From Octopus sinensis (taxonomy: Eukaryota): DNA of 64,000 bases. The translations under genes and the position numbers were made by a program. Below are positions 1-64,000 of the stretch, piece by piece. Positions within the stretch are counted from its first letter, which is position 1. Every line of letters starts with the position of its first letter. The notes below the pieces were generated by a model. The model was given only the letters and a program-made list of their open reading frames with translations. It ran no database searches and was not told the DNA's origin. Location of the stretch: the NCBI RefSeq assembly GCF_006345805.1, contig NC_042998.1, positions 69,750,001-69,814,000 on the forward strand, read 5' to 3'.

Positions 1-308
1 CGACGACGAGGGTCCCAGCTGATACGATCAACGGAACAGCTTGCTCGTGAAATTAACGTGCAAATGGCTGAGCATTCCACAGACACGTGTACCCTTAACG
101 TAGTTCTCGGGGATAATCAGCGTGACACAGAGAGTGACAAGGCTGACCCTTTGAAATACAAGTACAACTCATTTTTGCCAGCTGAGTGGACTGGAGCAAC
201 GTGAAATAAAGTGTCTTGCTCAAGGACACAACGCGTCGCCGGGAATCGAACTCACAACCTTACGATCATGAGCCGAATGCCCTAACCACTAAGCCACGCG
301 CCCTCACA
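1..308 (-). mobile_element. tRNA-derived SINE, family A (3' end runs off the window)
   Basis: Reverse complement begins GGCGCGTGGCTTAGTGG (A box) ... GAGTTCGATTCCC (B box) then TGTGTCCTTGAGCAAGACACTT; homologous to 44189-44508, 48784-49075 and 62191-62490. Confidence 0.85.
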
Positions 309-439
309 CATCGTATTACACCACACCACTCAACACTTCATGTTATACTATACTTTGTAACAGAATTATCTCATACTCCACCACACTACCTTATGCATAC
401 AATACAGCCCCACAATGTCGCTTCCGTTACGTTCAAACA

Positions 440-905
440 GTGTTCCCCATAGCTGACGAACATCCTCATCAAATCTTTCCATCTCTGTTGATTATTTGGA
501 AACGCCAATGTGTCTAATTCCCAAAAGAGTCATCCTGCTAACTATCGATCAATCGCTCTCACATCCAACATCTCAAAATCGATGGAATCTATGGTTATAA
601 TAACTTTCTCTAATGTCTTGAATCTCTCCCTCTTTTGTTAATTCCAGTATGGTTTTCGCAAATCCAAATCTCCTATTTCATTCTCAGTGATCCTTCTCTT
701 CAACAAGCTCGGTGAAAGCAATGTTATTTCAGATGAAATTAGCAACGTATTTGATAATTTGTGGCACCAGAATCGTTCAATTTAGTGGCTTACCTTTGGA
801 ATTCAACCACGTTCCAACTTCCTGTCAGATCCCGCCATCAAGAAAGAGTTATGTGCTCCAAGGGAGGGTTATGTTATCCACTCTCGTACCTTATCGATAT
901 ATTTG
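440..905 (+). mobile_element. Degraded non-LTR reverse transcriptase fragment (CR1/L2/Jockey group)
   Basis: Broken translation gives HPANYRSIALTSNISKSMES...QYGFRKSKS...GESNVISDEISNVFDNLWH, matching the RT motifs NYRPISLTS, QYGFR and DISKAFDRVWH. Confidence 0.65.
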
Positions 906-1042
906 CCCTCATTTCTTATATTCCTGATATTTTCTGCAAAACTCAAATACACAACATAGATAAAACTGTATTTCATAAACTGTCTGTTAATTCTTCAAGG
1001 ACTAATGCGACGATAATTCCAACCTGTTGTCCGCTGTCTAAA

Positions 1043-1192
1043 GCAGGCACGGACAAATTTTTTCGAGAAGCGGGCCACATGAGATATGAATCATTATCAG
1101 GAGGGCAGGCAGCACTACTAAAAAAATATTCAAGGTAATATTTTATAAGGCGTGCCATTCAGAATTTCCTACAGGCCGCGGTTTGCCAACAG
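1043..1192. mobile_element. Possible hAT-like MITE remnant
   Basis: GCGGGCCACAT and GGCCGCGGTTTGCCAAC resemble hAT subterminal motifs; the terminal inverted repeats match poorly. Confidence 0.25.
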
Positions 1193-1334
1193 TAGGTCTA
1201 AACTCTTGGAGTGTAACACTGTAAATTGAGTAACACATCGGAAGTGTGTACAATTGTAACACTATAACGTTAAAACCCAACATTAAAACATAACATTAAA
1301 ACACAACAACGGTACTGCATTACAGTAACATTGC

Positions 1335-1564
1335 GAGCGAGCTGGCAGAAACTTTAGCACGCCGGGCGAGATGCGTAGCCGTATTTCGTCTGTGGTTACG
1401 TTCCGAATTCAAATTCCGCCGAGGTAGACTTTGCCTTTCATCCTTTCGGGGTCGATAAATTAAGTACCAGTTACGCACTGGGGTCGATGTAATCGACTTA
1501 ATCCGTTTGTCTTTCCTTGTTTTTTCCCTTTATGTTTAGCCCCTTGTGGGTAGTAAAGAAATAA
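1335..1564 (+). mobile_element. tRNA-derived SINE, family B, with 16-bp target-site duplication
   Basis: B box GAATTCAAATTCC, body GACTTTGCCTTTCATCCTTTCGGGGTCGAT, tail AAAGAAATA; ATTACAGTAACATTGC at 1319-1334 and 1565-1580. Confidence 0.9.
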
Positions 1565-1879
1565 ATTACAGTAACATTGCAATACACCAATACAATGCCA
1601 GAACATCACAGCACTATCAAACTACAACAACCTTACAGCTCTACAACATTACAATACTCCTCTATAACATTATGACGTCTTTCCATTACAAAGCTGCAAC
1701 ACCGCAGCATCCCAACGCTGCAGGATTCCAACACCGCAGCAGTCCAACGCCGCAGTATCCCAACGCTGCATCATTAAACGACTACAACATTCCACAGCAA
1801 TACTACAACATTTCTACATTACCACACTCGTCTCTACAACAGATGTGATCTAATTATCTTGTTATTATCATGATACTAT

Positions 1880-2234
1880 AATTATACACGCGCTTATAAG
1901 CACACACGCGCACGCACTCACACGGAGTCGCTCGCACATACACTCACAACAGTCGTGCACGTACTTCTATATATACACATATTCACACAAATATAAATAA
2001 ATACACAAATTCCTACACATAATCATACACTCACACATAAGCACACATACATACTCGGTCAAACACACGCAAACACGGATACGCATTCCCACTCACGCAC
2101 ATAGACATACACACAATCACAGACACACACAGGCATGCACACACACAAGCATGCACACACACACACACACTCACACATAAATTAACTCAAACGCAATCAC
2201 TGACGCGCATTTTACAGGAACTCAAAAGGATACA

Positions 2235-2291
<57 letters not shown>
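1880..2291. repeat. CA-rich degenerate microsatellite ending in pure (CA)n
   Basis: Read directly from the sequence. Confidence 0.9.
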
Positions 2292-2293
<2 letters not shown>

Positions 2294-2689
2294 TTTTCAT
2301 AAAAAAATCGAATGTTCCAGCAGCTCCTGGACATTTTAAACATTGCTCCAAATAGAACATTTTTTTCTTACAGCTACTCGTTTCTTACAACTCTTAATTA
2401 AGCTCAAAGTATTTTTTAATTATATCTAGGATATGTTTTTATTGATATTTGTTTTATTGTTTTATTGCTCTATTGTTTTGTTCCTGGAATTAACACTTCC
2501 AGATTTATTAAGAAATGGTGTCTAGACAAACGATAGAAGAATATTTAAAAAATAAATGAATAAAATAATGGAGAGTGAAAGAAATGGTACGAAGTTAGAT
2601 AAATTATCTTTAAATATTAATGTGAACGACTGCGGTTGTTATGGTGTCGAAGAACAAATAAATTAGTTTAGTTTTTAATGGCGGATTCT

Positions 2690-2905
2690 GAACACAACAA
2701 CACAACAGCTCAATGAGGGAGCCTTTACGAGGTCACTGGACCTGCTAGAGAAATAGCAGACAAATTACTCCGAACGACAATCTTCGTTTTAAAAGTGGAA
2801 GGACACATAGTCTTCTAGTGCAATCCTAGAATGGTCACGACTTGAACGCTTTTTGATTACATATAGGTCTGCTCGTGGCATGGCTGACCTGGGGCTAAAT
2901 AACAT
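2690..2905 (+). mobile_element. Old interspersed repeat remnant
   Basis: GGTCACTGGACCTGCTAGAGAAATAGCAG...CTGACCTGGGGCTAAATAAC; similar short pieces recur near 4360, 6035, 26400 and 29205. Confidence 0.35.
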
Positions 2906-3242
2906 CATCACCACCATCATTACCAACAACAGCAGCAGCAACAGCAGCAGCAACAGCAGCAGCACCCTTCCCCCCACCACCACCAACAATAACATCACTT
3001 CTAAAATATATTTGAGGAAAGAAAGATGAAAGAAACATGATCATTACGTAAGCAATCCTGGGCAAAAGCTGAAACTAAATTCAACGCATCACCAAAATGG
3101 CTACATTACCCCTCCCCTCACTACACGCTTTAAAGGTGACTCTCCTGTTACATGAAGACATGTTCTTGACGTCATAGTTCACTAAGGATGTCAGTTCAAA
3201 ATTATCCCTTACTCTTTTCTAACCCCCGATGACTACAATCGG

Positions 3243-3275
<33 letters not shown>

Positions 3276-3461
3276 GCAGTAGTAGTAGTGGCTGAAACGG
3301 AAGAATTGCCAACCTAAATGTAACGTGGTACATAGTTATTACCTTTTTCTTCTGAGCTCAAATTCTTCCAAGATCAATTTTCTCTTTCGTTTTAATGTGT
3401 TGGTTTAAATATACATTTACACCAGTCATAATTGCGGGTAGGATTAGAATTAGCTATACCC

Positions 3462-3524
<63 letters not shown>

Positions 3525-3544
3525 CTATTTTTTAATTATTATAA

Positions 3545-3802
3545 ATCTTCCACCGGTTACTAACAAAGACACAAGGATCCGTCTTTGGGATGTAGTTAAT
3601 ACAGACAAATTCACATTTAGAACTTGAGAAAAGTCTTGCATATTTTTACTGTTCCACTCACAGATTGCACTAATAATGTACGAATTAGCCGGTCTATTTC
3701 TCTTTCTGAAAATCCCAGTTTATCCAGATTCTCCTTTAAGCATTTACTAACAAAACCTAGTGCTCCAATTATTATTGGTATGAATATGAATTCACTGTCT
3801 GG

Positions 3803-3833
<31 letters not shown>

Positions 3834-3990
3834 TGTATGTATGTATGTATGTATGTATGTATGCATGTATGTATGTATGTATGTATGTACGGACGATATT
3901 GTCTACTTTTTACCGTCCTTTACCGTGCATGTGAATGTACTTAAATCTTAACCGTTAGCTGTATTAACAACAACGGGTCGACCTTTTCGC
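3545..3990 (-). mobile_element. 3' end of R4/Dong-like LINE (restriction-like endonuclease C-terminus), split by (TACA)n
   Basis: Minus translation PDSEFIFIPIIIGALGFVSKCLKENLDKLGFSEREIDRLIRTLLVQSVSGTVKICKTFLKF* matches the PIIIGALG...GTxxI tail of REL-type LINEs. Confidence 0.6.
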
Positions 3991-4399
3991 TATAGGGGTC
4001 AAGACACTATCAGACATACCAACCAAGTTTGTCTGATACAAACTGAGAGTAGCTGGCACAGTGGTATGTTTACTTGTGCTAAATTCAACGACAGGGAGTG
4101 GCGGGTCACTTTGGTGTAATGGTTATCCCGGACGAACAATATATGTGGTTTAATTCCTATGGGCGATCTTGTCCACTTTTTCGCTTTATGCTGTGCACTC
4201 GAATCTTAAAAGTTTATATTCTATTATAAACATATTCACACACACACACACACATACATAATACATGCATATATATATATATATACAGACCAACAAATAT
4301 ACAAAAATTTGCTCCTGCCAAATTTATCATCTCTGCTTCGAAGAAACGTGAGAGTCGCTATGTGGTCGCTCGACCTTCTAGAATCATCAACTTAGGCGT

Positions 4400-4815
4400 C
4401 AGCGTGGCTGTGTTGTAAAAAATTTACTTCTCAACTACATGGTTCCGGGCTCTTTGGCAAATCTTCTATTATAGCTTCGGGTCGACTAAAGCCTTGTGAA
4501 TAGATTTTGGTAGACAGAAACCGAAAAGAAACTCGTCGGACACACGGGAACACACACTCACACACACACGCGCGCGCACATGTGTTTGTGTGTGTGTATG
4601 TATGTGTACTGCGTTTGCTCTCCACTACTGTGTGACAACGGGTGTTAGTTTGTTTACGCTGCCGTAAATTAGCGGTTCGGCAAAAGCGAGCGATAGGATA
4701 AGTGTCAGGCTTTTAAAAAAAGTACTGGGGTCGATTCGCTTGATTAAAAATTTTCAAGGTGGTGCCCCAGCATGGCCATAGGTTAATGACTGAGACCAGT
4801 AAAAAGATAAAGAAA
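4400..4815 (+). mobile_element. tRNA-derived SINE, family C (internal CA/TG microsatellite)
   Basis: Head GTGGCTGTGTTGTAA...GGTTCCGGG, body GACTAAAGCCTTGTGAATAGATTTTGGTAGACAGAAAC, tail CCCAGCATGGCC...AGTAAAAAGA. Confidence 0.85.
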
Positions 4816-4950
4816 CATAAAAAAGACATGGACCTAGTCGGTTTAACGTTACATTTTTATAGGCTAATGAATGATGTGAAAATCATTTTCGCTACAGATC
4901 AATAGATAAAGAGTTATTAACAATTAAAGTTTGAAAATTTTGGTAATTTT

Positions 4951-4997
4951 AGCCAATCGTAAGCCACAGACACATTCATGCCTGTTTCCATAGTAAC
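4951..4997 (+). promoter_or_regulatory. CCAAT box plus RFX X-box-like motif
   Basis: AGCCAATC at 4951-4958 and GTTTCCATAGTAAC at 4984-4997, which fits the X-box consensus GTNNCCATRGNAAC; motif match only. Confidence 0.3.
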
Positions 4998-5164
4998 AAG
5001 CGGAACATGGGAACTCTTTTGTCTGTGAGAAAGTACGCGTTGACGAATATATTGAAACCATTTGTTTTACCTGTCTATTGACAACTGAGCATGTGAATTT
5101 ATGAACTGGTCAACTGTTTGTTTTTTAAAAAAATATTTAATTTGTAACTTGTTGTACAACGCTT

Positions 5165-5592
5165 TTGCATCAGATGCATATTGAATGCTTAAAACTACTT
5201 GTTTACTCGTTTCTTTTTGTCATTGAGGTGGTTGTGAGGTGTGCTAAAAATAATAGCTAAATAGCGTTTTTTGAATGATTCTTTTAAATTAATATAAACA
5301 TTTATTTACATGAAAGAAAATTATCAGAGAGCTTTCTTTAATTCTCCCAAATCTTTCTCTTAAAACTGCATTGAAACCATTTGTGGGGGAAAATTGTAAT
5401 ATGTTTATCGCATGTAACGTGTTGTTGATCGCATTTGCATTAAATGCATATTGAATGCTTAAAACTATTTGTTTACTCGTTTCTTTATGCCATTGAGATA
5501 GTTGTGAGATGTGCTAAAAGTAACAGCTAAATAACGTTTTTTGGATAAATCTTTTAAGTTCGTGCTATCGCATTAAATGCATATTGAATGCT
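5165..5592. repeat. Local ~125-bp direct duplication plus a partial third copy
   Basis: GCATATTGAATGCTTAAAACTA...TCTTTTAA at about 5165-5287 and 5435-5557; partial copy at 5571-5598. Confidence 0.8.
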
Positions 5593-6918
5593 TCAAACTA
5601 CATAACATGTTGTTTACAAATATTAACAACACGTGCTATTTTCAGGATGCTGTCGACAAAATGTGTAGTCACGCACAAAATGACAGCTTCCAAATCCTGT
5701 TTCCTGACTGGGTGAAAATGGATCAAACTTTAAACCTGTATAACTTTTTTAAAGCATTTTTCTGGAGAGAGTAAAATAACGCCAGCAATTCAGCTTGGAA
5801 AAGTATATTAATGTGCCAAAGTTTAAAATTTTCGAAAAACTTTATTTTTTGAAATGCTGGCAGCCAAACAAACTTGATCCAAAAACATACAATTTCCTCA
5901 AATCCCACACCTACCGTCTTTAAGAAAAAAAAAAAAAAAAAAAGGATGCGTTAGATGATGTGGCTCTGAATTCTCTACACACTAGTGAAAAAAAATGAGA
6001 TGGTCATGGTTTTGCTAATATGCTCGGTTACGGTGGAACTGGGGCTAAACAACAGCAATAACCATTTTCATTTTTAAGCAGCAATAACAGAGAACATCAA
6101 ACACAATCAATCCGGGCAACATTCTTAGGAACATAAATATTTTACATTACATACGAAATAAAAATTCTATGAAGCCATCATTCTCTCTCTCTCTCCTACT
6201 ATCTCCCTCTACTTCTCTCTCTCTCCCTTTCCATCCCTTTCTTTCTCTCTCTCACTCTCTGTGACTTTCTCTCTCTTTCTCTCTCTCCATCTACCTTAAT
6301 GTCCAAAAAAGTGGTTGAAGAAAATTCAATAAGCTAAGACACATTTTCAAACTTGAAACTAATCTATAAAGATATTTGTTAATTAAATAAACAACATTTA
6401 TTTTTTCTTATGTCTTAATAAAATTTTTTGGTTCAAGCTTTAAGCTGAGATAAAAGTCTGATAAATAAATAACATTATTAATGTATGATTAAAATTAAAA
6501 TTTCATTTGTTTATTTTATATATTTTTTTATACAGGGGATACCACTTTTAGTGTTGTTCATACATTATACAAAGATAAGTATAAAATAAGGTCTAGTTTT
6601 TCTGGTAATTTGTGAATGTTCAGGTTTTTTCTCCAGTAGATTTTTATATAAATAATGTAAGCGAAATAATTATTCTATATTCTAAATGGAAATAGAGAAT
6701 CAATGAATTTTTATGGACTATAGATAGAATTTTAGCACGTGTTGAAGTGGATAGCATTCGTTAAACATGATAAAAATGATTGAAGAAAAACACATTAATT
6801 AATTAAATAATAAAAAAAAAATTATGAGCGTTATATTAAATAAACACATTTTACGTATAATTGAGAAAAATGGATCGGTTTAAATTCTGTGTCGATGTAG
6901 GTCGTAAATTTAAGTGTG

Positions 6919-6962
<44 letters not shown>

Positions 6963-7630
6963 GATATACAAACACACACATACATATATGTATAGATACA
7001 CACACATATATCTGTATACATATGTATATATACATATGGCAAGAAGATAAAATTAATTTCAAAGTGTATTAAACAGATATATGTATATTTATGTCTATGA
7101 AAAATTAATATGTTAAGGATGATGAATTGCAATTACCACCGAAAGATTCATGCGATAAAACGTATTTTCCAAGATCACGTGCAGAGCCTAAAGTGCTTTA
7201 GATTGAAAAATGAATGTATCGTATAGGATGGCAGAATTATGTAAGTAGTTTAATATGTAAGTAATAATAAATAGTTCATATGTAAGCATTGAAATATTTG
7301 ATAAACAGAAGAAAAAGAAAAAGGAAAAAAACAAAAACAAGAAAAGCAGATTTAAGCAGTTATTCTGTTTTGCAAGTCACGTGACTAAAAATAGCTAATC
7401 ATTTTCGTATAAATTTCTCATCATGCTCGAATATAGGAGCTCTCACTAGCCTACCTGTCATCATATAAGCAGCGTCGTTTAAAATTTTTAGTTGTATTGT
7501 CTTGATGGCGAATAATTCTAGGTCGCCCAGCGAGCAGCTTTCACATATTCATGTTCAGGAATTTTCTTTTTAGCCATAACATTTGCTCTAACACATATTG
7601 TCTATAATGTGTTTGTTAGGGCAAACAGTA

Positions 7631-7678
7631 CACCACCACCACCACCACCACCACCACTGCTACTACTAACTACACCAG

Positions 7679-7773
<95 letters not shown>
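7631..7773. repeat. Compound trinucleotide array (CCA)n-(GCT)n-(ACT)n
   Basis: Read directly from the sequence. Confidence 0.95.
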
Positions 7774-7980
7774 GTGTATATATCTATATATTCAATAAAA
7801 ACTGTTAAATCAAAATAGACATCTGTGTATCATACTTAATGCAAATGCATCACGAAATGGCAAATTAACTACGGTATTCGTCCGGAGATAAAAATCTCTT
7901 ATATCTTATGTGTTTAAATATACAAATATATCAGTAGCAGACGACATTCGTCTGGACTTAGAGTATTCTTCATTCTAAAC

Positions 7981-8557
7981 CTTTTCTTATCTTTTAGTTT
8001 TTACTTGTTTCAGTCATTAGTCTGCAGCCACGGTACTAATTTTTTGTTCTTAAACCTAGTACTTATTCTATCCGTTGCTTTTGCGTAAACAAACCAGTTT
8101 TCAAGCAGCGGTGGAGGATAAGCTAGTTTTCAAGCAGTGGTGGGAGACAAGCCAGTTTTCAAGCAGTTGTGGGGGACAAACCAGTTTTCAAGCTGTGGTG
8201 AGGGACAAACCAGTTTTCAAGCAGTGGTGGCAGACAAACCAGTTTTCAAGCAGTGGTGGCAGACAAACCAGTTTTCAAGCAGTGGTGGCAGACCGACCAG
8301 TTTTCAAGCAGTGGTGGGAGACAAGCGAGTTTTCAAGCAGTTGTGGGGGACAAACCATTTTTCAAGCTGTGGTGGGAAACAAGCCAGTTTTCAAGCAGTT
8401 GTGGGGGACAAACCAGTTTTCAAGCATTGGTGAGGGACAAACTAGATTTCAAGCAGTGGTGGGAGACAAACCAGTTTTCAAGCAGTGATGGGGGACAAAC
8501 CAGTTTTCAAGCATTGGTGGGGGACCAACAGAGACTGAAATACACACACACACACAC

Positions 8558-8652
<95 letters not shown>

Positions 8653-8660
8653 CAGCTATA

Positions 8661-8693
<33 letters not shown>

Positions 8694-8885
8694 CTCTATC
8701 TATCCTGCTAGCTATCTGCACGGCGAGCTTCTTTCGGTTTCCGTCAGCCAAATTCACTCACAAGGCTTTGGTCGGCCCGGGACTATAGTAGAACAAACGT
8801 ACTCAAATTGCCACGCTATGGTACTGAACCCGGAACCATGTGCTCAGGAAGCAAACTTCTATCACACAGCTACACCTTCTCCTAT
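7981..8885 (-). mobile_element. SINE family C carrying an internal 29-bp minisatellite and (TATC)n
   Basis: Tail at 7981-8075 and head at 8720-8885 are reverse-complement matches to 8960-9445. Confidence 0.8.
8091..8526. repeat. 29-bp minisatellite, about 15 units
   Basis: Unit AAACCAGTTTTCAAGCAGTGGTGGGGGAC repeated head-to-tail; explains the repetitive ORFs at 8075-8711. Confidence 0.95.
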
Positions 8886-8959
8886 TTTACACTATGTATG
8901 TTCAAGCAAACTTCCGTTTAAATATTTTTTCAGTCTGTATCACATTCTAATTTGCTATA

Positions 8960-9162
8960 TAGGCGCAGGAGTGGCTGTGTGGTAAGTAGTTTGCTTACCA
9001 ACCACCTGGTTCCGGGTTCAGTCCCACTGCGTGGCACCTTGGGCAAGTGTCTTCTACTATAGCCTCGGGCCGAGCAAAGCCTTATGAGTGGATTTGGTAG
9101 GCAGAAACTGAAAGAAGCCCGTCGTATATATGTATATATATATATGTATGTATATATATATG

Positions 9163-9205
<43 letters not shown>

Positions 9206-9226
9206 ATGTGTGTGTATGTGTGTGTG

Positions 9227-9275
<49 letters not shown>

Positions 9276-9445
9276 TTGTGTGTCTGTTCTTGTCCCCACC
9301 AACATCGCTTGACATGCTATGCTGGTGTGCTTACGTCCCCGTAACTTAGTGGTTCGGCAAAAAGACACCGATAGAATAGGTAGTAGGCTAAGTCCTGGGG
9401 TCGATTTGCTCGCAGTCAAATGACTGAAACCAATAAAAGAAAAGA
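8960..9445 (+). mobile_element. SINE family C, full length
   Basis: A box TGGCTGTGTGGTAAG, B box GGGTTCAGTCCC, GGCACCTTGGGCAAGTGTCTT body, internal (TA)n(TG)n, A-rich tail. Confidence 0.9.
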
Positions 9446-10215
9446 AAAGAAAAAGATTACACTAACATCATCTTTTGGTTGAACACACTTCTTTTTGCTG
9501 CCGTAAACTTGTTTTTTTTAAGATTCTCTACTTTCTTCTTATGCACACTCACGCCTTATTTGGAAAGCTTGATGAATCGCTTTCATTTCTTCAGCAGGAA
9601 ATTTCATTTCAAATGTCATCTGATAACTTATTCATAGATAGTATCAGATTTGATTAATATTAAGAAACTTTCTGATATCAACAACAGGTCTGCTATTCAG
9701 TAATTTTGTATGAGGTTTACTTTAAGCTGTAATTAATGAAACATTTTACTTATTTATTTCTCTATAATTACAAGGAAAATAAACGAACATCTTAAAGAAA
9801 AACTGATTTAAATAATTAAGTTTAAGATGATATTAATCATAAATAATATTCTAAACGGGCGTACACACTGCTTAATATTTGGTATCAGATTATTAGATTT
9901 TATTTAACTCTATGGCTTCAAACATAAATACGATGCTTCATTTATATATACATACATACATGCACACACATACATACATATATACATACGTGCATACATT
10001 CATACATACATACATACATACATACATACAAACATAGATATATACATACGTGCATACATACATGCATGCATATATATACACATATGCATACATATGTACA
10101 TACATAATACACATATGCATATATACATACATACGTGCATACATACACACATGCATATATATAGATACATACGTGCATACATACACATATGCATATATAT
10201 ATATATATATATATA

Positions 10216-10440
10216 CCTTTTACTCTTACTTGTTTCAGGCATTTGACTGCGGCCATGCTGGAACACCGCCTTTAGTCGAGTAAATCGACCCCAGGACTTC
10301 TTCTTTGTAAGTCTAGTCCTTATTCTATCGGTCTCTTTTGCCGAACAACTAAGTTACGGGGACGTAAATACACCAGCATCGGTTGTCAAGCAATGTTGGG
10401 GGGACAAACACAGACACAGAAACACACACACACACACACA
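10216..10440 (-). mobile_element. SINE family C, 3' half
   Basis: Reverse complement of the family C tail, ending at the internal microsatellite. Confidence 0.85.
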
Positions 10441-10456
10441 TACATACATACATACA

Positions 10457-10488
<32 letters not shown>

Positions 10489-11004
10489 GTTTTTATTTAT
10501 TTGTCATTGCTTTCATTATTATATCATCACAAGTATATATATTATTTTTATCTCTACATATCATTAATTTTATATGAATGTTTACAGACATAAGTTACGT
10601 GAGAATTTAGTTTTGTAAATTTTAATTTTAAAATTTTAAATTTTTTAATTTTTACTTTTAATTTTTTAATTTTTATTAATTTTATTTGAATTAAATTATG
10701 GCTTGCACAGTAAGTTCCGGCGTATCTATTTACACATACACATACTTATATGTTAAAATTCAAATATAGTATTTGGTATCGAACTATGATAAAGTTATTT
10801 AGAGGCCTGATGATTGGCGTTACATTTTAAGAAAGGTTCCTGTAAAACACTGCGTACTTAAAGAACCGTAAAAGAACCCCAAGAAACACGTGTAGCTGAG
10901 AAATGAGTAGTAAGTATTAAATTAAAATTCTTTTATATGGTGTGATGAAGGGGACTACTATCTCTAAATAACACACACACATATATATATATATATATAA
11001 TATG

Positions 11005-11035
<31 letters not shown>

Positions 11036-11055
11036 TATATATATATATATATATA

Positions 11056-11125
<70 letters not shown>

Positions 11126-11220
11126 CTTTTAGAGGGAAAAAGGTTGATAGTGATTTTGAAGTTTCGGCATGCTCGCATTCATCAGACTATTGAAAAGCAA
11201 TGAATCATTTTCAGTTTAAT

Positions 11221-11262
<42 letters not shown>

Positions 11263-11571
11263 GCACACACAGACACAGACAGACACACACACAACACACA
11301 CACACAAACGCGCGCGCGCGCGCACAAACACACACGTGTTCCAATCAATAAAAGTTTTGTGTGGGAAGAAGTTCGACACACAAACAGCTGATTCTAAGTT
11401 CGATCACAAGGTGCAGTGTCATGAACACAAATGTCTTCTATCTTTGTCTCGATTAAGACTTTGTGTTATACATACATACATACATACAAACATACATACA
11501 TACATACGTGCATGCAAGTATACGCATGGGAAGACATACATAAAACAAAACATACAAATCTGTACATATAG

Positions 11572-11962
11572 TAGGCGCAGGAGTGGCTGTGTGATAAGTA
11601 GCTTGCTTCCCAACCACATGGTTCCGGGTTCAGTCCCTGTGTGTGGCACCTAGGGCAAGTATCTTCTGCTATAGCCTCGGTCCGACCAAAGCGTTGTGAG
11701 TGGATTTGGTAGACGGAAACTGAAAGAAGCCTGTTGTATATGTGTGTGTGTGTGTGTTTGTGTCTGACTGTCCATCCAACATCGTTTGACAACCGATGCT
11801 GGTGTGTTTATGTTCCCGTAGCTCAGCGGTTCGGCAATAGAGATCAATAGAATAAGTACTAGGCTTACAAAGAATAATTCCTGGGGTCGATTTGCTCGAC
11901 TAAAGGCGGTGCTCCAGCATGGCTGCAGTCAAATGACAGAAGCAGTTAAAAGAACAAAAGAA
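11572..11962 (+). mobile_element. SINE family C, full length
   Basis: Same head, body and tail as 8960-9445. Confidence 0.9.
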
Positions 11963-12739
11963 TATACCTATATACAAAAATACCCTGTTGCTGATGTTGA
12001 ATTCAAATGAAGGGATTTTGGATCCAGGTTAGGAACCAGATCTTTCTCTATTGGATAGAAATCTTGAAATAAAACTGAATAATGGCATCCATCCATCCAC
12101 CCACGCACACGCATACACACACACATATACATGTATGTATATAGATACGTGTATATGTGGAGGAAGGACAGTGTGAGGATCTTCGGAAAGATTTAAATTC
12201 CGTGATAATACCAAAGAGGTATTACAGAAAAGCACAGTTGACCAACAGACCATACATACATATGTCATATAATTCATAACTATTTCCATCCCAGCCTCGG
12301 ATACTTCGGACAGACTGACCACTTTTATGATGTTGATGACTTATGATTATACTTCGCAAGATGACCTACAACGTCCAGACGAAACGGCAACACGTCCATC
12401 GAGCACTTAATACAACAGATAATAAAACCGACTTTCCATTCTTCCCTGTTCTCGGTTACATTACTATTTCACATGATTTTCCAACCTTTCAATTATTTAC
12501 GATCTTGATCTTGATTTTTTTTGTCTTCTTTTCTGTTTTTGGATACAAACTTGTCCAGTTCTGTTGTACGTACTTTTCTAATTTTCTCCATCATCTCATA
12601 TTTCTTATATTCTGCAGCTTAGTTACTTTTTATACAACAATCTGAGTTATGTCTATCTGTCTCACAAATAAACTATCCCCTCTACCAAACTATTTACATA
12701 TGTACGTGTATGTACGTATGTATGAATGTATCTATATCA

Positions 12740-12741
12740 AC

Positions 12742-12831
<90 letters not shown>

Positions 12832-13060
12832 GTCTGTCTATCTGCCTGCCTGTCTATCTGTCTGTCCATATGCCTACCTACCTACCTACCTACCTACCTA
12901 CCTACCTACCTACCTATCTACCTACCTACTACCTACCTACCTACCTACCTACCTACTACCTACCTGCCTATCTACCTACCTACCTACCTATCTACCTACC
13001 TACCTATCTACCTACCTACCTATCTACCTACCTACCTACCTGCCTATCTATCTATCTATC
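12740..13060. repeat. (TATC)n/(TGTC)n/(TACC)n compound tetranucleotide array
   Basis: Read directly; source of the LSIY and LPTY ORFs. Confidence 0.95.
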
Positions 13061-13269
13061 TTTTTCTCTTTCTCTTATCCGTATTTTTTCCTCTTTGTCT
13101 ACATTGTCTTTTCCACTCAAGATATTCGATATAATATATACTTCTCTCCATAATGTTCTTCTCGTATCATGTTGCATACGTTTTGCTGTTATTTTTCTCT
13201 TTCATATTCAACTTTAATTGTAAGAATTCGATCCCATTAATTGTGAGAAGAATCAATTGCATATCTTTT

Positions 13270-13464
13270 ATCTTTTCTCTTTTATTTGTTTCATTCGTGA
13301 GACTGCAGCCATGCTTGAGCACCACCTAGCTGAATGTTAGCCGAATGAATCTACGCCAGTACTTATTTTTGAAGCTAAGTACTTATTCTATCGGATATTT
13401 TTGCTGAACCGATAGATTACGGGGACGTAAATACATAACATTGGTTACCAAGCGGTGTTGGGGT

Positions 13465-13500
<36 letters not shown>

Positions 13501-13522
13501 ACAGAGGCACGCACGCATGCAC

Positions 13523-13556
<34 letters not shown>

Positions 13557-13572
13557 GCACGCACGCATGCAC

Positions 13573-13613
<41 letters not shown>

Positions 13614-13790
13614 CAGACGAATATATCTTGAGCGGATTTCAGTTTCCGCCTACCAAATCCACTCACAAGGCTTTGATAGGCCCGAGGCTATAGCAGAAGA
13701 CGCTCGTGCAAGGTAACACGTAGTGGGATAGAACCTTGAACTATGCGTCTGGGGATCAAACTTCTTACCACACAGCCATACCTGCGTCTA
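13270..13790 (-). mobile_element. SINE family C, diverged
   Basis: Reverse complement of family C with an expanded internal (CA)n block. Confidence 0.8.
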
Positions 13791-14227
13791 TACTTGATAG
13801 ATACAGTATTTATCGACCCCAAATGGACAATGGCAAGGTTGGGTTCGGCAGGTTTCGAACTTGGAATGCAGAGAATCGGTACGACTATTACAAGTCGCTC
13901 GTTTCGATGTTCCAACCATCCTTCATCGATAGAAATATGTATGGACAGATTGACTCAAAGAGTAACTATTCTACGCTCGCTTTATAGTTTAATGGTCTAA
14001 CTTTGATTTTTTTTTTTGTTATTGGTCGCAGAATCGTTACAACATCGGAGAAAATGTCTTTGTTCGGACTTTTTATGTTCGGACGTCCCAATCTTGCCGA
14101 GGTCACCTTTGTTGATCATCTTACTAGTCCAAAATTAAAATACCAGTCGCGTAGTCGTGTAACGGTAACAATAGAATCGACTGCTCTCTGCCCAAATTTC
14201 TGGAATCCTGCTTATGTTAAAAAATAT

Positions 14228-14229
14228 TG

Positions 14230-14260
<31 letters not shown>

Positions 14261-14309
14261 GTTGTTGTTGTTGTTGTTGTTGTTATTATTATTACTGTTA
14301 TTATTATTA

Positions 14310-14379
<70 letters not shown>

Positions 14380-14385
14380 TTATTC
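14228..14385. repeat. (TTA)n/(TTG)n array abutting a LINE 3' end
   Basis: Read directly from the sequence. Confidence 0.95.
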
Positions 14386-15735
14386 CTTCGTAACACAGTA
14401 TAGGTAAAAATGCACCGGGGTCTTTAGTCATCCGTCAAGTCACAACAAGGACCTCAGACAGATAATACTTTCCTTAAGATGTGCGCTGTGCCCAATAAAG
14501 TTGCTTTTTGCAAGACATCAATCATGCATTGGATTACAAGTCGCCTTAAGAAGTCTTGCAGTTTCAGTGGGATTGAGCCCAAGCTCTCGCATTCCATACA
14601 GTCTTGCCATTTCCACTTTCTGTTTTGAGCACTTGGTGATTTTTTTCAACCTCTTTACTCACAACATTCATGTCATTTGGTATGGCTACATCAACGATCT
14701 GACAGTATTTGTCTCTCTTATTCAATATGACAATATCCGGCTGATGGTGTTCGATTACACGGTCCGTCTGAAAATCATAGTCCCATAGTATTGTTACTTT
14801 TCCATCCTCCTGCATAACTTTACTTGGTTCATGTTCACACCACTTCACTGTTACTTCATATTGGTATTTACGGCATAAGAGCCAATGAAGATACACACAA
14901 ACTTTTCCATTTCTTCATGATAAAGCTGATTAATTCTCTTTTGTTGCCTGCTACACTGAATATACTCAGACATTCACTGATACATGAGTGTGGGATCATA
15001 TCATAGAATTTCCTATAATCTATTCATGCTATTGTTAGATTTTTCTTTCTAGTTTTTACTTCAGTTGGAACTGATTTGTCTATATATAATAGATCATACG
15101 TTCCTCTAGCTTTCTTCCTGCAACCTTTCTGTTCTTCTGGCAGTAAATTCTGGTTGTCAAGATGCTCATAAATGCTTTCTGAAAGCATTCCCATTAACAA
15201 TTTCCACATTAATGGTAAGCAAGTGATTGGTCTATAGTTGCTAGCTGTATTACCCTTGCCCTTATCCTTCATAACGAATATTGTCCTCTCTCTAGTCATC
15301 CAATCTAGTATTATTCCCCCATTAAGCAACCCTGAAGATGTTCCTTTAGCCTCCTATGTAAACTACTGAATTTCTTTAGCCAGTACCCTTGGACTAAATT
15401 TGGTCCTGAGAACTTCCAATTCGGCATATTTCCTAACACGTTACTCATTAATGCACTAGTTAATCTTAGATCTGGCTGCTTCTCACTCACTACTTCTTCC
15501 CTCACTTTTAACCATACTGCATCTTCATTATGAGTGACTGGTTGATCCCAAATATTACTCCAGAACTTTCTAGCTTTCTCTGCATTAGGTTTCTTCTCTT
15601 CAGTACTTCGTTCTCCACTATTTTTTTTGCATCTTGTGTTTCCTAACTTATTTGTTTTCCAGGCTTCTATTCTACTAAGATCTTGTCTTAAAGTCTTAAC
15701 TTTATTTTGTGGTCTTCTTTTCCACATTTGCTATT
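14385..15735 (-). mobile_element. R4/Dong-like non-LTR retrotransposon fragment (partial RT plus REL endonuclease), internally deleted
   Basis: ORFs 15311-15727, 15024-15329 (ASNYRPITCLPLMWKLL...QKGCRK) and 14564-14896 (ILWDYDFQTDRVIEHHQPDIVI...IVDVAIP, PD-(D/E)xK motif); ends LLGTAHILRKVLSV* at 14454, then a short UTR and an (AAT)n tail. Confidence 0.85.
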
Positions 15736-15751
15736 TTAAAATCTTTTCCTG

Positions 15752-15930
15752 TGCGGCGACAGCACGCCGGACTAAATGCTTAGCGGTATTTCACCTGTCG
15801 CAACATTCTGGGTTCAAACTCCGCCGAGGTCGACTTTGCCTTTCATCCTTTCGAGGTCGAGAAATTAAATACCAGTAAAACACTGGTGTCGATGTAATCG
15901 ATTATCCCTCCCCACAAATTTCAGGCCTTG
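15752..15930 (+). mobile_element. SINE family B (alternative tail)
   Basis: Family B body with tail CCCTCCCCACAAATTTCAGGCCTTG. Confidence 0.8.
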
Positions 15931-15984
15931 TTGTTGTTGTTGTTATTGTTGTTGTTGTTGTTGTTATTATTATTATTATTCATT

Positions 15985-16192
15985 TATTTTTTCCTGATTT
16001 ATCTATGTCACATCTTAGCTCCATTCTGAAGCTTCGACTGTTTCAAGTTTGTCATTTGCATCTTTTTTGATACCAGAATATTGCTCTCTTTGAGATGGTT
16101 CCAATTGCACCGGTCAAGGGTTCTGTGGATTCTTCTCACTTTTAACCATTGGTCTTGATACTTTCAGACTTTCTTGTCCTCTGTCTTCACAA
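15985..16192 (-). mobile_element. Highly degraded REL-LINE 3' end remnant
   Basis: Minus translation fragments EDKKV..KYQD and GAIGTISK resemble the KYQDL...GALGTIPK tail; followed by (AAT/AAC)n. Confidence 0.4.
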
Positions 16193-16420
16193 TCTTCTTC
16201 TTCTTCTTCTTCTTCTTCTTCTTCTTCTTCTTCTTCTTCTTCTTCTTCTTCTTCTTCTTCTTCTCTTCTTCTTCTTCTTCTTCTTCTTCTCTCTTCTTCT
16301 TCTTCTTCTTCTTCTTCTTCTTCTTCTTCTTCTTCTTCTTTCTTCTTCTTCTTCTTCTTCTTCTTCTTCCTTCTTCTTCTTCTTCTTCTTCTTCTTCTTC
16401 TTCTTCTTCTTCTTCTTCTT
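16193..16420. repeat. (TTC)n polypyrimidine array
   Basis: Read directly from the sequence. Confidence 0.95.
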
Positions 16421-16482
16421 TTTTGGTGTGTGTGTCTGTGTGCATGTATAACAGTTATATATCATATTATATACCAGCTTAC

Positions 16483-16599
16483 CAGTTTAAAACTAACCGT
16501 TTGGCTTTTGTTTGACTGCCCTTTAATGGAGCCTGTTGTGTTGCATATGTTCGAACTGGATCTCCGGCCGGAAGATAACTCGAGCTCGCAGACGACCTT
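16483..16599 (-). other. Candidate exon (117 nt, CpG-rich)
   Basis: Acceptor TTTTGTCAG, donors G|GTAAGC and an alternative G|GTTAGT (102 nt); two frames open; no recognised homolog. Confidence 0.25.
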
Positions 16600-17063
16600 C
16601 TGACAAAACTACACACACACACACACACACACACAAAAGCCCGATAGTATATATTTTACATATCAGTGTAACTGAATATATACATTATATAGCTGTTAAA
16701 TATAATGTTATATAATGAGTAGAAACTCTATAGAAGCTAGATGATGTATATAGAATAAGATGTTATAGATCAGAATAAATACATTTATATGAGAAGGATA
16801 ATATATATGTATATAAACTGGACATAGTAAATGATTTATAGTTTTAAAACGACAAATGAAATTCGATAAAAGTATACGAAGTTCCATTTCTATTTAGATA
16901 TTCTGTAATAAGAAGAATTGATCTCGGAATTTCATTCTGTCATTCCACCAACCACCAGGTTAATTTGGAATAAAGATTTATTTCATGTGAAAGGGTTTAG
17001 AGTTTCACCTTGCTCAGATTTCGGAAACTACAAGTGTCGTTTTGGTATAAATTTATTGCACAG

Positions 17064-17166
17064 GCATTCCGATTACAGGAGACATTTGAGATTGTTTCGT
17101 TTCTGAAGAAATACGGCAAGTGCTTTGTATCTAGAGGACATTTAACGTTGCTGTCTTCTTTCTAAG
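17064..17166 (+). other. Candidate exon
   Basis: Acceptor AATTTATTGCACAG and donor AAG|GTAAAA; frame AFRLQETFEIVSFLKKYG... stops just before the donor; a GC donor G|GCAAGT lies upstream. Confidence 0.2.
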
Positions 17167-17639
17167 GTAAAAACTAACAATAGTGTCTTCTTACGTGTAG
17201 GTAAATAACATGGCTGTCTCGCTTCTAAGAGTCAATTGACATGGTTGTTCCATTTATAGCAGAAACGTTGATACAACTTCGTTTCTGAGGAATAACTCTC
17301 TAGATCGGAGTTCTGTTTCTGGGGGACTTGCTTTAAGGTGACACATATCACAGTAAGGTGGTGGAGTTAAATATATTCTAAGGTGATACATGTAACTGTG
17401 TGGTGGGTGGGGTGAAGTCAAATATTTTAAGGTGACGTATTACAGTGGTGGAAAATGGCAAGCTGATAGAATCGTTAGTACGCCGGACTAAATATTTAGC
17501 TGCATTTTTTCGGCTTTACGCTTTATGCACGTACATTTTAACAACAAAATCTTATATGAACACCCCTTTCCCCAAAGGGCCATATGGACTCCAGTTGAAA
17601 ACCACTGCTTTAAACCCTTACGGCACTTACCTTTCTTAG

Positions 17640-18340
17640 GTGAGTGTTAATATATGGAGACCTGTGATCAGGTGACAACACACAGACGTTGTTAGGTGAC
17701 AGCTCATGCACGATTATATTCTTTTCTGCACTAGGCATAAGGCCAGAACTTTTTGGGGAGATGGACAGTCGATTAGATCGACCCTAATACGGAACTGGTA
17801 CTTAATTTATCGACCCCGAAAGGATGAAAGGCAAAGTCGACCTCGGCGGAATTTGAACTGAGAACGAAATACTGCTGAGCATTTCACCCGGCGTGCTAAC
17901 GTTTCTGCCAGCTCGCCGCCTTGATGCACGATAATATCGAGCCGCAACTGTCACACGGCACAGTTGGTATTGTAAGGTGACAGTTTGATGTATGAAAATA
18001 TGTCACTGTTCCTACTAGGTGTCAGTTCGTTGATGGCGTAGTTGTTAGGTGGAAGTTAATGCAGGATAGTGTTGTTAGACAACAGTTGATACAATACATG
18101 GTATATTGTTGTTAAGTGATAATTGATAGGTGATGCTGCTGTTCTTATAAATTGGTAATTCATGGCTGGTACTGTTGTTAGGTGGAAGTTTGGTACATGG
18201 TACAGTTGTTATATGACAGTTGTTACATGGTACCATTGTTAGTTGACAGTTGATAGATGGTACTCTTGTTATGTGAAAGTGAAAAGACTATACTGCTTTT
18301 AGTTGGCAGTAGATGTGCTTCTGTTGTTAAGATGTTAAGG
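17640..18340. repeat. Degenerate ~30-bp minisatellite
   Basis: Units such as ACTGTTGTTAGGTGACAGTTGATACATGGT; interrupted by a SINE B copy. Confidence 0.6.
17720..17923 (-). mobile_element. SINE family B with 14-bp target-site duplication
   Basis: ATGCACGATTATAT at 17706-17719 and ATGCACGATAATAT at 17924-17937 flank the element. Confidence 0.9.
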
Positions 18341-18724
18341 GACAGCAAAGCTGAGTTAATTTAAGAATATATGTTGTGCTGCAGCAATTTCTAATGTGTT
18401 GACAAAGTTTAGCGACAGATTGCTTATTTGTGAGCTAAATGTTATTTTTCCACACATAAACAACAAACTCACATACACACATGAACCTAGACATACGCAT
18501 AGACATACAGACAAAAAAAAAATAGACACATATTGAGAGGCTGAGAGCTACAGACAAATACGTACATACACTCAATCAGATGCAGAGACGCATATACAGA
18601 CGCACGCATACGGAAACACACTACAGGAGAATAGACACGCGCTCACACTCGCATAAACGCATTTAGACACTCAAAGTTTATGCATACACACGTGTACACA
18701 CACACAACCACAACCACACACAAA

Positions 18725-18770
<46 letters not shown>

Positions 18771-19164
18771 GTCAGGAGTCGACGACTATGATTATACTTA
18801 TTCAGAGACATAGGTGCTCAGTGAGACAGATATATATATATATATATATATGCACATTAACATATAGATTTATATATACATACATACATACATACATACA
18901 TACATACATACATACATACATACATACATACATACATACATACTTACATACATGCATACATACACCAGTGTGAGTGTGTGTGTATTTTAGTCAGTCAAAG
19001 AGGCAGCCTGAAGGAGTTTCCAATCGATCAGTCCCAAAGTTCATTCAGGACATTGATCTGTGACAATGTATCGATTAGTTCAAAACATGTTTATATTGTT
19101 ATTTATGATTTCTTATTTATGTTTTTTATTTTATATTTAGACGAAACGATTTTGCTGTTTTTGT

Positions 19165-19830
19165 GACCAACCTCCTCCTTCTTACCCTCCTTCTCCTTCT
19201 CCTTTCACCTACTTTACTACAACGTCCTCACACTTCTACTATCTACCTCCTACCTCCTACCACAACATGTCATACATTAGTACTGCAGTGAAAGTACACG
19301 GATTTCAGCATCAAATTCACCTAATCAGCATAATCACCAACACCATAACCATCATCATCATCGTTGTCGTCATCGTCGTCGTCAGAATTACCGTCAGCCT
19401 CACCACCATCATCACCATCGACATTACCTTTACCACCATCACCATTACCACTACCATTACTATCACTACCACCCTCCTCCTCCTCCTCCTCCTCATCATC
19501 ATCATCGCCAACATCACAGTCATCACCACCATAAGCGCCGTCATCTCAACCACACCATAGTCATTACCTACGTCACAATCATCACAACTGGAAGCGACTG
19601 TGGATGGCGCCACCACCACCACTACCACCACCACTCCCACCACTCCCACCACTATCACCACCACCACCACCACCACCACCGCCACCACCACCGCCACCAC
19701 CACCACCACCACCGCCGCTGCTACTACTACTACTACTACTACTACTGCTACTACTACTACTACTACCTTCAAACACCAATGCACCACCAATACCATCACT
19801 ATCACAATAACATCCACCGTGTGATCAACT
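19165..19830. repeat. Low-complexity (CCT/CAT/CAC/ACT)n tract
   Basis: Read directly; gives poly-T/P/V/G ORFs in several frames. Confidence 0.9.
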
Positions 19831-20035
19831 TTCTCCTCCAACCTCATATTTCAGTCTCCTCTCACTCCTACCACAAACCATCATCGTCATGGATGTTACC
19901 ACTACTTCTTTTTTTCCCTCTGTCTTTCTTGCTTTCTTTCTTTCTGTCTGCCTTTCTTTCTTCCTTAATTTCTTTCCAGAACTGTCCCCACCACCTCATT
20001 GAAATTCTTTCTCTGCCAATGTTATTTTTCTACAG

Positions 20036-20150
20036 GTGCCGGCCCGCAGATGTTCAACTGGACAGTTTAGAACAAGGAATATTAATGAAGACGTGGGCTG
20101 AGATGCCACCTCACCATTTCTCCTCCAATTTGTTTGATTAATTTATAAAA
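20036..20150 (+). other. Candidate terminal or non-coding exon
   Basis: Acceptor GTTATTTTTCTACAG after a pyrimidine tract and donor AAA|GTAAGG; all three frames stop inside. Confidence 0.2.
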
Positions 20151-20569
20151 GTAAGGAATATGATACTGTTCTGCTTTATTTCCATAAAGAAACGAAAATA
20201 ATAGAAGCAAAAATGAATTACTTCAATATGTGGACTCTTCCTTGAGTTCTTTGATAAGTATTAAATGCCAATTTACCCTGAAAAGACTGAATACATTCTC
20301 TTAACCCAAAGAGACTATTAAATTAATATTACAACATTTTTTTATCGGATATAATGGTGGTGGCATGGTGACGGGCGCATTCTATCCACAATTTTCCAAA
20401 GAATATCTTAGCACTTTGTTAGATGAATCGCTGAACTTTAAAGACAACATAAATTGATTAATAACGAAGGCAAATTCTAGATTGAAAATTTCCAGTCAGA
20501 CATCAATATCGGTATGGTTATTGGTATGGATATGAACATAGAAAAAAATATTGTACACATCATTATTCT

Positions 20570-22320
20570 AATATTACTTTGACTACAGGAATAGTCTTTG
20601 ACTAATGGTTCTTTCACTAATAGACCATAACATGGTTCTTTGATTACTGTTGCATATCGAACCATTCTTTGACTAGTGCATTATAAAATAGGATTTTTTG
20701 GCTACAGTAATATATAGCATGGTTCTTTGACTACTCTTCCATAAAACCGTTCTTTAACTACTACAGTATATAGCATGATACTTTGGTTACTGTAGTATAA
20801 AACAAAATGTTTTGACTACAATAATATACAGCATGGTTCTATGATTAATGCACACTAACACGATTCCGTGACTAATGTAGTATATGGCATTTGATTAATG
20901 TACTATGGCACGATTCTGTGACTAATGTAATACATAACAATGTTCTTTGATTAATGCACTATAACACGATTCCATGACTAATGTAATATATGGTATGATT
21001 CTTTGATTGTACTATAGCATGATTCCGTGACTTGTGTTGTGACCCCCTTCGGTCATGAATGACCATGGGATTGCACCTAGAAAGTTACCCTCCGAAACAC
21101 AAGTCTGGGCAAGGTTATTTATGGAAGACCAGTAGTCGCCCATGCATACCAGCCTCCCTTCTCCACACCACCGATGTTATCCAAGGGAAAGGCAAAGGCC
21201 GACACAGCTTGGCACCAGTGACGTCGCAGCTCATTTATTAACGTGCAAGTGGCCGAGCATTTCACAGACACGTGTACCCTTAACGTAGTTCTTGGGGAGA
21301 TTCAGCGTGACACAGAGTGTGACAAGGCTGGTCTTTTGAAATACAGGTACACCAGAAAAAAGAAGAAAGATTGAGAGGAAGTTGTGGTGAAAGAGTACAG
21401 TAGGGTTCATCACCACCCCCTGCCGGAGCATCGTGGAGCTTTAGATGTTTTTGCTCAATAAACACTCACAATACTCGGTCTGGGAATCGAAAGCACGATT
21501 CCGTGACTAATGCAATATATAACAATGTTCTTTGATTAATGCACCATAACACGATTCCATGACTAATGTAATATATAGCATGATTCTTTGATTAATGCAC
21601 TATAGCACGTTTCCATGACTAATGTAATGTATAACATATTTTTTTGATTAATGCACTATAACACAATTCCATGACTAATGTAATATATCGCATGGTTCTT
21701 TGATTAATGCACTATAGCACGTTTCCATGACTAATGTAATATATGACATGATTCTTTGATTAATGCACTATAGCACGTTTCCATGACTAATGTAATATAT
21801 AACATGGTTCTTTGATTAATGCACTATAACACGATTCCATGACTAATGTAATATATGGCATGATTCTTTGATTAATGCACTATAACACGATTCCATGACT
21901 AATGTAATATATAACATGGTTCTTTGATTAATGCACTATAACACGATTCCATGACTAATGTAATATATGGCGTGATTCTTTGATTAATGTACTATAGCAC
22001 GATTTCGTGACAAATGTAATACATAACAAGGTTCTTTGATTAATACACCATTATACGATTCCATGACTAATGTAATATATGGCGTGATTCTTTGATTAAT
22101 GCTCGCTAACACGATTCCATGACTAATACAATATATAACATTATTCTTTACTTACATAGCATGATTCTTTGACTCCAATAATTTATAGCTTGGTTCTTTG
22201 ATTAATCTACATTACCAGAATTCTTCGATTACTATAGTATATAGCACCGTTATTTGGTTATTCTAGTTTATAAAAAGGACCTTTGAGTACTGTATTATAG
22301 CTGTTCGATATTGAAATACG
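20570..22320. repeat. 56-bp minisatellite (dimer of 27-29-bp monomers) with degenerate monomeric edges
   Basis: ATGACTAATG recurs at 21783, 21839 and 21895 (period 56); homogeneous core at 21493-22140 and 20860-21032. Confidence 0.95.
21033..21491 (-). mobile_element. Chimeric SINE insertion (family D part, family A part and a further family E tail)
   Basis: 21353-21491 matches 27380-27510; 21237-21352 matches family A at 54-170; flanked by AGCA(T/C)GATTCCGTGACT at 21016-21032 and 21492-21508. Confidence 0.75.
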
Positions 22321-22344
22321 TAGAACGGTTCTTTGACTGATGTA

Positions 22345-22438
<94 letters not shown>

Positions 22439-22583
22439 TTATCTATCTGTCTGTCTGTCTGTCTGTCTGTCTGCCTGCCTGCCTGCCTGCCTGTCTGTGT
22501 TTATGTGTTTGTGTGTGTGTGTGTGTGTGTGTTTGTGTGTGTGTGTATCTCCGTGTCTGTCTGTCTGTCTATCTATCTATCTA

Positions 22584-22635
<52 letters not shown>

Positions 22636-22660
22636 TATATATATATATATAATATATATA

Positions 22661-22700
<40 letters not shown>

Positions 22701-22725
22701 CAAGAATAAACTCCATAATCCAGAT

Positions 22726-22918
22726 CAGGGGTCTCCATAGTGGTCGATATCGACCCCTGGGAGCGAGGGGCGATGGGACTGTTCAAGGGGTCGATAAATG
22801 CACATCTACTTAATTACTATTATTATTAATTTATTTTCACATACATGCCTGGGGGTCGATGAGGGGGTCAAGGATTCTATGAAGGGGGTCGATGGTCTAA
22901 AAGGTTTGGAGACTCCTG
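22726..22918. mobile_element. hAT-type MITE
   Basis: Terminal inverted repeats CAGGGGTCTCCA / TGGAGACTCCTG (1 mismatch); 8-bp flanks ATCCAGAT / GTTCAGAT. Confidence 0.75.
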
Positions 22919-23004
22919 GTTCAGATCATTCAATATCAAAATGGTAAGAATACTTTCATAAAAGAAGAAATATTTTGTTATTTTCAGTTATAAATTTATT
23001 AAGC

Positions 23005-23516
23005 ACTAGCAGTATCGCCCGGCATTGCTCGGGTTTGTAAGGGAAATAACTATATAAGCATTTTTAGAGAGTTACTTCCCTTATAGATGCCAATTCGGGC
23101 TTTCTTAGCCATTTCTGTTTTGGTGTCTTCAAGCCATGAAGTCGTTGTTCTAAAAGAACGCTGGTCTCCTTGACAACGCATTACGACGTTGATTTCTTTA
23201 CACTCCCTTCCCCACAGCTTCACGAGGGAGGGAAGGGGGAGAAGCAAACAGGTGCAGGTGTGACCATGGACGCCAACTCCGCCGCCATCGACACACGAAA
23301 AATTATGCATTAAAATGGAATAAAAAATGATGTTAAATTATTTTTAAAATCGTAGACTCATCGTAGACGCGCGCTAATACTCAGACGGGCTCGATATGAA
23401 TCACGACTATAAGATACCCGAATTTGGTTAAACTGCACCGCAAAATGTGGGAGTAGTTAGGAATCTAAATCGAAGGGGACAGACACTCACACAACTACAG
23501 TTTTATATATATAGAT
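23005..23516 (+). mobile_element. Non-autonomous Helitron/Helentron-like element
   Basis: Starts ACTAGCAGTATCGCCCGGCATTGCTCGGG (short hairpin) and ends GACAGACAC...TTTTATATATATAGAT, as DINE-1/Lep1-type elements do; second copy at 36731-37124. Confidence 0.6.
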
Positions 23517-24094
23517 ATACCACGGTAACTAACTAGAACCACTGCACGTTTCGCGCATTTATTTACCATACACTATAGAAGCAACGAAGAAAGGTTACAC
23601 GTACTGGTATTTGCTAACCACATACTTTAGGAGCAAACAATAATATGTAGAAAGTGATTAGTAGCCATGTTCTAATCTAGCAACAAGCTAGAACAGTTAT
23701 AGCTTATAGATATTTACGAACGGTATACTTTCAAAGCACAGAAGAACGGTTATATGTAGTGAGTATTTACTAATTATATACAATACACGACTACAAATAT
23801 GGTGCAAGATTAAGAATGCCTAATGTGCACGTAGACGTACTTTCTTAGAACTTATGTAAATAGACTCAAATTATGTTGAAATTATGTTATGACTTAAATC
23901 AAACTATTTGCAATCAATCTATCACATACAATGGAAACAGTCTGTCAGGAGGACACCCAATGAAAATTAACAAAACACTGAAAAGTCCCTTTGAAATATA
24001 CTAAATATGTATTTCAGTCGTTGTTTCATCTATTTTTCGTATAAGGGATGAAAGCATACTAAGATAATTTTGTGTTTTTATATACAAAAAAAGA

Positions 24095-24450
24095 CCTAAT
24101 TTGAATGCTTCCAGTTCAGAGTGGTACATGCAGTGATCAGAGAGTCGTAGCCGTCTTTGCTTGATCTTCTCGCTATCTTTCGGCAGGTCTCCATAAATGC
24201 ATTAATTTGTCATACGTTGCTGCCATTTGAAATTTAGTGCCATTCGTAGCATCCTTGTGTAACATCCATTTAGCCTATTTAACCATGTGGAGCCCACTTC
24301 ATAGTTATGTAAGACGAGGAAAACATTCTCATACATCGACAACTTGATCGCAGACACTGGCCTGGTATGTATCCAGGACCTCGAAGCGGAGATGGTGATC
24401 CGAGAAGTGTAGCGGATGGACTTTGTTGCTGCGGCCCGGTCATAATTATC
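24095..24450 (-). mobile_element. RTE-clade LINE fragment (post-RT region)
   Basis: Minus translation RLNGCYTRMLRMALNFKWQQRMTN*CIYGDLPKDSEKIKQRRLRLSDHCM. Confidence 0.75.
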
Positions 24451-25811
24451 ATAATAAAAATCACTTTTTTCTAAAGATATCATTATAAGTATTAAATTCA
24501 TGGCGTTAAATTCATATGTCTGATGTTTAATATTTTCTTCTAAGAGATTATTCATGGACAGTTTGTTTCTGTATGCCGCTTATCTTCAGTATGGAGTATG
24601 AGAATAGTAAATGGTTCATTAATTAATTACATTACCCAAATAATTGTCTTCATTTTAAACGAAAAGGGTTGATAGAGTGAAAGAAGGAAGTAATACCCCC
24701 ACACACACACAAAGTATGTCTGACACGAAAAAGACAATGACAATTTCCATTTGAATTCGTTACTTTGATATATATATATATATAATATATATATATATAT
24801 ATACGCACACACGCGCGCGCACATACATTCACGCATATATTAGTATATATATATTATATATATATATATATGTAAGTAAATATGCATACATACATTACAT
24901 ACACACACATATAAATATATGCACACAAACATACATACAGAGTAAAGAAAGAGAACCAAAGACCATAAAAATCAGCTCTAAGCACTGAATAAAGCAGTCA
25001 TCATCAAGCTACAATACAAACTGGAAAGCAAACCCCACCCCCTCAAAAAACAACAAAAGCAAGAAACTAACAAAATCATGAAAAATTAGCTTAGCATCAG
25101 CGATACCCAGTACGAAGTTAGTTGAAAGAGTTTATCGATTATTAAAGAAACAAAGAATGGATGAACGACTTTGAAAAGACGGATAAAGAAAAATCAAAAA
25201 TACTTCAGTCTTTTGTAAAAAAAAAAAAAAGTACACAAAGAATGAGTCTTAACTAGTGACCCACTTTTTACTTGGAAGACAATAAGATCTTTCACGTGAC
25301 ACCAGAGCAATGGAGGAAATCCTGACAGAGCAATAGTCGTCATCTTTTAGTGACCCCAATATTCCATTACAGAATTATTTTCTTCACTCCGCTCCACCTC
25401 CTCTTACACTCCGGGCCACGGAAACGTCGTCTCCAGTAGCTTAATAGGGTTAAATTATGACATCATCAACAGCAATAAATTATTATAACAGAAGGTATAA
25501 AGTTACGGATAATCTCGTGGTAGGTTGTCAAAGAGATTTGGTTTCGATTCTAGATTGCTGCTCTTGTAGCACATTTTCACTTCATTTAAGCCACTTGAAA
25601 AACATGAAGGCCTCAACTTCTAATGTCCTCTCTTTTAAACTATACAGCTTTTCTAGTTTTCCGGAAGGAAGAATAATTAAAGAAATATGTAAAATGTAAT
25701 TGTAGAGAAGCATTTCCTAAATAAATATTTCAGAAATTTTTTGACGCCATAAAATGGCTTCACTCTTCAGAAGTGGAAGTCAACTCGTTACGAGCTAGGT
25801 TTGTTATACAG

Positions 25812-25913
25812 GTTCGATATTCAGATCTGTCGCAACGGACTTTTGGAAATGTATACACATTACACCTTCCGAAGGTGTCGTACACGTCATGCGCGTAAAC
25901 TGAGTCAACGGCA
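25812..25913 (+). other. Candidate internal exon (102 nt)
   Basis: Acceptor TTTGTTATACAG and donor CA|GTGAGT; one frame open throughout (FDIQICRNGLLEMYTHYTFRRCRTRHARKLSQR); no recognised homolog. Confidence 0.25.
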
Positions 25914-26149
25914 GTGAGTTTAGACTAGATATATGCAGATATATCCAGTTGTAATAGATATATTGAGTCGATGATATATAGCTCTATTCGGTGTCTTGAT
26001 CTGTTAGGAATAGCAAGCAAATCTATCTCAAAGCATACTGCACTATTTTAGAAGTCTCAAATACGCATAATATAGTTCTAGACACTCGCAAAAGATGTGG
26101 TGGTCATGAAAAGTCTACTTCTGATCATAGATCAGCTCAGTTTAATAAC

Positions 26150-26236
<87 letters not shown>

Positions 26237-27257
26237 AAGAGCAACATCAACAACAACAACAAAAATTCTAATTTTAATTCAACCACTGGTTATAAGATGA
26301 TCATTATGGATTCCTATAATCCATCGCGGGATTAATTATTTCAGAAGCTAATATAATCTTATTGAAAACTACATTTTAACTGCTAGCCAGTGAAAGAACC
26401 ACTACGTTTGTTTGGATTGCTAGAAACAACAGTCAAATGTGACTTATATCACAACCTACCGCTCTTACAAAAAATGATGAAATGAATAATGTTGTCATAG
26501 ATATAGTATGTCACAACCTGAAAGACTTTGTTTCTATATTTATTTGCTCTATCGGAAGTAATTTGGAAGTAAAAACAACTTGAAGAATTGCAAACCAATT
26601 CCTAAATTCTCTCATATTATCTAAAGTATAATTAATATTATTGCAATACTAATAATTAGCTTTGAAAGAGATACGGTTCATCAAATATGTTTCATCTAAT
26701 AAATGGTACATCCAAAATATGGTACAATTTATATAGGATACATCTTAATACACGGTACATTGTGTACAGGGTACCACGAATAGTATTGGTACATCTGTTA
26801 TATGATATCACAAATATGGTAAATTTGATATATAATACATTAAATATATAACACATCTAAAATATGGTACATATAATATATGGTGCATCTATTATATAGT
26901 AGTAGCAGTAGTAGCTCACAGTGAATTAAAATTAGTTTTCAGATTGACTCGTGCAGTTGAAATCTTCAGTAATAAAAGAATCTTGGAAACCACATTTTAA
27001 TGAAGAAAAATACAGTACAGACTTTAATAATTGCTTTCTTTTAACAATAGCTAATTAATAAACGGCTTTCTTTTAACAGTATAGATATTTAACATATAGT
27101 ATATCTATGTGTTACATTTAATATATAGTGCAATGGTGCATCTAATGTAGAGTATATGTAATATAGGTACTCTAATATATGGTATATCTAATATGCAGCA
27201 CTGCTAATATATGGTGCACCTAATAATGTTACCACTAATATATGGTACATTTAATAT

Positions 27258-27553
27258 CACGTGATCACGTGACCGACCAAGCTATCAGATGTTGCTACAT
27301 ATCGCTGGTCACAATGCGCTTCGCATTGTTTTAGCCTTCAAATGACGCCACTCCGCTGGCTAAGCGAGCAGGCCAACAGAAGAAAGAGTGAGAAAAAGTT
27401 GTGGCGAAAAAGTACAGCAGGGATCGCCACCACCCCCTGCCGTAGCCTCGTTGAGCTTTTATGTGTTTTCGCTCAATAAACACTCACAACGCCCAGTCTG
27501 GGAATCGAAAACGCGAGTCCGCTGATCTAACCACTGGGCCATTGCACCTTCAC
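27258..27553 (-). mobile_element. tRNA-derived SINE, family D, with 11-bp target-site duplication
   Basis: Reverse complement has A box TGGCCCAGTGG and B-box-like TTCGATTCCC; ACATTTAATAT at 27247-27257 and 27554-27564. Confidence 0.85.
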
Positions 27554-27730
27554 ACATTTAATATAATGATACAATAAATATATGATACAACTAATATGTA
27601 GAACCTCTTATATACTGTGACATTAATATATTGCTACATCCAATAAGTAGTAGAACTAATATATGTTGCCATTAATGTAAGTCCATCTAATACACGGCGT
27701 ATCTTATGAGACATCTGCGTTATAGAGATG

Positions 27731-27947
27731 CATTCCACCATTCATACACAGTGTCTTAAAAACTACGTTATCCAATATCTCGCCGTCATTAAAAGTTCAT
27801 GGTGTGATTAGAGGGAAATTTAGTTGCTATTATTATTAGTAGAGCCAGTGTTCATATCGAGGTCTCTCTTGCTAGCTCGAGGTTCTATTCTTAAAATTAC
27901 GTGATGGGTCAAAGTGAAATTTGAAATTACAACCCTTTCGCTTATTT
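27731..27947 (+). repeat. ~215-bp direct copy of 29467-29682
   Basis: Near-identical sequence with a few substitutions and small indels. Confidence 0.9.
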
Positions 27948-27949
27948 GC

Positions 27950-28510
27950 TTATGACGGGACATCAAAGTTGATGACAGTGTCGGTCCAGAGCATTCATCC
28001 TCCTGCACATTGTTTCTCATGGGAGCGGACGTGGCAGACAAGTCCTATATAAAATAAGCAGATCCTCTGGTACCGAGGGCACTGAAAGTGACCCGAACAA
28101 CAGCTGCTAGGGATTAATGACGACGTCTCCTCTTCTCTTCATACAGCTCTTGCGTTTGATTTCAAAGCGTTCTACTCCAGCATCACACATAGACGTTCAT
28201 GCCTTCTAATTAACTGTCACGACTTCCATCCGATTGGGAGAAACTGCATAAAATGAGAGATCATATGAGATGATCATGAAAACAAAGTTTTGGATTTTCA
28301 TGAGGCCTGCCTCCAGTTCTGATCTCACTGAAGAGGAAAACCTTTGGGAGCCGGTTACCAGGCATCCGAATCACGTGACCAACCCAGTGGAAAATCCGAC
28401 GAAAGATGCAGGCCTCAACGCTGTAGATCCCAACACTCAGGAAGATTTAGATATGAGGTATCTTGCCCTGCCATGTGAGACCGAAAATACTTTGGCGCAA
28501 TCTGATTTGG
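27950..28510 (-). mobile_element. RTE-clade LINE 3' fragment
   Basis: Minus translation TFYRHQIRQLEEFQIRLRQSIFGLTWQ...FHWVGHVIRMPGNRLPKVFLFSEIRTGGRP and a terminal GLVCHVRSHEK. Confidence 0.8.
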
Positions 28511-28745
28511 AACTCCTCCAGTTGTCTGATCTGGTGCCGATAAAAGGTCCTACACTCAGATACGAGGCATAACAATATCTACATCTAATACATGGTCCAA
28601 CTAACATGGCCCATCTAATATACAGTACCATCAATGTATAAAACCACTAATATGACACCAAATACATGGTAACACATGTGGAAGGTACAATTAATACACA
28701 GTATAACTTGTATATAGTACAATATATATATATATATATATATAT

Positions 28746-28936
28746 AGGGAGAGTTTACGAAAAAAAAACAAAAGACGAAGATAGGTGGTGTACAAAACAA
28801 ACAGATGTATTAGTATAACGCTCAGGAATAGAAAAAGTCATTTACGTTTCGAGCATACGCTCTTCTACAGAAAGGGATACAGAAAAAACAAGGAGAGAAA
28901 AAATGTGTGTAGTGGCTAACGATCTATCATGGTGAC

Positions 28937-28938
<2 letters not shown>
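28746..28938 (-). mobile_element. Penelope-type terminal repeat remnant with hammerhead-like motif
   Basis: Aligns in reverse with 63358-63548; contains GAGC-GTAT-GCTC-GAAA-CG-TA. The Penelope assignment is inferred from this motif. Confidence 0.45.
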
Positions 28939-28984
<46 letters not shown>

Positions 28985-29867
28985 ATATATATATATATAT
29001 ACAATGTTTAGTACCAATAGTACTATCTACTAGTATACCCGTAGTACATCTATGGGTATGTGTTACATTTCATATTTGTACTACTTAAATGAGGTACAAT
29101 AAGCACGTTATCCAATTCCTGCATCCTGTGTCTATCCAAACAACAAAAAAGAAAACATACTTTTCTTTTTATTCTAGAATAAACCTAATCTTGTTACTGT
29201 TTAATAACCAGGTCAGCCCTGGTCTAGCAGTTGTAATCCAGTCATGACTCTTCCGCATAGTGTACCTAGGATTCCAGAATCTTATCTGCCCGTCCACGTT
29301 GCTGTTTAGCCTTAGGTCAGTCTAGATCCAGCAAACCTATACTGAAAGGTATTCTAACCGCGGCCATTTCGTCTTTCGTTTAGAGTACATTGTTTAATCC
29401 GTCTTTCCTCATTATTAATTAGTCCAGAGCCATCAGATCTATGACCAAAGATATTCCAGCTGCTACCATTCCATCATTCATACATAGTGTCTTAAAAACT
29501 ACATTATCCAACATATCTCGCCGTCATTAAAAGTTCATGGTGTGATTAGAGGGAAATTTAGTTGCTATTATTAGTAGAGCCAGTGTTCATATCGAGGTCT
29601 CTCTTGTTAGCTCAAGGTTCTATTCTTAAAATTACATGATGGGCCAAAGTGAAATTTGAAATTACAACCCTTTCGATTATTTCAGAACTCTCAAATAACC
29701 ATCTGATATATCAGCCCAAGTATAGTAGATTTAACAGATCATTGGGTTTTCCGTCTGTTTTTATCTCTTTGAACATGGGATGGGTGATCCTTTAGATTCT
29801 GGATAAAACATCCATTTAGTTCTCAGAATAATAAAACAAATAACTATAAAATAGGCACACAAGCACG

Positions 29868-29935
<68 letters not shown>

Positions 29936-30317
29936 CTCTCTCTCTCTCTCTCAACCACAAAGAAAAACAAAATGAAAAGGCCAACAAGTTTAAGATATTG
30001 ATGAGGAACGGTGGAATCATTGAGTGATCATTCCAAAGAGCCTAAGATCCCACAAAATCATGTCTGGATTACAATTTCATGAATAACATATCTATTTATT
30101 ATTATATGAAAAAACAAAACAAAAACAAAAAACAAACAAACAAACAAAAAAAAAAGAACACATCTCCCTCCTTCCCCTTCTACATATTTTCAACCGTTAA
30201 CTGAAATTGTTTGAAATAAACCTGATTCCTTTATCGATTCCCGTCCACTACACCATGATCAGGAAATACTATCTCACAGTCTCTCCCTCTCTCTATTTCT
30301 ATCTATCTATCTATCTG

Positions 30318-30392
<75 letters not shown>

Positions 30393-31037
30393 CCCCCCTC
30401 TCTCTCTTCCCTCGCATATAAAAGACCGCTCGCACACATATTACAACATTCATAATAAAATATAAACCCAAACACTGCAACATATGCACAGACACATCGA
30501 CACACAAATGTAAAGAACAAGTAAAAGTCAACAACAGCAAACATAGCAAGAACAACTTCCATTTTGTTTGGGCTTTCATGTAATTTCTCTGAAATACAGA
30601 TAAGGTTTTACTAAGGATCACTCTCTCTTCTCTCCGTCTATCTCTCCCGCTCTTACTCTTTCTCTCTCCCTCTCCCTCTCACTGTTCCCCATCTAACATT
30701 CCATTTTCTTCTTCTTCTTCTTCTTCTTCTTCTTCTTCTTCTTCTTCTTCTTCTTCTTCTTCTTCTTCTTTTTCTTCTTCTTTTTCTTCTTCTTCTTCTT
30801 CTTCTTCTTCTCTTCTTCTTCTTCTTATCCTCCTCCTCCTCCTTCCCTCCTCCTTCCCATTCCCCTCTCTTTAAGTATCTCCCTCCTCTGCACCCGTCAC
30901 CCCTCTCTCAGCTTACCCCCTCGTTCTCTTCATCTTACCGTTTCTTTCCTCATATCTTCCTCTCTCTCTCTCTCTCACCCTTCCATTATCCTCATCCCCC
31001 ACCTCATCCCTTGTTCTAAATCTTTCAACCAAACTAC

Positions 31038-31137
31038 NNNNNNNNNNNNNNNNNNNNNNNNNNNNNNNNNNNNNNNNNNNNNNNNNNNNNNNNNNNNNNN
31101 NNNNNNNNNNNNNNNNNNNNNNNNNNNNNNNNNNNNN
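31038..31137. other. Assembly gap (100 N)
   Basis: Run of exactly 100 N, typical of a scaffold join of unknown size. Confidence 0.98.
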
Positions 31138-31212
31138 AACCGGTACTGAAATGTTCTTTATAAAATTATTTTAGCATTTTCTATTTTGACTTGTTTTTTC
31201 ATATATATATAT

Positions 31213-31252
<40 letters not shown>

Positions 31253-31489
31253 ATATAATATAAATAATATATAAATATGTGTTATATATACATACATACA
31301 TACATATATGTACATACCTACATATATATGTATATATACATGCATATATGAGTACAGGACATCAAAAGAAAAAAAAAACGTTGAACAGAATGAGAAACGA
31401 AAATATGAAAACAGAAACATAGAAACGAACATTTTTTTCGAAAATCGAAAAAAAAACCCCAGGGAAACGAGACATACAACATAAAGAAT

Positions 31490-32290
31490 ATTCCCCTTCT
31501 TTAGTTGTCTCTGTTTCAAGCTTTCTCGCCTTCTCTCTAGGGCGTAGATCTTCAATTTTTGTAGCCTCTCTCAGTAGCTGATCTGTTTCATCGAGTCAGT
31601 ATTCTTTGTGTAGTGGCGCTGAATTGACTCAAGTTCCGCCACCAATTTGACGCTCTGCGGCGACTACAGTTGGGAGTAGTAATCCAAACGTCTGACATCA
31701 AATGCCCTCCATAGGTGTTGCAAGGTATCTTTATTTCTGGTTACTAATGATTACTACATACAGTACTACATACAGTAGTGGTCCGAATACAGTTCCCTTA
31801 GGAACTCCGCTGCGGATTGATGTCTCCCAGAGAGAGATACCAAAGACGCATAGTTTGGGTCATATCATCCCAAGATCAACTTTGTCAACGGACTGGTAAA
31901 GTCGTGATATATCAGATCCACATTTGAGTGGTTGAGTTGTTGTTTTAGTACCCAATCATAATGTAGTAACTGTGTGAGGTAGCTCCTACCTGGGAGGAAA
32001 CCATGTTGCAAGTTTCTGCGCTAGTTATTCTCTTCTAGGAACTTGATCAGTCTCCTTCTGACATCGCGTTCCCTGACTATGCTAACATGTGAAGTCAGAG
32101 CGAGAGATAGGCGTGTAGCTTTTATCATCTGGCCTGCTTCCTCCTTGAGGAATAGGGCATATGATACCCTCTTTTAATAATTTGGAAAGTTTTCCACATG
32201 CAAGGAAACTCTGAAAAAAGTAACTGCAGTGGTTTTGCGTGTTTTTAAAACAGGCGGAAATCCATCTGGGCCCGTTGCTGAGTTTGATAT
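31490..32290 (-). mobile_element. CR1-like LINE RT fragment with internal deletions
   Basis: Minus translation SATGPDG...LQHGFLPGRSYLTQLLHYDWVL...NVDLIYHDF...SGVPKGTVFGPLLY...KIYALERRRE. Confidence 0.8.
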
Positions 32291-32363
32291 CATCTCACTA
32301 ATGGTCGATATAACATTTTACTCTTTTATGTCGATGTAATCGATGGTTACCTACACACACACG

Positions 32364-32426
<63 letters not shown>

Positions 32427-32530
32427 TGCATACATAGCTAGAGTTCTAAGGCACTATATATATATATACATACATATAAATATATATATATAGAGAGAGA
32501 AAGCAGATAGATATAGATATAGATATATGC

Positions 32531-32589
<59 letters not shown>

Positions 32590-33031
32590 TTTATATATAC
32601 AGTCATACTCACACAAAGACTTGCAGACATATATATATATACATTTTTATACACATATATATACACTTTTTATTAGTGTATAAAATACATATTCATATGT
32701 TAGTGTACGATGACAACTTCAAAGACCATAGATTCTCTAAACTAACTCTCCAGACACAATAACCTCGCCATTATTTAATCAAGGTTACATATATTCTCAG
32801 GTAGATTAAATTAATTCTTGTATTCTATGAGTTGTTATACAATTTTCCTTCGTCTACCTGATAATATATCCATTAATCTACTTCCTCTGATGAGATAAGT
32901 AAGTATTAACGGATACACAGTCACGTACAAAAGTGTGTTTGAATGTTTTAGGAACACACACACACATACACAAACACACGCACAGATATATCAATTCACG
33001 AAGCATTAAAAAACAAAAGTAACGCAATAAC

Positions 33032-33171
33032 CTTCTTTAGCTTACAGCTGTTTCTGATGAGTGATTGTGCAACATCTTATAGCTTCACCGGAGTCATTCA
33101 AATGAAGACATGTAAATGGCTCCGAGAAGCTATCTGCCTTATAGCAGAAACAGCTGTAAGACTGGGGGAAG
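33032..33171 (+). ncRNA. Candidate pri-miRNA hairpin (pre-miRNA about 33080-33134) inside a longer stem
   Basis: Inner stem ATAGCTTC/GAAGCTAT plus CGGAGTCATT/AATGGCTCCG with a 16-nt loop; perfect outer 16-bp stem 33041-33056/33145-33160; TG at -14 and CNNC at +17 from the predicted Drosha cuts. No known family recognised. Confidence 0.45.
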
Positions 33172-33211
33172 TGACTACATAACTTCTGTTCTTTGTCTTT
33201 CATTAGTGTGA

Positions 33212-33302
<91 letters not shown>

Positions 33303-33389
33303 TATGGGGTGCCCCCCTCGTTATCGAGTATGGCCATTGCACGAAGCTTAATCAATGTTGTTATCGTGCAATGCTTGTGCAAAAAGATT

Positions 33390-33849
33390 TTTTTTAAAGT
33401 GAGGAAAGGCTGTGTACTGAGTCAATCCCACTCACTAAGCAACAGCAGCCATAATCCGAAAAGAAGAACAAGTAAACATCCTCGGTAACCACTGAGTCGC
33501 AGATTTTATGTCGGAGTTATCCCAGTTACCTGAGTTACCTTCTCCTAGAAGGATGCCCTAACAAAGGCTAGGAGTCCTTCACTCCCAATGGTTTAACCGC
33601 GCGATCGGGTATTCAGTCCGATTATTTCTATGTCCCCGCGCATGATACATCCTAAAGACATTTATTGGATGGCCGTTGACTGTCAAGAGTTCCACCGCCC
33701 TTTGACGGGTTTTGTTTTTCATCCTGCAGGGTGTCCAAAAGACACCCTCCTCACCAAGCAAGCTTGGTGGGGTTGCTGGTTTAATCGCCGACGACCATGC
33801 AACAAGTTGTACTGGGTTATATGTTACCAGTAGCACTCGAAAGTGACCT

Positions 33850-33853
<4 letters not shown>
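33390..33853 (-). mobile_element. RTE-5'UTR-like non-autonomous element
   Basis: Reverse complement contains GGGCATCCTTCTAGGAGAAGGTAACTC, resembling RTE 5' UTR motifs as I recall them; GC-richer than the flanks. Confidence 0.4.
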
Positions 33854-33885
<32 letters not shown>

Positions 33886-33891
33886 TCACTT

Positions 33892-34166
33892 TGATCAGTA
33901 ATGAAATCAGCTTCTGATTTCTATGATGTTTTCTTTAAGTCGAGTTAGTGTAACCCTCGCCAACCGGGTGAAAATCCCTGATGAGGGTCAATCAAATCCG
34001 ACATCCTCGATTGGTGATCTGGTTCTGCCTCGCTCGCTGTAGGGAGCTTATCTCCCTTTTCATCATTAGATAAGTCCTTCCCGTGACTAAGAGTTGTTCT
34101 GACTTTCATTTCTAGCAATGCTGGTGCTTACTAGCATTCTCAGTCATTTTACTGACGTCTATACTG

Positions 34167-34197
<31 letters not shown>

Positions 34198-34508
34198 ATA
34201 TATATATATATATATACTGTTCTCACATTCAACCATTGCTACATACTAATACGCACAAGGTCCTACTGTTGTGTCCGCTACTAGAAGTGGACTTACAATA
34301 CCTACAACACCCCTATCCTTCGATTGCTATGTCCACTGTTCAGTACACTATATTTATGGAAAGTTCCATTTCACAGACAAACTATAAACTAATTAGATCA
34401 TGAACAATCTCCACATTGTCAGCAAATTTGTTATATAAAGCAATAATTAGGTTATCGTAGGATACTATACACACCATACATACATACAATGCAAATATAT
34501 ATATATAG

Positions 34509-34544
<36 letters not shown>

Positions 34545-34858
34545 ATATATATTATATATATATATATATCTATTATATATAATTATGATCAGTAATGAAA
34601 TCAGCTTCTGATTTTATGATGTTTTCTTTAAGTCGAGTTAGTGTAACCCTCGCCAACCGGGTGAAAATCCCTGATGAGGGTCAATCAAATCCGACATCCT
34701 CGATGGTGATCTGTTCTGCCTCGCTCGCTGTAGGGAGCTTATCTCCCTTTTCATCATTAGATAAGTCCTTCCCGTGACTAAGAGTTGTTCTGACTTTCAT
34801 TTCTAGCAATGCTGGTGCTTACTAGCATTCTCAGTCATTTTACTGACGTCTATACTGA

Positions 34859-34891
<33 letters not shown>

Positions 34892-35165
34892 CTGTTCTCA
34901 CATTCAACCATTGCTACATACTAATACGCACAAGGTCCTACTGTTGTGTACCGCTACTAGAAGTGGACTTACAATACCTACACCCTATCCTTCGATTGCT
35001 ATGTCCACTGTTCAGTACACTATATTTATGGAAAGTTCCATTTCACAGACAAACTATAAACTAATTAGATCATGAACAATCTCCACATTGTCAGCAAATT
35101 TGTTATATAAAGCAATAATTAGGTTATCGTAGGGATACTATACACACATACATAATACATGCATA
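33892..35165. repeat. Tandem duplication, period about 694 bp (33892-34495 and 34586-35165)
   Basis: The two copies differ by small indels and (AT)n length. Confidence 0.95.
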
Positions 35166-35167
35166 TA

Positions 35168-35225
<58 letters not shown>

Positions 35226-36034
35226 TATATATATGTTATTATTATTATTTTAGGCATACCACTAATATATATGTATATATAAGAAGTAGTACTGGATGTA
35301 AAGCGCTGCCTTAAGTACGCCTGAAAACACATCACATTTCTGTAGAATTCTTTATTAAGCATAATGTTTTGATTTCTATTAAGAAGAAAAGATTTAACTC
35401 AATTATTCATTCGTCTGGAAATACTAATACCCAAAAGGATAAATAATAATATTTTTTTGAGATACTGTATTAAAAGCTTTAACAAAATCGAGGTAAATTA
35501 TATTAAATCTCTTCTGTCGATGGACTTATTCCACTTGTTTAGACGTGGCAATAATTGTTGTGAAATTGATGTATGTTTAAAAAATAAAACGTTTTTCATT
35601 CGTCAAAAGACCGTTAGCGTTTGGGAATTTTATTAAAGTCCCTTTAATTATATTTTCCATAACTTTATATGAAATATATGTCAGGCTAATCGGACGATAA
35701 TTTTCTATCTCAGACGTTGATGAGTTTTCTTTTTGGAAGCCAAAACAGAAAGTAATTCGTTCGAATAAAAATTCAAAAGATGATGGGCGAAGATTATGTC
35801 AATTCAGAGGCTAATCTTTAAAGAAAAAAAAACAAAAAACAACAACAACAAAACAAAACAAAAAACAACAAAAAAGTAAAACCAAAAAACCCTGAAAGCC
35901 GAGAATATTTATTTTCTTGCCGAAAAGAACACTTATGTAAAGCTAACAACAGAACTAAAAATTTTCCCAAAAGACAATAAGATTCTGGTAGGATTTTGTT
36001 GGGCATAAATTGATTTGTTGGTGGGTTTCTACCT

Positions 36035-36400
36035 GGCATAGGTGGGTGATTAAGAAGTTCGCTTCACAACCAAGTGGTTTCAAGTTTGGACCCGTTTATA
36101 CGACACCTTGTGCAAGTGTCTTCGACTATAGACCGGAGCCAACGGATTCTTTGAGTGAATTTGATAGACGGAAACAGTTTGGAAGTCCGTTATGTACGTG
36201 TGTGTATCTTTGTGTTTGCTCTCCACTGCTTCACAACCGGAGCTGGTTTGTTTACTTCCTCGTAATCAAGTGATTCGGCAAAAGAGATCGATAAAAATAA
36301 GTTCCACACTTGGAAAGGATAAGTACTGGGTTCGATTTGTTCAACTAAACTCTTCAAGACGGTGCCTCCGCATGACAGCATTCACTGAATTGCGGTCAGG
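36035..36400 (+). mobile_element. Older SINE family C copy
   Basis: Diverged head, body (CACCTTGTGCAAGTGTCTTCGACTATAG) and tail (GGTGCCTCCGCATGACAGC). Confidence 0.7.
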
Positions 36401-36730
36401 CTGGAGCACCGTCTTGGCGAATTTAGCTGAACAAATAAAAAAAAATAAAAGAGCAGATACAGACAAAAATATTTATTAAAACTCTGTATCCTCTGTAACA
36501 GTTCCAACTCATGCCAGAAGTTTTGCTCAAGAAGAAATGTCTTTAATTTAACATGCCCCCGAAAACCAATCTTTGTTATACTTCGGTAGAATCATTATGC
36601 CAATATCTCTATCTTTTCCGTTCAATTCCTTTATTCTCAATATTTTTTCAATATTCTCTAATCTCTCTCCTAATAACTCTAGACAAATATTGATAATTAA
36701 AGAGACTTTGATTATTTCAATTTTATTTTA

Positions 36731-37124
36731 AATAGCAGTATCGCCCGGTGTTGCTCGGGTTTGTAAGGGAAATAACTATAAAGCATTTTTAGAGAGTTAT
36801 AGCCAAAATATAGCAAAAAATGCATTAAAGATGGAAAAAATATGATGGTAATGTTTTTTTAAATCGTTGACTCATCGTAGACATTTTTAGAGAGTTACTT
36901 CCCTTATATTTAAAAAATATGCATTAAAATGAAAAAAAATTATGGTAAATTATTTTTTAAATCGTAGACTCATCGTAGACGCGCGCTAATACCCAGAAGG
37001 GCTCGATATGAATCACGACTATAAGATACCCGGTTTTGGTTAAACTGCACCGCAAAATGTGGGAGTAGTTAGGAATCTAAATCGGAGTAGACAGACACAC
37101 AACCTTACTTTTATATATAAAGAT
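36731..37124 (+). mobile_element. Non-autonomous Helitron/Helentron-like element, second copy
   Basis: Shares both ends with 23005-23516; the middle is replaced by a duplicated segment. Confidence 0.6.
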
Positions 37125-37199
37125 TTCTTGACTACCTAACACTAGCATTTGCTTTTCCCCCGTAATATTAGAATTCTCTACATTTTTGGTACTTTATTT

Positions 37200-37405
37200 T
37201 TATTATCTTATATCTTTACTTATTTCAGTGACTGGACTGTGGCTATGCTGGGCCCCCCCCCCACTCCTTGAAAAGTTTAGTGGCATGATTGGATCGGATC
37301 TTTAATAGAAGACACTTGCTTAAGGTGACGCGCAGTGAGACTGAATCCAAAATCACGTGATTACTAAGTGAGCTTCTTAAACCACACAGCCATGCCTACG
37401 CCATA
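37200..37405 (-). mobile_element. Internally deleted old SINE family C copy
   Basis: Tail piece TTTCAGTGACTGGACTGTGGCTATGCTG joined to head piece ACCACACAGCCATGCCTACGCC. Confidence 0.6.
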
Positions 37406-38024
37406 TATAGAACATAATTTCCTATCATCATGATCATTTCCTCTCCAAAGCAATTATACAAATTATCGATGTTCCAACGACTGGGAGAAAAATTCTCCCC
37501 AGCACAAACGTTTCAAACATATTACTTATTTGATTATAATTGCTCTCTTCTGAAATTACTAGAATTTTCTTCGCTTATCTTATTGTTTCTTTCAATTTCT
37601 CACTCTACTGAACAATGATTACTTCGATAAAAAAAAAAAATAATTAGTATTTATCGATAAGTCTAAGTCTGGAATTCAGTGCCATAATATCTAGATCCAT
37701 CACTACTCTGGTCAGCTACAGTATGATTTCGTTTATCTTACGATAGAAATGTCCAAGAAATCGGCAAATCAGTAGCCCATCCTTTATCATCAATGAAACA
37801 GTTTGCTAAATTTTATTTAATCCTCACCACCTCCAAAAATATTAAAACAAAACCAAACCAAACCAAACTAAAAATGCTCCAAAAGAATCATTTGTAACTG
37901 GTTCACTAACTTGAAAGAAATGGCAATTATTAAGGACTAAAATCTTTACAATGCCTTCTGCTCAGCCCTCATGATGTATATAAAATGTTTTAATAATTGG
38001 AGGGGATAATTTCATTGCTAAAAA

Positions 38025-38600
38025 AGAAGAAGAAGAAGAAGAGAAGAAGAAGAAGAAGAAGAAGAAGAAGAAGAAGAAGAAGAAGAAGAAGAAGAAGAGA
38101 AGAAGAAGAAGAAGAAAGAGAAGAGGAGGTGGAGGAGGAAGAGAAGAAGGGAGAGAAGAAAAAGAAGAAGAAGAAAGAGAAGAGGTGGTGGAGGAGGAAG
38201 AGAAGAAGGAAGAGAAGGAGGAAGAGAAGAAGGAAGAGAAGAAGGAAGAGAAGAAGTAGAGAAGAAGAAGAAGAAGAAAGAGAAGAAGAAGAAGAAGAAG
38301 AAAGAGAAGAGGAGGTGGAGGAGGAAGAGAAGAAGGGAGAGAAGAAAAAGAAGAAGAAGAAAGAAAAGAGGTGGTGGAGGAGGAAGAGAAGGAGAAGGAA
38401 GAGAAGGAGGAAGAGAAGAAGGAAGAGAAGAAGGAAGAGAAGAAGTAGAAGAAGAAAAAGAAGAAGAAGAAGAAGAAGAAGAAGAAGAAGAAGAAGAAGA
38501 AGAAGAAGAAGAGAAGAAGAAGAAGAAAAGAAGTGTGTGTGAGGAGATAGGTAAATTGATAGATAGAGAGTGAGAGAGAGAAAGAGAGAGAGAGAGAGAA
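38025..38600 (+). repeat. Polypurine (GAA/GGA/GA)n tract with ~186-bp internal duplication
   Basis: Almost purine-only on the plus strand; GAGGAGGTGG at about 38123 and 38309. Confidence 0.9.
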
Positions 38601-38619
38601 GTTGGTGATGCTGATAATG

Positions 38620-39180
<561 letters not shown>

Positions 39181-39209
39181 TTTAATAGAAACCTTATTGC
39201 TAATCATTA

Positions 39210-39243
<34 letters not shown>

Positions 39244-39294
39244 TTCAATATTGGTGCTATTGATATTATTGTAAGGTTTATTATTACGCGTTAT

Positions 39295-39480
39295 AGCTAA
39301 GGCGGTGAGCTGCCAAAATTGTTAGCGCGTCGAACAAAATGCCTAACGCTATTTCTTTTGGTCCTTTATGTTCTGAGTCCAAATCCCACGGAGGTAAATT
39401 TTGCCCCTTTCGGGGTCGTAAAATAAAGAACCAGTCAAGAATAATCGACTTGTCCCCTCCCATCAAATTGCTGTATCAAA
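39295..39480 (+). mobile_element. Old SINE family B copy
   Basis: GGCGGTGAGCTGCCAAAATTGTTAGC...TTCGGGGTCG...CCCTCCCATCAAATTGCTG. Confidence 0.7.
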
Positions 39481-39494
39481 ATTAGAAATATTCT

Positions 39495-40541
39495 TTTCTA
39501 CTCTAGGCACAAGGGCCGAAGTTTTGGGGGAGGGGGCCAGTCGATTAGATCGACCCCAGTACGCAACTGGTACTTAATTTACCGACATCGAAAGGATGAA
39601 AGGCAAAGACGACCTTGGCGGAATTTGAACTCAGAACGTAAAGACAGACGAAAAAACGCTAACCATTTCGCCCACGTGCTAACGTTTCTTATTTCTTTAT
39701 TGCCCACAAGGGGCTAAATATATATTTCTTTACTACCCACAAGGGGCTAAACATAGAGGGGACAAACAAGGACAGGCAAACGGATTAAGCCGATTACATC
39801 GACCCCAGTGCGAATCTGGTACTTTATTTATCGACCCCGAAAGGATGAAGAGTAAAGTCGACCTCGGCAGAATTTGAACTCAGAACCTAACGGCCGACGC
39901 TATACCTATTTCTTTACTACCCACAAGGGGCCAAACACAGAAGAGACAAACAAGGACGGACAAACGGATTAAGTCGATTATATCGACCCCAGTGCGTAAC
40001 TGGTATTTATTTAATCGACCCCGAAAGGATGAGAGGCAAAGTCGACCTCGGTGGAATTTGAACTCAGAACCTAACGACAGACGAAATACCGCAAAGCATT
40101 TCGCCCGGCGTGCTAACGTTTCTGCCAGCTCGCCGCCTTTCAAGGGGCTAAATATAGAGGGGACAAACAAGGACAAACAAAGGGATTAAGTCGATTACAT
40201 TGACCCCAGTGCATAAATGGTACTTTAATTATCGACCCCGAAAGGATGAAAAGCAAAGTCGACCTCGGCAGAATTTGAACTCAGAACGTAACGGCAGATG
40301 CTATACCTATTTCTTTACTACCCACAAGGGGCCAAACACAGAGGAGACAAACAAGGACAGACAGACGGATTAAGTCGATTATACCGACCCCAGTGCGTAA
40401 CTGGTACTTAATTTATCGACCCCGAAAGGATGAAAGGCAAAGTCAACCTCGGCGGAATTTGAACTCAGAACGTAACGGTAGACGAAATACTGCTAAGCAT
40501 TTCGTCCGGCGTGCTAACGTTTCTGCCTTCTCGCCGCCTTT
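39495..40541 (-). mobile_element. Tandem cluster of five SINE family B units
   Basis: Units at about 39495-39687, 39722-39898, 39903-40140, 40141-40297 and 40303-40541; a ~400-bp truncated-plus-full dimer is repeated twice. Confidence 0.9.
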
Positions 40542-40939
40542 CAAAATAAGAAATATTACTGTTTTGTTGTAACTGTCACCATTGAAGTCGTTGTCATAAC
40601 CGTAGTAGTAGCAGTCGTCGTGATAATGATAGTGGTGGTGGTAGTAGAAGTAGTAGTGGTGATGGTAGTAGTAGTTGTAGTAGTATCAGTAGCAGTAGTA
40701 GTAGTAGTGTTGGTGGTAGCGGTGGTGGTGGTGGTGGTGGTGTTAGTTCTAGACTTGCAGTGTCACATAGCGAGTGTTCATCAAGAAACGTAAATATTTA
40801 GTTAACAGTTCGACATAAAAATCTGACACGGGTAGAAATTGCCACAGCGAAATTTTATGCGCGTGTGTGTGTGTGTGTGTATTTATGCATGTATACATGT
40901 CTGTCTGTCTGTCTATCTGTCTGTCTGTCTCTCTGTCTC

Positions 40940-40994
<55 letters not shown>

Positions 40995-41040
40995 TATGTA
41001 TATACATACATACATACATACATATATATATACATACATA

Positions 41041-41080
<40 letters not shown>

Positions 41081-41133
41081 CATACATATATATATACATA
41101 CATATATATATACATACATATATATATAAATAA

Positions 41134-41210
<77 letters not shown>

Positions 41211-41854
41211 TATATATACGCTTTTTCCGTGTATGTGTAAATATAGACGCATGAATGGCCGGATGTGAGTATGTATGCATGAATATATTTTCTTACTTTG
41301 AATTATTTAAATTCTTCCTATTTGAAAGGAGCTGGATTCTAAGAAAGAAATACTAGTCCACTGCTGGAATTTACATAATAACAACAGAGAAGAGTTTCAT
41401 TTGAAACTTCAAGAAAATTATTGCTTATTTTTACTGTTCTGCTTAAAGATGATATTTGCTAAGTGCCTGCTGGTTGGTGACTTGCTTCGCCTGAAAAAAA
41501 GAAGCTTTTCGACTTTATATCACATTTAATAAGATAGCCAAGTGCACCAATTATTGAAGGTAGAGAAGGTTAGAGATAGCCAATTATTGAAGGTAGAGAA
41601 GGTGAAGGTTTTGTAGCAGTGGTCCATAAATATTCTCTTTCTTATTGATTTTGAAAGAAAAGTTCACATCTTAAGGGCAGCTGATCTCTATGATTCGACA
41701 GCAATATCAGGATTGTTATTTTTGCATTTGGCAGAAACAAATATACATATACTCGCATGTGCGTGCGTATGTCTGTATGCATGTATGTATGTATCAACAT
41801 CAGAAATATTTCCTGTATTTATCCCAGAGCAGTATTTATCATTGAATGGCATTG

Positions 41855-43010
41855 TACGAGGGGAATTCCAGAAGTTTTGGGACTTTGTTTTTCAGGAGAG
41901 GCAGTTATAATTGTCCCAGGTTATTGTAATTTTATTACATCAATACTACACACCTAAAAAGCTGACCTGCCAACTTTTGTTATTCAAGATTGAAGGAGAC
42001 AGCTGCAACAGCACTTTGAACACCCCCTACTAAACACTGCTTTTCACAGCTGACTAGTTTGCAGGATGCAGACGAGAAGACAATTTGGAAGATCGCTATG
42101 CAATCAAGTTTTATGTTAATCTGGATAAAAATGCTACAGAAACTTATAAAATGCTCCAGACTGATTATGGATTTATTTGTATGAGCCGAGCATCAGTGTT
42201 TCACTGGCACAAGAGGTTCATTGACGGTAAAGAAGAGGTGAGAGACAATGAAAGGTGTAAGAGGTAGGGGGGCGTCAGAACATCAGAGCTGGTTGAAAAA
42301 TTTCACAATTTTCTGGATGAAGACAGTCGTGTGTCTATAAAGACAATAAGTGTACAGTTTGAAATTCATGTGGCGCGAATTATTCATGAAGATCTGAACA
42401 TGCGGAAAGCTTGGGCAAAGTTTGTCCTTAGAGTGTTCAATGACGAACAGAAGGAAAGACGAGTTGGAGACAGCAGGGAGATGGTTGAGCTCATTAACTC
42501 CATTCCAAGAGTGCTTGAGTTTCTAATGACTTGTAACGGAAGCTGGATCTACTGTTATGATCCAGAGACTAAGAGATCAAGTACCCATTGGAAGCATCCT
42601 GGTTCCTCCAAACCCAAGATAGCCAGGCAAAACAAGTCCATCGGGAAACCCATGATGATCCCTTTTTTCGACAGCAAGGGGATCGTTTACATCTACTGAG
42701 CTCCCTCTGGCTTGGCGGTCAACAATGACTACTTTGTGGAGGTTTTGAGGGAGCTCAGGAAGATATTTCATCGCAAAAGCCAAACCTCTTCCACTCGAGT
42801 AAGTGACATCTACACCAGGACAATGCACCAGTCCACAATTCCATCGTGGTAACCAACTACTTGACAGAGATGGACATCAAAATTATCCCTCACGCTCCCC
42901 TCGGTCCAGACCTTGCTTCCTGTGAATTTTGATTGTTCTTCAAGCTGAAGGAGAACCTCAGAGGCAGTCGTTTTGGAAACATCGAGAAAATGAATGCGGC
43001 TGTGATTCCA
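41855..43010 (+). mobile_element. Mariner (Tc1/mariner) element, transposase pseudogene, 3' end missing
   Basis: Starts TA+CGAGGGG; RYAIKFYV...ETYKML helix-turn-helix region, WIYCYDPETK, HQDNAPVH and PDLASCEF (from YSPDLAPCDF); at least four in-frame stops; catalytic DETW changed to NGSW. Confidence 0.92.
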
Positions 43011-43239
43011 CAGAAATGCTATTCTGCTTCATTTTGGAAGTTAAGCTGTTTCGCTTTCTATATTGATCATTAAGTATTTTATCGTTATCTCTTGCTCTGC
43101 GACATGGAAAACACAAAGTTAGAAATATGACAGGATGTAACGGTCACGAGACCAACAAAAGTTACACTTTATATCGACATTAGTATCGTTCTGATAATTA
43201 ACATTTTTCATTCAAATTTGCAGACTGATTCTCTTTTAG

Positions 43240-43297
43240 GTCTTTGTCACGATCCATTAATCTAGCATTTCTGGTTTGCATCGAAGGTCATCTCGAA
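43240..43297 (+). other. Candidate exon (58 nt)
   Basis: Acceptor CTGATTCTCTTTTAG and donor GAA|GTGAGT; one frame open (SLSRSINLAFLVCIEGHLE). Confidence 0.25.
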
Positions 43298-43696
43298 GTG
43301 AGTTATTCTTGGAGTTCGCTGTTGATTTGAACGATGTTGTTTGCTTTATTTTTGCGCATTTGGTTACTACATTCTGTTTTGCTGCGGTTGATTATAAGAT
43401 GCTGTTTTTGTGAAACCATACATTTGTTGTTTTTGTGATACTGAAATAGAGCTTGATAATATCTGTATTTCTGTGAAAAGTTCTTGTTGATATTAGGATC
43501 TGGTAGCTTTTAATATCGATAGGACAAGTTTGTTTCGTTTAGAGTGAAGCTGTCAAAATTTCCAAATTGCTTGCAGTACTAATGCTACAAAGATATTTTA
43601 TGGCATTACCTTGTAAGAAAACAGCTTCGATTGCCATATTCAAAAAATATATATATATAAAACTGATACAATATCCGTTGCTCGTTCTTTATTCAG

Positions 43697-43790
43697 AATT
43701 CTTTTGTGTCATACCTTTTCGTCAACATGTAGCTTTCGGAGTAGCTCGTTATTCTAGCAGCAGCATCATACTGTAAAGAAACATTTTGCG
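43697..43790 (+). other. Candidate non-coding exon (94 nt)
   Basis: Acceptor GTTCTTTATTCAG and donor GCG|GTAAGT; stops in all frames. Confidence 0.25.
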
Positions 43791-44188
43791 GTAAGTATTT
43801 TCCACGTGAAATATTTTCCACGGTTACGTGACCGGCATTTTCAGTCGCATATGATGGTGTAAGTGTATAGCAGTCTTTTTTGTTAAACATGTATTTTGTA
43901 ACTCTCTTCGAAGTGAGACGTGAAGTAAAAGTTTCGCACGAAAACAAGGTTGTATCTCCCTGTTAATATTAGAATTGTTCTCAGATTTCTGAGAAAGATC
44001 ACCATGCATGAAATTTCTTGGTATGCAAAATGTTCTTCATCCTATTTGTTGCTGAGTTAGATCCATCGGTAAAATTTACTATCGCATGAAGCGTCTTGAT
44101 GAACAGAATTCTTTTTGAGTCTCAACCGATTCGTGACCATCCTACCATTTTTTATCCAACATAGCGTATCTAACAACATACAAATACT

Positions 44189-44508
44189 GACATTCCGTCG
44201 GTTACGACGACGAGTATTTCAGTTGATCCGATCAAGGGAACTACCTGCTCGTGAAATTAACGTGCGAGTGGCTGAGCACTCCACAGACACGCGTACCCTT
44301 AAAGTAGTTCGCAAGGAGATTCAGTGTGACACAATGTGACAAGGCTGGCCCCTTTGAAATACAGGTACTACTCATTTTTGCCGACTGAGTGAACTGGAGC
44401 AAGGTGAAATAAAGTGTCTTGTTCAAGGACACAACGCAGTACTGGGAATCGAACTAACAACTTTATGATTACAAGCCGAATACCCCTAACCACCTAGCCA
44501 CGCACCTT
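44189..44508 (-). mobile_element. SINE family A
   Basis: Homologous to 1-308. Confidence 0.9.
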
Positions 44509-45631
44509 AACTAGAAACAAAAGTTCGGAACGCTTCACGAATCTAGAAGTACTTTATCCAAAGCATGATTTTTCTGCTCTAAGACACGCGAGGCATAATT
44601 CCAGGGCGATTAGGCTGCTATTTCTAACATATTAAAAGACAAAAACTTACTCTCAGTTATGTTTTAGATGTGTGGTCGCCATGTTTTAGCCGTATGTTGT
44701 TAATCCGCAGGGATGACGTTTGTAGCAAGATTATGCTCTTCATATATATTTATGGTGATTATGCGCTCTAGTGCTATTGAAGACCGGTTTGTTTTGTTTT
44801 CACTGAGGGATATATTCCAGGTCAGTGTTGATGGAAGTAGGCTAAGCGTAGCATCAGTTGTTTAACTTGCGTGTGGTGATAATGGATATCTTTTCAATGT
44901 TTTATAATACTGCAGCCATGCTTCAATATTCAGAAGACTGCACAGATTTAAAGCGATGCCAACTGACAGCTCAACTTTTGGCTTATTTTATCCCGATAAT
45001 ATTTAGGTTATGTTTGAGGAGCAATGAATTGTATCCCATCTACCGTTCACTGTTCCTCGTTCACTGCACAGTGTACACTGTACATTGTTTACTATGCTTT
45101 GTTTACAGTCCACTGTTATTTGTCCATTGTTCACTGATCCGGGTTCACCGTCCGGTGTGCGTCATTCGGTGTAGTGTAGATGTATAACAACGTCACGAAC
45201 AACAATGAATTCCGTTGTTCATTGAGGTATAACAATCAGATTAACGTCCCTTGTTGCAATTCACAATCTGTATGCATTCTTGTATTCACATACAGGAATA
45301 CATACAGACACAAATATGGACACAAAGAGGCACACATACAAGCACACATACAGACACACATACAAACACACATACGAAAACATACTTATATAGAGAAACA
45401 CACATGCTCATACAGAGAAACTATCACATACACACATTGACAAAAATACATACAAAAATAGACATAAATACACAAACACACTGACAGAGAGAGAGAGATA
45501 CATGCACATATGCATTCACACACACGTATATATACGCATAAACATATACATATATACGTACACATGTACATACGCATATACGCATACACATACAAGCAAA
45601 GGCATTTACAGACACACACTTATACATAAAC

Positions 45632-45668
<37 letters not shown>

Positions 45669-46095
45669 TAAGCACATATAGATGCATAAATTCTCACTTA
45701 CACACACTCAAAGAGTAACAGAACAGAGCAGAGAGAGGGAGAGCGAGAGGGAGAGGAAGAAAAGGAGAGGGCGAGACCGACAGACAAGCTGGCTCGAACA
45801 TACACATATCACATGCACACACATATATATAGAGGGAGAGATATCTAACAGAAAGCAGCACATATTCTGACATATACACATATATACACACATGCACACG
45901 TATACACACATATTTCAGATTAACTAAGCCAAACTCCAATGGCCACCCCTACCCTCTTCCATCCACCAAGATGAAGATGTTGATAGGAAAACTGGAGGGA
46001 TGAGGGTAGGGAAGTGTTGCAGCTAGAATATCTTACCACCACCACCACCACCAGGGTTCGGTTATACCCCTATAATTCTTCAAGACCCCATCCCA

Positions 46096-46153
<58 letters not shown>

Positions 46154-46374
46154 GAGTGAGAGAGAGCAGTGCATGCCCTCGCTCCCACCAATACCGACAC
46201 CATCACCATTTCCACTGTCGCAACCGCCACCACAGTTGAAACTACCATCATTATTGCCACCACCCTCGTCATCACCATCACCAACCCTCACTACCATCAC
46301 CAACACAACCATACAATAACAACAAACTCAGCAACAATATTTACACAGACTACTGCTAATCCTTATCGTCACAC

Positions 46375-46411
<37 letters not shown>

Positions 46412-46523
46412 CAGAGAGAGAGGAGAGAGAGAGAGACTTAGGTAGACAGAAAGACAGACAAACGCAGTGACGGTTAGACAAACACGCACACGCACACATA
46501 CAAGCAGTGACAGATATACGGGC

Positions 46524-46576
<53 letters not shown>

Positions 46577-48783
46577 CACACACACACACATACACATACA
46601 TACATATATATATATATATATGCATATATAGACACAAGCATACACATTTAGAGGAACGCTTACATACGTGCATAGTACACATATAATACATACACACATA
46701 CATACATACACATATATACATGCATACACACATACATGCATACATACAAACATAATACATACATACATACACACACACATACATACATACATACATACAT
46801 ACATACATACATACATACATACATACACACGCATACATACACACGCACACATATAAATCACATGGTGTGGAAGTCAGTGATGTCGGTATAAGGGATCGTT
46901 CATTATTTCGTCTAATGAGCAATATCCTCTACAATTTCTACCATTAATGCAGACATGGTAAAAGAAAAACAAAACCTAGTTATTTTCTTTGGATAAATGC
47001 AAAGAAGTGACTTTTCAGAGAAAATTGTAGGAAATAATCCAACAGCGAAATTAAACGAAATAAATAACACATGGTTACGTCATGACAGTAATACAGAGAA
47101 CACTCAAGGTCATTTATCGCAGGTCGCAGAACTATCAAAAGGAATTCTAGTGGAATTTTGTGAATCGAATCAAGATCTGTACCATTTCTACAAAAACAAA
47201 CAAACAAAAACAAACAAAAAATACCCCCCCACCCCAACCCCCAAATTAGAAGTTTGGGAAGATCCCTCGTTCGGTTAAAAGATGAGGATAGAGGGCTGTT
47301 AGAATGTAAAATGCCCTTGCTATTCTCGTTTCAGTGTAAAGCAATTACACCTGCTAACTATGATCGTTGGGAAAGAAACATGCTATTTTACCACGAAGAA
47401 CCAACCATAAAAAATACGCAGCAAATAGCAAAACCAACATCCCAGTAATTTCGCTGAAAGCATGAACCATAACCAAAACAAAACTGATAACAATAACACA
47501 GAGATACAACTGCCGTAATTACATAGACACACATACGAACAAACGAAAGAATAAATAGCTCGAAACACAGTTCACAGCAACGTTCAAGGCGACCTTAGCT
47601 ATTTTCATCCATAAACCCGTACATGAAAGAAACAGTATGGCTTGAGCCGATAGAAAACGTACTAACTTGATTTTATTCGTGATCGATCAGGTTGCTAAAA
47701 AATATCTAGTATAAATTGAAGCTCTCAGCTTTTGGACATAGAACGTCCTTCTCTATTGTGCTGCAATTTCCATTTGCCAACAGATGGGAGTAACAGATAT
47801 CGATCGGAACGACAATCGAAGTGGATTACATCTCCCTCCAAAAGAATGACAGACTCAAGGAAAACATCGGACAATTGGATACTACCACTAGATACAATAT
47901 TTGTTATAAATTGTCGAACTACCAGCTACGACTTGGTGAATGACTATCGAAAGTGTACATGAGCATGCCGACATAGGACACCCATAGTAAAATAATTATC
48001 CTTAAAAACGGACTTTGAGCAGTAAGTATTTACCAGAAAACAATAGTATCAATTAATTTACATTAAATCCACAAACTGCACATTGCTGTATAAAATGCAA
48101 TATAATCATTCTTGTAAATGCGCCTCCTCAGAATGATATCGATTCACTCTGGTGGCTTGGTGGAGAATCTAGAAAATAAATATGCTGTACACCCATGATA
48201 CAAAATGGTTTAAAAAAATACGAAGTGAGTATTGTATAAAGGTTTCTCTTACAACCTTACAACGAAACACTCCTAACAGTTGCTGTAAAACTTCTGACTG
48301 GAAAACTTACCTGAGAGAGAAAAAAGTTGTATTCGGTTATTGGTATAAGAATCAAGAATCCTACAGGAAACTCTCAACTTCTTCAAATAAACAATGAGCA
48401 TCTATCTCGATGTGCTAGGTTGCTTGACAGCCGCACACAAGTTGCTTGAATGTGTTTCTTCAAGATTACTGTGAAACATACAATGAGGCGAGTGATATGT
48501 TGGCAAGAAAAGAAAGTGCCAAACAGTTTCTCATGAACAGAGCTGTCCTTAAAGAAGCGAAAAACATAATTTTCGAAGTTTACTAATAAACTACCTTGTA
48601 ATAGTTTAGCCATAGATGCTATACCTAAACTGTAAGAAGATACTTGGCTTTGTCTTTCAATACTAGCGCCACTACACATTGCCAAGGTTCCATCTGCTAA
48701 GGCCGACACCATTAAAAGGCTGATTATAACATTGTTCACTCATCTATCCTTAAGACTGCACCTACAACTATAAAAACTAAACT

Positions 48784-49075
48784 GGCATTCCGTCGGTTAC
48801 GACAACGAGTGTTCCATTTGATCCGAGCATTGGAACAGCCTGTTCGTGAAATTAACGTGCGAGTGGCTGAGCACTCCACAGATACGTGTACCCTTAAAAC
48901 GCAGTTCCCAGGGAGATTCAGCCTGACACACGTACAATTCATTTTTGCCAGCTGAGCGGAATGGAGCAATGTGAAATAAAATGTCTTGCTCAAGGACACA
49001 ACGCGGTGTCAGAAATCGAACTCACAACCTTATGATCCTGAACCGAATACCTCAACCTCAAAGCCAGGCGCATTC
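48784..49075 (-). mobile_element. SINE family A, internally deleted
   Basis: Homologous to 44189-44508 but lacking about 40 bp of the body. Confidence 0.85.
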
Positions 49076-49668
49076 ACCGAAATCATAAAACAGAAGAGGT
49101 AAATGGTAACGTGACACCGACGATATTTCGGCTCAGAACGTACCGAGTCGATACGAATTACGGTGAAGCATATAATTCTCACGGGGGATAGGAATGGAGT
49201 TTGGGCAAGATATGGGTTCTAATTTTATAGTCAATCAAGAAAAGATTATTGACTAATCAAGGAATGGGGATATCAATGGTTTGTCCTTCGCTCTATCTCC
49301 AATAACAAATACTAGAACTATCTTTGAATTGTTGAGAGAAGTAATCTTATTTCGAATGTACACACACGCACACACACACGCGCGCACCCTTAAATATTTA
49401 TTTGAAGCATGACTGATATTAAAAAGGAATGGTTAATGTTGGAAAATTTCCGTAATATACACGAATTCAAAATGGGCCCTTCCCGATTTTGCCATGTCAA
49501 AAGAGAAAAACACGAATTAGATTTACTTAAAATTTGTTTCTGCTTATCCCCTGAAGCTCTGAGTGAAACAGTTTCATTTACAACATTTCTTATCCCCCCA
49601 CCCCACTCTGTCTGTTCTTCTGATTTAAAATGAAGACAATTATTTTTATCATTATAATATAAATAATG

Positions 49669-49960
49669 CAGTGTGGAAGGTGTTTATAAGCCATTTAAGA
49701 AACACAAAATCCGTTAGATTCACTTTAGATTCACTTTTTAGATTCACATTTAAATTTAATCTGGCAAAATATTTTCGTCGCTTTGAGACCGCGACCTGTT
49801 CACTGACAAAATTCCGTGCTGCAATTTAAATTTAAATGTTGAAGTGAATCTAACGGATTTTGTGTTTCTTAAATGGCTTATAAACACCTTCCACGCTGCA
49901 ATTGTTTTCGTTCCAGCACACGATCTCATATCAGGTCACTTGCTATGCAAGTACATCTCC
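49669..49960. mobile_element. Penelope-type inverted terminal-repeat insertion with 15-bp target-site duplication
   Basis: 59-bp inverted arms at 49667-49725 and 49842-49900 (1 mismatch); ATAATATAAATAATG at 49654-49668 and 49961-49975; hammerhead-like motif between the arms. Confidence 0.6.
49761..49811 (-). ncRNA. Candidate minimal type I hammerhead ribozyme (G3-C8 core variant)
   Basis: Minus strand TTTTGTCA-GTGAACAG-GTCGC(GGTCTCAAA)GCGAC-GAAA-ATAT-T-T-TGCCAG: stem I, variant core, 5-bp stem II, GAAA and a palindromic AATATT stem III. Confidence 0.45.
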
Positions 49961-49984
49961 ATAATATAAATAATGTAAAGCAGC

Positions 49985-50680
49985 TAGCTGATAGTTAGCA
50001 CACCGAGCAAAATTGTTAACGGTATTTCATCCGTCTTAAGGCGACGAGCTGGCAGAAATGTTAGCACGCCGGGCGAAATGCTTAGCAGTATTTCGTCTGC
50101 CGCTACGTTCTGAGTTCAAATTCTGCCGAGGTCGACTTTGCCTTTCATCCTTTCGGGGTCGATAAATAAAGTACCAGTTGCGCACTGGGGTCGATGTAAT
50201 CGACTTAATCCCTTTGTCTGTCCTTGTTTGTCCTCTCTGTGTTTAATCCCTTGTGGGTAATAAAGAAATAGGTATTTCATCCGTCTTAAGGCGACGAGCT
50301 GGCAGAAATGTTAGCACGCCGGGCGAAATGCTTAGCAGTATTTCGTCTGCCGCTACGTTCTGAGTTCAAATTCCGCCGAGGTCGACTTTGCCTTTCATCC
50401 TTTCGGGGTCGAAAAATAAAGTACCAGTTGCGCACTGGGGTCGATGTAATCGACTTAATCCCTTTGTCTGTCCTTGTTTGTCCTCTCTGTGTTTAGCCCC
50501 TTGTAGGTAGTAAAGAAATAGGTATTTCATCCGTTTTTACTTTCTGAGTTCAAATTCTGCCGCGGTCAACTTTACCTTTTATCCTTTAGGGGTTGATAAC
50601 ATTAATACCAGTCGAGTACTTGCCGTTGATGTAATCGACTTACTTCTCCAAAATAGCTGGCATTGTGCCAAAATTTGAAA
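49985..50680 (+). mobile_element. Two young SINE B copies nested in tandem inside an older SINE B
   Basis: Near-identical copies at about 50039-50270 and 50288-50520, bracketed by GGTATTTCATCCGT(C/T)TT three times. Confidence 0.9.
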
Positions 50681-50988
50681 TCAGTTAATCAACTACTTGT
50701 CTATCTATTATTCTATTCCTCGACGTTGGAAACGCAGAAACAGAAACTGACTGGTCCATGAATATGGAACTGAGAGTGTTTAATGATACTCTTATGAGAA
50801 TAAAGACTGAAAATTTGATGAACAAAATTAAAACTGTTAATGTGTGTGTGTATGATGCGCGCATGATACATAAAACTAGTGGCTTTTGACTTATTTTTGT
50901 ACCTTTCCGTTTATTATACTTACACACACACGCACACATTTCTATCTCGCTGTGAAGTCTGTTATTCTATGAGTCAATGTGTGCTACA

Positions 50989-51119
<131 letters not shown>

Positions 51120-51216
51120 GGTCTGTCTGTCTGTCTGCCTGTCTATCTACACTTCTCTCTCTCTCTCTTTGTTTACAGTCGGAAAAAGTACTCAGTACTC
51201 CCTGGTGGAGATTAAT

Positions 51217-51458
<242 letters not shown>

Positions 51459-51472
51459 CATCTATCTATCTA

Positions 51473-54400
51473 TTAGGTAGAGATAGGAATAGACGGGGAT
51501 GCAAATGCCTCAGAGACCTGCTCAGACGCTTTCAACTGTCTGACAGGTTCCGACTAGACCACCTGAATGCGCCAACGTGGACATGGAGCAACCACATCGG
51601 GTCGTCGAGATCGTATCTAGATAGGATACTGTGTAGGACAGTAGATAGAGATAGCATAGGATACCCATAATTCCACATAGTCAACTACACGGATCACAAA
51701 CTTGTGACATGTACGCTAGACTTAGGTAAGACACTTCGGCAGGGTCCCGGATATTGGAAACTAAACGCGTCTTTCCCATCGAGACAGGTTTTCAGAGACC
51801 GGATTAGCACACTAGTAAAGAGGGCTTTGACAGGAGCCATCATCAACAACAAATGGTGGTTTGCCCTCAAGAGAGCAGTAAAAGCAGAAGCGATTAGGTA
51901 CAGCAAAGCACTAGCTATAGATAGAAATAGAGTAGAGGGTGAGCTAGTTAAGAAGCTTGAAGAGGCAATTAGAAGCGGCATCGCATCCGACGTTTTGGCG
52001 GCGAGGTTGGCCCTCGACCAACACTTCAACGCCAAACACGAAGTGTGTGCTGTCAGAGCTAGGATGCGTGCTCTAAGGAACGAAGGTGTTGGAGCCGCGA
52101 GAGAGGCCCGGGTAGCAGAGGCGCAACAGGGCAACAAAGCCACCATTCGGTCTCTGGTAGATGAACAGGGGCGCGAATTGATCGAGCCAAGTAAAATGTG
52201 TGAGGCCTTTCAACAGCATTTTGCCCGACTGTTCGGGACGAGTGGCGGGCAAGAACGGAGGGTGGACTTCAGTGCCTACCTACACAGCCTACCACGACTC
52301 TCGACAAGAGAGGCAGGGCACTGCGAAGGTGCCATCACGGCGGCGGAAGTGCGATGGCAGAATGCTCGAGGGACAAATCGCCGGGTTTGCTGCCCTACGA
52401 GCTTTACAGTTGTATGCCAGACTTGTTTGGAAACGTCTTGGCAGCGGTGTACTGCAATTGGCAGCAAAACGGGAGCATTCCTGGTTTTGTGAGCCGAGGG
52501 GCCGTAACACTGCTGAAGAAAGATCTAAACAAGGGAAATGTAATAGATAACTTTAGGCCCATCACTCTGCTTAATGCAGACTTAAAAATTTTGGCCAAGG
52601 TGTTAGCCAAGAGGTTGGCGCTTGTCATCGAGAAACTGGTCGACAAGGCGCAAACGTGCTCCGTGCCGGGCCGGACCATCCATGACAACCTCCACCTGAT
52701 GCGCTACATCATAGACAGGGTAGTTAACGAACCTGGCATGGGTGGGGCGCTGATCAATTTGGTTCAATCGAAAGCTTTCGATAGGGTAGACCATCGATAC
52801 TTGGAGGCGGTCCTCAGAGCGGCTGGCCTCGGTCCCGTCTTCCGCGGCTGGATAGCCGCTTTGTACAGAGGCATCCGTTCGGTAATTCGCGTAAATGGAC
52901 ATCTATCGAGATCTTTCGACATCGCACGTTCGGTCCGTCAGAGATGCCCCCCTCTCGTCGCTTCTATACGTATTGACTCTCGAGCCACTATTGCGGAAGC
53001 TGGCAACTCTGAAGGGCATCCCGCGAGAACTGGGATGCGGGACGAGCGTGTCTGCATACGCGGACGACGTCACCGTCATGGTGTCTAGCCACGAGCACAT
53101 CGAGCAGGTCGGCGAGACACCGAAAAACTACGAAGCGGTGACAGGAGCAAAAATTAATCGGGAAAAGTCAGTGGGCTTGCGACTAGGCACTTGGAGAAGC
53201 AAGCCCATGCCGTCCACCAGCGCCTCCGTTGTGGGACGCTGGACCGACGGTCCGGTCGAGTTGCTCGGGGTCTGGTTCGGACCGGACCTCCAAATGAAGA
53301 AGAACTGGAACGAAATAACGAGTAGGGTGGTCACTCCCGCCCGGCAATGGGCCGAGAGGAAACTGTCCCTAAAAGGTCGGGCGGAGGTGGCGAACACGTA
53401 CATCGCATCCGTCATCTACTACCGCCTGACCGTCGTGCCTTGTCCAGACCCTACCATCACCAAACTAGAACGCATTCTCTTTCGCTTCTTGTGGAAAGGA
53501 TGCGTCCCGATGGTCAGGCGATCCATTTGCTGTCAACACCCGTTAAAAGGAGGACTGGGCATGCCGTGGTTGATGATGCGCAGACACGCGCTGAGACTGC
53601 GACATCTCAGGCTCTTCGTAGACGACGGTGAACAGGTGTGGTCGCCGTTTGTGAGGCACGCTTTCCCGCAGCTCGTCTCCATGACCGAACTGTAATCGTG
53701 AATCAAAATGAGGCCGAGGAAGGGCGAATGGCACCGCGAGTGTCACGTTGCTCTCAAGCAACTCTGCCGTCCTGGGTCAACATTGAGTGACTCCATCACA
53801 ACCAAAGCATTCTATAGGAGATTAGTGGAGGGAAGGTACGACGACGAGCTCGGGGCAAACTGGACGTCGACGAGGAATACCTGACCCGCCTGTTCAGGAC
53901 GACTTGCGGGCCAGGGCCCATGGACAACTTCCAGAGATCCATGGCCTGGCAGTGCTACCGAGAAGCGCTACCCGTTCGGGATAAGCTCTACAGACACGGC
54001 TCGAGAAACACGGGGCCGACCTGCCCGAGATGCGGCCAGAGCGACGAAACCGTTCTGCACGCACTCGTGCAGTGTCCAACAATTTCCGACCTGTGGGCTT
54101 ATGTCGAACAACTGCTGTCACGTGTGGGACGAGTCGGTTTATCAGCCGAGTCTATCGTCAATATTGTCACGCCTCCTTCCTTCAAACGGAAAGGAAGAGC
54201 TATTTTCATCATCCTTGTGGCTATGGCGAAAGAATGTATCTAGTGGACGCGTCTGAAAGGATTGGAGACAAACACTTTGCTCTCTGGTCAACCTCTAATC
54301 AACTTTTTCAAGTACCACTTGAAAAGGAAAGTGAGAGTAGAGAGGCAAGTTTTGTCTAGCGAACGTTTTAAAAAAAGATGGGTGAATGTAGCAAGGATGG

Positions 54401-54852
54401 CACGTATGAATGACGAAGCCACCTTGAGCATAATCCTATGAACCCAGAAATTTAAAACAGAGGGTTACCCACTTGCAAACAAATGTGGTAACATATAACA
54501 ATATTGACCAAGGTTACCGTGGTCTTTTTCGTAGGCTTTTCTTCCCACGGATAAACCTTACTTGCTTTCCCCTTTACACCATACATCATGACACTGTGAT
54601 GCACGATCCCTATTGATCTTTTTTTTCCTCTTCCCCTTTTTTCCTTCTTTTTTCTTCTTTTTTCATTTTTCTTTTCTTTTGTTCCTTTTCCCATTTTTCT
54701 TTTTTTCTTTTCCCTTTTCCTTTTTTTCCCCCTTTTACGATCCCATTTGATCGAAAACCTACGCCACCTTTTTTTTTCTTTCATCCCCCAAAAGAAAAGC
54801 TCTACCTTGTAACTTGTCCCATCTGTGTGCAGCCCTGTGTGGCCAATAAAGA
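51473..54852 (+). mobile_element. Tx1/L1-clade non-LTR retrotransposon, 5'-truncated ORF2 pseudogene (end of AP endonuclease, RT, zinc-binding domain) plus 3' UTR
   Basis: SYLDRIL...TDHK, GPGYWKLN, NFRPITLLNADLKILAK, QSKAFDRVDH, AYADDVTV, GGLGMP and CPRCGQSDETVLHALVQC; about 3 stops and 3 frameshifts; AATAAA at about 54845. Confidence 0.93.
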
Positions 54853-55025
54853 AACTTATCTATTTATCTATCTATCTATATGTCTGTCTGTGTGTCTATC
54901 CGTATGTCTGTATGCCTGCCTGCTTGCTTGTCTATCTGTCTTCGTGCCTGTTTGCCTGTTGGTCTGTCAACCTGTCTGTCTGACTGTCTACAAGCAATAC
55001 ACGCATAAACAACCAATAGCATCAT

Positions 55026-55450
55026 CTCTTTACTCTTACTCTTTTACTTGTTTCAGTCATTTGACTGTGGCCATGCTGGAGCACCGCCTTTAGTCGAGCA
55101 AATCAAACCTAGGACTTATTCTTTGTAAGCCTAGTACTTATTCTATCGGGGTTTTTCGCCGAACTGCTAAGTTACGGGGAAGTAAGCACACCAGCATCGT
55201 TTGTCAAGCGACGTTGGGGGGGGGGGGGCAAACACAGACACACAAATATATACACACGCATACATATATATATACATATATATACAACGGGCTTCTTTCA
55301 GTTTCCGTCTACCAAGTCCATTCACAAGGCTTTGGTCGGGCCGAGGCTATAGTAGAAGACATTTGCCCAAGGTGCCACGCAGTGGGAATGAACCCAGAAC
55401 CATGTGGTTCGTAAGCAAGCTACTTACCACACAGCCATTCATGCGCCTAT
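55026..55450 (-). mobile_element. SINE family C, full length
   Basis: Reverse complement of 8960-9445. Confidence 0.9.
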
Positions 55451-55719
55451 CTACTCAGATATCTTTCACATATTTAGGCATATATTCGCATACACAGACA
55501 TACATATTCGTCTACACATATATGTATAGACTCACACACACTGGAACAGACATTTTCTCAACATTGATTCTGATGCACACAACACATCAGCTCAAATATA
55601 CACATTATTATAGACAGACAAATAGAGAGATAGATAGTTAGTTAGTTAGTTAGGTAGGTAGGCAGGTAGGTAGGTAGGTATGTAGGTAGGTAGGTAGGTA
55701 GGTAGACATAGATAGATAA

Positions 55720-55780
<61 letters not shown>

Positions 55781-56698
55781 AAGAGAGATAGAGAGAGAGA
55801 GAGAGCGGGAGGGAGAGAGAGGGTGAGAGAGAAACCCAGTAACAAAACTCCCTTTACTTCAATTTCCTACTCAGACAGAATGCAGGCTCTGATTCCCTCT
55901 GACGTACCTTAAGAAAGCACAAAGTTTAAGTATGGAAAACCTTTAAAGGAATCGAATACAATTGCCATGAGCAGTTGTGAGTCATTTTTTTTTTTTTTGT
56001 TATCCCTTTCCTTCTTTACAAATCACAAAGCTCTGCCACAATTCTTAGCATTGATAACGAATGAATTTCATCACAACAGTAGAAAAACTATCAGGCTTAA
56101 GGAAGCAAATATGGCGGTTATGAATTAGTGATTTAATAGGACCTTATTCCATTCCATTAATTACATCACTTAACGTAACAAACGGCATGAAAAAATCTCA
56201 GCTACACACATTGTCTGACCTTGTTCTTGCTAGTAATGCATTTCTGAAATGTTCTTATGTTCCTTTTATGTTTCCCTCTGTCTGTTTCTATCTCTCCCTC
56301 TCCCTCTATTTCTCTGTCTCTGCCTGTGTCTCTCGCTGTCTCTCTCCTTCTCTCATTCTTGTTCATTTTAACCAATGCCATAAAGGTTTGTGTTCTTTTA
56401 AACCTTAGTCGTCAACCAACCGTCTGGTGATCTTAACGTAGGCATTGACCTCTTGTGAAATGGTCGACTGGATACAGAAGGTTTGTTTAAGAACCGGAAA
56501 GTTAAGATTATTGATGAAGTGGCAGCGTCTCTCAGGGAAATCTGAGCGAATAAAGAATTAAAATAAAAATATATAGTCGTCAGCCAAACTGAATTTAAAA
56601 TGGCAGGCGCAAAAAATGGCACACTTTGTAACATAGTTTAAAGTCAATCATAGAGTTTGTAATGCGTTCGATTATGCATACATACATACATACATACA

Positions 56699-56734
<36 letters not shown>

Positions 56735-56854
56735 TGCATATATACATACATACATGCATGTTTAATGTATGTATGTATATAAATATATAAATATATATAC
56801 ATACACATATATACATTAAACATCCATTAATAACATACGCATTACCTACCTACA

Positions 56855-56938
<84 letters not shown>

Positions 56939-57004
56939 AACCCACTCATGTATTTCGTTCTCTTTTCCTCAACTCTCCTCTCACTCTCTTTCACTCTGCA
57001 TGTA

Positions 57005-57099
<95 letters not shown>

Positions 57100-57239
57100 T
57101 GTGCGTGCGTGTATATAATACATCTATATAGTATATGTATATGTATATATACACACACGTATACACTTGCCTAGGTGCACACAACGCACACACACGCGCA
57201 CTCTCTCTTTCTCTGTCTCCTCTCTCTCACACTCTCTCA

Positions 57240-57280
<41 letters not shown>

Positions 57281-57339
57281 ACACAACTGGGAGGAGTATT
57301 CTCTTCGGGAAAAGTTAGATGGTGCGGGAAACAGCAACC

Positions 57340-58248
57340 GGAATTTAGCAAATACTTTTGGAGAGAGTGAAATAAACAGAAAGAGAATGAGAGAGCGAGA
57401 GAGAGAGAGAGAGAGAGAGAGGAGGTGGAGAGATGTAGGGGAGAGAGGCAGGGGAGAGAGAGAGTGAACGAGAGTGAGAAATGCTAGAGTGGATGGTGGA
57501 AAGGAAAAATAATAAAGAAAATAAGTAATAATGAAAGTGAGAGGCAATGGTGGTGATGGTGGGAGTGGTGGATAACATGTGAAAAGAGAATGAAAAAACG
57601 AAAGAAAATAAAGAAGAAGAAAAATATGAGTTGAAAAAAGAGTACATGATGGTGAGAATAGCGTGAAATTGAGAGAGAGAAAGAGAGGGTGAGATCGAAA
57701 GAGAGAGAGAGAGACAGGGAGAGAGAGAAAGAAAGGGAGAGAAGAAGAAGGAAAGGGAGAGAGAGGGAAGAAAGAAGAGAGTCAGTGAGAGAGAGAGTGA
57801 GAGAGAAAGGGAGAGAGAGAAAAAGAAGAGGAGAGAAAGGGAGAAAGGAAGCAAGGTAGACAAAGAGAAAGAAAAGGAGGGAGAGAAAGAAAGAATGAGA
57901 GATCGAGAGAGAAAGAGAGGGAAAGAGAAAGGGAAAGAGAAGGGTGGATGTGGGCTATAATGATAGAAAGACCATTGGGAGAAAGGGAGGGAGAGATGAG
58001 AAGAGAGAATAGAGAGACATAGAGGAATAAACAAAAAAAGATGAGAGAGAAAGAGAGAGCGAGTGAGATAGAGGTAAAGAATGAGAGAGAGAGAGAGAGA
58101 GAGAGAGAAGAGAGAGAGATGGAATCTTGGGAAAGGAAGTGAATGGGGGTAGGATGTGTTGAAGTGAGAGTGGATCGAAAGCGAAGAGTGAGAATGAAAA
58201 ATAGAGCCGTCAGCGAGAGAAAATGAGAAATAGATAGATAGATAGATA

Positions 58249-58285
<37 letters not shown>

Positions 58286-58520
58286 GAGAGAGAAGGAAAG
58301 GGAGTGAGAGTTAGAGGCGATGTGTGAAAATGCGAGAGAAAAAAGTCGGAGAGAGAAAAAAAATAGAAAAGGAAAAGGGGGAAGCAGTTAGGAAAATGAT
58401 AGGCAAGTTGCATGAGTGTGAGAGAAACAGAGAGAGAACAAAGCAGTAACCGAGAGAGAGATAGATAGATTGATAGATAGAGAGAGAGAGAGAGAGAGAG
58501 AAGGAGGGAGGCGATCGTGA
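57340..58520 (+). repeat. Purine-rich (GA)n low-complexity tract
   Basis: Read directly; gives SLSL/FS-rich minus-strand ORFs. Confidence 0.85.
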
Positions 58521-58829
58521 TTGCACAGAAGACATGAAACAATGGCGGCGGTGATGGGGAATAGGGAGGGTTTGAAGTCTTCTGTCTGCCCAAATATGTG
58601 ATGAAAATGCAAGAAGCAAAGAGAAAACTGAAGGCAATCGTGACATAATTGAGAAGAAAGACATAACTCAGAGAAAAAAGGAAGAAATTGTGAAAGAAAT
58701 TCTTACAAATGAAAAAAAAGGTGAACTAAAAAGTTAAAAACAGAAGAATTGGGGAAAATCATCTGAATTTATCGAAATGATTTTTGTTGTTAGTAAAGAC
58801 TAACTAGAGCAGACAAGAAAAATGGAGAC

Positions 58830-58857
58830 AATAATAATAATGATGATAATAATAATA

Positions 58858-58950
<93 letters not shown>
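58830..58950. repeat. (AAT)n microsatellite
   Basis: Read directly from the sequence. Confidence 0.95.
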
Positions 58951-59123
58951 GAGTTAAAATGTAACCAAATAAAAGCAAGAGTGGAAAAAGCAACTAAAAA
59001 AGTGTAACAAATGGAGCAGACGATAAAAAGAGGAAATGGAAGGATTGGAAAAAAATGTTTAAATCGTTGAGCAGACGATGGAACAAGGAATGAGTTTAAA
59101 AAAATGGAATAGACGATAAAATC

Positions 59124-59165
<42 letters not shown>

Positions 59166-59778
59166 TATAAGAAACATTTTGGGGAAGGTGATGAAAATAG
59201 AGAATGTAAAAAGAAACTCATAGTCGACAGAAAGCGAAAATGCACACATGCATAAATAGGCACACACACACACAAACACAGACACACACAGAGTCAGGTA
59301 TAATAAACACTCACATTCACTCACATACATGCATGCACAAATGCACACATACATATACAAGCACATATACGCACACTACACAAACCGCTTCAAAACGGTA
59401 GGAAGAAAAGTGGTGTGAGTGTTTATGCACGTATGGATTGTTTCAATGTGTCTCAGCGTTTTGGTAAATGTATATGTATTGTTTACAGTTTTGTGTATTG
59501 TATGCATGCATTTTATACATAGTTATATGTACATGTATGTTTACATTTATATAACATGATTTCGTATCTCGGACCTCTCAAAATCAGTGTTAATCTATAT
59601 ACCTATAATTTACATGACGATGTAACCAATCATTGTTTACTCGAAACAGCTGTAAAGATAAGACTTGATTGCAGCATTCATTGAATTACTTGTATATGTA
59701 ATTTTCCTTACGTCTAACTATTTATATGCATGTATATATATGTATGTGTGTGTGTATGTGTATACATATATACATATT

Positions 59779-59826
<48 letters not shown>

Positions 59827-60195
59827 TAAATGAAATAAAACATATGCATATATATAAACATATATGTACGTACCTACCTCTATATGTACATATACACGCA
59901 TATAATATACACACACACATGTATATACACTTATACACACACACACACAGACATGTGCAGTGAGGGATTTTTCAGGGTACTCCATTTTGGGGAGGAAGGA
60001 ATAGGCATAGTGATTAACAGGAGACGCATACAATAGTTGATGAGATAATGTGGATAAATGGGTGAATTGGTAATACTCGAGAAAAGTGTCCGAGACTACC
60101 CTGCTCCAAGTAGAGGCAATTATAGTAATGGAAGAAAAAAAGTAGTGATTCATCGATGGTCGTTCTTATTGTCTTTATTTGTTTTTCACTTGTAG

Positions 60196-60297
60196 GATCT
60201 GGAAGAAGGGATATTACCTATGAGTTTTGGAAACCCTTCTATACCGGTGGGATCAACGTTGTTAACGCTCTACTTGAATCTTTGTAAATTAATACCC
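60196..60297 (+). other. Candidate exon directly upstream of the long inverted repeat
   Basis: Strong acceptor CTTATTGTCTTTATTTGTTTTTCACTTGTAG; reads either 102 nt open to CCC|GTAAGA (DLEEGILPMSFGNPSIPVGSTLLTLYLNLCKLIP) or SGRRDITYEFWKPFYTGGINVVNALLESL*. Confidence 0.35.
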
Positions 60298-60354
60298 GTA
60301 AGAAAGACATGAACTGCGAAGGAATTTCCGAGGGCCAATGATTCGTAAAGGAAA

Positions 60355-60663
60355 GACTAGGCAGAGTGATATGTTCGGAGCCTGAGGAATTGGACTTAAC
60401 ATAGGTGAGAAGAAAATGAGAAACGATTGGGACAAGAATGTTTGAGAAAGTGTAGTATGCTCTCAGCAAGATTCGAGGAGAGGCCATCATAGGCGCGCTG
60501 TCTTCTTCTGCATTTTCTACCGGAACTATGATGGCCTCTCCTCGAATCTTGCTGAGAGCATACTACACTTTCTCAAGTATTCTTGTCCCAATCGTTTCTC
60601 ATTTTCTTCTCACCTATGTTATGTCCAATTCCTCAGGCTCCGAACATATCACTCTGCCTAGTC
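60355..60663. repeat. Long inverted repeat: 138-bp arms, 33-nt loop
   Basis: 60355-60492 versus 60526-60663, 135 of 138 positions Watson-Crick complementary. Confidence 0.95.
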
Positions 60664-61409
60664 CTGGATGTCTGCATGTGCCGTAGATTCCCCATCATCG
60701 CAGATCTGAGAGTAATAGTGTGCCTAGTTGTGTTGCAGTAGCAGTTGAATTACGACTATGGTAACGGTACTCCCTTGTAGCTTTGTTGAGGATTAATAGT
60801 TGTTAGAAGCTAAAGTATTTTCTGTCCCTGAAGAGCAAGGCCAGTCTTTGTGAGTTCATACTTTTGCTGACAGACTTCTACTTGCTCGTTGTTCATGTTT
60901 AGAAGTGTTCTTTAGTTCCAGTTCAGTATTATAGTGGTGATGGTAATTGTATTGATGATGGTCTTGGTGGTTGCGTAGGTGATGGTGGTGGTGACATTGT
61001 TGGTGTGATTGCGTTGGTGGTGATGGTGACGATTGTGGTAGTGGTGGAAGATGCAGTGGGTGTAGAGATAATTAAAGTGATGATGATGATTGTGATAGTG
61101 GTGGGTGTGGTGATGCTGGTGAGGGTTGTTGTTATGGGAATGTTGTGGCGGTGGCGATGGTAGTAGCGATGATCATGCTGGTGATTGGGTGTGGTGGAGG
61201 TAGTGATGGAAATAACGTTTGGTGGTGGTAACTGGTGGCGATGGTGGTGGTGGTAGGGGAGGAATTAGAGAAATTGATGTGAGTTGGGGCGATGATGATG
61301 ATGATGATGATATTACCACCACCACCACCACCATCAACAACAACAACTGTGTTAATAGACGGTTATAATTACGTAATTGCAAAAATTGCTGGTGGCTTGG
61401 AGTAAAAAG

Positions 61410-62040
61410 AGTGATGAAGGTGTGGTGTGGCGGAGGATCAGTGTGGTGGAGAATTGGTGCGGTGGAGGACTGACAAGGTGGAAATTTGGTGGGGGTGTAG
61501 GAATGCTTTGGTGGAAAATTAGTTGGTGGGGACGGAGAACTGGTGTGTTAGAGGTGTCATATCATGGTGAATTGACGAGGTGGAGTTATGGTGAGATGGG
61601 GGAGGCGTTGGTGTAGTGGGGACTGGTGTGAGTGAAGATTGGAGTCGTGGAGGCCTAGTGTGGTGAAAAATCGGTGTGTTGGAGGTCTGGCGTGGTGTTG
61701 TGGTGTAGGGTTTGTGTAGTGGAGAATTCGTGAAGTAGTGAAGAATTGAGGGAGATGGAGGAATGGTTTTGCGGAGGATTGGTGTGATGAGGTTTGATAT
61801 AATGGAGGTTTGGAATTGTGGAGGAATGCCCTTATATGGAGGACTAGTGAAGTAATGAAGCTTGGTTGTGATGGAAGACAGATGTGATGGAAAACTTAAC
61901 GGGATGATTGGTGCAGTGCACGACGTGTGTGGACGACTGGTGGTTTGGTGGCGGTTTGGTGTGGTGCAGAATTAGTATTGTAGAAGATTGGTGCTGTATA
62001 AGATTGGTAGCTTAGGGTAGTCATGTAATGACGGTGTATT
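61410..62040. repeat. Degenerate ~16-bp G-rich tandem repeat
   Basis: Units about GGAGGATTGGTGTGGT. Confidence 0.6.
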
Positions 62041-62125
62041 TCATTAGAGGATTGGTGTCGTGTGTATGTGTGCGTGCGTGTGAATGTGTGTGAATATGTG
62101 TGTGTGTGAGTGTGTATATGTGTGC

Positions 62126-62190
<65 letters not shown>

Positions 62191-62191
<1 letters not shown>

Positions 62192-62490
62192 GAATGCACG
62201 TGGCCTAGTGGTTACGGTATTCGGCTCACGATCGTAAGATCATGAGTTTGATTCCTGGCGTCGCGTTGTGTCCTTGAGCAAGACACTTTATTTCACCTTG
62301 CTCCAATTCACTCAGCTGGCAAAAATGAGTAGTACCTGTATTTCAAAGGGGCCAGCCTTGTCACATTCTTTGTCACAACTGAACCTTCCCGAAAAGATAC
62401 GCGTGTCTGTGGGGTACTCAGCTGTTTGCACGTTAATTTCACGAGCAGGCTGTTCCGTTGATTGGATCATCTGGAGCCCTCGTCTTCGTC
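62191..62490 (+). mobile_element. SINE family A
   Basis: A box TGGCCTAGTGG, B box GAGTTTGATTCC, GTCCTTGAGCAAGACACTT body. Confidence 0.9.
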
Positions 62491-63357
62491 ACCAACTGAG
62501 TGCTACTTTGTTTCGTTTTTGTTTGCATGTGACTCTGAATCCGTGAAGATATAGTAGCAGTGGACTTCTGTAGTGGAGGTATGATGTTTGAGATGGTCTA
62601 TAGTGGGGGAGGTGTAGTGAGGTGGTGGATTAGTGTGAAATTATAATGTCAACGATTGATTGTTGGGGTTATGCTGATGTGGAACAGCACTGATATAGTG
62701 GAAGATTGGTGCACCGGAAATGCTGTTGTTTACCCCAAACCAGTCTTAATTAAAGATATACCATTCAAGACCATCCTATGTATTTTCAAACATAGTATAT
62801 CTTATATTACATCATTCTATATGTTCTTCATTTTAAAAATAGTAGGTTGGTTTTAGGTAGATCCAATTGTTAATTTGACAGCGATGCACCATGACCGTCT
62901 GTCAACGAAGCTATATTCTTGTCATTGGCGATCCGACTCCCGATATATGTCTGGTTTAATTCCGTTTTATCATGATTAAGGTCTTTTAAAATAGAATTAC
63001 TGATTTGTGTAAAAAAAGGCTTTCCGTTTATTAAAAACAAAAATTGTATTGTCACGGCTTCCGTTTATTCGTATGTACACACACACACATACACACACAC
63101 ACGCACACACACACACATACACACACACACACACACATACACACACACGCACACACACACACATACACACACACACGCACACACACACACACATAGACAC
63201 ACACACACACACCGGCACGCGCACTTACAAACGCACACACATATGGCAGTCTACCTCGTCATATGCAGTAGAAGAAATTATGGCAGAACTCGAGCGTTTT
63301 GTGTGTGTCTATACAACATGATGTGTGTGTGTGTGTGGTGTGTGTGTGTGTGTGTAT

Positions 63358-63548
63358 TCGCCATGATAGATCGCTAGCCACTAAACCTTTTTCAATTTTC
63401 TCTCCCTGTTTATTTCTGCGTTCCTTTCGGTTTAAGAGCGTAGGCTCGAAACGTAAAAGACTTTCTCACTTCCCGAGCATTAAACTAATACATCTGTTTG
63501 TTGTTTACAAACCGTCTTCGCCATTTTTTTTTGTAAATTCTCACTACA
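63358..63548 (+). mobile_element. Penelope-type terminal repeat remnant, second copy
   Basis: Aligns with 28746-28938 in reverse; contains GAGC-GTAG-GCTC-GAAA-CG-TA-AAAG. Confidence 0.45.
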
Positions 63549-64000
63549 TACATACATACATGCATACATACATACATACATACATACATACATACATACA
63601 TACATACATACATACATAAGAAACTCTACCCTTGTATCACTTTTTAAACTTTCGATTAACGAAATAGGATGGTGTATTTCTTTATTACAAACTTTCGTTC
63701 AAAGCTGTAACATAAAAGAAAGTGACTGGAGGCGATCATAATGTGTGTTATTAAATAATTCTATTAGCGAATGCCGAAAAATAACCGCCATTTCTTGGTG
63801 AACTGAATCCACAAACTAGTTTCAGTTTCCGGTTGTGAATAAAACCATAAGTAAGAATCAATGGCTAAAAAGGCTTGTCAGTCTGCCTCATAGTCCCTGC
63901 AAACAAAATGGAAAAAGCGTTGCCCTGGAGGATGGCAAAGGAGATGTACTGGAGAGCCACTTTGACTCACGGGTCTCGCACTTGCGTATAACCATCGCCG

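What the first reader, a model, noticed from the sequence alone, without database searches (positions are those of the whole stretch)
60355..60663. 138-bp near-perfect inverted repeat of otherwise unique-looking sequence
Seen: arms 60355-60492 and 60526-60663 with a 33-nt loop. Only three positions differ; two are adjacent G:U/U:G pairs on the plus strand and one is U:U. It matches none of the repeat families in this window, has no obvious TSD, and the left arm's flank continues without a break in composition, suggesting a local inverted duplication. Established: such foldbacks give long dsRNA, the substrate of Dicer (hairpin-RNA siRNAs) and ADAR. Inference: a young hairpin-RNA or editing module, or a fold-back repair product.
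Basis: partly seen in the sequence, partly recalled or inferred. Interest (0 to 1): 0.75.

Follow-up and report, generated by a model that had tools for sequence, protein, structure and literature searches.

The report
Lone 309-bp palindrome in repeat-rich DNA
A real, almost perfect 309-base palindrome lies in non-coding, repeat-rich animal DNA; it is most likely a recent local copying accident, or a lone small transposon, and nothing shows it does a job.

Summary
The arms are 60355-60492 and 60526-60663, 138 nt each, with 135 of 138 positions complementary around a 33-nt loop. The three mismatches are as described. The structure is far beyond chance on both strands (fold z about -32).

It is the only copy in the 64-kb window and belongs to none of the window's repeat families. 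Its ends are sharp, and the flanks share no direct or inverted similarity. The only possible target-site duplication is a palindromic TA or CTAG hidden in the terminal GACTAG.

It matches no Rfam family at threshold, no Pfam family and no predicted protein in two very large libraries. Exact 22-mers of the arm are absent from the metagenome, prokaryote-genome and viral collections. Plasmid and phage records give no match.

The window is invertebrate, probably cephalopod, intergenic or intronic DNA, about 20% tandem repeats plus SINE, LINE and mariner debris.

- Best reading (0.5): a young, probably neutral local inverted duplication made by template switching or fold-back repair.
- Main rival (0.3): a single miniature foldback or MITE-type transposon.

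A selected hairpin-RNA or RNA-editing role is untested and has no support here. A published survey also found no dedicated siRNA pathway in molluscs. Interest is low to moderate.

The parts
60355..60492 (.). Left arm of the inverted repeat (138 nt; purine-rich on the + strand, GC skew +0.43)
60493..60525 (.). 33-nt unpaired spacer or loop, GCGCGCTGTCTTCTTCTGCATTTTCTACCGGAA. It has no internal palindrome and no similarity to either flank or to sequencing adapters recalled from memory.
60526..60663 (.). Right arm (138 nt), the reverse complement of the left arm at 135 of 138 positions; pyrimidine-rich on the + strand, GC skew -0.40
60440..60441 (.). Dinucleotide GT that pairs with GT at 60577-60578. 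The same dinucleotide sits on the + strand in both arms, so it reads as two transitions or as a 2-bp inversion relative to a perfect palindrome. It gives G:U and U:G on + RNA.
60396..60396 (.). T opposite T at 60622, the only transversion-type difference (U:U bulge in both fold predictions)
60357..60360 (.). CTAG, mirrored at 60658-60661. This is the only candidate (palindromic) target-site duplication. The hypothetical empty site would read ...AAAGGAAAGACTAGTCCTGGATG..., with the 8-bp palindrome GACTAGTC.
   Evidence: reading of the sequence; inference

Best explanation
This is a young, probably neutral structural mutation: a local inverted duplication of about 138 bp of unique non-coding sequence.

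Proposed origin (inferred). During replication or break repair, the growing strand switched template. It either folded back on itself or jumped to the opposite strand. It then copied 138 nt backwards and returned to the original template. This leaves an arm, a 33-nt spacer and a reverse-complement arm, all created in one event. Two or three point changes accumulated afterwards.

Consequences that follow from established knowledge:
- As DNA, the element can extrude a cruciform. Long palindromes with short spacers are known to be fragile, which fits a young age.
- As RNA, if it lies in any transcript of either strand, it would fold into a 138-bp near-perfect duplex. Such a duplex is a generic substrate for ADAR hyper-editing.

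What is shown is the structure, its uniqueness in the data at hand, and the absence of coding or known RNA-family signal. The mode of origin, the age and the neutrality are inferred.
For: - The repeat is real and sharply bounded.
- There is only one copy in 64 kb, and it is unrelated to the window's SINE, LINE, mariner and satellite families.
- There is no ordinary TSD and no residual similarity of the flanks, direct or inverted.
- The spacer is short (33 nt) and the arms differ by 2.2%, which indicates recent origin.
- The left arm's GC skew (+0.43) and purine content (0.66) sit at the mean of the surrounding 4 kb (0.43 and 0.63). The right arm is an outlier: at most 2.6% of windows have a GC skew as low, and none is as purine-poor.
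- Exact 22-mers of the arm are absent from the metagenome, prokaryote-genome and viral collections. Plasmid and phage records give no match.
- The longest arm-spanning reading frame has no relative among 5.8 billion or 1.84 billion proteins. No arm frame has a Pfam hit at threshold.
Against: - The host genome itself could not be searched, so 'single copy' is established only for this window and for collections that hold little or no DNA of this organism.
- No outgroup or second haplotype was available to show an ancestral state with one arm.
- The compositional polarity is ambiguous. The loop (purine 0.33) and the first 40 nt of the right flank (0.42) resemble the right arm, while the left flank (0.65) resembles the left arm.
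- No microhomology is visible at the junctions.
- Documented template-switch events are mostly shorter than 138 nt (my recollection of the cited papers; not checked for a length distribution).
Confidence: 0.5

Rival explanations
1. It is a single copy of a miniature foldback or MITE-type DNA transposon. The element would consist almost entirely of two 136-138-bp terminal inverted repeats, inserted at a palindromic target (GACTAGTC), with a TA or CTAG duplication that cannot be told apart from the repeat itself.
For: - The size (309 bp), the lack of coding capacity, the sharp ends and the near-identical arms are typical of young MITEs.
- The terminal GAC-TA-GTC / GA-CTAG-TC permits a hidden palindromic TSD.
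- The window holds mariner-type debris, and that superfamily targets TA.
- A family would need more than about 40,000 copies in a genome of a few Gb before a second copy would be expected in 64 kb. Absence from the window is therefore uninformative.
Against: - There is no non-palindromic TSD.
- Under a TA or CTAG duplication, 3 or 2 extra complementary bases outside it must be coincidence (1/64 or 1/16) or a target preference.
- The termini do not resemble the Tc1/mariner (TA-CAGT...), hAT (YARNG with an 8-bp TSD), piggyBac or PIF ends that I recall from memory.
- There is no second copy in the window or in about 87 kb of related-RT loci fetched.
- There is no hit in any collection scanned.
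Confidence: 0.3
2. It is a functional, selected hairpin-RNA locus. It would be transcribed into a 138-bp dsRNA that serves as a source of small RNAs, or as an ADAR substrate or decoy.
For: - The predicted duplex is extremely stable on either strand.
- Two of the three mismatches are wobble pairs on the + strand.
- Long perfect dsRNA is the established substrate of ADAR and Dicer (general knowledge).
- Coleoid cephalopods edit RNA massively (PMC5625713, abstract only; the rest from my own knowledge).
Against: - No Rfam family reaches threshold. The best hit is a generic long-hairpin match to plant MIR2118, at 44 bits against a gathering score of 85.
- The stem is about four times longer than a pri-miRNA stem.
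- No trans target was found in the window or the protein libraries.
- No evidence on promoter, transcript or conservation could be obtained.
- The wobble pattern is expected by chance about half the time.
- Molluscs appear to lack siRNA-class Dicer and Argonaute proteins and endo-siRNAs (PMC12479628).
Confidence: 0.07
3. It is an assembly or library artefact, that is, a fold-back chimera fixed into the consensus.
For: Fold-back chimeric molecules are a known by-product of some library preparations (general knowledge). The three differences could be consensus errors.
Against: - The arms are only 138 nt, and unique, mutually unrelated sequence continues on both sides. Read-level fold-backs mirror everything up to the read end.
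- The spacer shows no similarity to SMRTbell, ONT, TruSeq or Nextera adapter sequences, as I recalled them from memory.
Confidence: 0.06
4. It is captured foreign hairpin DNA, for example the terminal hairpin of a parvovirus or densovirus-like linear genome integrated as an endogenous viral fragment.
For: Arm and loop sizes are in the range of viral terminal hairpins (general knowledge).
Against: - No viral gene lies nearby, and the neighbouring reading frames have no Pfam hit.
- The loop lacks the small internal palindromes of T- or Y-shaped termini.
- There is no match in viral contigs or phage records.
Confidence: 0.02

Closest known systems
Template-switch mutations that create perfect hairpins in one step (Loytynoja & Goldman 2017, PMC5453318; Monttinen & Loytynoja, PMC8794818; Monttinen et al. 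2023, PMC10710096)
   Same: It is a reverse-complement copy of adjacent unique sequence with a short spacer and near-perfect pairing. No TSD is present, the locus is single, and a few point changes occurred afterwards.
   Different: The 138-nt arm is long for this class as I recall it. No ancestral sequence is available to place the switch points, and no microhomology is visible.
MITEs and foldback elements with long terminal inverted repeats
   Same: The element is about 300 bp, non-coding, almost entirely inverted repeat, and has sharp ends.
   Different: There is no demonstrable TSD, no second copy in any data reachable, and no recognisable superfamily terminus.
Drosophila hairpin-RNA (hpRNA) genes and plant proto-MIRNA inverted duplications
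   Same: Each is a long, near-perfect inverted repeat of young age that would give a long dsRNA.
   Different: Those loci are inverted duplications of a target gene and yield mapped 21-22-nt siRNAs. Here no target was found and expression is unknown. The likely host clade is reported to lack the siRNA branch (PMC12479628).
Inverted repeat pairs that form ADAR-edited dsRNA (e.g. inverted Alu pairs; PMC5625713)
   Same: It is an intramolecular duplex of more than 100 bp in non-coding DNA and would be a generic hyper-editing substrate if transcribed.
   Different: Those duplexes arise from two copies of a dispersed repeat family. This one is made of unique sequence with a 33-nt spacer.

Membership tests
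Local inverted duplication / template-switch product | Second arm is the reverse complement of immediately adjacent sequence, with a short spacer | tested here: met
   138-nt arms, 135 of 138 complementary, 33-nt spacer
Local inverted duplication / template-switch product | Sequence is unique (not a dispersed family) | tested here: inconclusive
   Unique in the 64-kb window, in about 87 kb of fetched loci and in the collections scanned. The host genome itself could not be searched.
Local inverted duplication / template-switch product | Ancestral or allelic state has one arm only | not testable with these tools
   No orthologous or allelic sequence was retrievable. The composition-based polarity is ambiguous.
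MITE / TIR DNA transposon | Terminal inverted repeats | tested here: met
   Met trivially, since the whole element is an inverted repeat
MITE / TIR DNA transposon | Target-site duplication flanking the TIRs | tested here: inconclusive
   There is no direct repeat outside the arms. Only a palindromic TA or CTAG inside GACTAG/CTAGTC could serve as one.
MITE / TIR DNA transposon | Multiple dispersed copies | tested here: inconclusive
   No second copy in the window or in the other data held. The test has very low power without the genome.
microRNA precursor | Match to a described family, or a stem of about 33 bp with an imperfect duplex | tested here: not met
   No Rfam hit at gathering score. 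The best sub-threshold hit is MIR2118 at 44 bits against 85. The stem is 138 bp and nearly perfect.
hpRNA / endo-siRNA hairpin gene | Long intramolecular dsRNA-forming inverted repeat | tested here: met
hpRNA / endo-siRNA hairpin gene | Arm derived from, or complementary to, a trans target gene | tested here: inconclusive
   No similar sequence in the window. The longest arm frame has no protein relative. The other frames were tested only against Pfam. No transcriptome was available.
hpRNA / endo-siRNA hairpin gene | Transcribed and diced into 21-22-nt small RNAs | not testable with these tools
   No expression data were available. The literature reports no dedicated siRNA pathway in molluscs (PMC12479628), and the host assignment to molluscs is itself only probable.
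Assembly fold-back chimera | Mirror symmetry continues to the end of the read or contig; the junction carries adapter sequence | tested here: not met
   Symmetry ends after 138 nt on both sides with unrelated flanks. The spacer is unlike the adapters I recalled from memory.
Viral terminal hairpin (parvovirus-like EVE) | Adjacent viral replication or capsid genes; T- or Y-shaped inner palindromes | tested here: not met
   No Pfam hits in the neighbouring frames. The loop is unstructured. No viral or phage match.

The most novel reading that the evidence does not exclude
A newly born, lineage-specific hairpin-RNA locus in a (probable) cephalopod. It would be a 138-bp perfect dsRNA made in one mutational step from unique sequence and already transcribed. 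It would act either as a dedicated ADAR substrate or decoy, or as a source of Dicer products in a clade reported to lack endo-siRNAs.
Probability: 0.05. Interest if true: 0.65.

Novelty: new member of a known kind. Interest (0 to 1): 0.25.

Why it matters
If it is only a neutral inverted duplication or a lone MITE, it matters little beyond being a clean, datable example of how a perfect long hairpin can appear in one step.

It would matter more if it were transcribed. Perfect duplexes of this length are rare outside repeat pairs. One would make a natural test substrate for how a heavily editing animal handles long self dsRNA: by ADAR hyper-editing, by innate dsRNA sensing, or by dicing. It could also be raw material for a new small-RNA gene.

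None of that can be judged from this window alone.

Tried and rejected
1. Looked for other copies. A word-7 blastn of the region against the window found nothing. The fetched related loci gave only 13-nt chance matches.

2. Scanned public collections for exact 22-mers of the arm. The two metagenome scans, the prokaryote-genome scan and the viral scan all returned 0. Plasmid and phage blastn returned no match. These collections hold very little DNA of this kind of organism, so the negatives are weak.

3. Tested whether an arm is a piece of a gene or of a TE protein. The 107-aa frame spanning left flank, left arm and loop has no hit among 5.8 billion proteins or 1.84 billion representatives. Pfam gave nothing on any arm frame, apart from a meaningless Kp4 hit at E 0.05. 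The open frames arise because one strand is pyrimidine-rich.

4. Ran Rfam at gathering score and at E up to 10. Only generic hairpin and microsatellite pseudo-miRNA hits appeared.

5. Looked for a TSD, microhomology or an older, larger degenerate palindrome. Nothing rose above shuffles. The 7-8-nt direct words shared by arm or loop and flank are at the chance level: 11 seen, about 8 expected.

6. Tried to polarise which arm is original from composition. The result is ambiguous.

7. Tried to identify the organism.
- The only named relative of the window's LINE reverse transcriptase is a cuttlefish protein at 51%.
- The closest DNA is about 75% identical, from an unannotated assembly (GCA_024449705.1) and metagenome contigs that I could not name.
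- Literature searches for those accessions and for SINE sequence strings found nothing.
- The third protein search, on an RT-like frame at 15.3-15.7 kb, found no candidates.
- The SINE at 62188-62488 matches my recollection of an abundant octopus SINE. That is memory, not a test.

8. Attempted a six-frame Pfam scan of 54-64 kb by DNA reference.

9. Counted AATAAA sites. This was uninformative.

Full report
**1. The observation**

The repeat finder reports arms 60355-60492 and 60526-60663, 138 nt each, 98% complementary, 33 nt apart.

A base-by-base comparison gives exactly three non-complementary positions:
- 60396 T opposite 60622 T.
- 60440 G opposite 60578 T.
- 60441 T opposite 60577 G.

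On a plus-strand RNA these read as U:U, G:U and U:G. On a minus-strand RNA the last two become C.A and A.C.

The adjacent pair can be put another way: both arms carry GT on the plus strand at mirrored positions. That is two transitions, or a 2-bp inversion relative to a perfect palindrome. Three ancestral states explain it equally well in two steps (AC/GT, AT/AT or GC/GC). Given two transitions, both landing as wobbles on one strand is expected about half the time. So this detail says nothing about selection.

The complementarity ends abruptly at both outer ends (7 of 29 matches beyond, the random level). The 33-nt spacer has no internal pairing.

Predicted folding is extreme on either strand. 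No shuffle came close in any of the three runs:

| Strand folded | Energy (kcal/mol) | z-score |
|---|---|---|
| Plus-strand RNA | -267 | -32 |
| Minus-strand RNA | -264 | -32 |
| Single DNA strand | -168 | -34 |

The feature is real and far beyond chance.

**2. The setting**

The window is eukaryotic, about 37% G+C, with 20% of its bases in tandem repeats. It also contains:
- Several SINE-like families at 80-90% identity.
- A frameshifted non-LTR retrotransposon at 51.3-54.4 kb, with Pfam RVT_1 and zf-RVT.
- A mariner-like fragment.

No tRNA gene was found and no Rfam family reached threshold. I found no host exon.

The only named relative of the reverse transcriptase is a protein of the cuttlefish Acanthosepion pharaonis, at 51% identity. 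The SINE at 62188-62488 matches my recollection of an abundant octopus SINE, which is memory only. I therefore treat the host as probably a cephalopod or other mollusc, not as established.

The palindrome lies in about 970 bp of unique sequence. A TG/TA/CA microsatellite block ends near 59950 on one side, and a G/T-rich degenerate minisatellite starts near 60930 on the other.

**3. Is it a member of a repeat family?**

A word-7 blastn of 60155-60863 against the window finds only itself and its own inverted match. All other long inverted repeats in the window are SINE pairs or (GT)n against (AC)n.

Exact 22-mers of the arm are absent from every collection scanned:
- JGI metagenome collection, two different 22-mers.
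- One-genome-per-species prokaryote collection.
- IMG/VR viral contigs.

Blastn against plasmid and phage records gives nothing. About 87 kb of DNA fetched around relatives of the window's reverse transcriptase holds no similar sequence.

These negatives are weak. None of these sources contains the host genome. A transposon family would need tens of thousands of copies before a second copy would be expected within 64 kb.

**4. Does an arm derive from a gene?**

The pyrimidine-rich strand of the arm is open in all three frames for about 45 codons. One frame runs 107 codons through the left flank, left arm and loop.

- That frame has no relative among 5.8 billion clustered proteins.
- It has none among 1.84 billion representatives searched by HMMER without a word index.
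- No arm frame has a Pfam match at threshold.

I read these frames as a by-product of strand composition, not as coding sequence.

**5. Ends and junctions**

There is no direct repeat flanking the arms. Neither direct nor inverted alignment of 60-200 nt of the two flanks exceeds shuffled controls. So there is no ordinary target-site duplication, and no older, larger palindrome that has decayed outward.

Short words shared between spacer, arms and flanks number 11, against about 8 expected.

One caveat remains. The arms begin GACTAG and end CTAGTC. A TA or CTAG duplication, being its own reverse complement, would be invisible. The implied empty site, ...GGAAAGACTAGTCCTGG..., would contain the 8-bp palindrome GACTAGTC. 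Such a site is not implausible as a target for a dimeric transposase. The extra 3 or 2 complementary bases outside the putative duplication would otherwise be a 1/64 or 1/16 coincidence.

**6. Which arm is older?**

In 138-nt windows across 58-62 kb, GC skew averages +0.43 and purine content 0.63.
- The left arm (+0.43, 0.66) sits at that mean.
- The right arm (-0.40, 0.33) is an outlier.

This favours the left arm as native. But the regional bias is driven largely by simple repeats. The spacer (purine 0.33) and the first 40 nt of the right flank (0.42) resemble the right arm, while the last 40 nt of the left flank (0.65) resemble the left arm. I regard the polarity as unresolved.

**7. Artefact?**

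Fold-back chimeric reads mirror everything up to the read end and carry adapter at the turn. Here the symmetry stops after 138 nt on both sides and unrelated unique sequence continues. The spacer is no more similar to the SMRTbell, ONT, TruSeq or Nextera sequences I recalled from memory than shuffles are. An artefact is unlikely but cannot be excluded without reads.

**8. Best explanation**

Confidence is 0.5 for a young local inverted duplication made in one step by template switching or fold-back synthesis, followed by two or three point changes.

Template switching is documented to create perfect hairpins at once, even where no similarity existed before (PMC10710096, PMC5453318, PMC8794818). 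Long palindromes with short spacers are known to be fragile (PMC3855049), which fits a recent origin.

The mechanism of action I commit to is passive:
- As DNA, the locus can extrude a cruciform.
- As part of any transcript, it would form a 138-bp duplex that ADAR would edit promiscuously (established biochemistry; not shown here).

**9. Rivals**

- **Lone MITE or foldback-type transposon (0.3).** This is the serious rival. It differs only in predictions that need the whole genome.
- **Selected hairpin-RNA or editing module (0.07).** There is no positive evidence. It matches no Rfam family at threshold (best is a generic 44-bit hit to plant MIR2118 against a gathering score of 85). The stem is far longer than any pri-miRNA stem, and no trans target was found. 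A survey of 32 molluscs, including Octopus bimaculoides, found no siRNA-class Dicer or Argonaute and no endo-siRNAs (PMC12479628). ADAR action needs only transcription, which I could not assess.
- **Assembly artefact (0.06).**
- **Captured viral terminal hairpin (0.02).**

**10. Verdict**

The functional half is unsupported.

The feature is a new instance of a known kind of structural variant. Its interest is low to moderate (0.25) until a genome-wide copy count, a sister-species comparison and expression data are in hand.

Noticed in passing
window 51300-54400 (+): Degenerate non-LTR retrotransposon forming a 56% G+C island. RVT_1 is split over two overlapping frames (52204-53085 and 52895-53692), with zf-RVT at 53818-54240. 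The nearest named relative is a cuttlefish (Acanthosepion pharaonis) protein at 51%. The closest DNA, about 75% identical, lies in unnamed assemblies and metagenome contigs.
   Followed up: partly
window 1-309, 44205-44506, 62188-62488: Three copies (82-84% identical) of a tRNA-derived-looking SINE (GGCCTAGTGGTTA...GAGTTTGATTCC head). I recall this consensus as an abundant octopus SINE, which is a lead to the host's identity and not a test.
   Followed up: partly
window 39539-40544, 50021-50642, 1333-1563: A second repeat family that occurs partly as tandem arrays: period 184/401 at 39.7-40.5 kb, and period 250 at 97% identity at 50.0-50.5 kb, in opposite orientation.
   Followed up: no
window 8900-9400, 10218-10440, 11572-11957, 55040-55449: A third interspersed family. 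Two of its copies form the window's longest inverted repeat (223 nt, 83%, 1.3 kb apart).
   Followed up: no
window 60930-62050 (+) and 19281-20138 (+): A degenerate G/T-rich minisatellite (GGTGGTGATGG-like, partly 16-nt periodic) begins 270 bp to the right of the palindrome. A block of mirror composition (CAC/CAT-rich) lies at 19.3-20.1 kb.
   Followed up: no
window 62055-62192 and 63077-63212: (GT)n and (AC)n microsatellites flank a SINE and form a 138-nt, 83% inverted repeat by simple-repeat complementarity. The arm length equals that of the finding only by coincidence.
   Followed up: yes
window 33853-35245: A tandem duplication of about 700 bp (33853-34576 against 34545-35245), 94% identical.
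   Followed up: no
window 8089-8529 and 21494-22149: A 29-bp minisatellite with 15 copies, and a 56/112-bp satellite with about 12 copies and a diverged array at 20.6-21.0 kb.
   Followed up: no
window 14567-15730 (-): Reading frames that look like a reverse-transcriptase-bearing element by eye (e.g. NYRPITCLPLMWKLL). They have no Pfam hit, and for the 15314-15730 frame no word-sharing homologue in the 5.8-billion-protein index.
   Followed up: partly
window 42268-43028: A mariner-like transposase fragment. Pfam Transposase_1 scores E 0.0019, below the curated cutoff.
   Followed up: no
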